This document shows positions 1 through 64,000 of a DNA stretch of 64,000 bases, piece by piece. Each line of letters starts with the position of its first letter. Within the stretch, counting starts at the first letter, position 1. Under the pieces are notes generated by a model. It saw only the letters and a list, made by a program, of their open reading frames with translations. It did no database searches and was not told the origin of the DNA. The stretch lies in the IMG/VR virus record IMGVR_UViG_3300030099_004448, positions 62,001 to 126,000 of that record; one strand, 5' to 3'. The position numbers and the translations under genes are program-made.

Positions 1-1
1 C

Positions 2-862
2 GCTGAAGAAGAGACTGCTGAAGAAGCAGTTGTTTCTGAAGAGGAGGCAACCGAAACCACCGACGAGACTGAAGTCGTAGCTGAGTCCGAGGAGACCACC
101 GAAGAAGAAATTCTTACTGGTGAAGAACTCGATTCTGCAATTGAAGAAGATGTTAACGCACTTCTTTCTGGCGACGAGTCACTTTCCGAGGAGTTCAGAG
201 AAAAGGCAAAACTAGTTTTTGAAGCTGCTCTGGGCGCCAAAGCCAAGGAAATCTCTGCAGAACTCGAAGAGCAGTATGCTACTGCACTTTCTGAGGAAGT
301 TGCTGAAATCAAAGTAGAACTAACCGAGCGTGTAGATTCATACCTTGAGTATGTTTCTGCTGAGTGGTTAGAAGAAAATGCTCTATCTATCGAAAATGGT
401 CTCAAGTCTGAGATCACGGAATCCTTCATTACTGGTATGAAGGGTCTCTTTGAAGAACATTATGTATCGATGCCTGAAGAAAAATATGATGTACTAGAGA
501 GCATGGTACAGAAATTAGATGAAATGGAGACAAAACTCAACGAACAGATTGAGAAGAATATTTCTCTCAATAAGCAGCTTGGTGAATCCACAGCTGAATC
601 TGTTTTCAACAGAGTTTGCGAAGGTCTTGCTGTTTCCCAAAAGGATAAGCTTCAGTCCCTCGTAGAGAATGTTGAGTTTGAGAGTGAAAATGACTATTAC
701 CAGAAGCTGGTAACTCTTAGGGAGTCATACTTCCCAAGAAACGCTGGTACTCCAGCAAACGAAACGGAAGAAACACTAACCGAGGAAGCGGCACCAACGG
801 AAGAATTATCTTCTACTATGGACGCTTATGTTCGCGCTCTTTCCACCGTTGCTAAAAAGTGA
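2..862 (+). CDS. gp22: Prohead core scaffold protein (5'-truncated by window edge)
   Basis: Frame open from base 2 (AEEETAEE...EDVNALLSGDESLSEEFREKAKLVFEAA...VDSYLEYVSAEWLEEN) into the 437..862 ORF; acidic coiled coil directly upstream of gp23. Confidence 0.95.
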   Translation, partial: AEEETAEEAVVSEEEATETTDETEVVAESEETTEEEILTGEELDSAIEEDVNALLSGDESLSEEFREKAKLVFEAALGAKAKEISAELEEQYATALSEEVAEIKVELTERVDSYLEYVSAEWLEENALSIENGLKSEITESFITGMKGLFEEHYVSMPEEKYDVLESMVQKLDEMETKLNEQIEKNISLNKQLGESTAESVFNRVCEGLAVSQKDKLQSLVENVEFESENDYYQKLVTLRESYFPRNAGTPANETEETLTEEAAPTEELSSTMDAYVRALSTVAKK

Positions 863-920
863 GTTTTAGATAATACTCAAACCGCACCTAACAACATCTT
901 ACGAGGTATAGAAAAGTAAA

Positions 921-2288
921 ATGGACGGACAAAACCTACAACAATTACAGGAGAAGTGGGCTCCTATCCTTAATCACGAAAATTTCAGTGATATTGCCGA
1001 TTCCCACAAGAGAGGAGTTGTTGCACAGCTCCTAGAGAACCAAGAGAAAGAGTCTCAAGAGACCGCTTCCTTCCTTGGAGAAGCTGCACCAACTAACTCA
1101 GGTCATGCACCTGCAGGTTCTAACGTTGCTGGCTTCGATCCCGTTCTGATCTCCTTGATCAGACGCTCCATGCCTAACCTGATCGCATACGACATCTGCG
1201 GCGTTCAGCCAATGAGTGGTCCTACTGGACTTATCTTCGCAATGCGTTCCCGTCAGTCCGCTCAGGACGGAACCGAGACCTTCTTCGATGAAGTCGATTC
1301 CGCATTCTCTGGTCAGGACAACGACAGTTCCCTCACTGGTGGTTTCTCTGATGCCGCTGCTGGTATGGGTACTGATGCACAAGCAGGTACTAACCCAAGT
1401 GCGCTGAACCCAGTTGGTTCTGCAAACTCCCTCGGTTACACCGTTGGTCAGGGTATGTCCACCGCTGAGGCTGAAGCTCTCGGAGACGGTGCGAACAACC
1501 ACTTCAACCAGATGGCATTCTCTATCGAGAAAGTCACTGTAACCGCTAAGTCCAGAGCACTCAAAGCTGAGTACTCCTTGGAACTCGCACAAGACCTCAA
1601 GGCGATTCACGGTCTGAACGCTGAGGCTGAGTTGGCAAACATCCTGTCAACTGAGATCCTCGCTGAAATCAACCGCGAAGTCATCAGAACTATCTACAAG
1701 GTTGCTGAACAGGGTGCAACTGCAAACGTTGCAACCGCAGGTACTTTCGACCTCGACGTTGACTCCAACGGTCGTTGGTCTGTTGAGAAGTTCAAGGGTC
1801 TTCTGTTCCAAATCGAGCGCGATGCCAACGCAATCGCACAAAGAACTCGTAGAGGAAAGGGCAACACCATCATCTGCTCCGCAGACGTTGCTTCCGCTCT
1901 AACCATGGCTGGTGTACTCGATTACACCCCTGCACTCAACGCTAACCTTAACGTTGATGACACTGGTAACACCTTCGCTGGTGTTCTCCAAGGTAAGTAT
2001 CGTGTTTACATCGATCCTTATGCTGCAAACGTTGCTGCTGATCAGTACTACGTTGTTGGTTATAAGGGTTCTAGCGCATACGACGCAGGTCTCTTCTACT
2101 GCCCATATGTTCCTCTCCAGATGGTTCGTGCCGTCGGTCAGGACACCTTCCAGCCCAAGATTGGCTTCAAGACCCGTTACGGTATTGTTGCTAACCCATT
2201 TGCAGAAGGAACTACCGCAGGTCTCGGAAGACTCCGCATCAACGCAAACCGTTACTACAGAAGAGTCAAGGTTGCTAACCTCATGTGA
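921..2288 (+). CDS. gp23: Major capsid protein
   Basis: EKWAPIL, FDPVLISLIRR, GVQPMSGPTGLIFAMR, KSRALKAEYSLELAQDLKAIHG, YCPYVPL, FQPKIGFKTRYG motifs. Confidence 0.99.
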   Translation: MDGQNLQQLQEKWAPILNHENFSDIADSHKRGVVAQLLENQEKESQETASFLGEAAPTNSGHAPAGSNVAGFDPVLISLIRRSMPNLIAYDICGVQPMSGPTGLIFAMRSRQSAQDGTETFFDEVDSAFSGQDNDSSLTGGFSDAAAGMGTDAQAGTNPSALNPVGSANSLGYTVGQGMSTAEAEALGDGANNHFNQMAFSIEKVTVTAKSRALKAEYSLELAQDLKAIHGLNAEAELANILSTEILAEINREVIRTIYKVAEQGATANVATAGTFDLDVDSNGRWSVEKFKGLLFQIERDANAIAQRTRRGKGNTIICSADVASALTMAGVLDYTPALNANLNVDDTGNTFAGVLQGKYRVYIDPYAANVAADQYYVVGYKGSSAYDAGLFYCPYVPLQMVRAVGQDTFQPKIGFKTRYGIVANPFAEGTTAGLGRLRINANRYYRRVKVANLM

Positions 2289-2307
2289 TCTCTTCTCACA
2301 TATTTCC

Positions 2308-2333
2308 AGAGGTCCTTCGGGACCTCTTTTTTT
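2308..2333 (+). terminator. Rho-independent terminator after gp23
   Basis: AGAGGTCC-TTCG-GGACCTCT stem (cUUCGg tetraloop) followed by a T-run. Confidence 0.92.
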
Positions 2334-2359
2334 ATGCAAATAAATAAAGATAAAACGCT

Positions 2360-2893
2360 ATGTCATTCTCTGCGTTCGCAAGACAAATTTCTAACAGAAA
2401 CTTTCTTGCCCCAACTGGATTTAAATTTACTTTAGCAAGAACGCCGAAGGTTGATTTCCTTGCACAGGCTGCAAACATTCCCGAGATTGGAATGGGTGTT
2501 GCAATTCAATCCTCATACCTCAAGGATCGCGCTGTCCCAGGTGATAAAATACAATACGGAGATTTTATTCTTCGATTTATTGTAGATGAAGACCTTGAAA
2601 ACTATATGGAAATCCATAACTGGATAAGAGGTCTTGGATATCCAGAATCTATTGCAGAATATCAAAGTTGGATCAATGGAGACGAACTCGCTGCAGACCC
2701 CAACGTCTCCGATGGAACTTTGTTAATATATAATAGTAGTTTCAGGGTTAATGCTAAAGTAGACTTTAGGGGACTTTTTCCCACTTCATTAACAACTGTT
2801 AGTTTTGATTCCGCTACAACTGATGTGGAATATGTAGTCGCTGAGGCTACATTTAAATATGATCTTTATGACATTGAAAAGTATGAATCTTGA
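2360..2893 (+). CDS. gp3: Tail completion / tail-tube terminator protein
   Basis: NRNFLAPTGFKF, ANIP, PGDKIQYG, RFIVDEDLENYMEIHNW; gp23-gp3-uvsY-uvsW synteny; AATAAATA late-promoter-like site at 2339. Confidence 0.85.
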   Translation: MSFSAFARQISNRNFLAPTGFKFTLARTPKVDFLAQAANIPEIGMGVAIQSSYLKDRAVPGDKIQYGDFILRFIVDEDLENYMEIHNWIRGLGYPESIAEYQSWINGDELAADPNVSDGTLLIYNSSFRVNAKVDFRGLFPTSLTTVSFDSATTDVEYVVAEATFKYDLYDIEKYES

Positions 2894-3311
2894 CATGATA
2901 CAAGATCTTTGGGAAAAAGACTCAAAGATCGATGATGATAATTTACATTCAGAATCTACAAAGATTCCGAGTCTTCATTCAAAATACTATAAACTTTATA
3001 ATAACATCCTTGTTCTTAAGAAATCACAAGAGAACAAATATAAAATTTTAAAAAAAGAAAAATGGCAATACTACACTGGTAGAGCAGAACCAGAAGTATA
3101 TGCAGAATATCCTTTTGACCATAAAGTTCTAAAAGGAGACTTAGACAAATATCTCGATGCAGACGAAGATATTATTAAGTGTCTCACAAAAATTGATTAC
3201 TATCAAATGATGTTGGACTATCTAGATAGCATTATTAAAACTATCTTAAATAGAACGTATCAGCTGAAAAACGCGATTGAGTGGCAAAAGTTTATTAGAG
3301 GATATGACTGA
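2883..3311 (+). CDS. uvsY: Recombination mediator UvsY
   Basis: WEKDSKID...ESTKIPSLHSKY...YYTG...RTYQLKNAIEWQKF; ATG at 2883 preferred. Confidence 0.92.
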   Translation: MNLDMIQDLWEKDSKIDDDNLHSESTKIPSLHSKYYKLYNNILVLKKSQENKYKILKKEKWQYYTGRAEPEVYAEYPFDHKVLKGDLDKYLDADEDIIKCLTKIDYYQMMLDYLDSIIKTILNRTYQLKNAIEWQKFIRGYD

Positions 3312-4767
3312 CATTGTAATTGGAAAAAAGAACGAAGTATTTCTAAAGTTAAAGGCAGAACCACACGTATTCCAAGAACTTTCTGAACACTTTACTTTTG
3401 ATGTACCAGGTGCAAAATTTATGCCTCAATACCGTAGTAAGTATTGGGATGGAAAGATTCGACTATTCTCCCCACATACTGGAGAGATCTACGTTGGACT
3501 TTTAGATAAAGTAGTTTCATGGGCAAATAAGTGGGATTACCAAGTAGAGTTTGAAGATAATAAATTCTACGGAACACCTTTTGAAGAAAATGAGATGATC
3601 TCATATGAAGGTGTAAAAGATTACATGACAAGGATCTCTAAGTATAAACCAAGAGATTATCAAGTTGAAGCCGTATATGATGCACTAAAATATAATCGTA
3701 AACTACTCATTTCACCGACCGCATCAGGCAAATCTTTGATGATTTATTCTGTTGTTAGGTATTTTGCAGAGAGAAATAAAAAGATCCTCCTAGTGGTCCC
3801 TACAACGTCCCTGGTCGAACAAATGTACAAAGACTTTGAGGACTATGGTTGGAACGCTGAGGACTGGTGCCACCGCATTTACAGTGGACGTGAGAAGACG
3901 AATGAGTTTCCTGTGGTCATTACTACTTGGCAGTCCATCTACAAACTACCTAGAAAGTTCTTTGATAGTTTTGATGTAGTAATTGGTGATGAGGCCCACC
4001 AGTTTAAATCAAAATCTCTAGTGGGTATCATGACTAAACTTGCAGATGCAAAGTATAGATATGGTTTTACTGGAACTCTAGACGGAACACAAACACATAA
4101 GTGGGTATTGGAAGGACTGTTCGGTCCATCTTATAAAGTTACTCAAACAAAGGAACTTATTGATAAAGGACATTTATCTAAGTTACAAATTAAAATCCTT
4201 ATCATGAGACACAATCCTCAAGTGTTTGAAACATTTGAAGACGAGGTTCAATTTATTATTGGACATGAAAAAAGAAATAACTTTGTAAAAAATCTTGCAT
4301 TAGATCTAAAAGGAAATACCTTAGTATTATTTGCTAGGGTTGAATCACATGGACTCCCTCTTTATGAATCAATAAATAGTTCTGCAGATAAAGGAAGAAA
4401 AGTATTCTATGTTCACGGAGGAGTGAACGCAGAAGAAAGAGAACTTGTAAGAGAGATTACTGAAAAAGAAAATAATGCAATTATTGTTGCCTCTTATGGA
4501 ACTTTCTCAACTGGAATCAACATTAAAAACTTACATAATGTGATCTTTGCATCACCATCCAAATCTAGAATCAGGAATCTACAGTCTATTGGTAGGGTTC
4601 TAAGAAAAGGAAATGGTAAGAATCAAGCAGTTTTATATGATATTGCTGACGATTGCACAAAACAGAATAGAAAAAACTACACTCTCAATCATTTAATTGA
4701 AAGAGTAAAAATATACAACGAAGAACAATTCAATTATGAATTCATCCAAGTAAATCTAAAAGAGTAA
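3304..4767 (+). CDS. uvsW: SF2 RNA-DNA/DNA helicase UvsW
   Basis: WDGKIRLF, SPTASGKS, DEAH, GFTGT, STGINI, QSIGRVLR motifs. Confidence 0.97.
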   Translation: MTDIVIGKKNEVFLKLKAEPHVFQELSEHFTFDVPGAKFMPQYRSKYWDGKIRLFSPHTGEIYVGLLDKVVSWANKWDYQVEFEDNKFYGTPFEENEMISYEGVKDYMTRISKYKPRDYQVEAVYDALKYNRKLLISPTASGKSLMIYSVVRYFAERNKKILLVVPTTSLVEQMYKDFEDYGWNAEDWCHRIYSGREKTNEFPVVITTWQSIYKLPRKFFDSFDVVIGDEAHQFKSKSLVGIMTKLADAKYRYGFTGTLDGTQTHKWVLEGLFGPSYKVTQTKELIDKGHLSKLQIKILIMRHNPQVFETFEDEVQFIIGHEKRNNFVKNLALDLKGNTLVLFARVESHGLPLYESINSSADKGRKVFYVHGGVNAEERELVREITEKENNAIIVASYGTFSTGINIKNLHNVIFASPSKSRIRNLQSIGRVLRKGNGKNQAVLYDIADDCTKQNRKNYTLNHLIERVKIYNEEQFNYEFIQVNLKE

Positions 4768-4768
4768 T

Positions 4769-5176
4769 ATGGAAGAAGATTTCTATGCAGTCATAAAATT
4801 AATATCTGGAGAAGAGATATTTGCAATCGTTTCTCCAGAAGAACATGAAGATAGAACCATGTTGGTTCTTCATAATCCAGTGACGATAGAAATTATAACT
4901 ATTGCTTCAAGGGGTGTACAAGGATATAAAATTGATCCTTGGTTGAAGTTTGCTGATGACGACTGTTTCCTTTTAAATATGGACAGAGTAATGACTATCA
5001 GTGAAGTAAAAAGTGAAGAGTCCATTCAGATCTATCACAAGTTCATCAGACAAAAAGATAAGAAGAGTCCATCTGAAGGAGCTCAAGATACTACTGAAGT
5101 TGTTGGATATGTTTCAAAAGTATCCGAAGCAAGAATAATGTTTGAAAAGCTTTATAAAAAGAAAGCTGATCTTTGA
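4769..5176 (+). CDS. Conserved cyanophage protein, Sm/LSm-like fold candidate
   Basis: IKLISGEEIFA...NP...PW...beta-rich pattern shared with 21297 and 27206. Confidence 0.6.
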   Translation: MEEDFYAVIKLISGEEIFAIVSPEEHEDRTMLVLHNPVTIEIITIASRGVQGYKIDPWLKFADDDCFLLNMDRVMTISEVKSEESIQIYHKFIRQKDKKSPSEGAQDTTEVVGYVSKVSEARIMFEKLYKKKADL

Positions 5177-5190
5177 AACTCCACAGAGTC

Positions 5191-5220
5191 ATTGTACACA
5201 ATATCTTAGGGTGTTGTCAA
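5191..5220 (-). promoter_or_regulatory. Antisense sigma70-type promoter overlapping the gp55 promoter
   Basis: Minus strand reads TTGACA-N18-TACAAT. Confidence 0.5.
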
Positions 5221-5242
5221 CAGCTCGACTTTATGTTACAAT
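5214..5242 (+). promoter_or_regulatory. Sigma70-type promoter for gp55
   Basis: TTGTCA-N17-TACAAT with extended -10 TG. Confidence 0.7.
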
Positions 5243-5268
5243 CTAAACATTAACAAAGGACCCATGAG

Positions 5269-5742
5269 ATGCAAAAACGCAAGAGATCAGAACATTACGT
5301 TAATAACAAAGAGTTTCTAGAAGCAATCGTTAAGTATAAGAACGATGTTGCAGATGCTGCAGAGAAAGGTGAACCGAAACCACGTATTACTAATTACCTT
5401 GGTGAGTGTTTTTTGAAGATTGCTACCCACCTGTCTTACAAACCAAACTTTGTCAATTATATGTTCCGTGAGGACATGATCTGTGATGGAATCGAAAATT
5501 GCGTTCAATACATTCATAATTTTAATCCTGAGAAATCCTCGAATCCTTTTGCTTACTTTACGCAGATCATTCATTATGCGTTTCTCCGCAGAATCCAGAA
5601 GGAGAAGAAACAAATGGAGATCCGTACCAAAATCATTGAGAGGTCTGGTTATGACGAAGTGTTCACAGTAGATGGTGACAATTATAATTCTGCAGAGTAT
5701 AATTCCATTAAGGATGCTATTCAAACAAAGATGTATCAATGA
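5269..5742 (+). CDS. gp55: Late-transcription sigma factor
   Basis: HYVNNKEFL, YLGECFLKIA, NFVNYMFREDMICDG, NPFAYFTQI..YAFLRRI.KEKK. Confidence 0.97.
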   Translation: MQKRKRSEHYVNNKEFLEAIVKYKNDVADAAEKGEPKPRITNYLGECFLKIATHLSYKPNFVNYMFREDMICDGIENCVQYIHNFNPEKSSNPFAYFTQIIHYAFLRRIQKEKKQMEIRTKIIERSGYDEVFTVDGDNYNSAEYNSIKDAIQTKMYQ

Positions 5743-6785
5743 GTTCTATTGCACTAATTACTGATACTCATTTCGGTGGACGTAAAGGAAGTAAAAACTT
5801 CCATGAGTATTTCAGAAAGTTTTATGAAGACATCTTTTTCCCAGAACTAGAGAAACGTAATATCAAAAACTGCATTCATCTTGGTGATGCATTTGATAGT
5901 AGAAAGTCTGTTGACTTTTGGTGTCTCAACTGGGCAAAAGAAAATGTATATGACAGATTCAAAGATCTAGGTGTCACTGTTTATCAGTTAGTTGGTAATC
6001 ATGATGCATATTATAAGAACACGAATGAGGTCAATTCGATTGATTCTCTTCTTTCCGAATACGATAATGTCATTCCCATCTCTGGTCCTGGTGAGTATAA
6101 CATTGACGGATTCAAAGCATTCATGATTCCTTGGATCTCTCAAGAAAATTTTGAAGAGACTCAAGAAAAAATCGCGAAAACCAAAGCAAAGGCTGCATTT
6201 GGTCACCTAGAACTCAATGGATTCTCTACATATCCTGGACATGTTCAACAACATGGTATGAATGTAGATATGTTCCAAAAGTTCAGAATCACTTGTTCTG
6301 GTCATTATCATACCAGATCGAATGATGGAAAGATCTTTTATATCGGCAATCCTTATCAGTTGTTTTGGAATGATGTAGACGACAAGAGAGGATTCAATTT
6401 CTTTGATACTGAAGACTTTAGTTTGGAGTTTGTTCAGAATCCATACAACATCTTTGAAAGAATCTATTACGAAGATCAGAATGCAAAACTTTTTGATACT
6501 AGAAATCTTAAAGATAAGATTGTAAAGGTAGTAGTAAGAAAGAAGTCCGATCCTCTAATGTTCGATAAGTTTATCGACAAGGTTTACAAGTCGGGTATTC
6601 ATGATCTTAAGATAGTAGAAAACTTTGAAGTCAACGATGACGATGTTGATTTTGATGGTGATAAGATTGAAGATACGATAACAATTCTCAATAAATATGT
6701 TGAAGACTCGGATTTTGATTTAAACAAAGAACGGGTAAAACAACTTCTGAGGGAAGTCTACCAACAAGCTTGCGAGGTCGAATGA
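5739..6785 (+). CDS. gp47: Recombination endonuclease subunit (Mre11/SbcD-like)
   Basis: DTHFG, LGDAFD, GNHD, GHLE, SGHYH metallophosphoesterase motifs. Confidence 0.97.
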   Translation: MSSIALITDTHFGGRKGSKNFHEYFRKFYEDIFFPELEKRNIKNCIHLGDAFDSRKSVDFWCLNWAKENVYDRFKDLGVTVYQLVGNHDAYYKNTNEVNSIDSLLSEYDNVIPISGPGEYNIDGFKAFMIPWISQENFEETQEKIAKTKAKAAFGHLELNGFSTYPGHVQQHGMNVDMFQKFRITCSGHYHTRSNDGKIFYIGNPYQLFWNDVDDKRGFNFFDTEDFSLEFVQNPYNIFERIYYEDQNAKLFDTRNLKDKIVKVVVRKKSDPLMFDKFIDKVYKSGIHDLKIVENFEVNDDDVDFDGDKIEDTITILNKYVEDSDFDLNKERVKQLLREVYQQACEVE

Positions 6786-7087
6786 TGTATATCCTCACAA
6801 TTTCTGGTCAAGAAGATGAAGGTGCATACGCTGTAGAAGATGATTACGGCGATAAGACCCTCTTTTTCTTCCAGGAAGAGGATGATGCAGAACGTTATGC
6901 CATGCAGTTAGAAGCAGACGACTTTCCTGAGATGGATGTTGTGGAAGTGGACTCTGAACTTGCAATATCCATGTGTAACAAGTATAATTATAGGTATTCG
7001 ATTATAAGTCCAAACGAGTTAGTTATACCTAATTATGATTCTTTTCAAGACAATTCGTTGGAAGAACTTCCTGAGCACGGGGAATAA
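6782..7087 (+). CDS. DUF3110-like acidic protein
   Basis: EGAYAV...FFQEEDDAERYAMQLEADDFP pattern resembles the cyanobacterial DUF3110 family; lies between gp47 and gp46. Confidence 0.65.
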   Translation: MMYILTISGQEDEGAYAVEDDYGDKTLFFFQEEDDAERYAMQLEADDFPEMDVVEVDSELAISMCNKYNYRYSIISPNELVIPNYDSFQDNSLEELPEHGE

Positions 7088-8750
7088 TTTTACCGAGGTT
7101 GATTTTCAAAAGTCAAATACTAATTTGATCATGGGGTCAAATGGTTCAGGTAAGAGTACCATTTTGGATGCTCTTACCTTTGTTTTGTATAATAAACCAT
7201 TCCGTAAGATCAATAAACCTCAACTTGTAAATTCTGTCAATGAAAAAGATTGTCTAGTTGAAATTGAGTTCTCTATTGGGTCTAGAGAGTATAAAGTAAT
7301 TCGTGGAATCAAACCAAACGTTTTTGAGATCTGGATAGATGGTAAAGTTCAGAATCAAGATGCAGCCCAGGCTGATCAACAGAAAAAACTTGAAGAAGGT
7401 ATTCTCAAACTAAATTACAAGTCTTTTACTCAGACTGTCATTCTTGGATCTGCCACGTTTGTTCCTTTTATGCAGTTGACTTCTTCAAATCGTAGAGACA
7501 TTGTAGAAGATCTTCTGGATATTAAAATCTTTTCTACAATGAATGGAATCCTTAAGGATAGGGTTCGTTCTTGTAATGAAGTTATTCGAGAAGCTTCAAT
7601 CCGAAAGGATATGATTGAAGATAAGATCGAGATGCAAGAAAGTTTTATAAAAGATATTGAGAAATCTGGAAAAGAAAGAATTGATAAAAAAGAGAAACAA
7701 GTAGAAAATCTTCATAAAGAAGTTGATGTCATCATGGATGAAAATGATGAGAAGACTTTGAAGATTATGGATAAATTGCAACCAAAGTTAGAGAATCTTA
7801 ATAATACTAAAAAAACTCTTAAGAAACTCAACACAATTAAAGTAAAACTGGAGCAAAAGATACAAAACATTGTAGAAGAGCATAAGTTTTTTGAAGACAA
7901 TACGGTTTGCCCTACCTGCACTCAACCTTTAGAAGAACAATTTCGCCTAGATAAAATTGTAGATATTCAGGAGAAATCTAAAGAACTAAATGAAGGGTAC
8001 AAAGAGCTGGAGGCTGCAATCAATGTAGAACAAGAAAAGGATATCGAATTCACAAATTGTTCTTCGGAGATTAACAGACTCAACAATGACATTTCAACAA
8101 ACAATGTTAGAATTTCTGGGATTAACAGACAAATCAAGAATCTTAGAAAGGAAATTCAAGACGTTGCCGATCAAGTATCAAACAGAAATACTGAACGAGA
8201 GACCCTTAAAAACCTCAAGGAGGATTTAGACAAAACTGAAAAAGAAAGATCCTCTCAGAGAGAAGAAGTATCCTACCTAGACTTTGCTCATTCCTTGATG
8301 AAGGATGGTGGAGTTAAGTCCAAGATCATTAAAAAGTATCTGCCTTTAATGAATCAGCAGATAAACAAATATCTACAGATGATGGACTTCTACATTAACT
8401 TCTCACTGGATGAAGAATTCAAAGAATCAATCAGGTCTCCAATTCATGAAGACTTCAGTTATGATTCTTTCTCTGAGGGAGAAAAAATGAGAATAGACTT
8501 GTCTCTTCTTTTTACCTGGAGAGACATTGCAAAAATGCGTAACTCTTCCAGCACCAACCTTCTTATATTGGATGAGATTTTTGACAGTTCCTTGGATGGT
8601 GCTGGTACTGATTTCTTTACCACTATTATTAGATTTGTAATACAAGATGCACATGTCTTTGTAATTTCACATAAGACAGATGAATTAATGGACAAGTTTG
8701 ATCGTGTAATTAAGTTTGATAAGGTGAAGGGATTTAGTAAAGTAGTATGA
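7035..8750 (+). CDS. gp46: Recombination ATPase subunit (Rad50/SbcC-like)
   Basis: WKNFLSTGN, GSNGSGKST, CPTC zinc hook, FSEGEK, LILDE. Confidence 0.98.
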   Translation: MILFKTIRWKNFLSTGNNFTEVDFQKSNTNLIMGSNGSGKSTILDALTFVLYNKPFRKINKPQLVNSVNEKDCLVEIEFSIGSREYKVIRGIKPNVFEIWIDGKVQNQDAAQADQQKKLEEGILKLNYKSFTQTVILGSATFVPFMQLTSSNRRDIVEDLLDIKIFSTMNGILKDRVRSCNEVIREASIRKDMIEDKIEMQESFIKDIEKSGKERIDKKEKQVENLHKEVDVIMDENDEKTLKIMDKLQPKLENLNNTKKTLKKLNTIKVKLEQKIQNIVEEHKFFEDNTVCPTCTQPLEEQFRLDKIVDIQEKSKELNEGYKELEAAINVEQEKDIEFTNCSSEINRLNNDISTNNVRISGINRQIKNLRKEIQDVADQVSNRNTERETLKNLKEDLDKTEKERSSQREEVSYLDFAHSLMKDGGVKSKIIKKYLPLMNQQINKYLQMMDFYINFSLDEEFKESIRSPIHEDFSYDSFSEGEKMRIDLSLLFTWRDIAKMRNSSSTNLLILDEIFDSSLDGAGTDFFTTIIRFVIQDAHVFVISHKTDELMDKFDRVIKFDKVKGFSKVV

Positions 8751-9313
8751 TTCTTGACATTTATGAGAACACTCTTAGTTCTCAGTTTTGCAACCATTGT
8801 ATATGGAAATTTGAAAGAGATAGTAGGAAAGACCAAGGACTAATTGGTGGTGGAGAAGTTAGAACCGACATCAAAGATTCCTTTGATTTATCTCTATCAA
8901 ATTGGCCTGATTGGCAAAACGAAGATAAAATTTTTTATAATACACTAAAACAATATACAGAACAACACACTGAGAAATATCCACTTCCATCTCAAGACTT
9001 TGAAAGTTATTTTGATACTGGATATCAAATTCAAAGAACAAAACCAGAGTCGGTTGGATATACTTGGCACCATGACTTTGTTGTAACTAGAGAAGATACT
9101 GGTTCAATCGCAGTAAGAGTTCTGACTTATATTTGGTATCTCAATACCATTGATCATGGTGGATATACTGAATTTGCTAATGGTGAATCTGTAAAACCTG
9201 AAACTGGTAAATTACTCTTGTTTCCTGCAGACTGGTCTCATGTCCATCGTGGAATTCCACCTAAAGATAAAGACAAATACATTTGTACGGGTTGGATCTA
9301 TTCTAGGTTCTAA
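8747..9313 (+). CDS. 2OG-Fe(II) oxygenase (prolyl-4-hydroxylase-like)
   Basis: WHHD...YIWYLN...GGYTEF...FPADWSHVHRG...KY. Confidence 0.9.
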   Translation: MILDIYENTLSSQFCNHCIWKFERDSRKDQGLIGGGEVRTDIKDSFDLSLSNWPDWQNEDKIFYNTLKQYTEQHTEKYPLPSQDFESYFDTGYQIQRTKPESVGYTWHHDFVVTREDTGSIAVRVLTYIWYLNTIDHGGYTEFANGESVKPETGKLLLFPADWSHVHRGIPPKDKDKYICTGWIYSRF

Positions 9314-9314
9314 C

Positions 9315-9343
9315 TTGCCATACATCGTGCAATGATATATAAT
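9315..9343 (+). promoter_or_regulatory. Sigma70-type promoter
   Basis: TTGCCA-N17-TATAAT upstream of 9366. Confidence 0.7.
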
Positions 9344-9365
9344 ACGACCATAGTATCTTTTTATC

Positions 9366-9560
9366 ATGTATAAACCCTACTCCCCCGAGTGGAATAGATA
9401 TCGATATCTCAAAGAGGCTTTGGACACTTACCTCGATGATTATGTCGATAATGAAGTAATTCTTACTGACATTCTGACTATCTTAAACCAACGGTCAGAG
9501 AAAGCATACAATGAATTCACTCGCTTGAATGAATTGGGATCTATGTTAGAATCTAAATAA
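9366..9560 (+). CDS. Hypothetical protein
   Basis: ORF with its own promoter; MYKPYSPEW start. Confidence 0.75.
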   Translation: MYKPYSPEWNRYRYLKEALDTYLDDYVDNEVILTDILTILNQRSEKAYNEFTRLNELGSMLESK

Positions 9561-9581
9561 CACAGTTAGGAACACAACTTT

Positions 9582-9896
9582 ATGCTATCTACCGCATATC
9601 GTCTCCGACTGGAATCTATCTGTCAGTGTATTGCTAATAAAGAGCAAGTACCACTAGAGGATATGATCTGGGCGGAAAAACTTGCTAAGGCCCACACAAC
9701 TGCCAGAGACTGGCTGAACAAAGCTCGTCGTCACGCAGCACAGGACATTCAGGAAGGTAGCATGGATGATTTTATGAATAAGATGGGACTAGGCGACCCC
9801 GACCCATCTAATTACAAAACGGGGTTTGATGGTGCAGATGATATTAAAGATTGGTTCATGAGAGACAAACCCGATGATTGGAGACAAAGAGACTAA
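9582..9896 (+). CDS. Conserved cyanophage hypothetical protein
   Basis: MLSTAYRLRLESIC...EDMIWAEKLAK...DDWRQRD. Confidence 0.8.
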   Translation: MLSTAYRLRLESICQCIANKEQVPLEDMIWAEKLAKAHTTARDWLNKARRHAAQDIQEGSMDDFMNKMGLGDPDPSNYKTGFDGADDIKDWFMRDKPDDWRQRD

Positions 9897-10030
9897 TGAA
9901 TGATTTTTTAGATAATCTTGCTGCTCATCAGTATCAAAAAATGCATAGAAGAGAAGAAGTTGAAAATTTAAAAAAACAAATTCTTGAACTTCAAGCAGAA
10001 ATTTCAACTTTAAAAGCATCAAAACGATGA
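9896..10030 (+). CDS. Small hypothetical protein (44 aa, coiled coil)
   Basis: Not in ORF track; TAATG-coupled to the upstream ORF; MNDFLDNLAAHQYQKMHRREEVENLKKQILELQAEISTLKASKR. Confidence 0.6.
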   Translation: MNDFLDNLAAHQYQKMHRREEVENLKKQILELQAEISTLKASKR

Positions 10031-10033
10031 GTA

Positions 10034-10228
10034 ATGATAATTGATTATGAATATAAACAGGTAGAAGTTCCTCACGAAATACTTGTGTTTTGTGATTACT
10101 TTACCTATAATGCAAAACGTGAAGATCTTAGATACATTGATTGTGTTTACATGCACATGGGTTTTTATGGCAATGATAAAGAACGTTTGAAGAAAATGCG
10201 TAATGAAATTTTACCTGTCTTTAAATGA
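10034..10228 (+). CDS. Hypothetical protein
   Basis: Tightly packed + strand ORF. Confidence 0.7.
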   Translation: MIIDYEYKQVEVPHEILVFCDYFTYNAKREDLRYIDCVYMHMGFYGNDKERLKKMRNEILPVFK

Positions 10229-10256
10229 ATAAATATTCCTACCCAAGAACAAATTA

Positions 10257-10415
10257 ATGAGTGGAGGAAACGTGGAGAAAAAAGTTCCCTGGAGTAAGCT
10301 ACACGAAATTTCCGACCAATTAAATGGTAAAATGACCCATATCACCTGTGTAGATCACACTGGCAGAGAATATAAAAGGATTGTAATCGAATACGAAGAG
10401 GAGAAACAAAAATGA
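10257..10415 (+). CDS. Small hypothetical protein (52 aa)
   Basis: Not in ORF track; MSGGNVEKKVPWSKLHEISDQLNGK...KRIVIEYEEEKQK; ATGA overlap with the next gene. Confidence 0.6.
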   Translation: MSGGNVEKKVPWSKLHEISDQLNGKMTHITCVDHTGREYKRIVIEYEEEKQK

Positions 10416-10657
10416 TCGACAACGCTTGCGTAGTTTACACTAACGGTAGTCAAGAGTGTGAAAGAGTTTGTGCGTTATTGAAACATCTTGGTGGTGAATA
10501 TCATGAGTATCGTTTAAATCAACACTTCACTCAAAGAGGATTTGAAGCCGAATTTGGATCAGAGGCTGAATATCCTCAAGTTGCCATCGGAGCAAAACAT
10601 ATTGGTAGTCTCAAAGAGGCACTGCAGTACATGAAAGAACAGGGAGTGTTCGCTTGA
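10412..10657 (+). CDS. Glutaredoxin-like protein
   Basis: VVYT...EC, FEAEFG..AEYPQV.IG.KHIG thioredoxin-fold pattern; atypical SQEC site. Confidence 0.75.
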   Translation: MIDNACVVYTNGSQECERVCALLKHLGGEYHEYRLNQHFTQRGFEAEFGSEAEYPQVAIGAKHIGSLKEALQYMKEQGVFA

Positions 10658-10659
10658 CG

Positions 10660-10703
10660 AACTGTCCACTCGGAGGGTTTCTACCCTCCTTTTTTTGTAT
10701 AAT
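10660..10703 (+). promoter_or_regulatory. AACTGTCCAC-N28-TATAAT early-type promoter with embedded terminator hairpin
   Basis: AACTGTCCAC 10660-10669, GGAGGGT-TTCT-ACCCTCC-T7 at 10672-10696, TATAAT 10698-10703. Confidence 0.7.
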
Positions 10704-10724
10704 TGATTCATACGAGACAAACCT

Positions 10725-12866
10725 ATGAATCGCCACCAGATCAAATCTCAACTCGCCAAACTCCTCGCGACTGAGGATCTGGTGGTTGAACACAAACATG
10801 TCGAAACTGCATCCTTCAACGTCCACAGTCGTGTCCTGACCCTCCCTATGTGGGAGAAGGCATCCAACAGTGTCTATGACATGTTGGTGGGTCATGAGGT
10901 CGGACACGCTCTCTACACCCTTGACGAGAACTGGTTGGATCGGTACTACATGAATCCATCATTCTTCAATATCACAGAAGATGCACGGATTGAAAAGTTG
11001 ATGAAACGTAAGTATCCTGGTCTGCGTAAGTCCTTCTACAATGGATACCAGGAACTGTCTGAGAAAGACTTCTTTGATCTTGAGGGTCAGAACGTTTCTA
11101 AGATGGGACTTGCGGATCGAGTGAATCTGTATTTCAAGATTGGAAACTTCATTGAAGTTCCTTTCCATAATGATGAAGAAAAAGATATTGTCAAACAGAT
11201 TGGAGATGCAGAGACTTTTGAAGAAGCTCTGATCGCTGCACAAAGAATGTACGATTATTGCAATCAGAAGAAAGAGGAGAAGGAGACTGCGGTTCAACCT
11301 CCCGCACAGGTTCCTTCTGCAAGTAATAATGAGGAAAACAAGAATGAACCGATGGTTCCAAATCCTACTGATTCAGAACAGAAGTCTGAGTCTGACGAAA
11401 AGGAACAGAGTCAAGAATGGGAAGAGGAAGAGGTTGAAGAAGAACAGATTGAACTGGAGGAAAATACTTCTGATGATCTGGATGTGAAGACTGTTGATGG
11501 TCTTGAAGAAAAAATTCGTGATTTGGTAGATTCCAATGCTATCGAAACTTTCTATGTGGAAATTCCCAAAGTAGATCTCAAGAAAGTTATTGTTTCCAAC
11601 TCTGACGTTCATCAAGAGATCAATGAGTGGTGGAGAAAAACCGAAGAACACTATGGGGAACCTGATTCTTATGAAAAATTGTTTAGTGGTGTAGACGCAG
11701 AGTTCAAAAAATTCAAGAAGTCTGCACAGAAAGAAGTTGGTTATCTTGTTAAAGAGTTTGAGATGAAGAAATCTGCAGATGCATATTCACGAGCATCTAC
11801 GGCTCGCACTGGTGTTCTAGATTGTTCTAAACTTCATACTTACAAGTACAATGAAGATCTTTTCAGAAAAGTGACTCTCCTTCCTGATGGTAAAAATCAT
11901 GGATTGATCTTTGTTCTTGATTGGTCTGGATCTATGGGTAGTGTAATGCTCGACACCATCAAACAACTTTATAACCTGATTTGGTTCTGTAAGAAAGTTT
12001 CTATTCCCTTTGAGGTTTATGCTTTCACTAACGAGTGGTCTTATCGCGATTATGACAAAGACTATTATGTGGAAAAAATTCCTGGTTTCTTCAAAGTGGA
12101 TGAAACCTTCAATCTCATGAATCTGTTCACCCATAAAACTAATGGTCGAGATCTTGAACAACAGATGATCAACATGTTCAGGATTGCTGCACACTTCAGC
12201 TGCCGCAACTGGTCGGGTTATTTCTATCAGTATCCTAATCGTCTGAGTCTTTCTGGAACACCTCTCAATGAAGCTCTGATCTCACTGCACCAGATTATCC
12301 CTCAGTTCAAAACTCAAAATGAAGTTCAAAAAGTTCAGTGTGTTGTTCTCACGGATGGTGAAGCAAATGCTCTGAAGTATTACAAAGAGTTTCCGTCACG
12401 AAAGTCTGAGTCTGGTGAGCCTTACATTGGCGTGAATAATCCTTACTACAACGAAATTACTCTTCGAGATCGTAAACTTGGTAAGACTTATGGTTTCACT
12501 GGAGAATTTACCCAGTTCACTAATGTGATGCTTGAAAATCTTCGAGACAACTTCCCCAACACTAATCTTATTGGTATTCGTGTTTTGGATGGTCGGGATG
12601 CATGTAGCTTCATTCGTCGATACTATGGTGCAAACGGTTATTATGATAAGGTTGCAGAGTGGAAGAAAAATAAATCTTTTTCTATCGATGGTTCTGGATA
12701 TCAAAAGTACTTCGGATTGTCTTCAACTGCACTCTCCTCTGATTCTGAGTTTGAAGTGAAAGAAGATGCAACTAAAGCACAGATCAAAAGTGCTTTCAAA
12801 AAGTCTCTGAATTCTAAGAAAATGAATAAGAGAGTTCTTGGTGAATTCATTGATCTGGTTGCATAA
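10725..12866 (+). CDS. HExxH metallopeptidase-like + vWA domain protein (CobT-like partner of the CobS-like AAA)
   Basis: HEVGH, EDARIE, acidic linker, LDWSGSM MIDAS motif, GTPL, LTDGE. Confidence 0.88.
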   Translation: MNRHQIKSQLAKLLATEDLVVEHKHVETASFNVHSRVLTLPMWEKASNSVYDMLVGHEVGHALYTLDENWLDRYYMNPSFFNITEDARIEKLMKRKYPGLRKSFYNGYQELSEKDFFDLEGQNVSKMGLADRVNLYFKIGNFIEVPFHNDEEKDIVKQIGDAETFEEALIAAQRMYDYCNQKKEEKETAVQPPAQVPSASNNEENKNEPMVPNPTDSEQKSESDEKEQSQEWEEEEVEEEQIELEENTSDDLDVKTVDGLEEKIRDLVDSNAIETFYVEIPKVDLKKVIVSNSDVHQEINEWWRKTEEHYGEPDSYEKLFSGVDAEFKKFKKSAQKEVGYLVKEFEMKKSADAYSRASTARTGVLDCSKLHTYKYNEDLFRKVTLLPDGKNHGLIFVLDWSGSMGSVMLDTIKQLYNLIWFCKKVSIPFEVYAFTNEWSYRDYDKDYYVEKIPGFFKVDETFNLMNLFTHKTNGRDLEQQMINMFRIAAHFSCRNWSGYFYQYPNRLSLSGTPLNEALISLHQIIPQFKTQNEVQKVQCVVLTDGEANALKYYKEFPSRKSESGEPYIGVNNPYYNEITLRDRKLGKTYGFTGEFTQFTNVMLENLRDNFPNTNLIGIRVLDGRDACSFIRRYYGANGYYDKVAEWKKNKSFSIDGSGYQKYFGLSSTALSSDSEFEVKEDATKAQIKSAFKKSLNSKKMNKRVLGEFIDLVA

Positions 12867-12891
12867 ATATTATGAAATTAATAGGTAAACC

Positions 12892-13060
12892 CATGGGAAG
12901 ACTCTCTAGAGAACTATTGGGTGGTGGTGAACCAGCACCAGCACCAAAACCAGTAGCAAAGGCTGCACCGAAACCAGTTGCAAAACCAGAACCCAAAGAA
13001 CTAAAGGGTGAAGGTATGAAGACTGCTGCTTCTGAAGCACTCGGATCTGAAGACGAATAA
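12892..13060 (+). CDS. Small Pro/Ala/Lys-repeat protein
   Basis: PAPAPKPVAKAAPKPVAKPEPK; late-promoter-like CATAAATA at 12862; start could also be 12872 (internal ATG is at about 12893). Confidence 0.6.
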
Positions 13061-13073
13061 ATAAAAGAAAACA

Positions 13074-13430
13074 GTGAAAACCATGGACGCCCTCCAAACT
13101 TACGAAGTTATTAAAAACTATCTTCTAGAGAAAAAGTTTGCAACCACAGAAGAGGAAGCAAACGCTATTATTCTCAATATGGAGGAGTCCTGGTTTCAAC
13201 AAATTAATGAAGAAGAATCTGATCGTATGAAGGACCGCCGCATGGAGCGTGGTGGTGTTGGTGGTAATATTGATTACAGAAGACCACCTGCTGCACCAAA
13301 TACGTTTGGTAAGAAGAAACCTAGGAAAGATGGTATGTCTGCATTAGATAAAGTAAGAGCAGATATCGAAAAGAAATACGGTAAAGGTGCAATTATGGAC
13401 ACCAAGAAGAAAAAGGATAAAAAAGATTAA
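13074..13430 (+). CDS. Hypothetical late protein, probably internal head protein
   Basis: AATAAATA at 13056; NYLLEKKFATTEEEANAIILNMEESW...INE followed by a basic C-terminal module. Confidence 0.65.
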   Translation: MKTMDALQTYEVIKNYLLEKKFATTEEEANAIILNMEESWFQQINEEESDRMKDRRMERGGVGGNIDYRRPPAAPNTFGKKKPRKDGMSALDKVRADIEKKYGKGAIMDTKKKKDKKD

Positions 13431-13453
13431 ACCGTAAAAACTGAACTTTTATT

Positions 13454-14410
13454 ATGAAATTCGCAGTATTCTATTTCAGGATGGAGGGTGGTAAGATCCT
13501 TCCAATTACCTTTGACTTACAATCAAATAGTCTTAGGGAAAAGTGGATTGAACAAATCCGAATTAAAGAACAAGAAGAAGATGCATATCTGAATCTTAAG
13601 ATCACCAATAAAAATGTTGAGGATCTTCCATACTTAAAAAACAAACTAAACAGTATTGTTTCTCATATCAATAAACTGTACGAAACTGATAGACTCCCTT
13701 TGTTGGAGGGAGATCCCAGTGACATCGATCAGGACAAACTGAATCATCTTCATGAAATGTTTGAAGAGTATGGGGAAGAATCTTTGGATCCAGAAAGATT
13801 CCTCAGTGAAGAAGCTCATGAGACTTGGTTGAGTTTAAATGAGTGGATTCATATTACCGAGATTGCTATGAAGACATCTCCTGATATGTTTCCGTGTTAT
13901 AGTTGCCTTTGTTCAATATATCCTGCATACCCAGGTGAACCGCTTGATGAAGGGGATAAATTATTCTTAGATAGTGAATTTGCTTGGGGATCTTTATATC
14001 TCGGATATAATACCTTAGGTAAAGATTACTCCCATGCGATGTGTGACGATGATGTTCGTGTAATCCAGAATGGTCAAGTAAAAATTCAAACTCTGTACAG
14101 TACTGAGTGTTGGTTAAATTTCTCTCAAACACCATATATGTACAAAACTATGGAAGAGGATTTTTATCAGTGGTATTTGGAACAAGATGAAGAAACTAGG
14201 GGAATGATTCCCATCCACGATAGGGATAAACTTGCTCTTGGTAGGTATTACCTTGGTAGAGTCATTATTGACGAAACCTTTACAAGATTTAATCCAGACC
14301 TGGATGCATGGAGACATGATCCAGAACTACAAAAACGTTGGAATATTGAAGTCTTTTCTAAAATAGAAGAGTTTATTGGTATTGAAATTAGAGATGAATC
14401 AGATTCTTGA
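13454..14410 (+). CDS. Hypothetical protein with paired H-x2/3-E helices
   Basis: LNHLHEMFE, LNEWIHITE, LYLGYNTLGKD, GRYYLG; overlaps the next gene. Confidence 0.8.
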   Translation: MKFAVFYFRMEGGKILPITFDLQSNSLREKWIEQIRIKEQEEDAYLNLKITNKNVEDLPYLKNKLNSIVSHINKLYETDRLPLLEGDPSDIDQDKLNHLHEMFEEYGEESLDPERFLSEEAHETWLSLNEWIHITEIAMKTSPDMFPCYSCLCSIYPAYPGEPLDEGDKLFLDSEFAWGSLYLGYNTLGKDYSHAMCDDDVRVIQNGQVKIQTLYSTECWLNFSQTPYMYKTMEEDFYQWYLEQDEETRGMIPIHDRDKLALGRYYLGRVIIDETFTRFNPDLDAWRHDPELQKRWNIEVFSKIEEFIGIEIRDESDS

Positions 14411-16505
14411 AAAATTTATTTCCACATCTAAATCTAAAGAGTGGGAACCTACATTACCGTTACCTGAAGATATTTGGGATTCGGATTGGCCTTATCTAAG
14501 TATAGACTTTAAGGACAATTTTGCGGAAATGTATCGCGAGTGTGTTCAGAATGATGACATGTTCGTTGGACATAGGGAAAAAGACAAACACCTCAGTTAT
14601 TCTCATGAAGGGTGGAAGGGGTTGACTTTGCATGGTCTACGTCCAGATGCCACTGAAAATTATGATCAGTATGGTGGAAGTCCAGACCAATATAGATGGA
14701 CGAGTGCATGTCAAAAATTTCCTGCATGTGTAAAATTTTTGAAGAAACTTGGATATCGTAGATTTGATCGAGTTCGGATCATGAAGATCGAACCTGGCGG
14801 TCACATCATGCCGCATGACGATGGAGAAGGTAGAATCTTTGGTCCTCTAAACATTGCAATCAATAATCCACAGGGTTGTGGTTTCTACTTCAAAGATCAT
14901 GGAGAAGTTCCATTCAAACAAGGCAGAGGAATGTTCCTGGACATTGGAAACACTCATGCCGTTTATAATAATAGTAGTAAACCCAGGTATCATTTCATAG
15001 TACACGGGGACATAAACCCTAAGTTGGTTGAGGGTGCATATAAACAACTTCAGATGAGGTTGGAAGACAAAGATAGAAAGATCTGTTATGGGATCTATAA
15101 TCAACTCGATAGAATTGAGAATACTGCAATGTATCTTCGATTCAAAGGTTCTTCATTGTTCTACCTCAAGAGGGCACATAAACAGTCTGATATTTTCTTT
15201 GGAGACTCTATCAAAGAACTCCTAGAGACAACCGCAGATGCTGGATATGATTATTGTGTAGTTCTCGCTGCAGGAACTATTCTCAAAAGTTTTGAATATG
15301 ATAGAGAGATCCGAAACTTTATTATGAAGGATAAGGATTTTGGTGTTGCTGGTCATTGTCTAATGAAACCAGATCATTGGGCAGAACTTCATCATCAGTT
15401 CTTTATTGTCAATCTTCATGCATGGAAGGAAGTTGGTAGACCTGACTTTGGTACATGGCAAGGAGAGTCTGAAGAACTCCTACCTGTTTTGGAAAGAAGT
15501 GAAGAGAACTTCCATCATGACTATACTCCTCTATGGGTAAGAGTTAATAAAGATAAGAAGAGAACTAAACAACCATTTGCCGGTCAGGGGTGGGAACTTC
15601 TCAAAGCAATGTTTGAAGGCGGTTGGTCCGTTGTTATGTTGAATGAAACACTAAGACATAACAAGTTTTACCATTATCCAGAGCACGAGACTTCTCGATA
15701 TGAACAGTCATTGAAAACTATGACGACTTACGATAGTCAGAACTGGAATCAAAAGAAATCTATTGAAGACGCTTTATCTGTAAAGGATCAAATTTGGTTG
15801 TTTAATAGTGAGGATATGCGTGTATCAAATGAGGGTACTTTTGATCTTGCTGTAAATACTGCAAGCGGATTTAAGATTTTTGATCTCTTCAGACAAAAGA
15901 AACTTAATCCAAAATCCAAAATTGTTGTTTACGATTTTAATCAACGAAGTCTCGCTTGGTATAGACACTTATATGAGTGGGGCAGTACACCTGGGTTTGT
16001 GCAGGATGATTTGGGTAAACGACATCTAAATCTACTTGAGTGTATGAAGACATTCCAATATAAAGAAAACTTCACTTGGATTGGCAAAACTCATATTCCT
16101 CCTGATGAACAGGGTGATCAACATGATGACATGACTATATTCAAAGATGTTTCATTCATCAAATCTCTGAAAGATACTATCAATTATTTTGGTGGGTCTC
16201 AAAATTTTATAAATTATTGGACATGGTTCAGAGCTTGCAATGTGGAGTTCAAGAAGATTGATCTCTACAAAGAAACGGATAAGTTCTGTAAGATATTCAC
16301 AGGTAAAGGTAGAAAGTTTGTAAATCTATCAAACATCTTTTCTACAGACGCAACAAATCTTCTATACGGTCATACCGAGGTCCAACTCGCTCAACAGAGA
16401 TGTCTGTTCAATCTTTATTTGATTGATCCTGAAATCGAAGTAACTCTGTATGATTACTGGAATCGATGGAAGTACGGTAAGGTGAAGGATCTCATAGACA
16501 GTTGA
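14394..16505 (+). CDS. Multidomain enzyme: Asp/Asn beta-hydroxylase-like 2OG-Fe(II) domain plus two uncharacterised domains
   Basis: RVRIMKIEPGGHIMPHDD...LNIAINNP...HAVYNNSSKPRYHFIVHG in the first ~215 aa; ~490 further aa. Confidence 0.8.
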   Translation: MNQILEKFISTSKSKEWEPTLPLPEDIWDSDWPYLSIDFKDNFAEMYRECVQNDDMFVGHREKDKHLSYSHEGWKGLTLHGLRPDATENYDQYGGSPDQYRWTSACQKFPACVKFLKKLGYRRFDRVRIMKIEPGGHIMPHDDGEGRIFGPLNIAINNPQGCGFYFKDHGEVPFKQGRGMFLDIGNTHAVYNNSSKPRYHFIVHGDINPKLVEGAYKQLQMRLEDKDRKICYGIYNQLDRIENTAMYLRFKGSSLFYLKRAHKQSDIFFGDSIKELLETTADAGYDYCVVLAAGTILKSFEYDREIRNFIMKDKDFGVAGHCLMKPDHWAELHHQFFIVNLHAWKEVGRPDFGTWQGESEELLPVLERSEENFHHDYTPLWVRVNKDKKRTKQPFAGQGWELLKAMFEGGWSVVMLNETLRHNKFYHYPEHETSRYEQSLKTMTTYDSQNWNQKKSIEDALSVKDQIWLFNSEDMRVSNEGTFDLAVNTASGFKIFDLFRQKKLNPKSKIVVYDFNQRSLAWYRHLYEWGSTPGFVQDDLGKRHLNLLECMKTFQYKENFTWIGKTHIPPDEQGDQHDDMTIFKDVSFIKSLKDTINYFGGSQNFINYWTWFRACNVEFKKIDLYKETDKFCKIFTGKGRKFVNLSNIFSTDATNLLYGHTEVQLAQQRCLFNLYLIDPEIEVTLYDYWNRWKYGKVKDLIDS

Positions 16506-16551
16506 GGAACTGTCCACAGACTGTCCCAGGACGGAGGAAGTGCGTTATAAT
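16497..16551 (+). promoter_or_regulatory. GACAGTT-N4-AACTGTC palindrome / AACTGTCCAC-N28-TATAAT early-type promoter
   Basis: GACAGTTgaggAACTGTCCAC, then TATAAT at 16546-16551. Confidence 0.75.
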
Positions 16552-16575
16552 TTATTTGTTGAAACGACACAACTC

Positions 16576-17685
16576 ATGACTCGCCTCAAGATGACCGACG
16601 ATCAACTGATTGACTCCCTCAAAGATCTCTACGGAGAATCCGTCACCAGTGCTGACATCAAAGCCTGGTGTGCAATGAACAGTATGAGTTACCAGACTGT
16701 CTCCCGTCGTCTTGCCAACTACAAGGCAGGTCACGGGAAGTGGAACCTGGAAGTTACAAAAGAGACAGTTCAGGATCTGGAAGTAACTTATAATTCACCT
16801 GCAGCTATGCCTGCAATTGAACAAAACCTTATCCCACAGAAAGATGATTCCTTCATCAAGTTTGGCAACTTCACTGATGTTAAAAAAATTATTCAGTCCC
16901 GTCTATTCTATCCAACGTTCATTACGGGTCTTTCTGGTAACGGCAAAACGTTCTCGGTTGAGCAAGCGTGTGCTCAACTGGGTCGGGAACTCATCCGTGT
17001 AAACATTACTATTGAAACCGATGAAGATGATCTTATTGGCGGTTTCCGCCTTATTGATGGTAACACCGTCTGGCACAATGGCCCAGTCATTGAAGCCCTC
17101 GAACGAGGAGCTGTTTTGCTCCTTGATGAGATCGACCTCGCTAGTAACAAAATTCTCTGTCTCCAAAGTATCCTTGAAGGGAAAGGAGTTTTCCTTAAGA
17201 AAATCGGACGATGGGTTTCTCCTGCAAGTGGATTCAACGTCATTGCCACAGCCAACACTAAGGGTAAGGGTTCAGACGACGGACGATTCATTGGAACTAA
17301 CGTGCTCAACGAAGCGTTTCTAGAACGATTCCCTGTCACTTTTGAACAGGAATATCCCACTGCTTCCACTGAATACAAAATTCTCTACAAGGTTGGTGCC
17401 GAACTCGGTCTTGCTGAGACTGATTTCTACAAACGTCTTGCCGACTGGGCAGACATCATCCGCAAGACTTTCTATGACGGTGGTATCGAAGAAGTTATCA
17501 GTACCCGTCGTTTGGTTCACATTGTCAGGGCATATTCAATCTTTAAGGACAAAGCCAAAGCAATGCAAGTTTGTCTGAATCGTTTTGATGATGAAACCAA
17601 ACAGTCCTTCATGGAACTGTATGACAAAGTTGATGTTGACTTCCAGATGCCGTCTGAGAATGTTGACGACGTTCCCTTTTCTTGA
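16576..17685 (+). CDS. cobS: CobS-like / MoxR-type AAA+ ATPase
   Basis: GLSGNGKT, ETDEDDLIGG, LLLDEID, ATANTKGKG, NEAFLERF. Confidence 0.92.
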   Translation: MTRLKMTDDQLIDSLKDLYGESVTSADIKAWCAMNSMSYQTVSRRLANYKAGHGKWNLEVTKETVQDLEVTYNSPAAMPAIEQNLIPQKDDSFIKFGNFTDVKKIIQSRLFYPTFITGLSGNGKTFSVEQACAQLGRELIRVNITIETDEDDLIGGFRLIDGNTVWHNGPVIEALERGAVLLLDEIDLASNKILCLQSILEGKGVFLKKIGRWVSPASGFNVIATANTKGKGSDDGRFIGTNVLNEAFLERFPVTFEQEYPTASTEYKILYKVGAELGLAETDFYKRLADWADIIRKTFYDGGIEEVISTRRLVHIVRAYSIFKDKAKAMQVCLNRFDDETKQSFMELYDKVDVDFQMPSENVDDVPFS

Positions 17686-17691
17686 TACAAT
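17663..17691 (+). promoter_or_regulatory. Sigma70-type promoter for the clamp/clamp-loader operon
   Basis: TTGACG-N17-TACAAT with extended TG. Confidence 0.7.
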
Positions 17692-17706
17692 TACTGAGGT
17701 TACATT

Positions 17707-18195
17707 ATGAACACTGCAATGACTATGCTAGGTGGCATGTCCGAAGATACCATTACCATTACTGGTGGTGTTTTCTCCGAAGACGCTATGATTGGTGCTG
17801 CACAACCTGTTGATATGAATGGTATCTTTGGTGGTGCAGGAGCTGATTACATTACTTTTGATCAAGAAAGTGATTATTCCATTGATTTGACTATGAACAA
17901 CGACCCCAATCGATACAAATACAGTGAGGATCGAATCCTCGAAGAGTTGAAAGAATATATTTCTGGCACATATAACGCTCACTATTCTGCTGGTGACGAC
18001 AAGATTCAAACTCTGGATCTGATTGAAGCTTGTGGTGATGGTGAATCTTTCTGTCGTAGTAACATCCTCAAGTATGCATCTCGATACGATAAGAAAGGCA
18101 CTGCACGTCGAGATATCATGAAGATTCTCCACTATGCAGTCCTCCTGATGCATTTCAACGACAAGAACTCTATTACCGAAACGTACAATCAATGA
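17707..18195 (+). CDS. DUF3310-like conserved phage protein
   Basis: HYS...IQTLDLIE...FCRSNILKYASRYDKKG...DIMKILHY. Confidence 0.7.
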   Translation: MNTAMTMLGGMSEDTITITGGVFSEDAMIGAAQPVDMNGIFGGAGADYITFDQESDYSIDLTMNNDPNRYKYSEDRILEELKEYISGTYNAHYSAGDDKIQTLDLIEACGDGESFCRSNILKYASRYDKKGTARRDIMKILHYAVLLMHFNDKNSITETYNQ

Positions 18196-18872
18196 CAACT
18201 AATATGCAACTCTCCGACAAAACCCTCAACCTTCTGAAGAACTTTGCGGGTATTAACCAATCTATCCTTTTCAAACAAGGCAAGACTATTCGCACTATCA
18301 GTGTGATGAAAAATATTCTTGCAGAAGTCAACGTTGACGAAGAGTTTGAACGCGACTTCGGTATCTACAATCTGAATGAGTTCTTGAACGCAATGTCTTT
18401 GTATCAAGATCCTCAGTTGGATTTCAAGAATGAAAGTTATGTTTCTATCCGAGAGGGTAAGACTCGTTCTAAGTATTTCTTTGCAGATCCTGCAGTTATC
18501 GTTACTCCTCCAGACAAGTCCATCACTCTGCCTTCCGAGGATGTGAGTTTTGAACTGAATACTCAACAACTGGACAAACTGTTGAAGGCTGCTGCAGTCT
18601 ATGGTGTTCCCGATCTTTCTGTAATCGGTGAGAACGGTGTGGTTAAGATCGTTGTTCGTGATAAGAAGAACGACACTTCTAATGACTATGCTGTCGTGGT
18701 TGGTGAAACTTCTGCATCTTTCTGTCTCAACTTCAAGGTTGAGAATATCAAGATCCTTCCTGGTTCCTACAACGTGACTATCTCCAGCAAACTACTTTCT
18801 AGATTTGTTTCTGAAGATAAGAATCTTGTGTATTACATTGCACTGGAACCAGATTCTACCTATGATGAATGA
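18192..18872 (+). CDS. gp45: Sliding clamp
   Basis: LSDKTLNLLKNFAGINQSI, FGIYNLNEFL, YYIALEPDS. Confidence 0.96.
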   Translation: MTTNMQLSDKTLNLLKNFAGINQSILFKQGKTIRTISVMKNILAEVNVDEEFERDFGIYNLNEFLNAMSLYQDPQLDFKNESYVSIREGKTRSKYFFADPAVIVTPPDKSITLPSEDVSFELNTQQLDKLLKAAAVYGVPDLSVIGENGVVKIVVRDKKNDTSNDYAVVVGETSASFCLNFKVENIKILPGSYNVTISSKLLSRFVSEDKNLVYYIALEPDSTYDE

Positions 18873-19087
18873 ACGCAAACAGATTGCGTATTGTGGGAAG
18901 TGCCAGTCTTTTGATTGGTTACTTCCTTCTTCTCTATCTGGATGTTAGAATTGGTTGTACATTCAGATTGATCGGTGGGTGCTTCATGCTTCCATTTGCC
19001 ATCTCAATCAAAACTTGGGATGTCGTTGGACTTCAAACATTCTTTGCGGTGATTGATGCATCCAAGATTATTCAACTTTCATTATGA
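18869..19087 (+). CDS. Small membrane protein
   Basis: Hydrophobic segments; ATGA-coupled on both sides. Confidence 0.7.
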   Translation: MNANRLRIVGSASLLIGYFLLLYLDVRIGCTFRLIGGCFMLPFAISIKTWDVVGLQTFFAVIDASKIIQLSL

Positions 19088-19608
19088 ACATCTTTGTTAC
19101 TGACCCTGATCCCCTGAAGTCGGCCAAGGTTCTTCCTGACAAACATATTGTTAAGATGCCACTGGAGACTTGTCAAATGCTTGCTATTGTATGCTCTGAC
19201 AAATGGGGTCATGGATTTGGTACTCTTCCCAAGGCAGATGGTACTCCCTATGCCACTGAGAAGGGTGCCTTTCGTAATCACCCATGCACTATCTGGGCAA
19301 ACTCTTTTGTAAGTAACTGGAGATGGTTACTTGCTCATGGGTTTGCTCTGTGCAATGAATACTCACTACGGTATGGTAAACCACATACCTGTTTTAATAC
19401 CCTTCAGGCTGCAAATGAGATTCTCCCCTGCATAGACCCACAAGGTCGAAGTGGAGAACCTACGCCTTTTATATTTGCAGGGCCTGATGAGTTCAAGTAT
19501 GATGAAACTGTTGATATATACACGAAGTATAAGATGTATATTTCATCCAAACCTTGGGTAAAGGATAATTACCTTCGTATGCCACAACGAAAACCTGACT
19601 GGGTTTAA
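19084..19608 (+). CDS. Pyrimidine-dimer DNA glycosylase (DenV)-superfamily protein
   Basis: MNIF...DKHIVKMPLETCQML...HPCTIW...LCNEYSLRYGK.H. Confidence 0.75.
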   Translation: MNIFVTDPDPLKSAKVLPDKHIVKMPLETCQMLAIVCSDKWGHGFGTLPKADGTPYATEKGAFRNHPCTIWANSFVSNWRWLLAHGFALCNEYSLRYGKPHTCFNTLQAANEILPCIDPQGRSGEPTPFIFAGPDEFKYDETVDIYTKYKMYISSKPWVKDNYLRMPQRKPDWV

Positions 19609-19614
19609 TTTATT

Positions 19615-20565
19615 ATGAACAAAACTGACTTTCTTTGGGTTGAGAAATATCGCCCTCAGACTATTGAAGATTGTATCCTCCCCGACTCTGCCAAACAAAT
19701 GTTTCAGGAGTTTCTAAATAAGAAAGAGATCCCTAACCTTCTTCTTTCTGGTCCTCCTGGTATTGGTAAGACCACGGTTGCAAAGGCTCTTTGTCATGAA
19801 CTTGGAGTAGACTATTATGTCATCAACGGATCCGATGAGGGACGATTCCTGGACACGGTACGGAATCAGGCCAAGAATTTCGCTTCGACCGTCTCACTAT
19901 CTGCATCTGACGCAAAGCACAAAGTCATCATTATTGACGAGGCTGACAACACAACCCACGATGTACAACTCCTCCTACGGGCAAATATTGAGGCGTTTTA
20001 TAACAACTGTCGATTCATTTTCACCTGCAACTACAAAAACAAGATTATCGAACCCCTCCATAGTCGATGCGCCTGTGTTGACTTTTCGATCACTGGTAAA
20101 CAAAAACCAGCCATCGCTGCAAAGTTCTTCGGACGCATCCAACAAATCCTGGATACAGAAGGTGTTGAATATGATAACAAGGTCCTGGTAGAACTTATTA
20201 ACAAACACTTCCCAGACTGGCGTCGGGTGTTGAATGAGTGTCAAAGATACTCCGCAAGTGGGAAGATTGATTCTGCAATTTTGACGGAGTTTTCTGATGT
20301 CAACATTAACACGCTTGTCAAAAATCTTAAGGAAAAAAGTTTCCCCGAAGTACGTAAATGGTGTGTCAATAACCTGGACAACGATCCTACTGTACTTCTG
20401 CGTCGTATTTACGATGCTTGTTATGATTCCTTGGTTCCGAATAGTATTCCTGCTGCTGTGCTTATTATCGCTAAGTATCAGTATCAAGTGGCATTTGTGG
20501 CGGATCAGGAAATAAACCTTCTCGCAGCATTGACTGAAATTATGGTGGAGTGTGATTTCAAATGA
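19615..20565 (+). CDS. gp44: Clamp loader large subunit
   Basis: LWVEKYRP, GPPGIGKT, DEAD, TCN, SRC. Confidence 0.97.
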   Translation: MNKTDFLWVEKYRPQTIEDCILPDSAKQMFQEFLNKKEIPNLLLSGPPGIGKTTVAKALCHELGVDYYVINGSDEGRFLDTVRNQAKNFASTVSLSASDAKHKVIIIDEADNTTHDVQLLLRANIEAFYNNCRFIFTCNYKNKIIEPLHSRCACVDFSITGKQKPAIAAKFFGRIQQILDTEGVEYDNKVLVELINKHFPDWRRVLNECQRYSASGKIDSAILTEFSDVNINTLVKNLKEKSFPEVRKWCVNNLDNDPTVLLRRIYDACYDSLVPNSIPAAVLIIAKYQYQVAFVADQEINLLAALTEIMVECDFK

Positions 20566-21137
20566 TACCAATTATTCACTGGACCCGATTTAGTGATTAC
20601 CACAAAATTGCAGACAAGATTGGTATGCGTGGTGCAGTATATGGATTTGTTTTTAATGACAAGATGCCATCTTCATGTGATTGCCCTTCAGATTTTGAGG
20701 AATGTGTCTACATTGGGGAGTCTGGTGGACCACGGGGATTCTATTATGACAAACAAAATGGACATAAAGGAAAGTTGAGAACTCACCTACATAAGAGGAT
20801 GACTGCACATCACAGACCACTGACTACTGGAGAGTGTTCTGAAAAGAAATATGAACTCTTCAAAGAGAAGTATGGTTTTGGTGATGATGTTCTCAATGGA
20901 ACTTTGACTGGCATGCCACTTTGGGTTGGATTTATTACTCCACCGAAAGAAGATCCAGATCATTGTCTAAAATCCTGGTTGATCTTTAGGGAACACTATG
21001 AGATCTATCAGTATCAACGGAAGTTTGGTCGTTCTCCCCTGATGAATATGCAGGTTGATGGAAAGGGCAAAGATCCCAATTCATATTCAAGTGAAATTAT
21101 GCAAAATTATGGTGCATTAGATGCATTTATGTCATGA
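20562..21137 (+). CDS. GIY-YIG-like nuclease-fold protein
   Basis: GAVYGF...VYIGES...KRM..H...E...P..N. Confidence 0.55.
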   Translation: MIPIIHWTRFSDYHKIADKIGMRGAVYGFVFNDKMPSSCDCPSDFEECVYIGESGGPRGFYYDKQNGHKGKLRTHLHKRMTAHHRPLTTGECSEKKYELFKEKYGFGDDVLNGTLTGMPLWVGFITPPKEDPDHCLKSWLIFREHYEIYQYQRKFGRSPLMNMQVDGKGKDPNSYSSEIMQNYGALDAFMS

Positions 21138-21304
21138 AGAAAAAGAAAAGGACACAGACTAAAGAGAACTATTATTATTGGTTCTGGATTGTCGCGATGG
21201 TTGCATTCATTGTCCCTCAAGTCTTTACTGCTTGGGCATATGTAAACATTGTAGATATTATTAAGAATGATTCCGTTCGAGTTGAGGTAAGAAAAGATGA
21301 TTGA
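21134..21304 (+). CDS. Small membrane protein (56 aa)
   Basis: Not in ORF track; MKKKKRTQTKENYYYWFWIVAMVAFIVPQVFTAWAY; overlaps both neighbours. Confidence 0.65.
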   Translation: MKKKKRTQTKENYYYWFWIVAMVAFIVPQVFTAWAYVNIVDIIKNDSVRVEVRKDD

Positions 21305-21590
21305 TGTAAAACTGATTCGTATTGTTACTGGTGAAGAAATTATTGCAGAACTAATTTCGCAGAATGAAAATACCATTACTGTGAAGAATGGTCTTGTAGT
21401 TCTTCCTAGTGCTCAGAATGTAGGATTCGCTCCTTGGGCAACTGTCATCAGTAAAGAGAACCCCGAGATTACAATGGACATGCGACATGTAGTTTACGTT
21501 GCAGAAGTTGAAGAAAATGTCGGAAAGAAGTATAATGAAATGTTTGGGAGTAAGTTGATTACTCCTGAGAGTAAGAAATTGATTGTTTGA
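21297..21590 (+). CDS. Sm/LSm-like protein
   Basis: VKLIRIVTGEEIIAE...TITVKN...FAPW...YNEMFGSKLITP. Confidence 0.7.
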   Translation: MIDVKLIRIVTGEEIIAELISQNENTITVKNGLVVLPSAQNVGFAPWATVISKENPEITMDMRHVVYVAEVEENVGKKYNEMFGSKLITPESKKLIV

Positions 21591-21591
21591 T

Positions 21592-22713
21592 ATGCAATTA
21601 GAACTTGATGATGCAATTTACGCAGCTGACAAATTCATCGATTACTTCTCCAATATGGGACGTATCGATGAATATCTGCGTAATGTGAAACTTGACCGAA
21701 TGAGTCAAATGCAAACATCCATTCTGGGTATGGGTCCAGAGGATGATATGTTTGACGCATTTGATATGCACCCCGAAGACATGGATATCCGAGTGTATCC
21801 TGCAGGTGTCAAGGGTGGTTTTAGTAACGAATACTTTAGCGAGAGATTGCAAGTCACTACATCTCACGCTATCGAAGACTCCATTCCTGGTAAGTCCTTG
21901 AAGTGGATTGTCAAAGAGATGAACACAAATAAGATCTTAGGATTCTGTAGGTTTGGTTCTCCGACAATTAATAGTAAACCTCGCAATGAATGGTTGGGTA
22001 GTGTTCCTGAACTGACACGATTCAATCGTCATGCGATCATGGGATTTATTATTGTCCCGACTCAACCATTCGGTTTTAATTACCTGGGTGGTAAACTCCT
22101 GGCGCTCCTGTGTTGTTCTCACACCGCCCGTGAGACGTTAAATAGTAAATATGACTCAGACATCTGTCTGTTTGAAACAACGTCGCTCTACGGGTCTACA
22201 AAGTCCTCTTCGCAGTACGATGGTCTCAAACCATACATGAGGTATAAGGGACTCACACAGAGTGATTTCACACCTCTTCTGCACGATGAGATTTTTCAGG
22301 AGTTAAACAAATGGTTCATAGCACGCAACGGGGACAAGAGTCTGGTGAAGGAGGACGCATCCAGTCGCAAACTCAAAACCCAACAGAAAATGATCTCAGT
22401 GATCAAAAAAAGCTTACCTTCTCACAAGGTTGCGGAGTTCCAAACTGCGATTGTAAGTGCAAAAAATCTGACTGAACAAAAACGTTTCTACATGTCTGAC
22501 TATGGATTCAGCAACGCTCGTGAAGTTATTATGGGTGAACAAGAAACTCTTACTCCTGGCCAAAATTATGAAAAGTTCCATACCGAGAACTTGATTAAAT
22601 GGTGGAAGAAGAAAGCATCCAACCGATATGAGAAACTGAAATCTGAAGGTAGACTTCGCACAAAGGTTGAAACCTGGAATTCAAATCCTGATGAGATAGA
22701 TATTATTAGATAA
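21592..22713 (+). CDS. DUF4338 / DruA-like protein
   Basis: VPTQPFGFNYLGGKLLALL, TTSLYG...SSQYD, YKGLT resemble the DruA/DUF4338 motifs. Confidence 0.65.
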   Translation: MQLELDDAIYAADKFIDYFSNMGRIDEYLRNVKLDRMSQMQTSILGMGPEDDMFDAFDMHPEDMDIRVYPAGVKGGFSNEYFSERLQVTTSHAIEDSIPGKSLKWIVKEMNTNKILGFCRFGSPTINSKPRNEWLGSVPELTRFNRHAIMGFIIVPTQPFGFNYLGGKLLALLCCSHTARETLNSKYDSDICLFETTSLYGSTKSSSQYDGLKPYMRYKGLTQSDFTPLLHDEIFQELNKWFIARNGDKSLVKEDASSRKLKTQQKMISVIKKSLPSHKVAEFQTAIVSAKNLTEQKRFYMSDYGFSNAREVIMGEQETLTPGQNYEKFHTENLIKWWKKKASNRYEKLKSEGRLRTKVETWNSNPDEIDIIR

Positions 22714-22724
22714 TTAAAAAATTT

Positions 22725-23387
22725 ATGACTCTAATATGCAATCTACCCACAGAGAAAGTTTGGGTTCGTAAAGAGTATCTAACAGATCACCAAAGTGGTC
22801 ATGGTGAGTTTGTGGAGGGACTCTGGGTTACTGCAAAGAGTATTCCTGGTCGTGCATTTTATTTTGAAACATATCTCCCAGAATATGGAGCTATGTACGA
22901 TAAACTACCGATCAGTGCTTTTGTTTCTCGCCCAGTAACACCAGACCCTGATTTAGATCTACCTAATCTTCAGTTTTGGAACTGCATGGATTACGATGTA
23001 ACTGCTATTGAAAAAAGTATTGTTGCATCGATGGAGTGGGAAGTAAGAACAAGACACTTTGGAAATATCAAAGGCACATATATTTGTACTCTTGATAACT
23101 ACCACGGGAATATCGACACTATTGATGCATCTACTAGTGAACTCCCCGACGAACATAAGTCATTCAATTTGATTGAACTTAAAAATGGTCAGTATGCATT
23201 GTATCCAAATAACAGGTGTCGCATTTATGATATCTCTATGACTCCCCAAGAACCTAAGGTGCCAGACTTCAAAGTGTCTACCCAGTTCTATCAGGTAGAG
23301 AATGGTGTTGAGTGGGGAAGACTTGGTGATTGTGATGATTACTTCTGGACTACACCAGACGAAAGGGCGGAGAAATATGAAATGTGA
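22725..23387 (+). CDS. Conserved cyanophage hypothetical protein
   Basis: NLP...VRKEYL.DH..GHGEF, YDKLPISAF, LQFWNC, EHKSFN, YPNNR. Confidence 0.8.
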   Translation: MTLICNLPTEKVWVRKEYLTDHQSGHGEFVEGLWVTAKSIPGRAFYFETYLPEYGAMYDKLPISAFVSRPVTPDPDLDLPNLQFWNCMDYDVTAIEKSIVASMEWEVRTRHFGNIKGTYICTLDNYHGNIDTIDASTSELPDEHKSFNLIELKNGQYALYPNNRCRIYDISMTPQEPKVPDFKVSTQFYQVENGVEWGRLGDCDDYFWTTPDERAEKYEM

Positions 23388-23523
23388 AGTAACGATGTAT
23401 CGTGGTGGAACAATATTTAAAGAATCTTACTTTGTCCGAGATTATCAAGAGGCAAGAAAAGTCGCTTTGGCTAGAAACCCAGGTGTAACTATTGTTGGTG
23501 TAAACGCAGTATTTGAATCATGA
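23377..23523 (+). CDS. Small hypothetical protein
   Basis: MKCEVTMYRGG...ARKVALARNP; ATG at 23377 preferred. Confidence 0.7.
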   Translation: MKCEVTMYRGGTIFKESYFVRDYQEARKVALARNPGVTIVGVNAVFES

Positions 23524-23909
23524 GCTACGAACTGAAAGACTATTTAAATTCGATTAATTTCACAAAAGAATATCTTATGAGTGAGGAGGATCCCACCTGG
23601 GAAAAGAAATATCCTCCCTTTATTATCAATAAGTGTCTGTCTGGATTTATCGACACTGTTATGTTTGCAAACGAGATGAATGTCAATCACCAACTACCAT
23701 CTCGTCTCCAATATGATTTCTTTATAAATACCGTTAGGAAACGGAAAAGATTTTCTCCGTGGCTAAAAAAGGATAAGATTAATGACCTTGATGCAGTAAA
23801 ATCATACTATGGTTATAGTAATGAAAAGGCTCAACAAGCTCTGAAGATTCTTACCAAAGAACAAATCTCATTTATTAAAGATAAGCTTGATGTTGGAGGT
23901 AAAAGATGA
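23520..23909 (+). CDS. gp62: Clamp loader small subunit
   Basis: LKDYLNSIN, YPPFIINKCLS, RKRKRFSPW, YYGYSNEKA. Confidence 0.93.
   Translation: MSYELKDYLNSINFTKEYLMSEEDPTWEKKYPPFIINKCLSGFIDTVMFANEMNVNHQLPSRLQYDFFINTVRKRKRFSPWLKKDKINDLDAVKSYYGYSNEKAQQALKILTKEQISFIKDKLDVGGKR
23723..23730 (+). promoter_or_regulatory. T4-type late promoter inside gp62, upstream of regA
   Basis: Exact TATAAATA. Confidence 0.45.
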
Positions 23910-24337
23910 GTGCCTTTGTTGAACCTGAGGTTTCATGGTCGCAAGATCAAATGATCGAAGTGGTTCTAAACGAACCAGACGATTTTCTAAAAGTAAGAGA
24001 GACCTTGACTCGTATCGGAGTCGCCTCCCGTAAAGAAAAAAAGATTTACCAATCATGCCATATCCTGCATAAACAGGGTAAGTATTACATTGTTCACTTT
24101 AAAGAACTCTTTGCATTGGATGGTAAACATGCTAATCTTACTGTTAATGATGTGCAGCGTAGGAATCGCATCATTAATCTTCTATCTGATTGGGGACTGA
24201 TCACTATTTTAAGTCCAGATTCTGTATTGGATGTTGCACCACTAAATCAAATTAAGGTGTTATCTTATAAAGATAAAAATGATTGGATTCTAGAATCCAA
24301 ATATAATATTGGTAAGAAAAAGAAACCAGTATCATGA
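23906..24337 (+). CDS. regA: Translational repressor RegA
   Basis: DDFLKVRETLTRIGVAS, QSCHILHKQGKYYIVHFKELF. Confidence 0.97.
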   Translation: MSAFVEPEVSWSQDQMIEVVLNEPDDFLKVRETLTRIGVASRKEKKIYQSCHILHKQGKYYIVHFKELFALDGKHANLTVNDVQRRNRIINLLSDWGLITILSPDSVLDVAPLNQIKVLSYKDKNDWILESKYNIGKKKKPVS

Positions 24338-24570
24338 ACGACGAAGACGAACTGTATTTCCCAGAACCCGAAGAAGACGGGTGGATGATGTCATTAGATC
24401 TTGATATTAATGCAGTTCGTAGTCTTCATGATTCCTTAAATCATTATCTTGAAATCTGGCCAGGAGCTCCTAGGAGACCTGCTGATGAACAAGAGTTTAT
24501 TAGGTATATGAGAAATAAACTTTTTATGGGAATGACTGATTACAACTTCTATTACAACGAGCATAAATAA
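24334..24570 (+). CDS. Hypothetical protein
   Basis: ATGA-coupled to regA; WPGAPRRPADEQE. Confidence 0.7.
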   Translation: MNDEDELYFPEPEEDGWMMSLDLDINAVRSLHDSLNHYLEIWPGAPRRPADEQEFIRYMRNKLFMGMTDYNFYYNEHK

Positions 24571-24574
24571 TATT

Positions 24575-24650
24575 GCGATCTTTCGTGCGGTCGCTTCAAA
24601 AGTCGGAACACCCTATAAAGAGGTACGGTTGTTACCATACCTCTTTTTTT
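24575..24650 (+). ncRNA. Candidate late small RNA between the regA operon and hsp20
   Basis: CATAAATA (24562), hairpin GCGATC/GGTCGC, then a terminator; no ORF. Confidence 0.4.
24617..24650 (+). terminator. Rho-independent terminator
   Basis: AAAGAGGTA-c-GGT-TGTT-ACC-a-TACCTCTTT plus T-run. Confidence 0.8.
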
Positions 24651-24723
24651 CGTTCTCTGGTTAAATAGTAATGGATGCCTTCGGGGTCCACACAACGTTA
24701 CTCGCTTAATCAAGGAGAACCAC

Positions 24724-25158
24724 ATGACAGACCTAATGCGTTTCAATGCGTCAGACCTTCCTGCGCTCTTAGAACGATTGAATAAAAACAGCATCGGAAT
24801 GGATGAATACTTTGACCGACTCTTTAAAGTTCACGAAAGTACGCAAAATTATCCGCCGTACAATGTGATACAGTTAAATAATGTCGAGACGGTGTTAGAA
24901 TTAGCGCTCGCAGGATTTAAACAAGATGAAGTCAATGTTTACACAGAATATGGTAAACTTTTTGTTGAAGGGACAAAAGACGACAAGAAGAGTGACCATC
25001 AGTACATCCACCGTGGAGTTGCTCAAAGATCTTTTAAGAGAGCATGGACAATCTCAGACGATCAGGAGATTGCATCAGTCAGCTTTGAAGATGGGTTACT
25101 GAGTATCAAACTAGGTAAGGTTATACCTGATCACTATAAGAGAAAAGATTGGTTATGA
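24724..25158 (+). CDS. hsp20: Small heat-shock protein Hsp20/IbpA
   Basis: NYPPYNV, LELALAGF, YIHRGVAQRSFKRAW, FEDGLL; AAGGAG SD. Confidence 0.95.
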   Translation: MTDLMRFNASDLPALLERLNKNSIGMDEYFDRLFKVHESTQNYPPYNVIQLNNVETVLELALAGFKQDEVNVYTEYGKLFVEGTKDDKKSDHQYIHRGVAQRSFKRAWTISDDQEIASVSFEDGLLSIKLGKVIPDHYKRKDWL

Positions 25159-25192
25159 TTTTCTCATAAATATTAACGAATATCGTCGCCGC

Positions 25193-25235
25193 AGGGGCGC
25201 AACTGGCAAAATCCAGTTGCAACCCCTCTTTTTTT
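25193..25235 (+). terminator. Long hairpin terminator after hsp20 (possible small late RNA from CATAAATA at 25165)
   Basis: AGGGG..GCAACTGG-CAAAAT-CCAGTTGC..CCCCT plus T-run. Confidence 0.75.
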
Positions 25236-25307
25236 ATGTCTATATAATTTGTTAGGACGTACTTACCCATTTATGGATGGGTAACTATATCCTCTACATT
25301 AAATGAA

Positions 25308-25529
25308 ATGACTAAACTATTCGTTCTTCCCCTAATGGTTGCTACTCTTGCATCCATCACGGGAGGTACTGTTGCAGAAGCAAAAGGTTGGAATTCTGGA
25401 AGTCCTGGTGGTAAACCTGGATTTATCAATCGTCCAAAGAAACGCTGTACATTCAAACGTCCATGTTCACGAATGCCTGAACTTCCTGATTTTGGTACTC
25501 CAATGCCTAGGGGTGGATTTCGCCGTTGA
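25308..25529 (+). CDS. Small secreted cationic peptide
   Basis: Signal peptide ending AEA; mature part K/R/G/P-rich with C-x5-C; followed by a terminator. Confidence 0.65.
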   Translation: MTKLFVLPLMVATLASITGGTVAEAKGWNSGSPGGKPGFINRPKKRCTFKRPCSRMPELPDFGTPMPRGGFRR

Positions 25530-25534
25530 TATAC

Positions 25535-25558
25535 AGAGACCTTCGGGTCTCTTTTTTT
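25535..25558 (+). terminator. Rho-independent terminator
   Basis: AGAGACC-TTCG-GGTCTCT plus T-run. Confidence 0.9.
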
Positions 25559-25559
25559 A

Positions 25560-25568
25560 TGTTATAAT
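25560..25568 (+). promoter_or_regulatory. Extended -10 promoter for ndhD
   Basis: TGTTATAAT 24 nt upstream of the ATG. Confidence 0.55.
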
Positions 25569-25592
25569 ATAGGTGACTTTTTTGCCTAAAAC

Positions 25593-27140
25593 ATGCCTTG
25601 GTTGAGTTTATCAATATTGTTTCCAATTACTGCCGCACTTGGCATTCCTCTTCTACCAGATAAGGGAGATGGAAAAGTTGTTCGGTGGTATGGATTATCA
25701 ATCACATTAATCACGTTTTTAATTACTGTTGCTGGGTATATCAATGGGTATGATCCCTCAGTAAGCGATCTACAAATGTCCGAGAGGATTAGTTGGTTGC
25801 CTGAACTGGGTCTAACCTGGTCTGTGGGTGCAGACGGTCTATCGATGCCTCTCATTCTTCTGACAAGTTTTATCACCAGTCTTGCAGCACTCGCTGCATG
25901 GCCTCTTAGATTCAAACCAAAATTATTTTTCTTCCTGCTATTACTTATGGATGGTGGGCAGATTATGGTTTTTGCAGTACAGGATCTCATTCTATTTTTC
26001 CTATCCTGGGAACTGGAACTATTACCTGTTTATCTAATGCTTGCGATCTGGGGTGGTAAAAGACGCCAGTACGCTGCAACTAAATTCATCATTTACACTG
26101 CAGGTAGTTCTCTATTCATTCTTATTGCAGGACTTGCAATGGGATTCTGGGCATCAAACGGTTCTCCGAACTTTGAATACACTTATTTGATGAATCAGGG
26201 ATTCCCAAAAAATTTCCAACTTTGGTGTTATGCAGGATTCTTGATTGCCTTTGGTGTCAAACTCCCAATCGTGCCCTTGCACACTTGGTTGCCTGATGCA
26301 CACGGTGAAGCAACTGCACCAGTTCATATGTTGCTTGCAGGTATTCTTTTGAAGATGGGTGGATATGCACTTCTGCGATTCAACTGTCAACTCTTGCCTG
26401 ATGCACATTCCGTATTTGCTCCAGTCCTTATTGTTCTTGGAGTTGTTAATATCATCTATGCGGCATTGACATCATTTGCACAGAGAAATCTCAAACGCAA
26501 GATCGCATATAGTTCGATCAGTCACATGGGATTTGTACTCATTGGTATCGGAAGTTATAGTGTTCTCGGAACCAGTGGTGCGATGCTCCAAATGGTTAGT
26601 CATGGTCTGATTGGTGCATCTCTATTCTTCCTAGTGGGTGCAACATATGACCGAACTCATACTCTCGAACTCGCTGAGATGGGTGGAGTTGGTAAGAGTA
26701 TGAAGATTATGTTTGCGATGTGGGTTGTGTGCTCTATGGCATCCTTGGCACTGCCAGGTATGAGTGGATTTGCGAGTGAACTTATGGTCTTTGCTGGATT
26801 TGCAACTGACACGATGTATTCTATTACTTTCCGTGCATTCATTTGTGTCCTTGCTGCAATCGGTGTGATCTTGACTCCGATTTATCTTCTTTCCATGTTG
26901 CGGGAGATCTTCTTTGGTAAAGAGAACTTGGAACTTGTCAATCATACAAACCTTGTCGATGCAGAACCCAGAGAGATCTACATCATTAGTTGTCTTTTGG
27001 TTCCCATCATTGGAATTGGATTGTTCCCCAGGATTATGACGGATACTTACAAAACCTCCATTGATGCCTTGGTTAACAGGGATAAGATTGCGTTAGTCCG
27101 ACCGCAACTGGTCAGAACATTCACTCCACCAACTGTATAA
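25593..27140 (+). CDS. ndhD: NAD(P)H-quinone oxidoreductase (NDH-1) subunit 4, NdhD1/D2 type
   Basis: [80 protein letters not shown]; full length. Confidence 0.97.
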
Positions 27141-27146
27141 ATTATC

Positions 27147-27184
27147 AAGGAAGGTTTGACGCCTTCCTTTTTTTGTGGTATCCT
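27147..27184 (+). terminator. Terminator after ndhD overlapping a sigma70 promoter for the gp43 operon
   Basis: AAGGAAGG-TTTGACG-CCTTCCTT plus T-run; TTGACG(27156)-N17-TATCCT(27179). Confidence 0.75.
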
Positions 27185-27205
27185 AGTGGGAGGTAAACTG
27201 TAGTT

Positions 27206-27571
27206 ATGTCAATTAAATTAGCTCTTCTGAAGTCAGGAGAAACGGTGATTGCTGATGTTCAAGCGAAGGTAGATCAAAATGATAGAGTAGTTTCTATTGC
27301 TTTCAAAGATCCTTTCTGTGTGGAATTGGTAACTCCATCTGTTGATTTTGATGCAGAGGAAGGTGAAGTAGAAAAAGAATATGCGGTAAGGTTTTGGTCC
27401 TGGATGCCTCTGACAGATGATGAGGAAATTAAAGTAAATCCAGATTGGATTGTGTCTTTTACTACTCCTAAAGAAGACATTCTCAATTCCTATCAGGAAA
27501 GGATGGGTGATGAACCTGAATCTTTAGAGGGAGAAACACTTGTAGATAATTTTGAGGTACTAAATGGATGA
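27206..27571 (+). CDS. Sm-like conserved cyanophage protein
   Basis: MSIKLALLKSGETVIADV...P...SWMPLT...DWIV...P...Y. Confidence 0.7.
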   Translation: MSIKLALLKSGETVIADVQAKVDQNDRVVSIAFKDPFCVELVTPSVDFDAEEGEVEKEYAVRFWSWMPLTDDEEIKVNPDWIVSFTTPKEDILNSYQERMGDEPESLEGETLVDNFEVLNG

Positions 27572-27815
27572 TTTAATTCAGATAATTGTTCTGGTTGATG
27601 GAACAATTCTAATTTCAAAAATTGGTCAAGTTATTTCAGAACTTGGTGAACCAGATTGCCGTTTGATCCAACCACATGTTGTGGAAGGTCTTCGGCCTTG
27701 GTTAGAAAACTTGACTGACCAGACCGATGACATTATGATTTCATCGGATAAGATCTTGACTTTGGTTGACCCCAAAGATGACCTACTTAATGATTATTTG
27801 ACCCTCACTAAATGA
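27564..27815 (+). CDS. Sm-like conserved cyanophage protein
   Basis: IVLVDGTILISKI...GEPDCRLIQP...PW...ISSDKILTLVDP. Confidence 0.65.
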   Translation: MDDLIQIIVLVDGTILISKIGQVISELGEPDCRLIQPHVVEGLRPWLENLTDQTDDIMISSDKILTLVDPKDDLLNDYLTLTK

Positions 27816-30310
27816 AGTTCTACACGAGCGTTGTTCTCCTTGGTAATGATATCCTTGTCCGTGGATATGAAAACGGCAAACACTTCACGAAACGCGAACC
27901 CTTCCAACCCAGGTTCTTTGTTCCGTCAAAACGAGAGAGTAAATATAAAACCCTTGATGGTCAAGATGTAGAACCCATTCGCCCTGGTACTATCCGAGAG
28001 TGTCGTGAATTCTTGGACAAGTATAATGATGTGAATGGATTTAAGGTCTATGGGAATGACCGATTTGTGTATCAATACATTGCTCAGAATTATCCTGAGG
28101 AAGAAATCAAATTTGATATCTCAAAGATCAAAGTTATTACAATCGATATTGAGGTTGCAGCGGAGAGTGGATTCCCCGATGTATTCAATTGCGCTGAAGA
28201 ACTTCTACTGATTACAGTTCAAGATTATAATACCAAACAGATTACTACCTTTGGATCTCGTCCTGCAAAGGTTGATCAGAAGAATGTCAGATTTGTGTAC
28301 TGTGATGGTGAGTATGAACTCATTACCAAGTTCATGGACTGGTGGCAGAATAACACGCCAGAGGTCGTTACAGGGTGGAATAACGAACTGTATGACATGC
28401 CTTACCTGGTTGGTAGGATCACCCGTCTGATGGGAGAGAAGTACGCCAAACGTCTCTCTCCGTGGAATGTGGTGCGTGTCAAAGAGGTCACGATCATGGG
28501 TCGGAAACAACTCAGCACAGAGATCGCGGGTGTGTCTATTCTGGATTACCTAGACCTCTATAAGAAGTCTCCTGCAACTCCAAACCAAGAGAGTTATCGA
28601 TTGGATCATATCGCCTTCATGGAGTTGGGTCAGAATAAACTGGATCACTCCGAATATGATACCTTCCGAGAGTTCTACACAAATGATTGGCAGAAGTTCG
28701 TTGAATACAACATCGTTGACGTGGAACTGGTTGACCGTCTTGAGGACAAACTGCGTCTGATTGACTTGTGTTTCACCCGTGCGTTTGACGCTAAGGTGAA
28801 CTTCAATGACATTGCATACCAGGTACGAACCTGGGACGCTATCATCTACAACTATCTTCTTAAGAAGAATATTGTGATTCCTCAGAAGGAACGCAATAGT
28901 AAGAGTGAAAAGTATGCGGGTGCGTTCGTAAAAGAACCCATCCCAGGTGCATACGAGTGGGTAGTCAACTTTGACCTTAACTCACTGTACCCTCACCTGA
29001 TTATGCAGTACAATATCTCACCAGAGACTTTGATTGAACAACGTCACCCCAGTGTGACTGTCGATAAAGTTCTGAAGAAAGAACTTACCTTTGAGATGTA
29101 TAAAGACAGTGCGGTTTGTGCTAATGGTGCAATGTATCGCAAGGATGTCCGTGGGTTCCTACCAGAACTTATGGAGAAGATGTATAGTGAACGTGTTATC
29201 TTCAAGAAGAAGATGATCGAGGCGAAGAAAGCCTATGAGAAGACTCCTACCAAAGCATTGGAGAAAGAGATTTCACGTTGTGACAATATTCAGATGGCTA
29301 AAAAGATTGCACTGAACTCTGCTTATGGTGCGATTGGTAATGAGTATTTCCGATACTACAAACTTGCAAATGCAGAGGCGATCACTTTATCGGGACAGGT
29401 ATCGATTCAGTGGATCGAAGAGAAGATGAATAGTTACCTGAACAAAGTTTTGAAATCTGATGGAGTAGATTATGTCATTGCTATTGATACCGATTCCATT
29501 TATCTTAATATGGGTCCTTTTGTTGACGCTGTATTCAAGGGTAGAGAGGCTTCTACTGAAGAGATTGTTAATTTCCTTGATAAGGTCAGTCACATGGAAC
29601 TTGAAAAGTATATTGAGAGTTCTTACGAAGAATTGGCCAACTACCTCAACGCCTACGAAAACAAAATGGTGATGAAACGCGAGAACATCGCGGAACGTGG
29701 TATTTGGACTGGTAAGAAACGTTATATCCTTCGTGTGTGGGACAGTGAAGGTGTTCGTTATGAGAAACCCAAACTGAAGATGATGGGTATTGAGGCAATC
29801 AAAACCTCAACCCCTGCACCTTGTCGTCAATACATTAAAGATGCACTTGAGATCATCATGACAAAAGAAGAGGATGATGTCATTGACTTCATCGAGAGTG
29901 CTCGCAAAGAGTTCAGGAATCTTCGTCCTGATGAAATCGCATTTCCCCGTAGTGTATCTGAAATTAAGAAATGGGAATCTCGCACTGACATGTATAATAA
30001 AGGTTGTCCTATTCATGTTCGTGGTGCAATCCTCTACAATCACTATACTAAGAAAGCTGGACTTGATAAGAAGTATGCAGCAATTCAGAGTGGTGAAAAG
30101 ATCAAGTTCTGTTATTTGAAAACACCTAATACTATTCAAGAGAATGTTTTCTCCTTCATTCAAGAGTTTCCGAAAGAACTAGATCTTGAAAAGTATATTG
30201 ATTACGATGCACAGTTCAACAAATCTTTTGTAGAACCGATGAAGATTATTCTCAATGCGATTGGTTGGTCTGTAGAAAAGAAAGTAAGTTTGGAATCATT
30301 CTTCGCATGA
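27812..30310 (+). CDS. gp43: Family B DNA polymerase
   Basis: DIEV, GWN..YD, YNIVD, DLNSLYPH, KIALNSAYG, DTDS, KKRY. Confidence 0.99.
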   Translation: MKFYTSVVLLGNDILVRGYENGKHFTKREPFQPRFFVPSKRESKYKTLDGQDVEPIRPGTIRECREFLDKYNDVNGFKVYGNDRFVYQYIAQNYPEEEIKFDISKIKVITIDIEVAAESGFPDVFNCAEELLLITVQDYNTKQITTFGSRPAKVDQKNVRFVYCDGEYELITKFMDWWQNNTPEVVTGWNNELYDMPYLVGRITRLMGEKYAKRLSPWNVVRVKEVTIMGRKQLSTEIAGVSILDYLDLYKKSPATPNQESYRLDHIAFMELGQNKLDHSEYDTFREFYTNDWQKFVEYNIVDVELVDRLEDKLRLIDLCFTRAFDAKVNFNDIAYQVRTWDAIIYNYLLKKNIVIPQKERNSKSEKYAGAFVKEPIPGAYEWVVNFDLNSLYPHLIMQYNISPETLIEQRHPSVTVDKVLKKELTFEMYKDSAVCANGAMYRKDVRGFLPELMEKMYSERVIFKKKMIEAKKAYEKTPTKALEKEISRCDNIQMAKKIALNSAYGAIGNEYFRYYKLANAEAITLSGQVSIQWIEEKMNSYLNKVLKSDGVDYVIAIDTDSIYLNMGPFVDAVFKGREASTEEIVNFLDKVSHMELEKYIESSYEELANYLNAYENKMVMKRENIAERGIWTGKKRYILRVWDSEGVRYEKPKLKMMGIEAIKTSTPAPCRQYIKDALEIIMTKEEDDVIDFIESARKEFRNLRPDEIAFPRSVSEIKKWESRTDMYNKGCPIHVRGAILYNHYTKKAGLDKKYAAIQSGEKIKFCYLKTPNTIQENVFSFIQEFPKELDLEKYIDYDAQFNKSFVEPMKIILNAIGWSVEKKVSLESFFA

Positions 30311-30918
30311 ATTTTTTATTCCCAACTCCATTTTTTGGTTTAGACAATTTTTTGTCTGAAGATGTAACTAAAAATCTCTATGATCAAATACTGGAAGATA
30401 TTTCAAAAAATATAGGATATGTAAATCCAAATTGGGATTGTTTAGTAAACACTTCTGCTCAAAGAGATGATGCGGTAGTTTATCCAATGGATTCTTTCAA
30501 ACAAGCATATGAAGAATTTTCTTCGCAACTACATCTATCTGAACACCTCTATGAGTTGATAAATCCTTGGTATAATTTTTACACTAAAGGTCAAAATCAA
30601 GAACCACATACACACCTGTATGCGCCAAATGCTATGTTTAGTGCAGTGTATTTTCTGAAAGGAACCGATAATACAAAAATAGTTTTTTCCAATCCATCTC
30701 AAAATTGGTTAAACTATCATAGTTATGATGCACATCATCCTGTCGCTAAAATTCATAAAAATATTCCAGAACATTCTTACGTCATGAATAAGTATGTTCA
30801 TGAACCAAGAGATAATCAAATCATATTTTTTCCAGCATATCTGTCACACTATGTTCCAGCACATAGATTTGATACACCTAGAATCACTGTTAGTTTCAAC
30901 ATCGAACTTGGAGAATGA
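30307..30918 (+). CDS. 2OG-Fe(II) oxygenase (TIGR02466-like)
   Basis: LFPTP, WYNFY, QEPHTH, SAVYFL, FPAYLSHYV, RITVSFN. Confidence 0.88.
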   Translation: MNFLFPTPFFGLDNFLSEDVTKNLYDQILEDISKNIGYVNPNWDCLVNTSAQRDDAVVYPMDSFKQAYEEFSSQLHLSEHLYELINPWYNFYTKGQNQEPHTHLYAPNAMFSAVYFLKGTDNTKIVFSNPSQNWLNYHSYDAHHPVAKIHKNIPEHSYVMNKYVHEPRDNQIIFFPAYLSHYVPAHRFDTPRITVSFNIELGE

Positions 30919-31508
30919 AAAATTTATTTGGAGTTCCTTTCTGGGTATGTGATAATTTTCTATCAGATAGAACTTACCAAAAATTAGTTGGGGACATACA
31001 TTTAGATGTTCTAAATGATTATCAAAATCCTGGGGTTAATTGTTCTTGTAAGACTTCCATTCATCAAAAAAATAATGTTAATTACCCACTTGATGAAATT
31101 GGAGAAGAGTATAAAAAATTTACCATAGAACTGGGATTAACAGAACATTCATATGAAATTCATGCCTTTTGGTGGAATTTTTATGAACAAAATACTAGTC
31201 AAGAACTACATACACACTTAGGTTCTACCGAAAAAAGAAATGAATTTGCTGGTGTCATTTTCTTGGATGGATGCGAAGAAACGGATTTGATTTTTATGAA
31301 TCCATCCAGTCACAATCTTTACTTCATAGATAAACAACTTTATAGAAGAACTGAAGAACAATCTTTTTACTATGAACAGTGGGTTTATCAACCTAAGAAC
31401 AATCAATTGATAATCTTTCCTTGTACTCTACAACATTATGTGTCTACTCATAAATGTCTTGAACCCAGAATGACAATCTCATTCAATATTCGTATCGAGA
31501 CTAAATAA
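30915..31508 (+). CDS. 2OG-Fe(II) oxygenase (TIGR02466-like), tandem paralog
   Basis: LFGVP, WWNFY, QELHTH, FPCTLQHYV, RMTISFN. Confidence 0.88.
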   Translation: MKNLFGVPFWVCDNFLSDRTYQKLVGDIHLDVLNDYQNPGVNCSCKTSIHQKNNVNYPLDEIGEEYKKFTIELGLTEHSYEIHAFWWNFYEQNTSQELHTHLGSTEKRNEFAGVIFLDGCEETDLIFMNPSSHNLYFIDKQLYRRTEEQSFYYEQWVYQPKNNQLIIFPCTLQHYVSTHKCLEPRMTISFNIRIETK

Positions 31509-31513
31509 TCTGT

Positions 31514-31542
31514 TTGCAAAAGCGAACGAACTCCTGTATAAT
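31514..31542 (+). promoter_or_regulatory. Sigma70-type promoter
   Basis: TTGCAA-N17-TATAAT. Confidence 0.7.
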
Positions 31543-31563
31543 TACCCCATTAACATAAAAAAT

Positions 31564-31734
31564 ATGGATCTTCCCATCAACGATAAAGAATTGAATACTA
31601 TTGTTAGTGCCCTGCGTCTGGGTGGAGATGCAGCTCTTTATCAAAAACTAAATACTATCAAGCAAATCCGCGAGGAGAATCCTGGCGGTCCATATAAAAA
31701 AATTGCTAGAGAGAAGTTTGGTTTTGTTATCTAA
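31564..31734 (+). CDS. Small hypothetical protein (56 aa)
   Basis: Not in ORF track; MDLPINDKELNTIVSALRLGGDAALYQKL; TAATG-coupled. Confidence 0.7.
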   Translation: MDLPINDKELNTIVSALRLGGDAALYQKLNTIKQIREENPGGPYKKIAREKFGFVI

Positions 31735-32195
31735 TGTTTTTTGAAAAAGTGAGCCTGGTTACAGGAGGGTTTGACCCTATTCATAGTGGACATATATCTT
31801 ATTTTAAGAGAGCAAAAGATTTTTCTGACTACCTTGTAGTAGGATTGAATACTAATGAATGGTTAACTGCTAAAAAAGGTCAATACTTTTTATCTTGGGT
31901 TGAACGTGCGGAGATTGTACGTCATCTCAATATGGTCGATGCAGTGGTTACTGTTCCAGACGATGAGGTTGGATCTGCATGTGGCGCAATTGCTAAGTGT
32001 CTAGAGATTGCAGAGACTGTTGTATTTTGCAACGGTGGTGATCGTGGATCTGGAAATACACCAGAACTAGATATGTATGGAGACAATCCCCGAGTCCAGT
32101 TTGAATTTGGAGTCGGTGGAGATGATAAAATGAATAGTAGTTCTTGGATTCTCCGAGGATATTTTGAACGCCAACGTAAATTATTGGGCATCTGA
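31734..32195 (+). CDS. Cytidylyltransferase-family nucleotidyltransferase (TagD/RfaE-like)
   Basis: TGGFDPIHSGH, VVGLN, ER, NGGDR, SSSWI. Confidence 0.9.
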   Translation: MFFEKVSLVTGGFDPIHSGHISYFKRAKDFSDYLVVGLNTNEWLTAKKGQYFLSWVERAEIVRHLNMVDAVVTVPDDEVGSACGAIAKCLEIAETVVFCNGGDRGSGNTPELDMYGDNPRVQFEFGVGGDDKMNSSSWILRGYFERQRKLLGI

Positions 32196-32710
32196 TGAAT
32201 TTAAAAGTTTATGATGATGCAGTCACTCGTCATGAGAGAGGTGAAATTTTACATCGTGCTTTGCAATCACAACTAAGATTGGGTTGGAGAGATCAACACG
32301 TTAATGAACTTAATTATCAGAATCTTTATAGTGATTGGACTTTAGATGATTTAGAATCTTGTGGATTATGGAAATACTTTCAAGCTGTTATTGATGATAC
32401 CCCATGGTTCACTAAGTCTCAATTTTCTAGGTCAGTACTAAACGTAGTTCGACCAACTGATGTTCACTTGATTCATACACATTCGTCGCAAGCGGATAAA
32501 GTTATTTTGTACTATGTAAATCTTGAGTGGAAAGACGGATGGTATGGTGAAACTTTATTCTACAGTGATGATATTAAAGATGTAGCATTTACATCACCGT
32601 TTGTTCCTGGTAGAATAATTCTATTCGATGGACAAATTCCACATGCAATCCGACCGCAGTCAGTCGCAGGTCCAAAATATAGACTGAGTATTTCTACATT
32701 TTTTTCTTAA
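32195..32710 (+). CDS. 2OG-Fe(II) oxygenase
   Basis: HTH, LYYVNLEW..GWYGETLF, FDGQIPHA, R. Confidence 0.85.
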   Translation: MNLKVYDDAVTRHERGEILHRALQSQLRLGWRDQHVNELNYQNLYSDWTLDDLESCGLWKYFQAVIDDTPWFTKSQFSRSVLNVVRPTDVHLIHTHSSQADKVILYYVNLEWKDGWYGETLFYSDDIKDVAFTSPFVPGRIILFDGQIPHAIRPQSVAGPKYRLSISTFFS

Positions 32711-32713
32711 ACT

Positions 32714-33715
32714 ATGGACTTTCTAAAAGATATTGTAAAGGAGATTGGCGGTGAATACACACAACTCGCCTCAGACATTGACGACCATGAAACTTATGTG
32801 GACACGGGTTCGTACATTTTTAACGGACTTGTTTCAGGGTCTATATTTGGTGGTGTATCTGGGAATAAGATTACTGCCATTGCTGGCGAGTCTAGTACTG
32901 GAAAAACTTTTTTCAGTCTCGCCGTTGTCAAGAACTTCTTGGATTCTAATCCTGACGGGTATTGCCTATATTTTGACACTGAAGCCGCTGTTAACAAGTC
33001 TCTTCTCGCAGATCGCGGTATTGACCTGAATCGACTTGTGGTTGTCAACGTTGTGACCATTGAAGACTTCCGTGGCAAAGCCCTGAAAGCGGTGGATCTA
33101 TACTTAAAAAAACCTGAAGAAGAGCGTGCCCCTTGCATGTTTGTGTTAGACTCTCTAGGTATGCTTTCCACGGAGAAGGAGATCACTGACGCCCTCAACG
33201 ACAAACAAGTCCGCGACATGACCAAATCACAACTGGTCAAAGGTGCATTTCGCATGATCACCCTCAAACTGGGTCAAGCCAACATTCCTATGATCGTTAC
33301 CAACCACACTTATGATGTCATCGGCGCTTATGTCCCTACAAAGGAAATGGGAGGAGGCAGCGGACTCAAGTATGCTGCTTCTACAATCATCCATCTCAGC
33401 AAAAAGAAAGAAAAGGATGGAACGGAAATCGTCGGAAACCTTATCAAAGCTAAGACTGCTAAGTCTCGTCTGAGTAAGGAGAACAAAGATGTTACGGTGC
33501 GCCTGTATTACGATGAGCGTGGTCTTGATCGATATTATGGTCTTCTTGAGTTGGGAGAACTCGGTGGTCTCTGGAAAAATGTGGCAGGTCGTTATGAAAT
33601 AGGCGGCAAAAAAGTTTATGCAAAGGCGATCCTCAAGGATCCTGAACAATACTTTACTCCCGAAGTCATGGAGAAACTTGATGAAATTGCAAAACAAGAG
33701 TTTCGTTACGGGTGA
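32714..33715 (+). CDS. uvsX: RecA-like recombinase UvsX
   Basis: DTGS, AGESSTGKT, FDTE, LDSLG, NHTY, MGGGSGLKY. Confidence 0.97.
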   Translation: MDFLKDIVKEIGGEYTQLASDIDDHETYVDTGSYIFNGLVSGSIFGGVSGNKITAIAGESSTGKTFFSLAVVKNFLDSNPDGYCLYFDTEAAVNKSLLADRGIDLNRLVVVNVVTIEDFRGKALKAVDLYLKKPEEERAPCMFVLDSLGMLSTEKEITDALNDKQVRDMTKSQLVKGAFRMITLKLGQANIPMIVTNHTYDVIGAYVPTKEMGGGSGLKYAASTIIHLSKKKEKDGTEIVGNLIKAKTAKSRLSKENKDVTVRLYYDERGLDRYYGLLELGELGGLWKNVAGRYEIGGKKVYAKAILKDPEQYFTPEVMEKLDEIAKQEFRYG

Positions 33716-34247
33716 TTTTATCAAACTGTATGAAGACGCCTTGGGTGAAAAAGAGTGTGACATTCTGATTCAGTTTTTTGAACAGAGTCATGCGAAAGAA
33801 ATAGTAAAGAATGGAGGAACTCCAAACTTTACTCAACTGAATATCAACAAGAGTAATCCACAACTAATTGCACAGTTGTCACGGGTTACTCAAACCATCT
33901 TGTCTCTTTACAAGAGAGAACTATCAGAGTACACTAGATGGTATCCTCCGAGGCTTTTCTTGGAGGAGTTTCGCGTAAAGAAATATCATTCCAGAACTAA
34001 AGACAGGTTCGATCCACACGTCGATGTGCAGGACCATGCTTCTGCAAGAAGATATCTTGCATTTCTCTTCTATTTAAATGAAGATTTTAGTGGTGGGGAA
34101 ACTGAGTTCCCGCATCACAGTAGAAAAATTATACCGAAAACTGGCTCGGTGATTGTCTTTCCCCCAACTTGGCAATATCCCCATGCAGGATTGAAAGTCA
34201 AGAAAGGAGTTAAGTATATTATGTCAACCTATTGTCACTACTATTGA
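33681..34247 (+). CDS. 2OG-Fe(II) oxygenase (prolyl-4-hydroxylase-like)
   Basis: FDPHVD, RYLAFLFYLN, GGETEF, FPPTWQYPHAG, KYIMSTY. Confidence 0.9.
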   Translation: MKLQNKSFVTGDFIKLYEDALGEKECDILIQFFEQSHAKEIVKNGGTPNFTQLNINKSNPQLIAQLSRVTQTILSLYKRELSEYTRWYPPRLFLEEFRVKKYHSRTKDRFDPHVDVQDHASARRYLAFLFYLNEDFSGGETEFPHHSRKIIPKTGSVIVFPPTWQYPHAGLKVKKGVKYIMSTYCHYY

Positions 34248-35632
34248 TGGACGAACGTATCGAAACTACAATCCTGAGGAGTCTCGCTCATAATGAGGAG
34301 TACTCTAGAAAGGTATTACCTTTTATCAGGTCTGAATATTTTACAGATTATACTGAAAAAGTAGTATTTGAGGAGATCTGTAAATTTATCTTTAAGTACA
34401 ATAAACTTCCCACGCAAGAAGTACTCCGTGTTGAAGTTGATGGTCGTTCGGATCTCAATGAAAACTCCTACAAAGATGTCACTAACTATGTGAATAATCT
34501 GGAGAAGACTGTTCTGGACTTCACTTGGTTGAGTGATATTACTGAAAAGTGGTGTAGGGATAAAGCAATCTATCTTGCTCTGATGGAGTCTATCTCCATC
34601 GTTGATGGTAATGACGAAAAGAAAACTAAGGATGCAATTCCTTCAATTCTATCGGATGCACTTGCAGTTAGTTTTGATACTAACGTAGGTCATGATTATC
34701 TTCAGGATTATCAAGAACGATATGATTTCTATCATCAGACTGAAGAGAAGATTCCTTTCGATCTGGAGTTCTTTAATAAGATTACGAAAGGTGGTCTTCC
34801 TAACAAGACATTGAACATTGCACTTGCTGGCACTGGTGTTGGTAAGTCTTTGTTCATGTGTCACATGGCTGCATCTTGTCTCTTACAAGGTAAGAATGTT
34901 CTCTACATTACTTGTGAGATGGCAGAAGAAAAGATCGCAGAACGCATTGACGCTAATCTTTTGAATGTCAATATCCAAGAGATTCAAAACATGCCTAAGT
35001 CAATGTTTGAAAACAAAGTAACCAACTTGAGTAAAAAAACTCAAGGTACTCTTATAATTAAAGAGTACCCCACAGCTACTGCACATAGTGGACACTTTAA
35101 GTCACTTCTTAACGAGCTTGCACTTAAGAAGTCATTTAGACCTGATATTATTTTCATTGATTACCTTAATATATGTGCTTCCTCACGATATCGCGGTAAT
35201 CTTTCTGTCAATTCATATTCGTATATTAAGGCTATTGCAGAAGAGCTTCGAGGGTTGGCTGTTGAAACAAACGTCCCTATCGTATCTGCCACGCAGACCA
35301 CTCGCTCTGGTTATGGCAGCTCTGATGTTGAGCTTACTGATACTAGTGAATCCTTTGGTCTCCCTGCTACTGCTGATCTTATGTTTGCCCTTATTAGCAC
35401 TGAGGAACTTGAATCACTTGGGCAGATAATGGTTAAACAGTTGAAGAATCGATACAATGATCCTACGATGAATAAACGATTCGTAGTTGGTATTGATCGT
35501 GCTAAGATGCGTCTGTATGATTGTGAGCAATCTGCACAGGCTGATATTCTGGACAGTGGTCAGGATGAAGAGTACACTCCTCAAGAAAAGAGTTCTGGTC
35601 CTAGGAAATCATTTGAAGGATTCAAATTCTGA
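34247..35632 (+). CDS. gp41: Replicative DnaB-like helicase
   Basis: LAGTGVGKS, EMAEE, KEYPT, DYLNI, AEELRGLA, ATQTTR, SESFGLP, QLKNRY. Confidence 0.98.
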   Translation: MDERIETTILRSLAHNEEYSRKVLPFIRSEYFTDYTEKVVFEEICKFIFKYNKLPTQEVLRVEVDGRSDLNENSYKDVTNYVNNLEKTVLDFTWLSDITEKWCRDKAIYLALMESISIVDGNDEKKTKDAIPSILSDALAVSFDTNVGHDYLQDYQERYDFYHQTEEKIPFDLEFFNKITKGGLPNKTLNIALAGTGVGKSLFMCHMAASCLLQGKNVLYITCEMAEEKIAERIDANLLNVNIQEIQNMPKSMFENKVTNLSKKTQGTLIIKEYPTATAHSGHFKSLLNELALKKSFRPDIIFIDYLNICASSRYRGNLSVNSYSYIKAIAEELRGLAVETNVPIVSATQTTRSGYGSSDVELTDTSESFGLPATADLMFALISTEELESLGQIMVKQLKNRYNDPTMNKRFVVGIDRAKMRLYDCEQSAQADILDSGQDEEYTPQEKSSGPRKSFEGFKF

Positions 35633-36273
35633 TGAAATTAAAAAAGGATGTCATCATTAATGATGAACGTCAATCTATTGATTGGCATAAAACCTTTTTC
35701 TTAGAAAGATATCTTGAAAAAGTAAATCCTCTTGACTTTAAAAACATTATTGAACTTGGTGCATATGATTGCAAAGAGTCTTTAACTTTTACAAGACTTT
35801 TTCCGAATGCACATATTACATCATTTGAGTGTAATCCAAATACTCTACCGATTTGTAGAGAGAATAGTGCGAAGTCAGATCGCATTACACTGGTGGAAAA
35901 AATGGTTACCGACAACCCAGGAGATAATAGATTTTATATTTGTGAACAGGGACAATCTTCAATGCTTATCCCATATCAAGAACATAAAATAACTTGGGTT
36001 CCTTCCATATCAATGAATGAATATTTGAATGACGATCCTATTGATCTAGTTTGGATAGATGTTCAAGGAGCAGAGACAAATGTTCTCCGTAGTTTTGGTA
36101 ACAAAATTAATAACGTTGGATTAATCTATTGTGAAGTGAACATCAGATCAAATAGATATGCTGGCAACTCCACACTAAAAACAGTAACAGAACTACTTTC
36201 TAATTTCACTGTCTCAGATTATATGCATCTTAACGAAAATGAAGTGCATGTGATCTTTGAATCAAAAACTTGA
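35632..36273 (+). CDS. FkbM-family SAM-dependent methyltransferase
   Basis: IELGA, SFECNP, IDLVWIDVQGAE, IYCEV. Confidence 0.85.
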   Translation: MKLKKDVIINDERQSIDWHKTFFLERYLEKVNPLDFKNIIELGAYDCKESLTFTRLFPNAHITSFECNPNTLPICRENSAKSDRITLVEKMVTDNPGDNRFYICEQGQSSMLIPYQEHKITWVPSISMNEYLNDDPIDLVWIDVQGAETNVLRSFGNKINNVGLIYCEVNIRSNRYAGNSTLKTVTELLSNFTVSDYMHLNENEVHVIFESKT

Positions 36274-36298
36274 CTATTTGACCAATCACGACTATACT
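36270..36298 (+). promoter_or_regulatory. Sigma70-type promoter for mazG
   Basis: TTGACT-N17-TATACT. Confidence 0.7.
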
Positions 36299-36306
36299 AA
36301 ACAAAA

Positions 36307-36729
36307 ATGAATCAAACTATGACCAAATCTGTTGATTTTCAAAAGTACTCCGAATTTGTAAACGCAGTTACTTCTGATGCTTCTACTGATTTTCTTGCTC
36401 TATCCGATCGTCTAGTTGAACTGGATGAGAAGGGTGCAAACATTGAACGTCTCCTTACTGCTGGTGTTGGTATCAATGCTGAGGGTGGAGAGTTCCTTGA
36501 GATTGTCAAGAAGATGATTTTTCAGGGCAAACCTTTCAATGCAGACAACAAAGAACACATGATCATTGAACTTGGTGATCTGATGTGGTATGTTACTCAG
36601 GCGTGTATGGCACTTGAAGTGTCTCTCGATGAAGTAGTTGCACGTAATGTAACCAAACTTGAGAAACGTTATCCTGGTGGTTCCTTTGATGTTTACTATT
36701 CCGAAAATCGCGCTGAGGGTGACCTGTGA
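36307..36729 (+). CDS. mazG: MazG-like NTP pyrophosphohydrolase
   Basis: AEGGEFLEIVKK..FQGK, ELGDLMWY, NVTKLEKRYP. Confidence 0.93.
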   Translation: MNQTMTKSVDFQKYSEFVNAVTSDASTDFLALSDRLVELDEKGANIERLLTAGVGINAEGGEFLEIVKKMIFQGKPFNADNKEHMIIELGDLMWYVTQACMALEVSLDEVVARNVTKLEKRYPGGSFDVYYSENRAEGDL

Positions 36730-36899
36730 TAAATCTTGAGATGAGTATGCATGATGCAGTTGTTTTACGACATGCTCTTTTCATGTATACAAAAAATCAT
36801 CCAGGTTTCTTCTCCGATGAACATATTCTGAAAATTAGAGAATTATCCCAACAGTTAGATAAAGAAATTGGAAGAGAATTTGAAGAGGTAAACTCATGA
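36726..36899 (+). CDS. Small hypothetical protein (57 aa, GTG start)
   Basis: Not in ORF track; overlaps both neighbours by 4 nt; INLEMSMHDAVVLRHALF resembles 37132. Confidence 0.6.
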   Translation: MINLEMSMHDAVVLRHALFMYTKNHPGFFSDEHILKIRELSQQLDKEIGREFEEVNS

Positions 36900-37135
36900 A
36901 AGACTTTAAAGTTCCGTTTGCTATCGTATCATTTTTATTAGTTCAGGGAGCGGGTGCAGTATGGTGGGCATCTCAAGTTGACGGAAGAGTCAGAACTCTT
37001 GAATCGCAAAGTTTGAATATCGCCAGAGAAAATCGTAGGTACATTGAACAAGTAATTCAACCATCCTACGGAATCAGTAAAAACTGGAAAAATCAATACC
37101 ATGATGAGTGGGTACTAAAAGGAGGATGGAAATGA
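36896..37135 (+). CDS. Small membrane-anchored protein
   Basis: N-terminal TM followed by a short coiled coil. Confidence 0.7.
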   Translation: MKDFKVPFAIVSFLLVQGAGAVWWASQVDGRVRTLESQSLNIARENRRYIEQVIQPSYGISKNWKNQYHDEWVLKGGWK

Positions 37136-37308
37136 TTACTATTAATATGGATCTAAGAAGTGCTGCCGTAGTCAGGCAAGCATTGTTTGATGAACAGAAG
37201 CGGTATACTTACGATCCCAAATGTGTTCCAGCACGAATCGTGGAAATCCGTAATGTAATCAATGACCTTGATGAACAGATTGAAAGTGAATTAGAAACAG
37301 AAGAATAA
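37132..37308 (+). CDS. Small hypothetical protein
   Basis: MITINMDLRSAAVVRQALF; GGAGG SD upstream. Confidence 0.7.
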   Translation: MITINMDLRSAAVVRQALFDEQKRYTYDPKCVPARIVEIRNVINDLDEQIESELETEE

Positions 37309-37336
37309 AATAAATAGAGGCATTTGCCTCTTTTTT
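37309..37336 (+). terminator. Late-promoter-like site followed by a short terminator hairpin
   Basis: AATAAATA, then AGAGGC-ATTT-GCCTCT plus T-run. Confidence 0.55.
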
Positions 37337-37337
37337 A

Positions 37338-38465
37338 ATGCCTTCTTTATCTGGCAATTCTACTAATGGAACTCCCAATTGGGATAAGTATGTAGTAAAT
37401 AATAATTATGCAACAGTAACATATACTATTGAAACAGAAACATTATTTTTTAAAAAACAGACAAACAATAAAGTAGATCATGTATGGGATCAACTGCCTC
37501 CTGGAACCAAATTGTCTATAACCAATTCAACAAAGGTTAATATTAGTGCATCAAGAGACACTGGAGTTACCCGTCAAATTACTTCTCAACCAGCTGCTAA
37601 CGTTCAAATTGGTAACAAAAAGGGATATGTTCTAATCAATAAAATTAAAAAACCAACCAAAGCGCCAGATAGTGTTGAAAAAAGAACTATTTCCATGGCA
37701 CAAACGGATCTTGATAAATTGAAAGAAAAAGCCGGTGTTGGTAAAAAACGAATCAGTGGTATTGATATTGAGGTTGATGGATTTGGTTTGATAACTGATG
37801 TTGCCACTGTAGAAAAAGTTCCAGAAAGAGTTAATGGTAGAGAAGCAAAGGCCGATATTGTTCTCAAAAATTCCAAGGGCACTAGACTGATTTATATTTC
37901 TCATAAAGCTGCTGGCGGTGCAAAAGCATTCCAACAATATGGTGGTATATCTGAGACTGCAGGAACTAAAGAAATGCCAGGATTAGTTTACAATAATCCT
38001 GAAGTTCAGAAGTTTTTGAATGACCTTTATTCACTTTATAAATCTTCTTTGGATGGCACTGGAAACAATTTAAATCCATTTGAAAAAGGTAAATTAAACG
38101 AGTCAAGATTATATCGACCAATAACAGACACAAAACTCATAAATCAGTCGGTGTTTGGTCCTGGTTTTGGTGGACCGTCTGGAATTGATAATGTAGATGT
38201 TATTGCACAGGGACCTTTTAAATTTAAACCCGTTATGAATCCTTATGGTGATATAATAATTACACTCAGTTGGGATCACTTTGATTATCGTGGTGGGGAC
38301 ATTAATGACTTCAATAGTGGTCAATATCAAGCTCTTTTAGTTTCAAGAAATGCTAGTGATAGAAGAACAAAAACCCCTCAGGGAGATATACCAGGAGTGA
38401 GAACGGGTATTTTTAACAAATCTTATCTATCGGGGAAGTCCATGCCTATCGATTCCATTCTGTGA
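37338..38465 (+). CDS. Late protein with PD-(D/E)xK-like nuclease motif
   Basis: AKADIVL...YISHK...FQQYGG. Confidence 0.55.
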   Translation: MPSLSGNSTNGTPNWDKYVVNNNYATVTYTIETETLFFKKQTNNKVDHVWDQLPPGTKLSITNSTKVNISASRDTGVTRQITSQPAANVQIGNKKGYVLINKIKKPTKAPDSVEKRTISMAQTDLDKLKEKAGVGKKRISGIDIEVDGFGLITDVATVEKVPERVNGREAKADIVLKNSKGTRLIYISHKAAGGAKAFQQYGGISETAGTKEMPGLVYNNPEVQKFLNDLYSLYKSSLDGTGNNLNPFEKGKLNESRLYRPITDTKLINQSVFGPGFGGPSGIDNVDVIAQGPFKFKPVMNPYGDIIITLSWDHFDYRGGDINDFNSGQYQALLVSRNASDRRTKTPQGDIPGVRTGIFNKSYLSGKSMPIDSIL

Positions 38466-38468
38466 TCT

Positions 38469-38476
38469 GATAAATA
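38469..38476 (+). promoter_or_regulatory. Late promoter
   Basis: GATAAATA intergenic, upstream of 38511. Confidence 0.6.
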
Positions 38477-38510
38477 ACTACAGGTCACGATCCCCTGACT
38501 TAAATTAATA

Positions 38511-39926
38511 ATGAAATCATTTTCCCAATTTCTTAAAGAAGCCGTAGAAACTTCTGCGTCTGCTCAAGCGAAGAGACTTGGGTTAGAAGGCGATGGTCAT
38601 GGAGACTGGTATGACAAAGATGGAACTCTTGTCGCTAAAACTGTTAGTGGTAAGTTAAAGTTCTTTGGACAAGGTAAGAAGTCAAAAGAAGAGAACAGCA
38701 ATGTAGAGAAACCTACGACATCTAAACCAGATGCTAAGAAATCAGTATCCACCCAGACTCAACCGAAAAAAGTATCTCCAGAAAAACCTGGAGATGCAGA
38801 GGAATCGCAAGAAAAATCAGAGTCTAATGGTGTCGTTATTGTTTTTGGTAGGTTCAATCCTCCGACCATCGGACACGAAAAGTTACTCAATAAAGCTGCA
38901 CAAGAAGCAGAAAAAAACGGATATGAACTAAGAATCTATCCTTCGAGAAGTCAGGATAAGAAAAAGAATCCTCTAGACGCAACTGCTAAGATTGATTATA
39001 TGCGTCAGATGTTCCCCAAGTATGCGGGTAATATTATTGATGATGCAAACTCTAAGACCATCTTCAATGTAATGATTGGTGCAAATGAAGAAGGTCATAA
39101 GAATATGAAGATCATGGTTGGTGCTGACCGTCTTGGCGAGTTCCAAGGTCTAAGTCATAAGTATAATGGTGAACTTTATAACTATGATAATCTAGAAGTA
39201 GTTTCTGCAGGAGATAGAGATCCTGATGCAGAAGGTGCAGAAGGTATGTCTGCATCAAAACTTAGACTTGCAGCGAGTGAAGGTGATTTCAAATCTTTTG
39301 CTAAGGGTGTTCCAAACACACTGAATAATCAGAAGAAAATGGAACTCTACAATACTCTTCGCAAGAGTATGGGTATTAGTGAAACTTGGGAAATTGCTCC
39401 AAAGTTTGACGAAGAGACTTTAAGGAATCGTTATATCAAAGAAGACATTTATTCCATTGGTACTGTTGTAGAAAATATCAATACTGGATTGAAGGGGAAG
39501 GTTTTCAGAAGAGGAACCAATTATGTTATTGCGGTTACTGAAGGTGATGTAATGTTCAAGTCTTGGTTGAGAGATTTGATCGAACATAATGATAAACCTC
39601 ATGAAATTGGAACAGATGAATATAGAAAGTATGTTCAGAAATTAACTCCTGGTCAAAAAATTGCGAGATATAACAAAACTAAAGTTCCTCCCACTATGTC
39701 TGAAGAACCCATAAACCTTAGGGGTAGACGTTTTTTCGGTTTAGGTAGAAAGAATAAGGTTTCAGATTTCAATCATTTGAGATATGGTGGAGATGGATCA
39801 GAAGGTAATGCCGCAAGGAACACTAATAAAAAAGCTCCAGCATATAATTCTCAACAGATGCAATACCCTACGAGGGGACCAAGAAATATTCGCCTAAGAG
39901 GTCCTAACGCTCCCATAGATATCTGA
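38511..39926 (+). CDS. Cytidyltransferase-like (HIGH-motif) protein with N-terminal capsid-targeting-like leader
   Basis: MKSFSQFLKE leader; FGRFNPPTIGHEKL, VGADR, SAGDRDPD, MSASKLR. Confidence 0.85.
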   Translation: MKSFSQFLKEAVETSASAQAKRLGLEGDGHGDWYDKDGTLVAKTVSGKLKFFGQGKKSKEENSNVEKPTTSKPDAKKSVSTQTQPKKVSPEKPGDAEESQEKSESNGVVIVFGRFNPPTIGHEKLLNKAAQEAEKNGYELRIYPSRSQDKKKNPLDATAKIDYMRQMFPKYAGNIIDDANSKTIFNVMIGANEEGHKNMKIMVGADRLGEFQGLSHKYNGELYNYDNLEVVSAGDRDPDAEGAEGMSASKLRLAASEGDFKSFAKGVPNTLNNQKKMELYNTLRKSMGISETWEIAPKFDEETLRNRYIKEDIYSIGTVVENINTGLKGKVFRRGTNYVIAVTEGDVMFKSWLRDLIEHNDKPHEIGTDEYRKYVQKLTPGQKIARYNKTKVPPTMSEEPINLRGRRFFGLGRKNKVSDFNHLRYGGDGSEGNAARNTNKKAPAYNSQQMQYPTRGPRNIRLRGPNAPIDI

Positions 39927-39937
39927 GTAACAAATCC

Positions 39938-39945
39938 TATAAATA
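39938..39945 (+). promoter_or_regulatory. T4-type late promoter
   Basis: Exact TATAAATA 28 nt upstream of 39974. Confidence 0.8.
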
Positions 39946-39973
39946 AAACATAGGCAGTCTCAGATTCGGATAC

Positions 39974-42001
39974 ATGAAAAGTTGGAATAGTTTTTCTAAA
40001 GAGCTTACCGAGAAAAAAGCTAAGAGAGATTACGACGGTGACGGCACCATCGAAACTGGTTCTAAAGAACATGCGGGGGTAGTTCATAACGCTATCCAAC
40101 GCGCTAAGGGTAAAAAGGCCGACGGTCAAGATACTCGTAAAGAAGAAGTAGAAGGGTTAGAAGAAACCAAACTGGCAGATAAAGCATACTCTAGAGCAAG
40201 AGATGAAGGTGCTCAGAGACGCCGCACCAAAGAATATAAGGATGGTGGTAACAGAAGCACTACTCGTAAAGAGAAGGGACTGTATAGACTTGCCACTGCA
40301 CAACGCAGACAAGATGCTGACCTAGGAAGACAGAAAGAAGTTGATAGGTCTTCTGGAATGGAAGGTCACATGAAGAAATCAGTTGCTAAAAAGGGTAAGT
40401 ATGATTATGGTGCAGTCTTAGATAAGAAAGATCCTAAGAAAAATCCTAAGCACACTGCTAATAAAAGTACTAAAAAGGAAGAAGTAGAACAGTATGTTGA
40501 CTTCCTTATCAACGAAGGATATGATTGTTCTCAACTTACATGGGAAGATGTAACTGCAGAGTATGAGTGTTTAGATGAAGGTCTACGTGATGCAGTAAAG
40601 AACCTTTTGGGTAAGGGGAAGAAAAAAGAAGAGAAAAAACCTGAAAGCAGAGGTGAACAACTTCGTAAGAAATATAATGTTGGACCAGATAAGTCTGATA
40701 CTTCTGCTAAGATGCAAATTCTTAAGAAGACTCGTGCTAAGAAAGAAAGAGACCAAAAAGAGTTTGGTGGTTCAAGATACTCCAAGTCTGTTGCTAAGAA
40801 GTCTGCTGATGCACATGATCGTTATCTGAAAGGTGGTTATAGTAAGTATGGCGCTGATGATGCAAGAGGTAAGGGAAATAAAGCTCGTAAGCGCGCTGAA
40901 GCACTTAAGAAAGAAGAACTGGAACTCCAAGAACTTGACATCAAGGGTGCAGTGACTGGTGCTCTCGATAGAGGTTCCAAGTTCATGAAGAAAAATCCAG
41001 TTGGTAGAGCAATAGGTAATGTACTGAAACCAGTCGGATCTGGTCGTGGAACAACGCGCCCCGCTCCTGGTGCAAGACCTGGAACTCCAGGCGGTGGTGC
41101 AACAACTCGCCCAATGATGAATTCCCATGAACCAGAAGGTGATAACCTTCAGGAGAAACCAGGTGATGGATATCTTGGTCCAACACCAATTCCAAATCCT
41201 ATTAGGATGGCAAAAGATGCGGTTGATGCAACTAATCGCAACAGCCAGAAAAAGGTTGATATGGTAAACAAAACTTTGGGACGTGGTTCTGCTTCAATGC
41301 CAAAAGTTAATTACTTCAACAAAGGTCCTAGTGCTGCGTCAAAACGGTATCTTGGTTTATCTTATGAACCAGAAGGTGGACTAGTAGAAGGTATTCGTGA
41401 CGAAGATGCAGAAAAGGGAACCGAAGAAAGAAAGAAACGCCTTGAGAAAAAGCGTGGACACAAAGTAGATGATCATCCTGAGTATGCAAAAGAGTCCGCA
41501 ACTCCTGGACAACCTGCAGAAAAACTGAAGACTGGACGTAAGATGTTCACCATCCCTGATGAGGAAAGATCTGCAGCTGCTGCACGTCTTAAAGAGAAGG
41601 CTAGAAAGAAGCGTGAAGAAAAAATGAAGGAAGAAGTGAAAGTTGAAACTCCAGTAGTTGAAGAAGCCGAATCTAAGGCACAACAAAGACTGATGGGTCT
41701 TGCACTCTCCGTTAAGAGAGGTGACACTCCAATGTCTTCCGTAACTCCACAAGTTGCGAAAATGGCTAGAGAGATGAAGGAAAAGGATCTCAAGGATTTT
41801 GCAGGAACCAAACATGATGGTCTTCCTGAAAAAGTCAAGAAGGAAGAACCAGAAGTTTCCTCACCTTTGGTTGAGTCTCTAGTTGAAAGTGCTGTACAAA
41901 GAATGACAGCAAAAGCAAGAAGAGAAACTGCCGCAGATAAAAGACTTAATCGTCAAGCTTCATCTGCACAGCAGAGAGCGGAGTTAAACGCAAAAAAGTA
42001 A
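39974..42001 (+). CDS. Modular Lys/Glu-rich virion (internal head) polyprotein, short form; contains a DUF3008-like module
   Basis: MKSWNSFSKELTE leader; many (L/I/V)-x-E junctions; SKAQQRLMGLALSVKRG...DFAGTKHDGLPEKV module. Confidence 0.8.
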   Translation: MKSWNSFSKELTEKKAKRDYDGDGTIETGSKEHAGVVHNAIQRAKGKKADGQDTRKEEVEGLEETKLADKAYSRARDEGAQRRRTKEYKDGGNRSTTRKEKGLYRLATAQRRQDADLGRQKEVDRSSGMEGHMKKSVAKKGKYDYGAVLDKKDPKKNPKHTANKSTKKEEVEQYVDFLINEGYDCSQLTWEDVTAEYECLDEGLRDAVKNLLGKGKKKEEKKPESRGEQLRKKYNVGPDKSDTSAKMQILKKTRAKKERDQKEFGGSRYSKSVAKKSADAHDRYLKGGYSKYGADDARGKGNKARKRAEALKKEELELQELDIKGAVTGALDRGSKFMKKNPVGRAIGNVLKPVGSGRGTTRPAPGARPGTPGGGATTRPMMNSHEPEGDNLQEKPGDGYLGPTPIPNPIRMAKDAVDATNRNSQKKVDMVNKTLGRGSASMPKVNYFNKGPSAASKRYLGLSYEPEGGLVEGIRDEDAEKGTEERKKRLEKKRGHKVDDHPEYAKESATPGQPAEKLKTGRKMFTIPDEERSAAAARLKEKARKKREEKMKEEVKVETPVVEEAESKAQQRLMGLALSVKRGDTPMSSVTPQVAKMAREMKEKDLKDFAGTKHDGLPEKVKKEEPEVSSPLVESLVESAVQRMTAKARRETAADKRLNRQASSAQQRAELNAKK

Positions 42002-42036
42002 AACCCTCTGAGAAACCTACTTCAGGTTCTCAGAGG
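41980..42036 (+). other. Predicted -1 programmed ribosomal frameshift signal
   Basis: GGAG (41980-83), in-frame A AAA AAG (41992-98), TAA, 6-nt spacer, 13-bp bulged hairpin 42005-42036; the -1 frame is open to 43002. Confidence 0.8.
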
Positions 42037-43002
42037 AAATCTAGAGCTAGACCTCTTTCTGATGATGAAATAGAACAGAAGAAAAAACAGTCGGTTGGAT
42101 TCCAAGCGACCAAGTACCGTTCTGATGCTTTGGTGAAGAAGGCTAAAATTGAAACAAAAGGGAAAATCAAAGGTGAAAAAATAAAGTCCGAAAGACAAAA
42201 AGCTAGATTAGATGATGCTAGGGCTAACAGAGAACGTAAAAAAGAAGAATCAAGAGAAAAAGAAAAAAAGGCCAGAGAACAGTTTAAAGATCAGAAAAAA
42301 GTAAAGAAGGCTGCAGATAAAGCAGAAAAAGCTCAGTCTGCTGCAGATAAACAGAAAGAAAAATCCAAAGCCTACGCAAGTGGCATGTCAAGTGGAAGTC
42401 TCAAAACCGCCTCTTCTACTGGTTCGGGAACAGGTCTAAGTGATACCGCTAGTGCAATGGCGTCTAACTTGGGTACTGTTGCTGTCAGAGCTGCAAACGC
42501 AGGTGCTGCGGTTGGTTCTGCAATTAGAGCAAAACAAAAACAAAACAAAGCAGACAAACTTGCTAAGAAGGCTAAGAAGAGAGAAAAAAAGTTTGACAAG
42601 AAATATAATGAAGAAGTCTTCTATGATTGGAGAGAAGAGTTTCTGCATGAAGTAGAAAAGAGAGGTGACAAAAAAGAAAAAAAGGTCATCGATGTAATGA
42701 GAGGAAAGAACCAAATTGAGTTCAATCCTGTTACTGAAGCAAATGTTTCAGAAGACATGAGTGGTATGTCCCAGAAGTCTGGCGACAAACGTCCTACAGA
42801 TAAAGGTGCGGGTATGACCGCAAAGGGAGTCGCTAAATACAATCGCCGCACTGGTGGTAATTTAAAGACTGCTGTTACCACTCCACCTTCTAAGTTAGAC
42901 CCAGACTCAAAGGCTGCAAAACGTAGAAAGAGTTTCTGTGCTCGTTCTAAAGGTTGGACTGGTGAAAGAGGAAAGGCTGCACGTCGTCGTTGGAATTGCT
43001 GA
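41998..43002 (+). CDS. -1 frame extension of the polyprotein (334 codons); C-terminal DUF6321-like module
   Basis: Open from the slippery site; only a weak TTG/GTG start near 42130; ends GMTAKGVAKY...KRRKSFCARS...ARRRWNC. Confidence 0.75.
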   Translation, partial: VKPSEKPTSGSQRKSRARPLSDDEIEQKKKQSVGFQATKYRSDALVKKAKIETKGKIKGEKIKSERQKARLDDARANRERKKEESREKEKKAREQFKDQKKVKKAADKAEKAQSAADKQKEKSKAYASGMSSGSLKTASSTGSGTGLSDTASAMASNLGTVAVRAANAGAAVGSAIRAKQKQNKADKLAKKAKKREKKFDKKYNEEVFYDWREEFLHEVEKRGDKKEKKVIDVMRGKNQIEFNPVTEANVSEDMSGMSQKSGDKRPTDKGAGMTAKGVAKYNRRTGGNLKTAVTTPPSKLDPDSKAAKRRKSFCARSKGWTGERGKAARRRWNC

Positions 43003-43008
43003 TCGTTT

Positions 43009-44439
43009 ATGAAACAACTGAATGAATACGATGAGGTTCTAAAAAAACCTCATCCTCTCTTTGTCTATAAAAATTATATTAACGATATAAAATTTCCAAC
43101 CCGAGAAATCATTAAGGAAAACTCGGAACATAAAATATTTGCTAAACAGGCAACTATGGATCTTCCCGAAGGAGATGAGTTGTTTGTTTCTTTTTGTAGT
43201 CAAAAATATTTTGAGTCTGTTCTAAAAGAGTTTAAGTTATTTTCAAAAGTCAGACCAAAATTATTCAAAAAGGTAATTGATGGTGACTATGAATTTGGTA
43301 AGGATGTAAAAGTCAAAGCCGAATATTGTATTAATAATGCAAGAACTTACTTTGACAAAGAACCTAATATAAGAGAACCCGAAAATATATTTGATCTAAT
43401 TATTTTTGGTGACGACGCTGTTGACTTTGAAATCCATGAGTTGGATATGAAAGGTAATGATGTCAACTTACAAAAGATAGAGTGTGAAAAAAATACTGCT
43501 ATTTTATTTCCATTTGTTCCTTCATCTTGGCATCGACAGAGAATAAAAGAATTTGATGGAAAGAGTGTCAGGATAAGTTTTATTGTGGATGATTCGTTGC
43601 AAGAAATAAATCCAAAAATTTGTAGTCAAAGAGTTCAACAAAAAGCAAGCATCCTACCTAAAGATGAACAGGTCGGTGAAGATCTTGGTATAAAAAGAGA
43701 GGGAATATTCGATCCATGGGGAACTTACTTGTTTGATGATTATGTGAATTGGGATAATTATGTTGAACTAGAAAAAGACTTTCCTTCTTTTGAAAAAGTG
43801 ATGCAGATACATGCATCTGGTAAAGATGTTGATGGAAAGTATGATTCAGTATTCGCTTCTGCTTTTGATGAACGAGTTGTGTTGAGTCCTATCTGGCAAA
43901 AATTTGTGAAATATCATACGAGTAAATTTTATTTCCAAGATATATTTGAAAAATTTGATGGTATTTGGAAAACTTGGAGACCCGAACTGAGAGAAAAAAT
44001 TTATTCTAGAGATTATACTATAGGATATATGCACAGCAAGAAGGACACTGCAGAATCGGAAACTCCAGATATAATGTATGAACTTCTATTTACCCATGAC
44101 CTTGAATGTATGAATCAACATGGTCTTCATGTTCATGTTGATAGGGATGATAAGGTGTTTCAGTCAATGATTTATTTCCGACATCCCGAAGACAGATGTA
44201 ATGATGCAAATCTTCAATTACATCATTGTCATGAGTGGGGTAATTATTTTCCAGGAATTGTAGATAAAAAAGTTGATTATATTTCAAATAGATCTGTAAC
44301 ACTTCCATTTACACCAAAGTCATATCACTCCGTTTCTCCTGGTGATAGAACAGGAAATCCGTATACAAGAAAGATGGTTAACATTATGTTTAGAATTAGT
44401 CCAGATTTGCGTCAGTTAGATGGGGACTTTAGAAGATAA
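43009..44439 (+). CDS. Tandem double 2OG-Fe(II) oxygenase-like protein
   Basis: C-half: HVD...MIYF...SYHSV...R; N-half similar (PHPLFVYKNYI, F..FC.Q.YF, NTAILFPFVPSSWH...R) but lacks a clear HxD. Confidence 0.7.
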   Translation: MKQLNEYDEVLKKPHPLFVYKNYINDIKFPTREIIKENSEHKIFAKQATMDLPEGDELFVSFCSQKYFESVLKEFKLFSKVRPKLFKKVIDGDYEFGKDVKVKAEYCINNARTYFDKEPNIREPENIFDLIIFGDDAVDFEIHELDMKGNDVNLQKIECEKNTAILFPFVPSSWHRQRIKEFDGKSVRISFIVDDSLQEINPKICSQRVQQKASILPKDEQVGEDLGIKREGIFDPWGTYLFDDYVNWDNYVELEKDFPSFEKVMQIHASGKDVDGKYDSVFASAFDERVVLSPIWQKFVKYHTSKFYFQDIFEKFDGIWKTWRPELREKIYSRDYTIGYMHSKKDTAESETPDIMYELLFTHDLECMNQHGLHVHVDRDDKVFQSMIYFRHPEDRCNDANLQLHHCHEWGNYFPGIVDKKVDYISNRSVTLPFTPKSYHSVSPGDRTGNPYTRKMVNIMFRISPDLRQLDGDFRR

Positions 44440-44467
44440 ATAGATCGCTGACTATGAGGCACATAAG

Positions 44468-44662
44468 ATGCTTGCATTTCTACTTCCTATCGCAACAAAA
44501 ATCATCACTGATGCGGTATCGAAAATTCCTGATAACGAGGAACTAGGAGAACAGCTAATTAAAGTTTGTATTTTGATTCTTGAAAAAGCTGTCAAGTTAA
44601 CCAAGACCGATATGGATGACAAACTACTGGCAAAGGTTGCAAAGGCAATCGAAGCCCGTTGA
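44468..44662 (+). CDS. Small conserved hypothetical protein
   Basis: GATAAATA at 44435; AVKLTKTDMDDKLL. Confidence 0.75.
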   Translation: MLAFLLPIATKIITDAVSKIPDNEELGEQLIKVCILILEKAVKLTKTDMDDKLLAKVAKAIEAR

Positions 44663-44664
44663 GT

Positions 44665-44672
44665 TATAAATA
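44665..44672 (+). promoter_or_regulatory. T4-type late promoter
   Basis: Exact TATAAATA upstream of 44708. Confidence 0.8.
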
Positions 44673-44707
44673 TTCTTATACATAACGAGAAACTAGAGGG
44701 AATCAAC

Positions 44708-45199
44708 ATGTCTCTATGGGGTAACAAAGATACTGTCTACTCGACAGGTAATGTCACTACAATTACAGCTGGTGGTGTAATCACTGGTTCTGGTACAACC
44801 TTCTCCGCTTCTGGATTGGTTGAGGCTGGAATGATGATTACTCTCGGATCTAAGGGTGGCGGCGTCATTAAGTCAGTTGATTCCGATACTCAACTGACCC
44901 TTCACAGTGCTGCTGGTTTAACCGCAGGTTCTGGACTTACTCAGGCTTTCAACATTAGTGAAGCTCCTAAGTCTACTGCACTGGACAGCAACCATAATGT
45001 TAACGAAGTTTATGGTTCAAACGCTGCTGAGGTTGGTGCAGCCGCAGGTACAATTTACGAACACTCTCACGCGGGTTGGGTTGGTATTACCACCTATACC
45101 GATACACACGGAAACACCAGAACTAAGACTGAAGTCCTAGTTGCGATGAGTTCTATTGCTGGTGATGCAGCAGACGATTCTATCCTAGCAGATAGCTGA
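44708..45199 (+). CDS. Probable virion structural protein
   Basis: MSLWGNKD...HAGWVGITTYTDTHGNTRTKTEVLVAM; Gly/Thr/Ser-rich; late promoter. Confidence 0.7.
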   Translation: MSLWGNKDTVYSTGNVTTITAGGVITGSGTTFSASGLVEAGMMITLGSKGGGVIKSVDSDTQLTLHSAAGLTAGSGLTQAFNISEAPKSTALDSNHNVNEVYGSNAAEVGAAAGTIYEHSHAGWVGITTYTDTHGNTRTKTEVLVAMSSIAGDAADDSILADS

Positions 45200-45217
45200 T
45201 AAATGATTTGATTTAAT

Positions 45218-45589
45218 ATGCGATTTGATGAGTTGAACGAAGACAATTATGTAATGTTTGCCATTAAACATTATGAAAACCCTCATGCTGTCACACAAGA
45301 TGACTTCTATGAGGACTTGAAACGGTTTAAGTGGATAAAGAGATTACTCAAGAGGTATCAGACAACTGGTATCTTGAAGTCTCACCTTCTCATCAACCAT
45401 TTTATTATTTTGTATAATGTATTCGGGGAGGCTGCAACTCCACTTTTGTTCTTTAAAATTGATAGGGAGTTGTGGCCAGTTGTTAAGACGTTTGTTGTAT
45501 ATCTTGGTAGATTACCAGAATATCCAAAATCTGCATTACATGATATTCCTTTAGATGATAACTGTTTACAAGACTTAGATAAAATATGA
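45218..45589 (+). CDS. Conserved T4-like hypothetical protein
   Basis: LNEDNY.MFAIKHY.NP, EDLKRFKWIKRL, LINH.IILYNVFG. Confidence 0.8.
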   Translation: MRFDELNEDNYVMFAIKHYENPHAVTQDDFYEDLKRFKWIKRLLKRYQTTGILKSHLLINHFIILYNVFGEAATPLLFFKIDRELWPVVKTFVVYLGRLPEYPKSALHDIPLDDNCLQDLDKI

Positions 45590-45777
45590 ACGATCGTATT
45601 CTTGATAAGTATATCGATATAGTCAGGAACCTCCAAGAGGAGGCTCCTGTAAATAGTGTTGGTGGTGGAAATATTGCGGGAACTAGGGAAGCGGGAGACG
45701 ATCCCCCAGTAAAAAGAAAGAAAAAGTATATCTATCAGAAAGGTTTGCGTAAATGGTGGACATCTCTAACTAAGTAA
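45586..45777 (+). CDS. Small hypothetical protein
   Basis: LQEEAPVNSVGGGNIAG; ATGA-coupled. Confidence 0.7.
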   Translation: MNDRILDKYIDIVRNLQEEAPVNSVGGGNIAGTREAGDDPPVKRKKKYIYQKGLRKWWTSLTK

Positions 45778-45779
45778 AA

Positions 45780-46208
45780 ATGGCATTCGGTCTTGGTAAA
45801 TTAGCAGTTTTAGAATCAAAACTTGATATTTATGAAGATCTCTCTAAAGAGATGCTTGACAAATTAGAACGTGCAGTAGGAACTATTTCTGAGAATAGCA
45901 ATAAGATTGCTATTATCTTAGAACGTCATGAAACACGTCTAGACGAGGGAGACAAATCTAATCAACTCATCATCAGAATGATTGAGGAGATGAAAGAAAA
46001 ACAGACTAAAGACAATGAAGTCTTGCACGAAAGAATTTCTACTGTACAAAAGAAGGTAGACTCTAACGCCAAGTTTGTAGTGGGTGCTGGTGCTGTTCTA
46101 GCGACTGTTGTGACAGTCCTACAAGTTCTACCACCTGTCCTAAAAGTATTGACACCACAACTGTCCACCAGTATGATAGGAGGAACGCACGTAGAACGCC
46201 TCGGATGA
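45780..46208 (+). CDS. Coiled-coil protein with C-terminal TM (possible holin-like)
   Basis: Heptad-rich body followed by FVVGAGAVLATVVTVL. Confidence 0.6.
   Translation: MAFGLGKLAVLESKLDIYEDLSKEMLDKLERAVGTISENSNKIAIILERHETRLDEGDKSNQLIIRMIEEMKEKQTKDNEVLHERISTVQKKVDSNAKFVVGAGAVLATVVTVLQVLPPVLKVLTPQLSTSMIGGTHVERLG
46149..46177 (+). promoter_or_regulatory. Sigma70-type promoter for primase
   Basis: TTGACA-N17-TATGAT; the spacer contains AACTGTCCAC. Confidence 0.75.
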
Positions 46209-47200
46209 GTTTCATCGACAGCCGATACATCGGTCTGATTTCTGTAAAACTTCAAAAGTTCAGTCGGAAGAAAGAAGGTCTCTATACCTTCCGATGCCCT
46301 TATTGTGGTGATTCCCAGAAACATAAGAACAAGACTCGCGGGTATATTTACAAGTATAAGAACGATCATAATTTCAAGTGTCACAACTGTGGCGTCTCTA
46401 GATCCCTTACAAACTTCCTAAAGGACCACGACCCTGCTCTGCATGATCAGTACGTCTTTGAGAGGTATAAGGAGGGTGCCACGGGTAAAGGATCGAATAC
46501 TCCCACCCCTAAAAAACTGAGTATTCCTAAACCAGTTTTTAAGAAAAGGGACTTTGATCTTAAAAAAATCTCAGAACTAAATAAATCACATCCCGCAAGA
46601 GAATTTCTAGAAAATCGGAAGATTCCGCAACAATACCTCAGTGAACTTTACTTCACTGATAGGTTCAAAGAATGGACCAATACGCAGAAGAAAACTTTTG
46701 ATTCTCTAGAAAGAGACGAACCAAGAATTATTATTCCTTTAAAAAACAAGAATGGTATCTTCGGGTTTCAGGGTAGGTCCATTAGTCCTAAATCGAAACT
46801 TAGATATATCACTGTAATGTTGGATGATGATCATCCGAAACTTTTTGGACTTGATAGAATTGATGAAAAACAAACAATCTACATCACAGAAGGACCATTC
46901 GACAGTTATTTCCTTACCAACGCTATTGCTATGTGTGGTAGCGATGTTGACGACCGCATTATATCTAATCGAGATCGGGTCTACGTTTTCGACAACGAAC
47001 CAAGAAACCGAGAGATCGTTGCTAAGATTGCGTCAACAATTGAAAGAGGACACAAGGTAGTCATTTGGCCAGATAAAGTTGATCAGAAGGACATCAATGA
47101 CATGTTCTTGACTGGACTTAATGTTCAGGACATGGTACAATCTAATGTCTATAGTGGTTTACACGCAAAAACAAAACTTATTAGTTGGAAGAAAACATGA
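46205..47200 (+). CDS. gp61: DNA primase
   Basis: FRCPYCGDS, CHNC, RIIIP, FQGR, EGPFDS, FDNEPRN, KDIND. Confidence 0.97.
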   Translation: MSFIDSRYIGLISVKLQKFSRKKEGLYTFRCPYCGDSQKHKNKTRGYIYKYKNDHNFKCHNCGVSRSLTNFLKDHDPALHDQYVFERYKEGATGKGSNTPTPKKLSIPKPVFKKRDFDLKKISELNKSHPAREFLENRKIPQQYLSELYFTDRFKEWTNTQKKTFDSLERDEPRIIIPLKNKNGIFGFQGRSISPKSKLRYITVMLDDDHPKLFGLDRIDEKQTIYITEGPFDSYFLTNAIAMCGSDVDDRIISNRDRVYVFDNEPRNREIVAKIASTIERGHKVVIWPDKVDQKDINDMFLTGLNVQDMVQSNVYSGLHAKTKLISWKKT

Positions 47201-49506
47201 GTAACGGAACGAAAGTTGTAAAGAGAAACGGTGTAACCGAGAGTCTTGATCTTGATAAAATTCATAAGATGGTGGAGAGCGCTTGTGAGAATCTCGCAGG
47301 TGTTTCTGCATCTCAAGTGGAGATTCAATCAGGTATTCAGTTCTACGATGGAATCACTACAGGTGAAATTCAAGAAATCCTTGTACGTTCTGCCTCCGAT
47401 CTGATTGATTTGGAATCCCCAAACTATCAGTTTGTTGCAGCGCGTCTACTTTTGTTTGGTCTTTACAAACAAGTCTTTGGTCCCGAGTGGAACCAAGGAT
47501 TCCCCCACATCCTTGATCATGTCAATGGTGGTATTAAGAAGAAGATTTACGATAGGACATTAGCCAATGCGTACACTGCAGAAGAATGGGACAAGATTAA
47601 TTCTTGGATTGATCATGGGCGCGATTTTCTATTCACTTATGCAGGTCTACGTCAAGTCTGTGATAAGTACCTTGTGCAAGACAGAAGTTGCGGCGAACTT
47701 TACGAAACGCCACAATATATGTACATGTTAATTTCTGCAACTATTTTTCAGAAATATCCCCTAGATATTAGACTGGACTATGTTCGTAGATACTACAATG
47801 CCATCTCCAAACACAAAATCAACATTCCCACACCTATCATGGCGGGAGTGCGAACTGCACTTCGACAATTTGCTAGCTGTGTTCTTGTTGATGTTGATGA
47901 CTCCCTCGATAGCATCTTTAGTTCTGATATGGCTATCGGCAGATATGTTGCACAAAGGGCGGGTATCGGTATCAACGCGGGCAGAATCCGTGGCATCAAC
48001 GCTAAAATCCGAGACGGAGAAGTACAACACACTGGCGTTGTTCCTTTTCTTAAAAAATTTGAATCAACTGTACGATGTTGCACACAAAATGGGATTCGTG
48101 GTGGATCAGCGACAGTCCACTTCCCCATCTGGCACCAAGAAATCGAAGACATCATCGTTCTAAAGAATAACAAAGGAACGGAAGATAATCGTGTCAGAAA
48201 ACTGGACTACTCAATCCAAATCTCAAAGATCTTCTACGAAAGATTCATCCAAGATGGAGACATCACCCTATTCAGTCCTCACGATGTCCCAGGTCTGTAT
48301 GATGCTTTTGGCACTGACGAGTTTGATGATCTCTATACACGTTATGAATCTGATGGACGTATCCCGAAGAAGACTATCAAAGCTCAAGCACTCATTCTGG
48401 ACATCCTGAAAGAACGTGCAGAGACTGGTCGTTTGTATATCATGAACATCGATCACTGCAATTCTCACTCTTCATTCATCGATAAGGTGAATATGTCCAA
48501 CCTGTGTCAGGAGATCACTCTTCCCACAGATCCTATCGGACATATTGATGATGCATCTGGTGAGATTGCTCTTTGTGTTCTCTCCGCAGTGAACGTTGGC
48601 AAACTTAAGAATCTCGATGAACTTGAAGAACTTTGTGATCTGTCTGTCCGTGGTCTAGAAGAACTGATTGATTATCAAGACTATCCTGTAGTTGCTGCAG
48701 AAATTGCAACAAAGGCACGTAGGTCTCTTGGTATTGGATTCATTGGACTTGCACACTTCCTTGCAAAGAACGGTCTTAAGTACGATTCTCAAGAAGCTTG
48801 GGATCGAGTTCATGAACTTACCGAAGCATTCCAATACTACCTCCTTAAGTCTTCCTGTAAAATTGCAGAACAAAAAGGTCCTTGCACCGACTTCAATCGA
48901 ACGAAGTATTTTGATGGAAAACTTCCAATTGATACATACAAGAGTGATGTTGATGAGATCACTTCTAAGGAGCTGAACTATGATTGGGAGGGTCTTAGAG
49001 CATCTATCGCCACCCACGGACTACGGCACTCAACATTGTCCGCACAAATGCCATCGGAAAGTAGTTCCGTTGTGTCAAACGCAACAAATGGAATCGAACC
49101 TCCTCGCGGATACCTGTCCATTAAGAAGAGTAAAAAGGGACCTCTTAAACAGATCGTTCCTCAGTATAATACCTACAAAGGCAATTATACTCTCCTCTGG
49201 GACATGCCTGATAATACTGGGTATATCAATGTTGTTGCTGTCATGCAAAAGTTCTTTGACCAAGCGATCAGTGGAAACTGGTCCTATAATCCAGGGAACT
49301 ATCCCGACAATGAAGTACCCGTCTCAGTAATGGCACAAGACTTCCTAAAAACATATAAGTATGGGTGGAAGACTTCTTACTATCAGAACACTTACGATAA
49401 CAAAACAGATGAGATAAAAGAGGATACAAAAGAAGATCAACTTAAGGCTTTGGAACAGTTGATCATGGAAACTAGTGATGACGACTGCGAATCTTGCAAG
49501 ATCTAA
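47197..49506 (+). CDS. nrdA: Ribonucleotide reductase class Ia alpha subunit
   Basis: ATP cone VVKRNG, PTPIMAG, ASCVL, QNGIRGG, SNLCQEI, C-terminal CESCKI. Confidence 0.98.
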   Translation: MSNGTKVVKRNGVTESLDLDKIHKMVESACENLAGVSASQVEIQSGIQFYDGITTGEIQEILVRSASDLIDLESPNYQFVAARLLLFGLYKQVFGPEWNQGFPHILDHVNGGIKKKIYDRTLANAYTAEEWDKINSWIDHGRDFLFTYAGLRQVCDKYLVQDRSCGELYETPQYMYMLISATIFQKYPLDIRLDYVRRYYNAISKHKINIPTPIMAGVRTALRQFASCVLVDVDDSLDSIFSSDMAIGRYVAQRAGIGINAGRIRGINAKIRDGEVQHTGVVPFLKKFESTVRCCTQNGIRGGSATVHFPIWHQEIEDIIVLKNNKGTEDNRVRKLDYSIQISKIFYERFIQDGDITLFSPHDVPGLYDAFGTDEFDDLYTRYESDGRIPKKTIKAQALILDILKERAETGRLYIMNIDHCNSHSSFIDKVNMSNLCQEITLPTDPIGHIDDASGEIALCVLSAVNVGKLKNLDELEELCDLSVRGLEELIDYQDYPVVAAEIATKARRSLGIGFIGLAHFLAKNGLKYDSQEAWDRVHELTEAFQYYLLKSSCKIAEQKGPCTDFNRTKYFDGKLPIDTYKSDVDEITSKELNYDWEGLRASIATHGLRHSTLSAQMPSESSSVVSNATNGIEPPRGYLSIKKSKKGPLKQIVPQYNTYKGNYTLLWDMPDNTGYINVVAVMQKFFDQAISGNWSYNPGNYPDNEVPVSVMAQDFLKTYKYGWKTSYYQNTYDNKTDEIKEDTKEDQLKALEQLIMETSDDDCESCKI

Positions 49507-49527
49507 ACACAACCCCCGAGGAATTAA

Positions 49528-50676
49528 ATGTCAGTTGAAGGTATGACCGTATTAAACACATCTACAGACGTAAACGCTAGAAAACAACCTATGTTTTTTG
49601 GAGCTCCTTTGGGGATCCAAAGATATGACCAATTCAAGTATCCAGTTTTTGACAAACTCACTCAACAACAACTCGGTTATTTCTGGAGACCCGAAGAAAT
49701 TTCTCTCCAAAAAGATCGCGGTGACTATCAGACTCTTGCACCAGAACAGAAGCACATCTTCACTAGTAACCTTAAGTACCAGATCATGTTGGATTCTGTA
49801 CAAGGGCGCGGTCCTGGGATGGCTTTTATCCCTTACTGTTCACTCCCTGAACTAGAGGCGTGCATGACCGTGTGGGAGTTCATGGAGATGATCCACTCTC
49901 GTTCATATACATACATCATCAAGAATGTATATGCCGATCCTGGCGAGGTCTTCGATCACATTCTGGATGATGACAAGATTGTTGCTCGTGCAGAGTCAGT
50001 AACTTCTGCATATAATGAGTTTGTTGAGGCAGCACACCTGTATGACACAGGTAATATGTGGAAAGGAGAGTTCAAAGACTCCCCTACTGCTGCGTGGGAA
50101 TCAAAAGAATTGAAGAGGAAACTTTATCGTGCAGTCGCCAATGTCAATATTCTCGAAGGCATCAGGTTCTATGTTTCGTTCGCTTGCTCGTTTGCGTTTG
50201 GTGAACTCAAACTTATGGAAGGATCCGCTAAAATCATCTCTCTCATCGCCAGAGACGAAAATCAACATCTTGTCATTACTCAAAACATCCTCAACAAATG
50301 GCGTGACGGGGATGACCCAGAAATGGAAGAGATTGCTAGGGAAGAAAAACCCGTAGTAGAAGAGATGTTCAGGAAAACTGTGGATGAAGAGAAACGTTGG
50401 GCAGAATACCTGTTCAAAGATGGATCCATGATCGGACTGAATGATAAACTTCTAGCACAGTATGTTGAGTGGATTGCAAATCGTCGTATGAAGGCGATTG
50501 GTTTGAAACCCATTTATGATATTCCTGCTAAAAATAATCCTCTTCCTTGGACAGAACATTGGATCTCTTCAAAGGGTCTCCAAGTCGCTCCTCAAGAGAC
50601 AGAAGTTGAGTCATACGTTGTCGGTGGCATCAAACAGGACGTTAAAAAAGATACCTTTGCTGGATTCCAACTCTGA
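49528..50676 (+). CDS. nrdB: Ribonucleotide reductase class Ia beta subunit
   Basis: FWRPEE, DSVQGR, EMIHSRSY, LEGIRFY, RDENQH, QVAPQETE. Confidence 0.98.
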   Translation: MSVEGMTVLNTSTDVNARKQPMFFGAPLGIQRYDQFKYPVFDKLTQQQLGYFWRPEEISLQKDRGDYQTLAPEQKHIFTSNLKYQIMLDSVQGRGPGMAFIPYCSLPELEACMTVWEFMEMIHSRSYTYIIKNVYADPGEVFDHILDDDKIVARAESVTSAYNEFVEAAHLYDTGNMWKGEFKDSPTAAWESKELKRKLYRAVANVNILEGIRFYVSFACSFAFGELKLMEGSAKIISLIARDENQHLVITQNILNKWRDGDDPEMEEIAREEKPVVEEMFRKTVDEEKRWAEYLFKDGSMIGLNDKLLAQYVEWIANRRMKAIGLKPIYDIPAKNNPLPWTEHWISSKGLQVAPQETEVESYVVGGIKQDVKKDTFAGFQL

Positions 50677-50680
50677 TTCT

Positions 50681-50719
50681 ACGGGGACTAAATACATTAT
50701 AGTGTTGTATAGTCCCTGT
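50681..50719 (+). promoter_or_regulatory. Late-promoter-like site embedded in a hairpin over the initiation region of 50728
   Basis: ACTAAATA 50687-94; ACGGGGACTA (50681-90) pairs with TAGTCCCTGT (50710-19). Confidence 0.55.
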
Positions 50720-50727
50720 AACCCAGA

Positions 50728-53700
50728 ATGGCGAAGCAGACAATTGATATCGGATCTCAGCCAAATGATGGAACAGGTGATTCCCTAAGAGATGGCGCTC
50801 AGAAGATCAATAGTAACTTTAATGAGATATATCAAAGTTTTGGTGATGGTTTTAATTTATCCCAATTAACCATTGGTACTGCTACTACCGCAGGGTTTGC
50901 ACAAACTGCGGGAATTGCAACGAATGCACAAAATTTAAATGGGCAACCTGCTTCATTTTACTTAAATTATAATAATCTAAACAACCTACCAACAATCCCA
51001 ACCAATACTAATCAGTTAACCAACGGTGCTGGTTATATTACTAACACTGCTCTTGTAGGATATGCAACGGATGGAGATCTAGTAGGATTCCAAACTGCTG
51101 GAAATTTAGTAGGGTTTATAACAAATATTCAAGCCGGTGCGGGAATTTCTGTATTTGAATCCCCTGCCGGCAATTTTATTGTCACATCAACTGGTGGTCT
51201 TGTAGAAATTGTTGGAGATACTACTCCACAACTTGGTGGTGATTTAGATCTCAATGCCAGAACTATTAACGGAACTGGTAATATTGATATCTCTGGTCAG
51301 ATTGATATTACTGGTAACTTGGTAGTCGGTGGTGTTATCACGGGAGATCTAACAGGAACTGCCTCTACAGCTTCATTTGCAACAACTGCTTTTAATATTT
51401 CTGGAGCTCCAGATCTTGTACTTGGAGTGGTAACGGCAACATCTTTCCATGGTTCTGCTTCTGGATTAACTAATATACCCTCTGCACAATTAACTGGTGC
51501 TCTCCCTGCAATTTCTGGTGCTAACTTAACTGGTATTGCTACGGATGTTGGACTTGCAGGAGTTCAAGCAGAAGTTAATGCACTTGGAACTAATCTGAAC
51601 ATTGTAGGATTCTACGATGCTGTTGCTGGTGTTGTAACTGGACTGACTCTTGTCGGACAAGCAAGAGGTATTTCCATTGGATCTACACTTGCAGTATCTG
51701 GTATTAGCACTGGTGATTATTATATCGTTTCAGTAGGTGGAACGGAAGTTGGTATTGCAACTTATTCTAGACCTGGTATTTCCAGTGTATATTCTGGTGA
51801 TTGGATCGTTGGTATTGATACCAATGCATACTCAATCCTATCTTATTCTCAACAGGTTGTTGCACCAAGAGCAACTAGATCAGATTTCTCCGATACTTTA
51901 GAATCAAACTCTAGTGTAAACACCAGTGGTATTATTACTGCAGGATCTTTTGATGGATCTCTTGCTGCATCAAATCTTACTGGAGCTTTACCTGCAATTA
52001 GTGGTGCAAGTCTAACGAATCTTACTGGAGCATCTGCAGGAACTTTCGGTGATCCATATACAGTACCTACAGTAACAGTTGATTCTAATGGAAGAATCAC
52101 TGGAATATCTACTGTAAGTATTTCTGGTGGAGCTCTTGGGGGAAACAGGTGGTCTAATCATCCATCAGGTATCAGTACATCTTCTTCTGTTGGTATTGGA
52201 ACTACGACCATTACATCAACTCTTACAGTAAAGGGTGATGGTATTGTTGATGGAGCATTCCAAATTGGACTAAATGCAGCTACAACTGCCACTCTCAATT
52301 TAACGAGTAATTCATCCTTAAGTTATGGTGGAAATAATCTAACTCTAAGAAATGATAGAACTAGTGGAAGAGTAGTTCTAATGGGTGATAATGGTGTAGA
52401 GATTCTAAATCATGATACTGATGCAAGAGCTGCATGGTTTAGAAGTGGAATTGCATATTTGTATAATGAAGGTAATCTTAAGTTACAAACAACCACTGGT
52501 GGTATAGATGTTACTGGTGTAGTCACTGCAACCAAATTTGTTGGTGATGGATCTGGACTAATCGGGGTTACCGCTTCTGGTACAGGAATTGAAGTCAAAG
52601 ATTCTGGAAGTGTTGTTGGAACTGCAGGAACTATTGACTTTGGTACAGGTGTTGATGTATCTCCAGCCTCTGCAGGAATTGTTACCATAACTGTTAATGC
52701 TGGTGCTGCGGATACTGCATCTATAGTTTCCACATCATCTACAATAACTGATACATTAACATTAAGAGATGACAACGACGACACCAGAAAAACTACATTT
52801 ACTCATGATAGAAACGTTTACTTTGATGATACTGGATTACTTACCAGTGATGGTTTGGTCATCAATAATCGTAAAGGTGAAATAGTATTTGTTAATAGTG
52901 AGGGTGAAACTTTTTATGGAAATAATGGACCATCCCTTGCACTTAAAGAACAGAGTGTAGGCATCGGAACCACAAATCCACTGCAAGCTCTCGACGTAAG
53001 AGGTAATGCACTAGTCAGTGGCATCCTTACCGCAACTGGTGGATTCTCTGGATCTATTGATTCTGCAAATAACTTGACTGGTGGTATTGCAACCGCAACT
53101 CAACTTAGTGTAAGTGGGGTAACCACAATCAGTCTGGGAAGAATCCAAGCAAATGCTGATGCAAATATCAGATTTGGTAATGGCGCACTATCTGGATCTG
53201 TAGTTAGAAATATTGCAATCGGTGACCAAGTTCTTCAGTCCATGACTGGTGGTTCTGGTAGAAACATTGGTGTGGGTGAGTTTGCACTTAAAAATGTTTC
53301 TAGTGGTGCATACAACGTTGGACTTGGTATCAGAGCGGGTGAGAAAATAAACACTGGATCTTATAACGTAGTTCTCGGTGGATTCAATGGTGATACCACT
53401 GATTTGGGTATTATCAATTCATCAAATAATGTTGTAATTTCTGATGGACAGGGAGACATCAGATTCTACTCAAACGGAAGTAAGAACACTGGTATTAATA
53501 CTACCGTTCTCTCAAATGAAGATGTAACAGTTGGTGGTAGTTTGACTGCAACATCTTTCCATGGATCCGCTACTGGACTTACAAATATTCCTGCAGGACA
53601 ACTAACTGGAGTATTACCTACCATCGACGGTAGTAACTTAATTAACGTTACTGCAAGTGGTACTGGTGTTAACGTTCTGAACAATCAGAACACTTTAGGT

Positions 53701-54834
53701 GTTGCTGGAACATTTGATTTTAGTTCTGGTATTAATGCAAACTTTGGTGTTGGAATCTCAACTATATCTGTTGATCCTCATTTAGGATTAACTCAGGTAA
53801 ATGTATCTGGAGTTGGAACAATTGCAACTCTATCTTCCTCAAATTTAAGTGCAACTTCTCTTTCTGTTGGAGTCCTTGGTCTAACAATTAATAATAGTAG
53901 TATTGGTAATAATGGTTCTGGAAATATAAACTGGGGAACTGGTAATTTCTATTTCAATGGAAGTAGTGGAGTTAGAGAAATTGGTTGGACTAATGGAGAT
54001 GGTAGACTTAGAGTTACTGATGAGTTTAACAGAATAAAAATCGTAGGTGGTAATGGTGGTACTGGTCAAGAACTTGCAGAATTCCAAGCCGGGGGTGTTG
54101 TAGAATTATTCTATGCAGGAACAAATCCTGGAGTAAGATTGAGAACGACCGAAAAAGGAATTTATTTCCCTGAAGAATTGGTATATGCTCCTGTTGGTAT
54201 TGTAAGTGCATATGAGTTCGTCGGTTCTGCTGTGGGACTAACCAGTATTCCTGCAGCACAACTTACAGGATCACTACCTGCGATTGATGGTTCTAATCTG
54301 ATTGGAGTTATTGCTTCTGGTACTGGTATTGAAATTAAGGATAGTGACTCTGTTGTTGGTTCTGCTGGAACCGTCAACTTTGGAGATGGATTGACAGTAT
54401 CACCAGTATCTGCTGGTGTTGTTACTGTCACTGCATCAGGTGGTTCGCTTCAAAGTAGAACCATCGTTTCAGCATCAACTACTTCAATCGCAGATGATGC
54501 GGTTGGGTTTACTACTGCTGCAGGATTTAAAGCATATACCTTAATGAAGGTAGGTGTATCGACTGCAGCTTGGATTAGAATATATACTGATAGTACATCT
54601 AGAGCTAATGACAGTTCTAGATCTGTTGGAGAAGATCCATCACCAGGAAGTGGAGTAATTGCAGAGGTGGTAACCACTGGAATTTCTACGCAACAAATGA
54701 TTACTCCTTTTGCTATGGGTGGAAATATGGACGATCCCGTTAGTAATGTTATTTACTTGGCAATCAAAAACCTTTCTGGTTCAACGCAAACAATTACCGC
54801 AAACCTCACTATTCTTCAACTGGAGGCTCAATAA
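50728..54834 (+). CDS. Tail fibre / baseplate-attached fibre protein with internal repeats
   Basis: gp9/gp10-like N-terminus (IDIGSQPNDGTGDSLRDGAQKINSNFNEIY); DTTPQLGGDLD, VGIGTT and repeated TATSFxG..GLT.IP..QLTG.LPAI.G.NL units. Confidence 0.85.
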   Translation: MAKQTIDIGSQPNDGTGDSLRDGAQKINSNFNEIYQSFGDGFNLSQLTIGTATTAGFAQTAGIATNAQNLNGQPASFYLNYNNLNNLPTIPTNTNQLTNGAGYITNTALVGYATDGDLVGFQTAGNLVGFITNIQAGAGISVFESPAGNFIVTSTGGLVEIVGDTTPQLGGDLDLNARTINGTGNIDISGQIDITGNLVVGGVITGDLTGTASTASFATTAFNISGAPDLVLGVVTATSFHGSASGLTNIPSAQLTGALPAISGANLTGIATDVGLAGVQAEVNALGTNLNIVGFYDAVAGVVTGLTLVGQARGISIGSTLAVSGISTGDYYIVSVGGTEVGIATYSRPGISSVYSGDWIVGIDTNAYSILSYSQQVVAPRATRSDFSDTLESNSSVNTSGIITAGSFDGSLAASNLTGALPAISGASLTNLTGASAGTFGDPYTVPTVTVDSNGRITGISTVSISGGALGGNRWSNHPSGISTSSSVGIGTTTITSTLTVKGDGIVDGAFQIGLNAATTATLNLTSNSSLSYGGNNLTLRNDRTSGRVVLMGDNGVEILNHDTDARAAWFRSGIAYLYNEGNLKLQTTTGGIDVTGVVTATKFVGDGSGLIGVTASGTGIEVKDSGSVVGTAGTIDFGTGVDVSPASAGIVTITVNAGAADTASIVSTSSTITDTLTLRDDNDDTRKTTFTHDRNVYFDDTGLLTSDGLVINNRKGEIVFVNSEGETFYGNNGPSLALKEQSVGIGTTNPLQALDVRGNALVSGILTATGGFSGSIDSANNLTGGIATATQLSVSGVTTISLGRIQANADANIRFGNGALSGSVVRNIAIGDQVLQSMTGGSGRNIGVGEFALKNVSSGAYNVGLGIRAGEKINTGSYNVVLGGFNGDTTDLGIINSSNNVVISDGQGDIRFYSNGSKNTGINTTVLSNEDVTVGGSLTATSFHGSATGLTNIPAGQLTGVLPTIDGSNLINVTASGTGVNVLNNQNTLGVAGTFDFSSGINANFGVGISTISVDPHLGLTQVNVSGVGTIATLSSSNLSATSLSVGVLGLTINNSSIGNNGSGNINWGTGNFYFNGSSGVREIGWTNGDGRLRVTDEFNRIKIVGGNGGTGQELAEFQAGGVVELFYAGTNPGVRLRTTEKGIYFPEELVYAPVGIVSAYEFVGSAVGLTSIPAAQLTGSLPAIDGSNLIGVIASGTGIEIKDSDSVVGSAGTVNFGDGLTVSPVSAGVVTVTASGGSLQSRTIVSASTTSIADDAVGFTTAAGFKAYTLMKVGVSTAAWIRIYTDSTSRANDSSRSVGEDPSPGSGVIAEVVTTGISTQQMITPFAMGGNMDDPVSNVIYLAIKNLSGSTQTITANLTILQLEAQ
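51430..54450 (+). repeat. Dispersed degenerate protein-level repeats in the fibre gene
   Basis: Units near 51430, 51930, 52520, 53540 and 54200; 52560-52700 and 54300-54440 share ASGTGIE.KDS.SVVG.AGT..FG.G..VSP.SAG.VT.T. Confidence 0.8.
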
Positions 54835-54837
54835 AAA

Positions 54838-56799
54838 ATGGCTGTATCAATTAGCACAGTAGGCATCAATACTGCAGACGCAGGAACTTGGACTCGGGAT
54901 GAAGCTATAGACCTGTTGGGAATTGGATTAAGTATTGCTCAACTTCATGGAGAACCATTAAGCGGCCTCGTAGTTGGAGTTTCCACATTTAATGGCGGAG
55001 GTCAAGTCTCTCAAGCAAGTGACATATATTATCAGGATGTAAGACCTATTTCTACAAGTGGAATAGGAACAGGTGCGTCATTTTATATTACTAGAGGTGA
55101 TAGTGATTATATTGAGGGAATTGCTGTTAATCGACCTGGTTATGGATATACTGGAGGAGAGGTAGTAACTTTAAGTGCAGAAGATATTGGTGGATCGATA
55201 AATGGTGCCAGTAATATGGAACTGACACTAGTTATTGATGCAACTATTAGTGGCGGATCTGGTTATGCTCTAACCTTTACGGGCGCAGCTGGTACTTCTA
55301 TTCAATCTAGAGGTTATGATAAAAATGGGTATCAGTCTATTGGAACTGATAGAACATATACCTTTACTGAAGGTGATACTATATCTTTCCATAACGATAC
55401 TTCTGATGAGTATAGTTCTTATGATTATATGGGTCTAGTCAGATATATCGACGATAGGCCTACACTCGCGCTTGTTAGTATTGGAAATACTGAAGTCGTC
55501 TGGTCTTATGGACAAACCAATCCCTCTGGTGTTACTAGTTCATGGACTCCAAGCGCTGGGGAAGCCGGAACTTATTTCTTTGCTAGACGATATTGTGAGA
55601 ATGAAGATTATACTACAATTATTGTAGAACCTGCTGCTCCTGAAGCTATTACTTCTGTAAGTTATGGATCTACTACTGGTTGGTTCGATCAAAATCCAGA
55701 AGCAGATACTAATTCTGCTGGTAGGGTACTTAAACTAGATGTAGACACTAGTAAAGAATTTGGAACAACTTATCATATGATCTACCATGTTAATGGTAGT
55801 GCGTTATATACCAATGGATATACTGGTTGGATGCCTATCGATACTAAAACAAGATATCCTGCATATTATCAAGATGGAATGGCTTCTAAAGAATATTTGG
55901 GTGGCCATGGGTATGGGAAAAGATGGGCTGGATCATACTTATTAGACGGTAGTGATTATAGTGATATCATGAACAACCATGAAAGTATGCTGAATAATGC
56001 TTATATGGATAGTAGTTCTTATGGAATGAGACATGTCAATTATCAAAAATTGTGTGACATTCCAACAAATTATACCGCTTATGAATTGAATTTAAAGATA
56101 TACAAATCTGCAATCGATCCAAACTTTGTTGTTTTTATATGGAAGTCTCCAACGTTATCTTCCTCAGACATTAATGATAACCTTGGAGGTTGTTTCTTCT
56201 TCCACAACTTTACATCAAGTGTGATTGATTTGGATCATTATAATTTGGGAACTATTACTAGAGTAGATGCATATAGTTCAGGAAACTTCAGTAGTGATAG
56301 TGACGCTCCTTATTTACAGTTTTATACTCATCTTATAAATCTTGATCCTAATGCTGCTAAGAGAAGTGCTATGAGAGGTTATGCTGGAAATCAGGATTGG
56401 TGGACTTATGACCAGTATGAGGCAAGTACTCATGTTGAGGGTGCAGACATTTATTCTACAAGATTATATTACAGACCAGATTCAAGTGATGAAAGATATG
56501 CCGATCGCATGACTTCCAACAATGCCACTTATATTGCGAATGATATACCCTCTAGTGCATCTTCTAATAACGTAATTAAAGGACTACCTTTATGCAGTAG
56601 AATGTTACCTTGTCCTTATTATATACCAGATGATTTTGTATTAATCCAATTTGATTATAATGCAATATCTACTAATATTCAGAACGGTGACACAGTTACT
56701 ATCAGTGGATCTGAGGTCTATGAAGTGATTACTGGTTCATATGATACTAATGACCAAAGTAGAACCAAGGGTATTCTATTCTGTGCGAGGGTAGTTTGA
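54838..56799 (+). CDS. Probable virion structural / fibre-associated protein
   Basis: VNRPGYGYTGGEVVTL motif, Tyr/Asp/Ser-rich, C-terminal PCPYYIPDDFVLI...GDTVTISGSEVY...FCARVV; 3 nt after the fibre gene. Confidence 0.7.
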   Translation: MAVSISTVGINTADAGTWTRDEAIDLLGIGLSIAQLHGEPLSGLVVGVSTFNGGGQVSQASDIYYQDVRPISTSGIGTGASFYITRGDSDYIEGIAVNRPGYGYTGGEVVTLSAEDIGGSINGASNMELTLVIDATISGGSGYALTFTGAAGTSIQSRGYDKNGYQSIGTDRTYTFTEGDTISFHNDTSDEYSSYDYMGLVRYIDDRPTLALVSIGNTEVVWSYGQTNPSGVTSSWTPSAGEAGTYFFARRYCENEDYTTIIVEPAAPEAITSVSYGSTTGWFDQNPEADTNSAGRVLKLDVDTSKEFGTTYHMIYHVNGSALYTNGYTGWMPIDTKTRYPAYYQDGMASKEYLGGHGYGKRWAGSYLLDGSDYSDIMNNHESMLNNAYMDSSSYGMRHVNYQKLCDIPTNYTAYELNLKIYKSAIDPNFVVFIWKSPTLSSSDINDNLGGCFFFHNFTSSVIDLDHYNLGTITRVDAYSSGNFSSDSDAPYLQFYTHLINLDPNAAKRSAMRGYAGNQDWWTYDQYEASTHVEGADIYSTRLYYRPDSSDERYADRMTSNNATYIANDIPSSASSNNVIKGLPLCSRMLPCPYYIPDDFVLIQFDYNAISTNIQNGDTVTISGSEVYEVITGSYDTNDQSRTKGILFCARVV

Positions 56800-57023
56800 T
56801 GGCTGATTATTCACTCAACAACTTAACAACCGCAGTGGATGGCACTCCAGATGCTGCGGAGTTTGGTTCATCAGTCGAATCTGCAACTTTTGAAACAACC
56901 AATGGAACTATTTCCCCTGGTGAAATTATAAATTTAAAAATGGGTTCGATTGGATCTGCAGTTCCTGCTTATGAACCAGATAGACCACACAGAGGACAAT
57001 TATACCCACGATTTGACCACTAA
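56799..57023 (+). CDS. Small fibre-associated hypothetical protein
   Basis: TGATG-coupled; ends RPHRGQLYPRFDH. Confidence 0.65.
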   Translation: MADYSLNNLTTAVDGTPDAAEFGSSVESATFETTNGTISPGEIINLKMGSIGSAVPAYEPDRPHRGQLYPRFDH

Positions 57024-57045
57024 ATAAAAGAAACTGATTTAAATT

Positions 57046-57609
57046 ATGGCTACTTCGATTAAAGTTTCCGAGACTATCGAGAAACTGCCAGCGAATCCAT
57101 TCGCTTTTGAAGTTCTAAATCTTGCATCAAAACAAAAAAGTAATGCAAAGAAGGCTCAAGTATTGAGAACATATGGTGATCCTTCTTTGCAGACTGTACT
57201 GATTTGGAACTTTGATGAGAGTGTAATCTCTCTTCTTCCTGAAGGTGTTGCGCCTTACGCTAGTACTAAAGAACAAACTTCTTACTCTGGAACATTGGGT
57301 GAGAAGATTGAAACTGCAGTAAACATGATGAATGAACTGGGTTCTCAATCATTGGGTTCCCAGGATCAAGGACAGACTTCTATTAGAAAAGAATACAAAT
57401 ATTTTTACAATTTTATCAAAGGTGGTAATGATGGACTTTCCTCTATGAAGAGGGAGACTATGTTTATCAACATCCTGGAAGGTCTTCATCCTCTAGAGGC
57501 AGAACTTCTTTTGCTTACAAAAGATCATAATCTACAGACCAAGTATAAAATCAGTAAGAAAAACGTATCGGATGCTTTCCCTGAGATCCAATGGGGTAAC
57601 AGATCTTAG
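57046..57609 (+). CDS. Conserved T4-like hypothetical protein
   Basis: LPANPFAFEVL, LIWNFD, LPEG, KRETMFINILEGLHPLEAELL. Confidence 0.8.
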   Translation: MATSIKVSETIEKLPANPFAFEVLNLASKQKSNAKKAQVLRTYGDPSLQTVLIWNFDESVISLLPEGVAPYASTKEQTSYSGTLGEKIETAVNMMNELGSQSLGSQDQGQTSIRKEYKYFYNFIKGGNDGLSSMKRETMFINILEGLHPLEAELLLLTKDHNLQTKYKISKKNVSDAFPEIQWGNRS

Positions 57610-57629
57610 ATTCGGATTCCACTACACGC

Positions 57630-57663
57630 TTGACAAAGTGGACTTCCTAGTATATTATAAATA
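57630..57663 (+). promoter_or_regulatory. Overlapping sigma70 and late promoters
   Basis: TTGACA-N17-TATTAT and TATAAATA (57656-63). Confidence 0.75.
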
Positions 57664-57666
57664 AGT

Positions 57667-57740
57667 GATCGAGACAAAGTGTTTCGATTTATTACAGACT
57701 CATGTCGAGAGTCTTCTCATCTGCGGGTAAACACTCCGCA
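57667..57740 (+). promoter_or_regulatory. Structured three-hairpin 5' leader
   Basis: Stems 57667-57689, 57696-57714 and 57722-57740, then GAGGT SD at 57751. Confidence 0.5.
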
Positions 57741-57761
57741 AGTAAACTACGAGGTATTAAA

Positions 57762-58136
57762 ATGTTGAAAACGACTATCGCTGCAGCAGCTGCTGCAATC
57801 GCCTTTGCACCCGCTGCAGCCCTAGCCGGTCCATACGTTAACGTCGAGACCAATGCTGGCTGGACTGGATCTGATTACAACGGAGCCGCGACTGATTTCC
57901 ACGTTGGCTACGAAGGCGCTATCGGAGATGGTGCATCTTACTACGTCCAAGGTGGCGCTACTCTTCTGAGCCCTGACGGTGGCGACAGTGACACTGTTCC
58001 TTCTGGTAAGGCTGGTCTTGGTCTCGCCGTAACCGATTCCCTTGGAGCGTATGGTGAAGTTTCATTTGTCGGTTCAGGTGATGACGACATCGACCGTGGA
58101 TACGGCGGTAAGCTGGGTGTTAAGTACTCCTTCTGA
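57762..58136 (+). CDS. Small outer-membrane beta-barrel / porin-like protein
   Basis: Signal peptide ending ALA; alternating beta strands; C-terminal GVKYSF Bam-type signal. Confidence 0.75.
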   Translation: MLKTTIAAAAAAIAFAPAAALAGPYVNVETNAGWTGSDYNGAATDFHVGYEGAIGDGASYYVQGGATLLSPDGGDSDTVPSGKAGLGLAVTDSLGAYGEVSFVGSGDDDIDRGYGGKLGVKYSF

Positions 58137-58159
58137 TATTAAATCAGGATATCCTAACG

Positions 58160-58183
58160 ACCTCCCTACGGGGAGGTTTTTTT
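58160..58183 (+). terminator. Rho-independent terminator
   Basis: ACCTCCC-TACG-GGGAGGT plus T-run. Confidence 0.9.
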
Positions 58184-58237
58184 ATGGTTAAATTTGGATT
58201 AACCATGTTAAAATAGTAAGGTCATTCGACAAAAACG

Positions 58238-58432
58238 ATGAAAAAGTATTTAAGAGCATTCTTAAATCCAGTAACGCAGATCAATATAATGATTCTGGGT
58301 TTTCTAATACTTGTTCAGGTTATACACACCAGAGCACATCATACTCTAGAGACTGATGTCCATGGGCATGTTCACAGAGCACTAAAAGCAAACCCAGAAA
58401 TGGCACGATCTACCTGCTACGAACTTGACTAA
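58238..58432 (+). CDS. Small membrane protein, His-rich
   Basis: TM followed by HTRAHHTLETDVHGHVH. Confidence 0.7.
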   Translation: MKKYLRAFLNPVTQINIMILGFLILVQVIHTRAHHTLETDVHGHVHRALKANPEMARSTCYELD

Positions 58433-58647
58433 TGAAGAAGAAAGTAAAAAAAATGATGGAATGGTTCTATGATGAATCATATAGAGGAGGACAAAACATT
58501 GCAGAATGCAAAAATCTTTATGATCTTGTAGAAAAACTGCAGTATCGTCTAGAAGATATGGAGAGTGAACACATGCAACTCATAGTTCGGATTGCCCATC
58601 TTGAAGGAAAGTTAGACAATCATGAACATGAGTTGCGATCTGAGTAG
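58432..58647 (+). CDS. Small coiled-coil hypothetical protein
   Basis: TAATG-coupled ORF. Confidence 0.7.
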   Translation: MKKKVKKMMEWFYDESYRGGQNIAECKNLYDLVEKLQYRLEDMESEHMQLIVRIAHLEGKLDNHEHELRSE

Positions 58648-58683
58648 GATGATATATAATAGTATCAGACCCACCTCTTTATA

Positions 58684-58962
58684 ATGTCCGAGTTTCCAAA
58701 AGACTGGCGTTATGCCGATGACCGTATGCAGATGCGTGCTGCGGTCTTTCGTGCTTTAAGTCATCATCTAGAAGAACATTGCCGTTCTGTCTATGAATTT
58801 TGCCATGACTGGGTAAGTCAAGGTAATAATCATACCAACAACATTGAACAACATTTTCAGAATTATTTGAAGGAGACCAAACGTGAAACTGTCTACACCC
58901 TTGAAAAATGCCTTGACATCGATTTCGATTATTCTAAGTACTACGCTCCTGAGCGGGACTAG
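58684..58962 (+). CDS. Hypothetical protein
   Basis: DWRYADDRMQMR...VYEFCHDWVSQGN; TTGCGA-N16-TATAAT promoter at 58633-58660. Confidence 0.75.
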   Translation: MSEFPKDWRYADDRMQMRAAVFRALSHHLEEHCRSVYEFCHDWVSQGNNHTNNIEQHFQNYLKETKRETVYTLEKCLDIDFDYSKYYAPERD

Positions 58963-59575
58963 TGTCTTAGCTAATGAAAAGATAAAAGGGTTCAAGACCT
59001 ACGACTCGATGGGCTGTATGTTACTTCGCGAATGTACAGACGGTGTTTACGAAATCAAATCTAGCAGCGATTTGCGGCCTTACTATCCTGATACTGATTT
59101 TAGTCGCATTAGTGTGGAGTTCGATAGAATCGTCAAGTCACTTAATAAGGTCGGAGTTGGTGTCTTTCTAGCCGACGAAAAGTGGTTCCCTGTCGGACAC
59201 CGAGGTGTTTATCATACGGTTTCCAACAACTTCTTTCTTAATCGTGCTTTCATGCATCGACCTCATGTTCTTATGAGTGTAACTCGTCATGAAGGTTGGC
59301 ATGCCGCACAAGATTGTATGGCGGGTTCTATCGAGAACTCTATGATTGCCATTATCAAACCAGAGGAAGAAGTTCCTATGATCTGGCAAGAGATGGTCAA
59401 GCGTACATACCCTCCTCACGCACAACCCTGGGAGAAAGAAGCAACCTGGGCAGGTAAGACCGAAGGTATGACACAAGATGCACTGGAAGCATGTGCGACT
59501 GGTTCCATGTGGGAGGTTTACAAACCCACCCCCATGACGTTAGAATGGTTACGTGAAAACAACTTCGTCAACTGA
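58883..59575 (+). CDS. Secreted zincin-like (HExxH) protein
   Basis: AAGGAG SD plus GTG start; signal-peptide-like N-terminus; RHEGWHAAQDC...EKEA. Confidence 0.75.
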   Translation: MKLSTPLKNALTSISIILSTTLLSGTSVLANEKIKGFKTYDSMGCMLLRECTDGVYEIKSSSDLRPYYPDTDFSRISVEFDRIVKSLNKVGVGVFLADEKWFPVGHRGVYHTVSNNFFLNRAFMHRPHVLMSVTRHEGWHAAQDCMAGSIENSMIAIIKPEEEVPMIWQEMVKRTYPPHAQPWEKEATWAGKTEGMTQDALEACATGSMWEVYKPTPMTLEWLRENNFVN

Positions 59576-59871
59576 TGGTACGGACTCAAAAGGCTCTCGA
59601 AAAAAACGTCAAGACTCTGAACAAGAAGACTACGACTACTAAGAAACCTCGCAAGACCAAGAAAGAAGACTTCAAGTTTGTCTTTACTAAGTCTAAGGAT
59701 GATGGACTCTTCCCTCATGCACCTACCTTTCCCTGGCGACTTGATGATCGTAAGGAAGGAAAAACCTGTTGGTTCCAATGCCAAGAACACGTAGAGAAAT
59801 ATTTGACTCGATATAAAATGACATCTAAAGAATATAAGTGTCAGTTGGCCAGTAAGTATGCAGATAATTGA
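59575..59871 (+). CDS. Basic hypothetical protein
   Basis: FPH..FPWRL...KTCWFQCQEHVEKYL.RY. Confidence 0.7.
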   Translation: MVRTQKALEKNVKTLNKKTTTTKKPRKTKKEDFKFVFTKSKDDGLFPHAPTFPWRLDDRKEGKTCWFQCQEHVEKYLTRYKMTSKEYKCQLASKYADN

Positions 59872-60421
59872 TGACGTTTTACCTGAAGAAGATTATGAAA
59901 GATTATGGACTTCCATGATCGGTGATGACTTTGCGTGGTACTTTGCTATCACCAAAGTCAGACATTATGTGGGTGAAGATACTACAAATGAATTATCTAA
60001 CGATCACCCACATAATTGTCAACTTTGTCATAGTTTTCATGCAGATGATACTATAACTAGTAAACACTGGCATTTAATTGAAGGTATTAGAGATAAACTA
60101 CAAGCGAGCGCATATTTGAGAGTAAAAGCAAATATGACTATGGCCACTCATGTGCCTTTAGAAACAAAAATGCATGTTGATTTTGGAGATGTAACTGGAT
60201 TTAAAACTGCAATCTATTACGTTAATTCAAATGATGGATATACTAAATTTGAAACAGGCGAAATAGTAGAATCTATAGGAAATAGATTAGTTATATTTGA
60301 TGGGACAACTAAACACTGCGGAAGCACACATACCAATCAAAAATATAGAATCGTTATAAACTTTAATTATTTTTCTAATATCATACCAAACTTTCAATAT
60401 CCAGAAATAGCTCCGTATTAG
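59858..60421 (+). CDS. 2OG-Fe(II) oxygenase
   Basis: RVKANM, MHVD, TAIYYVNSNDGYTKF, NRLVIFDG..KH, RIVINFNY. Confidence 0.88.
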   Translation: MQIIDDVLPEEDYERLWTSMIGDDFAWYFAITKVRHYVGEDTTNELSNDHPHNCQLCHSFHADDTITSKHWHLIEGIRDKLQASAYLRVKANMTMATHVPLETKMHVDFGDVTGFKTAIYYVNSNDGYTKFETGEIVESIGNRLVIFDGTTKHCGSTHTNQKYRIVINFNYFSNIIPNFQYPEIAPY

Positions 60422-60489
60422 TAATCCCAGATATAATAGGGATATATAACTACACACTTCTCTAAATACAGCTGCCTTGTTTCTATCAT

Positions 60490-60819
60490 ATGGGTGGTTC
60501 AAAACCAGCTAAGGTAGAAGATAAGGACCATGATGAAGATAAGAGTGAAGTTCTTGGTAATCTGGTGAAAGTTGTCGTACTTATATGGTCCGCATCTCTT
60601 CTCACGTTTAGCTACGTCAGACTTCCAAACGGTCAGAAAATTCTTGATTTTGACCCTACCTTCATTGCATCAGTGTTTTCTGGCTCTCTGGCCGCTTTCG
60701 GACTTTCTCCTGCTAAGGCGGGTGGAAATGGAAACGGAAAGACTTCATCCAAGAAAAATGAAGACACTGCCCCTCCAGTTCAATCTGCTATCGAACCAAA
60801 GGATAGACCAAAACAATAA
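60490..60819 (+). CDS. Membrane protein (two TMs)
   Basis: LVKVVVLIWSASLLTFSY, DFDPTFIASVFSGSLAAFG. Confidence 0.75.
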   Translation: MGGSKPAKVEDKDHDEDKSEVLGNLVKVVVLIWSASLLTFSYVRLPNGQKILDFDPTFIASVFSGSLAAFGLSPAKAGGNGNGKTSSKKNEDTAPPVQSAIEPKDRPKQ

Positions 60820-60833
60820 CCCAGGGGGTTATC

Positions 60834-61427
60834 ATGAAAAAAATCAACACTGCTGTTTTAAACGTCACTGTTGCGATCATAGACTATCTCTATAGAGGTA
60901 GACACTTTCAACGTTTTTGGGTGCTTGAGGAAATTGCTCGAGCACCCTATTTTGCGTTTTTGAGTGTCTTACATCTAAGAGAATCTCTAGGTTTGCGTGG
61001 TCAGTGGCATGTATATTTGATGAAAGAACATTTTGAACAATCAGTCAATGAAACCGAACATCTGGAATATATGGAAGGTAGGGGCGGTAATCGTTATTGG
61101 ATCGATCGCTTTGTCGCCAGACACCTCGTTCTCCTCTACTATTGGATTAATGTGGCTTATTATTGGTTGGCTCCTCGCTGTGCATACCATCTGTCATACG
61201 AAATAGAAATTCATGCAGCCGAAACATACGCACATTATCTTGCATATGAAGATTATTATGACCAAGACATTTGGAGAATCATGAATGATGAGGTTCAACA
61301 CTTCCAAGAACTTGCAGAAGCGATGAGAATTCTTGATCCTGATCGTTTAACTGTAAGGGAAAAAGATCATGAATCATTTCCGCCAGATGTAAGTGATTTA
61401 GTAGTAAAAGAGGAGGTTATGACATGA
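60834..61427 (+). CDS. PTOX: Plastoquinol terminal oxidase
   Basis: RFWVLEEIARAPYFAF, NETEHL, EIEIHAAETY, DEVQH di-iron motifs. Confidence 0.96.
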   Translation: MKKINTAVLNVTVAIIDYLYRGRHFQRFWVLEEIARAPYFAFLSVLHLRESLGLRGQWHVYLMKEHFEQSVNETEHLEYMEGRGGNRYWIDRFVARHLVLLYYWINVAYYWLAPRCAYHLSYEIEIHAAETYAHYLAYEDYYDQDIWRIMNDEVQHFQELAEAMRILDPDRLTVREKDHESFPPDVSDLVVKEEVMT

Positions 61428-61464
61428 CAACTAACGAAATTAAGAACTTTAAAGGGTATAGAAT

Positions 61465-61641
61465 ATGAGTCAATTCTGTTTCACTGATCTCAGTGATCAG
61501 CAACGTCGTCTCCTAATTGATGCAGTATGGATGCGTCAAAGACAATACATAGCGGGAGATAGAATGTTCCGAGAGTATGGAAAGATGCTCGATGATCTCC
61601 GTGAGGGGTTTGAAGATTATGTTCCTGGGAAGTATAGATGA
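61465..61641 (+). CDS. Small hypothetical protein (58 aa)
   Basis: Not in ORF track; LSDQQRRLLIDAVWMRQRQYIAGD; ATGA overlap with zwf. Confidence 0.65.
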   Translation: MSQFCFTDLSDQQRRLLIDAVWMRQRQYIAGDRMFREYGKMLDDLREGFEDYVPGKYR

Positions 61642-62987
61642 GTAGACTTGTTATATTCGGTGCGACAGGAGATCTTTGTCGCCGTAAATTGATTCCATCA
61701 TTACATAAACTTTGGGAGAAAAAATTACTTCCAACTGATTTTGTAGTTACTGGGTGTGCAAGGAGAGAGCCAACTAGAGATCAATGGATTGCATCTCTTG
61801 GTGGAGATTATCCCGAAGAATTTTTACATCTTCTAGACTATCAATCTGCAGATTTGTCTAGAGTAGATACTTTGAAGAATCTAAAACCAGCACCAGAAAC
61901 AGTATCTAGTGTTATTGAAGATACTACTTATTTTCTGTCAGTGCCACCAGAGAGATATGCAGATGCAATACAAAATCTCAAAGAAGCGGGACTTGTAGAT
62001 GATCAAGAAAGATCCAGAGTTATTATTGAAAAACCTTTTGGGACCGATTATAAATCTGCTGATAGTTTACAGTCTGTGGTGGGGAGATGTTTACGCGAGA
62101 AACAAGTATATCGCATTGACCATTATCTTGGTAAAGATACTGTTAATAATATCCTTGCCACTAGGTTTAGCAATATACTTCTTGAACCACTTTGGAACAG
62201 GAATTACGTAGAGGAAGTTCAAATCTATGCAACCGAAACTATTGGTTGTGAAGGTAGATCTCAATACTACGAAACTGCAGGTGCAGTCAGAGATATGTTA
62301 CAGAACCATATGCTTCAGGTTCTTGCATTGATTGCAATGGAAGCGCCATGTAAAATGGACGCTAAAGAGATTCGTAGAGAGAAGACAAAGGTTCTTGCTG
62401 CATCCAGATTGGGCACTAAACTAATCTGTGGTCAGTACAATGGATATAGAGATGAAGAGGGTGTAGATCCTGAATCAAGCACTCCAACCTTTGTTGCGGG
62501 TGATATTTACATTGATAACTGGAGATGGGAGGGTGTTCCATTTCACTTCATGACTGGTAAGAAAATGCCTTATCAGTGTGTTGAAGTAGTTGTTAAACTC
62601 AAGGCTCCACCACAACAATTATTTGAAGGTCATGAATACAATGACCGTATCGTAATGAGACTTCAACCACATCCACACTTCGATATCAGAATTGATATGA
62701 AGGCGCCAGGATTTAAAAATGATGTAGAGACTGCAACTCTTACACATCGTTATCCTGATTGGTTGGGAGTTGACGGGTATGAAAAACTACTGTATGATGC
62801 TATACAAGGAAACCAATCCAACTTCGTTCACTCCGAAGAAGTATTAGAATCCTGGAGAATCGTTGATGATCTTCTCTGCACTGGAGATAAGTGCCCTATC
62901 ACGACTATTCCTTATTTGTATAATTATGGTTCTTGGGGCCCTCAACAAAAAACAGATTCAATTACTAATTGGGATTATCCCGCATGA
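61638..62987 (+). CDS. zwf: Glucose-6-phosphate dehydrogenase
   Basis: FGATGDL, IEKPFG, YRIDHYLGK, RDMLQNH, NWRWEGVPF. Confidence 0.98.
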   Translation: MSRLVIFGATGDLCRRKLIPSLHKLWEKKLLPTDFVVTGCARREPTRDQWIASLGGDYPEEFLHLLDYQSADLSRVDTLKNLKPAPETVSSVIEDTTYFLSVPPERYADAIQNLKEAGLVDDQERSRVIIEKPFGTDYKSADSLQSVVGRCLREKQVYRIDHYLGKDTVNNILATRFSNILLEPLWNRNYVEEVQIYATETIGCEGRSQYYETAGAVRDMLQNHMLQVLALIAMEAPCKMDAKEIRREKTKVLAASRLGTKLICGQYNGYRDEEGVDPESSTPTFVAGDIYIDNWRWEGVPFHFMTGKKMPYQCVEVVVKLKAPPQQLFEGHEYNDRIVMRLQPHPHFDIRIDMKAPGFKNDVETATLTHRYPDWLGVDGYEKLLYDAIQGNQSNFVHSEEVLESWRIVDDLLCTGDKCPITTIPYLYNYGSWGPQQKTDSITNWDYPA

Positions 62988-63223
62988 CACCCACTATTGA
63001 CCCGACAGATCCAAGGTACTTTCTACAAACCTCGGATAAACCATACGATAGACACCAATACGTTCTATCGTACAATGGAGAAAAAGAATTACTATTTGAG
63101 GATTACGATCACTTGAGAGCTTACTGGTTTGAAACAGTTCGCAATTTCAGTGGGTGTACCGTACAAGTTTTAGATATCAAAAAGGACAAGAAAAAGTCGA
63201 AGTCGAAAGGAGGATTCAAATGA
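62984..63223 (+). CDS. Hypothetical protein between zwf and gnd
   Basis: QTSDKPYDRH...SKGGF; ATGA-coupled on both sides. Confidence 0.75.
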   Translation: MTPTIDPTDPRYFLQTSDKPYDRHQYVLSYNGEKELLFEDYDHLRAYWFETVRNFSGCTVQVLDIKKDKKKSKSKGGFK

Positions 63224-64000
63224 AAGTTGGAATGATTGGACTAGGACGGATGGGTGAAGGCATGTCTCGCCGTCTTATTGCAGCAGGACACGAAGTACAT
63301 GGGTATCGTAACAATGTTAAAAAAGCTGAAGAACAATATGAGAAGGGTTATATCAGTGGATTTACCACTTCTCTGGAAAGCCTTGTTCAAGTAATAAAAA
63401 CAGGTGTTGGAACACTTACCCAGGAAGAATCAAAATCTCCTGGAGTCTATATGATGGTAGTACCAGCAGAGACCGTAGAGGATACACTTAATGAGCTATT
63501 ACAGTTTTGTAACGAGGGAGATATTATTATTGATCATGGCAATAGTAATTTTAAGGACAGTCGGAGACGGGCAGAACGTCTTGCAAAACTGGGCATCCAA
63601 TATCTTGACTGTGGTACTAGTGGTGGTGTGTATGGTCTGGAGCGTGGATTCTGTCTCATGGTTGGTGGCGGAAAGTCTGCAGTCGATGTCTGCCGTCCAC
63701 TCTTTGACGCACTCTCACCAGGCATCGGTGCCGCTCCTAGGACCAATGATTCAGACAACTTCACATGGTATCCTGAGGAGTATGGATGGATCTACGCTGG
63801 TCCAGCTGGTGCAGGTCATTTTGTAAAGATGGTTCACAATGGAATCGAATACGGAATCATGCAAGCCTACGCCGAAGGCTTTAATATCCTGCATGAGGCT
63901 AATGCTGGGTCAGTTTATGTTAAAGAGGGCGATGCTGAGGTTGCTCCGATGGAGAATCCGAAAGACTATTGCTACGACATTGACGTTGCTAAAGTGGCTG
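63220..64000 (+). CDS. gnd: 6-phosphogluconate dehydrogenase (3'-truncated by window edge)
   Basis: Not in ORF track; MKVGMIGLGRMG, MVVPA, IDHGNS, DCGTSGG, GAGHFVKMVHNGIEYGIMQAYAEG. Confidence 0.97.
   Translation, partial: MKVGMIGLGRMGEGMSRRLIAAGHEVHGYRNNVKKAEEQYEKGYISGFTTSLESLVQVIKTGVGTLTQEESKSPGVYMMVVPAETVEDTLNELLQFCNEGDIIIDHGNSNFKDSRRRAERLAKLGIQYLDCGTSGGVYGLERGFCLMVGGGKSAVDVCRPLFDALSPGIGAAPRTNDSDNFTWYPEEYGWIYAGPAGAGHFVKMVHNGIEYGIMQAYAEGFNILHEANAGSVYVKEGDAEVAPMENPKDYCYDIDVAKVA

What the first reader, a model, noticed from the sequence alone, without database searches (positions are those of the whole stretch)
41980..43002. dnaX-type -1 programmed frameshift predicted to make short (675 aa) and long (~1009 aa) forms of a virion polyprotein
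Seen: ORF 39974 ends ...GCA AAA AAG TAA, placing A_AAA_AAG (41992-41998) in the X_XXY_YYZ phase. Six nt later lies a 13-bp stem with one A bulge and a 5-nt loop (CCTCTGAG-a-AACCT/ACTTC/AGGTT-CTCAGAGG, 42005-42036). A GGAG sits 8 nt upstream. The -1 frame reads VKPSEKPTSGSQRKSRARPLSDDE... with no stop into the 42130..43002 ORF, which has only a TTG/GTG start and no evident SD. Known: E. coli dnaX and IS3-family elements use this heptamer with an internal SD and 3' hairpin; phage -1 frameshifts are best known in tail chaperones and capsid proteins. Inference: recoding sets the ratio of two head-packaged products and appends a basic, Cys-containing DUF6321-like C-terminal module to a fraction of chains. 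I do not know of a description of this for cyanomyovirus internal proteins.
Basis: partly seen in the sequence, partly recalled or inferred. Interest (0 to 1): 0.9.

Follow-up and report, generated by a model that had tools for sequence, protein, structure and literature searches.

The report
Conserved frameshift joining two cyanophage genes
A marine cyanobacterial virus and its uncultured relatives carry a textbook ribosome-slipping signal at the end of a virion-protein gene. It most likely lets some ribosomes run into the next reading frame and make a 1009-residue long form beside the 675-residue short form. This is a well-supported new example of a known mechanism, not a new mechanism.

Summary
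ORF X (39974..42001, 675 aa) ends GCA AAA AAG TAA, which puts A_AAA_AAG (41992-41998) in the slippery phase. A 13-bp hairpin (42005-42036, -19.7 kcal/mol) starts 6 nt later. Only the -1 frame stays open, for 334 codons to 43002, and ends in a DUF6321 domain.

Comparative evidence supports a programmed -1 frameshift:
- All 17 distinct orthologous junctions, from independent metagenome assemblies, keep the heptamer and an adjacent TAA/TAG.
- All keep a stable hairpin 5-7 nt downstream, in six different sequence designs.
- All complete copies keep a -1 ORF of 310-556 codons.
- No start codon is conserved in the -1 frame; the first one lies at codon 9 to 134.
- The stretch upstream of any start codon is under purifying selection in the -1 frame.
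- The hairpins are far more stable than synonymous recodings of the same peptide.
- All 65 related protein clusters end K-K-stop, and none is an in-frame fusion.

This rules out assembly error, pseudogene decay and two independent genes. The upstream GGAG is not conserved. "Virion" rests on synteny with proteins detected by mass spectrometry (MS) in phage S-SCSM1 virions. "Head-packaged polyprotein" remains inference. I found no prior description.

Verdict: a new member of a known kind (dnaX/IS3-like cassette, T7 10A/10B-like logic). No experiment has tested it yet.

The parts
39974..42001 (+). ORF X, 0 frame, 675 aa. A mosaic Lys/Glu-rich protein and the short product.
   Evidence: Homologues are modular, with a conserved N-terminus and C-terminus. 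Syntenic with the S-SCSM1 virion-protein cluster.
39974..40012 (+). N-terminal motif shared with the neighbouring cytidylyltransferase-like gene and resembling the N-termini of T4 ipII/ipIII. Possible capsid-targeting signal (inference).
   Evidence: alignment with T4 sequences fetched. Four invariant positions in the first 10 residues.
41666..41836 (+). DUF3008 domain of X (aa 565-621).
   Evidence: E 1.6e-13
41980..41983 (+). GGAG, a Shine-Dalgarno-like tetramer 8 nt upstream of the heptamer. Not conserved.
41992..41998 (+). Slippery heptamer A_AAA_AAG in X_XXY_YYZ phase.
   Evidence: Invariant in 17/17 distinct orthologous junctions, whereas other Lys codons nearby vary AAA/AAG.
41999..42001 (+). 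0-frame stop TAA immediately 3' of the heptamer.
   Evidence: The stop sits at this position in 17/17 junctions: TAA in 15, TAG in 2.
42005..42036 (+). Stimulatory RNA hairpin: 13 bp, one bulged A, 5-nt loop, 6-nt spacer.
41998..43002 (+). -1 frame ORF Y: 334 codons plus stop. No start codon before TTG 42130. It forms the C-terminal extension of the long product.
42799..42966 (+). DUF6321 domain (Y aa 268-323): basic, two invariant Cys.

Best explanation
**Mechanism.** This is a programmed -1 ribosomal frameshift. Ribosomes translating X reach A_AAA_AAG with the two lysyl-tRNAs on AAA and AAG. The hairpin 6 nt downstream sits at the mRNA entry channel and resists unwinding, and the next 0-frame codon is a stop. 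A fraction of ribosomes slip one base back (AAA AAG to AAA AAA), read GUA next, and continue for 334 codons. Ribosomes that do not slip terminate at TAA.

**Products.** Two proteins result with the same N-terminus: X (675 aa) and X-Y (1009 aa). The ratio is fixed by the RNA signal. Y has no start codon of its own at a conserved place, so it is made only as an extension of X.

**Shown here**
- The anatomy of the signal.
- Its strict conservation.
- RNA-level selection on the hairpin.
- Protein-level selection on the -1 frame upstream of any start codon.

**Inferred**
- Slippage actually happens on cyanobacterial ribosomes, and how efficiently.
- Both forms are virion proteins brought into the head through X's N-terminal signal.
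- The frameshift sets how many copies of the basic DUF6321 module are packaged relative to X.
For: **Anatomy**
- The cassette's anatomy is exact.
- Only the -1 frame is open.

**Conservation across 17 distinct junctions from IMG/VR, JGI, ENA and TARA assemblies**
- All have AAAAAAG plus TAA/TAG.
- None has a start codon between the upstream -1 stop and the site.
- The first -1 start codon lies anywhere from codon 9 to codon 134.
- The -1 ORF is 310-556 codons where complete.
- The three synonymous sites of the heptamer are invariant, while Lys codons at -29 and -20 split 12:5 and 11:6.

**Hairpin**
- Six hairpin designs fold at -18.3 to -27.3 kcal/mol, each starting 5-7 nt after the heptamer.
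- All beat synonymous recodings of their own peptide: z -3.3 to -6.5, with at most 0.5% of 2000 recodings as stable.
- There is one U-A to C-G compensatory pair. There are also G-U wobbles, which would be C-A mismatches on the other strand.
- Lineage L110/L118 has matched 3-nt insertions in both arms.

**Coding signal in the -1 frame upstream of any start codon**
- pN/pS is 0.39 in one group of junctions.
- It is 0.21 in the other group, and 0.06 there once the hairpin is excluded, with 22 variable third positions against 3 first and 1 second.

**No alternative gene structure**
- All 65 protein clusters sharing X's C-terminal module end K-K-stop. None carries both DUF3008 and DUF6321, although candidates up to 1181 aa were eligible.
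- Gene callers start Y at many different internal codons.

**Specificity of the site**
- Three other in-phase heptamers inside Y have no hairpin (z -0.9 to +0.75). Two of them are present in only 1 of 17 junctions.
- The hairpin is not terminator-like, and no promoter-like site precedes Y.

**Supporting context**
- An in-frame protein combining an X module with DUF6321 exists in another phage (P0107).
- Established knowledge: A_AAA_AAG is the most shift-prone -1 heptamer in E. coli, where a single tRNA-Lys reads both codons (Atkins et al. 2016, PMC5009743).
Against: - There is no experimental evidence of any kind: no peptides, reporter assay or ribosome profiling.
- The Lys-tRNA repertoire of the unknown host was not examined. 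About half of bacteria have a second tRNA-Lys, which lowers slippage on this heptamer (PMC5009743). The window encodes no tRNA.
- In-phase A_AAA_AAG is tolerated about 8 other times in the window's long open frames, 3 of them in Y. Basal slippage in this host may therefore be low.
- The SD-like GGAG is not conserved.
- Formal covariation on the MAFFT alignment is weak: one compensatory pair, with a bottom stem that is nearly invariant. The sequences are closely related.
- One lineage (L108/L126) has GGAGG plus ATG inside the hairpin, so Y could start independently there.
- No cultured phage carries the cassette.
Confidence: 0.85

Rival explanations
1. X and Y are two independent genes. Y is initiated at an internal TTG/GTG/ATG (42130 in the window), and the hairpin serves another purpose such as mRNA stability or processing.
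For: Gene callers annotate it this way everywhere. One lineage has GGAGG plus ATG inside the hairpin (L108/L126).
Against: The first start codon sits at codon 9 to 134 in different orthologues and is never conserved. The stretch upstream of it is under purifying selection in the -1 frame. This view gives no reason for an invariant A_AAA_AAG plus stop. No SD precedes TTG 42130.
Confidence: 0.05
2. The long form comes from transcriptional slippage: RNA polymerase adds one A in the A6 run. This gives the same protein as a -1 ribosomal shift.
For: The product would be identical (inference from the sequence). Slippage on A runs is known in bacteria and IS elements (PMC5009743).
Against: Six A's is short for efficient polymerase slippage (established knowledge). 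The conserved hairpin lies 5-7 nt downstream, which is the geometry of a ribosomal stimulator and not of a nascent-RNA hairpin upstream of the run. The terminal G of the heptamer and the adjacent stop are invariant.
Confidence: 0.05
3. It is an artefact or decay: an assembly or sequencing indel in the A run, or a recently frameshifted pseudogene of a once single gene.
For: Homopolymer runs are error-prone. Mosaic in-frame proteins with DUF6321 at the end exist in other phages.
Against: The same A6G plus stop appears in 17 distinct sequences, and many more contigs, from unrelated samples and assemblers. Both frames remain under selection across lineages that differ in hairpin design and in Y modules. 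No in-frame version exists among the 65 clusters.
Confidence: 0.01
4. The palindrome acts at the DNA level, as a protein-binding site or a recombination joint between mosaic modules, or it is a transcription terminator between X and Y.
For: X and Y are strongly mosaic, with modules swapped between relatives.
Against: There is no T run after the stem and the terminator scan does not call it. G-U pairs in three variants would be mismatches on the other strand and in duplex cruciforms. Spacing to the heptamer is fixed at 5-7 nt.
Confidence: 0.02

Closest known systems
E. coli dnaX tau/gamma -1 frameshift cassette
   Same: Identical heptamer A_AAA_AAG. A simple stem-loop about 6 nt downstream. An SD-like purine tract upstream in most copies. 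A fixed-ratio pair of products sharing an N-terminus.
   Different: In dnaX the shifted frame stops almost at once, so shifting makes the shorter protein. Here the 0 frame stops at once and shifting adds 334 residues. A 0-frame stop abuts the heptamer. The SD-like element is 8 nt away and not conserved. There is no sequence or structure homology: no Rfam family, the DnaX element included, scored at E <= 10. Host and gene family are unrelated.
IS3-family (IS911, IS150, IS3) orfA-orfB frameshift
   Same: A_AAA_AAG is common there. A 3' hairpin or pseudoknot is present. The downstream ORF lacks a start of its own and is made only as a fusion to the upstream ORF.
   Different: This is not a transposase and not a mobile element. 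Both proteins here are phage virion-type mosaic proteins.
Phage C-terminal-extension frameshifts: T7 gene 10A/10B, lambda G/GT tail chaperone, Lactobacillus phage A2 major head protein
   Same: A -1 slip near the 3' end of a phage structural or assembly gene gives a minor long form at a fixed ratio. The signal is conserved among relatives.
   Different: The slippery sequences and protein families differ. T4-like phages are reported to make their tail chaperone by another route (Vladimirov et al. 2022, cited in PMC10885494). The extension here is very long (334 aa) and modular.
'Shifty stop' frameshifts, e.g. Bacillus subtilis cdd (from memory; Weiss et al. 1987 is listed in PMC5009743)
   Same: A stop codon immediately 3' of the shift site, which is thought to give time for slippage.
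   Different: Those sites use single-tRNA slippage and give short extensions. Here a full tandem heptamer and a hairpin are present.
T4 internal proteins (IPII, IPIII) and other head-targeted cargo
   Same: A similar N-terminal motif in the first 10 residues. Basic proteins. E-[VLI]-E motifs like the sites cut by the T4 prohead protease (the site rule is from established knowledge).
   Different: No detectable homology beyond the short motif. The proteins are far larger and mosaic. Head location and cleavage are untested.

Membership tests
dnaX-type -1 PRF cassette (functional class) | Tandem slippery heptamer A_AAA_AAG in X_XXY_YYZ phase | tested here: met
   17/17 orthologous junctions
dnaX-type -1 PRF cassette (functional class) | Stable stem-loop 5-8 nt 3' of the heptamer | tested here: met
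   6-nt spacer, -19.7 kcal/mol. Conserved in six designs. Synonymous-recoding z is -3.3 to -6.5.
dnaX-type -1 PRF cassette (functional class) | Shine-Dalgarno-like stimulator about 10 nt 5' of the heptamer | tested here: inconclusive
   GGAG lies 8 nt upstream in the window. Across junctions: GGAG 10, GGGG 3, AGGA 2, TGAG 1, AGAG 1.
dnaX-type -1 PRF cassette (functional class) | Measured frameshifting on the host's ribosomes | not testable with these tools
   Needs a reporter assay, proteomics or ribosome profiling.
Rfam DnaX ribosomal frameshifting element (homology) | Match to the covariance model | tested here: not met
   No frameshift-element family among matches at E <= 10 for 41900-42120.
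IS3-family orfA-orfB frameshift | Products are a transposase and its regulator inside an insertion sequence | tested here: not met
   Pfam, PHROGs and NCBIfam give DUF3008 and DUF6321 only. The locus is a syntenic phage gene cluster.
Phage structural-gene C-terminal-extension PRF (T7 10A/10B type) | Slip site at the 3' end of the upstream ORF, with a -1 ORF lacking its own conserved start | tested here: met
Phage structural-gene C-terminal-extension PRF (T7 10A/10B type) | Both forms present in the virion or needed for assembly | not testable with these tools
   Indirect only: the syntenic S-SCSM1 genes are MS-detected virion proteins.
T4-type head-targeted internal proteins | N-terminal capsid-targeting sequence | tested here: inconclusive
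   A 10-residue resemblance to T4 ipII/ipIII, shared with the neighbouring gene. Too short for statistics.
T4-type head-targeted internal proteins | Cleavage by the prohead protease after Glu in [LIV]-x-E, and location inside the head | not testable with these tools
   E-[VLI]-E motifs occur 3 times in X and 2 times in Y. Cleavage is unknown.

The most novel reading that the evidence does not exclude
The frameshift may act as a dosing device for head-packaged, injected cargo. X's N-terminal signal would carry both forms into the prohead. Only the frameshifted fraction would bring in the Y modules, and the prohead protease would then free the basic DUF6321 domain at E-[VLI]-E sites. The RNA hairpin would thereby set the copy number of a DNA-associated or host-directed protein per virion. 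That would be the first recoding event known to control internal or ejected proteins of a T4-like phage, and the first well-supported -1 PRF in a cyanophage translated by picocyanobacterial ribosomes.
Probability: 0.3. Interest if true: 0.65.

Novelty: new member of a known kind. Interest (0 to 1): 0.5.

Why it matters
- **Annotation.** In every assembly examined, gene callers truncate Y at an arbitrary internal start and leave 100-400 nt of "intergenic" DNA that is in fact coding.
- **New test case.** It adds a clean, conserved -1 frameshift to the T4-like cyanophages, where I found none described. It gives a natural cassette for testing how marine picocyanobacterial ribosomes respond to the classical E. 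coli signal.
- **Function of DUF6321.** It links two widespread domains of unknown function, DUF3008 and DUF6321, in one polypeptide. DUF6321 occurs in pelagiphages, T7-like cyanophages and cyanomyoviruses. It can now be studied as a module delivered at sub-stoichiometric dose.
- **Limits.** The mechanism is canonical and no long-standing question turns on it.

Tried and rejected
- **Deposited phage genomes.** Megablast and blastn of the junction against 50,697 genomes found no relative carrying the cassette. tblastn of X and Y found only single shared modules.
- **DNA pattern search in viral contigs.** It gave 4 true loci and one chance hit (L092: in frame, no stop, no hairpin).
- **Formal covariation.** On a MAFFT alignment only one compensatory pair appears, because the bottom stem is almost invariant and the lineages with insertions are mis-registered. 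I relied instead on per-design folding and a synonymous-recoding null.
- **Possible second K-K-K-stop frameshift in distant relatives.** Rejected: they have AAG AAG AAG and a TAATG stop/start overlap with a separate DUF3008 ORF.
- **Internal in-phase heptamers in Y as further sites.** Rejected: no hairpin, short -1 frames, poor conservation.
- **Function of DUF6321.**
  - AlphaFold gave a small helical model, pLDDT 82.
  - It has no PDB analogue by fold or by sequence.
  - BFVD returned only other DUF6321 proteins.
- **Other libraries.** Rfam gave no family. NCBIfam gave nothing for X or Y.
- **Literature.** Searches for cyanophage frameshifting, DUF3008 and DUF6321 found nothing relevant.
- **Not attempted.** A host tRNA-Lys census, because there was no way to target the host genome with the tools.
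Full report
**1. The observation**

- ORF X runs 39974..42001 and encodes 675 aa.
- It ends GCA AAA AAG TAA, so A_AAA_AAG (41992-41998) lies in the X_XXY_YYZ phase and the stop is the very next codon.
- Six nucleotides later, 42005-42036 forms a hairpin of 8 + 5 base pairs with one bulged A and a 5-nt loop. MFE is -19.7 kcal/mol and z is -3.7 against dinucleotide shuffles.
- Among 21,320 overlapping 40-nt windows of the + strand, only 13 fold as well, and three of those are this hairpin.
- GGAG sits at 41980-41983.
- From 41998 the -1 frame is open for 334 codons to 43002. The 0 frame closes again after 23 codons and the +1 frame after 5.
- In the -1 frame the nearest upstream stop is 17 codons before the site, with no start codon between. 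The first ATG/GTG/TTG downstream is TTG 42130, 44 codons in.
- The heptamer alone is not unusual. In-phase AAAAAAG occurs about nine times in long open frames of the + strand, three of them inside Y.

**2. What the locus is**

- The window is part of IMG/VR contig IMGVR_UViG_3300030099_004448, 238,937 bp.
- It is a T4-like cyanomyovirus: DNA polymerase, UvsX, DnaB-like helicase, primase, NrdA/NrdB and a tail-fibre-like protein flank the locus.
- X and Y lie in a small cluster between the helicase region and the primase gene. The order is a 375-aa protein, a cytidylyltransferase-like protein, X, Y, then a 476-aa protein.
- Comparable clusters occur at this position in Synechococcus phages S-SRM01, S-SCSM1 and S-CAM7: a cytidylyltransferase/NMNAT gene followed by a large mosaic ORF, upstream of primase.
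- In S-SCSM1 four consecutive genes of that cluster (gp282 to gp279), the NMNAT-like protein among them, are annotated as virion proteins. The paper found 45 phage proteins by mass spectrometry of CsCl-purified particles (PMC9602691).
- X carries DUF3008 (aa 565-621). Y ends in DUF6321 (aa 268-323).
- Both proteins are Lys/Arg-rich, with net charge +42 and +45.
- Both are strongly mosaic. Homologues share the N-terminus and the C-terminal 120 residues of X but swap internal modules. Y orthologues gain or lose a Cys-rich insert and a Pro/Thr-rich insert of about 220 aa.

**3. Comparative test of the frameshift**

No deposited phage genome carries the junction. I therefore collected relatives from viral and metagenome contigs and from the protein collection.

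The protein search gave 65 clusters that share X's C-terminal module.
- Every one ends ...L-[NK]-[AV]-K-K-stop.
- Their lengths are 372-675 aa.
- None carries both DUF3008 and DUF6321, although candidates up to 1181 aa were eligible.
- So there is no in-frame fused orthologue.

At the DNA level I obtained 17 distinct junction sequences, many seen in several independent assemblies from JGI, ENA, TARA and IMG/VR.
- All 17 have AAAAAAG followed directly by TAA (15) or TAG (2).
- All have a closed -1 frame shortly upstream without a start codon.
- All have a -1 ORF of 310-556 codons where the contig is long enough.
- Their first start codon in that frame lies anywhere between codon 9 and codon 134.
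- This excludes an assembly error in the A run and recent pseudogene decay.

The heptamer's synonymous sites also look selected.
- The three synonymous positions of the heptamer never vary, even where the preceding codon changed from GCA to GTA.
- Lys codons 20 and 29 codons upstream split AAG/AAA 11:6 and 12:5.
- At three internal x-K-K positions of Y that are slippery in the window, the heptamer is present in 1 of 17, 1 of 17 and 10 of 17 junctions. None of the three has a downstream hairpin.

**4. The hairpin is selected as RNA**

The 17 junctions fall into six hairpin designs.
- Most share the bottom stem CCUCUGAG/CUCAGAGG.
- One group has a U-A to C-G change in that stem.
- One group has G-U wobbles.
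- One group has matched 3-nt insertions in both arms, giving a perfect 12-bp stem.
- The upper halves are quite different, with the purine and pyrimidine strands exchanged, or are longer.

All designs fold at -18.3 to -27.3 kcal/mol, with the main stem starting 5-7 nt after the heptamer.

The arms also encode a conserved peptide, so I compared each real sequence with 2000 synonymous recodings of its own -1 frame peptide. The real hairpins are 3.3 to 6.5 standard deviations more stable, and at most 0.5% of recodings reach them.

RNAalifold and pair counting on a plain MAFFT alignment confirm the 8-9 bp bottom stem. They show 95% of cells paired, against 33-59% when the partner is slid. They record only one compensatory pair, because the stem is nearly invariant and the insertion lineages are mis-registered. 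The covariation statistic is therefore weak by itself.

The G-U pairs argue for a structure in the sense RNA and not a DNA palindrome. The hairpin has no T tail and is not called as a terminator. No promoter-like site precedes Y. No Rfam family matches.

**5. The -1 frame is coding from the shift site onward**

Y orthologues align from their first codon. In the stretch that precedes every start codon:
- pN/pS in the -1 frame is 0.39 in the group with the long N-terminal segment.
- It is 0.21 in the other group.
- In that second group it falls to 0.06 when the hairpin codons are left out, with 22 variable third positions against 3 first and 1 second.

Gene callers begin Y at many different internal codons and leave 24-400 nt unassigned after X. 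Y is therefore a protein-coding extension that can be reached only from X's frame.

**6. Mechanism**

The best explanation is tandem -1 slippage of the two lysyl-tRNAs on A_AAA_AAG. It would be stimulated by the 3' hairpin at the canonical spacing and probably also by the adjacent stop codon, a "shifty stop".
- Non-shifted ribosomes release X (675 aa).
- Shifted ribosomes read GUA and continue to the 1009-aa X-Y.
- The heptamer is the most shift-prone one known in E. coli, whose single tRNA-Lys pairs weakly with AAG. About half of bacteria share that property (PMC5009743).
- I could not test whether the host does. The efficiency is therefore unknown.
- The upstream GGAG is present in 10 of 17 junctions, replaced by GGGG or AGGA in five, and lost in two. 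I do not count it as part of the conserved signal.
- Transcriptional insertion of one A would give the same protein. However, it does not explain a conserved downstream hairpin or the invariant G and stop.

**7. What the two forms may do (inference)**

- X and the neighbouring cytidylyltransferase-like protein begin with the same short motif. It aligns with the N-termini of T4 ipII and ipIII, fetched from NC_000866.
- X has three E-[VLI]-E motifs and Y has two. In X homologues such motifs often sit at module boundaries. This is the kind of site the T4 prohead protease cuts (established knowledge).
- Together with the S-SCSM1 virion data, this fits head-targeted cargo that is cut into modules.
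- On that view Y has no start and no targeting signal of its own. It reaches the particle only when fused to X, at a dose set by the frameshift.
- DUF6321 is a highly conserved, very basic domain of about 60 residues with two invariant Cys. It is predicted as a small helical fold (pLDDT 82) without a PDB analogue.
- It occurs alone or at the C-terminus of proteins in T7-like cyanophages, pelagiphages and many cyanomyoviruses.
- In another uncultured cyanomyovirus it is found in frame with an X-type module (P0107). This supports X-Y as a sensible polypeptide.
- In more distant relatives the DUF3008 module is a separate small ORF joined by a TAATG overlap. This gene family thus joins its modules in several ways.

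**8. Comparison with known systems and novelty**

- In signal anatomy the cassette works like E. coli dnaX and IS3-family frameshifts.
- In logic it resembles IS3 orfAB, T7 10A/10B, lambda G/GT and the major head protein of Lactobacillus phage A2: a minor long form of a phage structural or assembly protein.
- It is not homologous to any of them.
- Full-text searches found no description of programmed frameshifting in cyanophages, and no paper mentioning DUF3008 or DUF6321. A cited study reports that T4-like phages do not use frameshifting for their tail chaperone.
- I therefore class it as a new member of a known kind. It is well supported by comparative evidence, untested experimentally, and of moderate interest.

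Noticed in passing
window 38511-38549 and 39974-40012: X and the neighbouring cytidylyltransferase-like gene start with the same short motif. It aligns with the N-termini of T4 ipII/ipIII, so it may be a shared capsid-targeting signal for a cluster of virion cargo genes.
   Followed up: partly
window 42678-42684: A further in-phase A_AAA_AAG inside Y is present in 10 of 17 orthologous junctions. The -1 frame closes after 11 codons and no hairpin follows. A slip there would drop the DUF6321 domain. It is probably tolerated noise.
   Followed up: partly
L082, L085, L108, L119, L121 and others (Y orthologues); L095 and L100: Y orthologues carry optional modules that the window lacks: a Cys-rich insert of about 25 aa just before DUF6321, and in L095/L100 a Pro/Thr-rich insert of about 220 aa.
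   Followed up: no
L133 3850-3860; L135 2376-2386; L088 5984-5991 (S-SCSM1): In more distant relatives DUF3008 is a separate small ORF placed right after the upstream gene. The join is a TAATG overlap in L133 and L135, and a 2-nt gap after TGA in S-SCSM1. There is no slippery heptamer. The gene family joins its modules in different ways.
   Followed up: yes
L108 280-340 (same sequence as L126): One hairpin variant contains GGAGG followed by ATG in its loop region. Y might be initiated independently in that lineage. Sister variants L114 and L125 lack the ATG.
   Followed up: partly
L124 about 4150-4200: This assembly has a run of N exactly at the hairpin, right after the heptamer and stop. It is either a scaffolding gap or masking.
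   Followed up: no
window about 25189, 60910, 47272, 16702, 16948, 51133, 18892 (+ strand): These are other 40-nt segments that fold as well as or nearly as well as the frameshift hairpin (-19.5 to -21 kcal/mol). They may be terminators at gene ends.
   Followed up: no
window 42739-42999 and loci L004-L080: DUF6321 is very widely spread in marine phages. They include pelagiphages and T7-like cyanophages, where it can be a stand-alone 75-aa protein next to the terminase gene. Its function is unknown and it has no structural analogue in the PDB.
   Followed up: partly
L092 936-959 (435-kb contig): This was a chance match to the DNA search pattern. It lies in frame inside an unrelated ORF, with no stop and no hairpin. 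It is a reminder that 21 specified bases can still hit by chance.
   Followed up: yes
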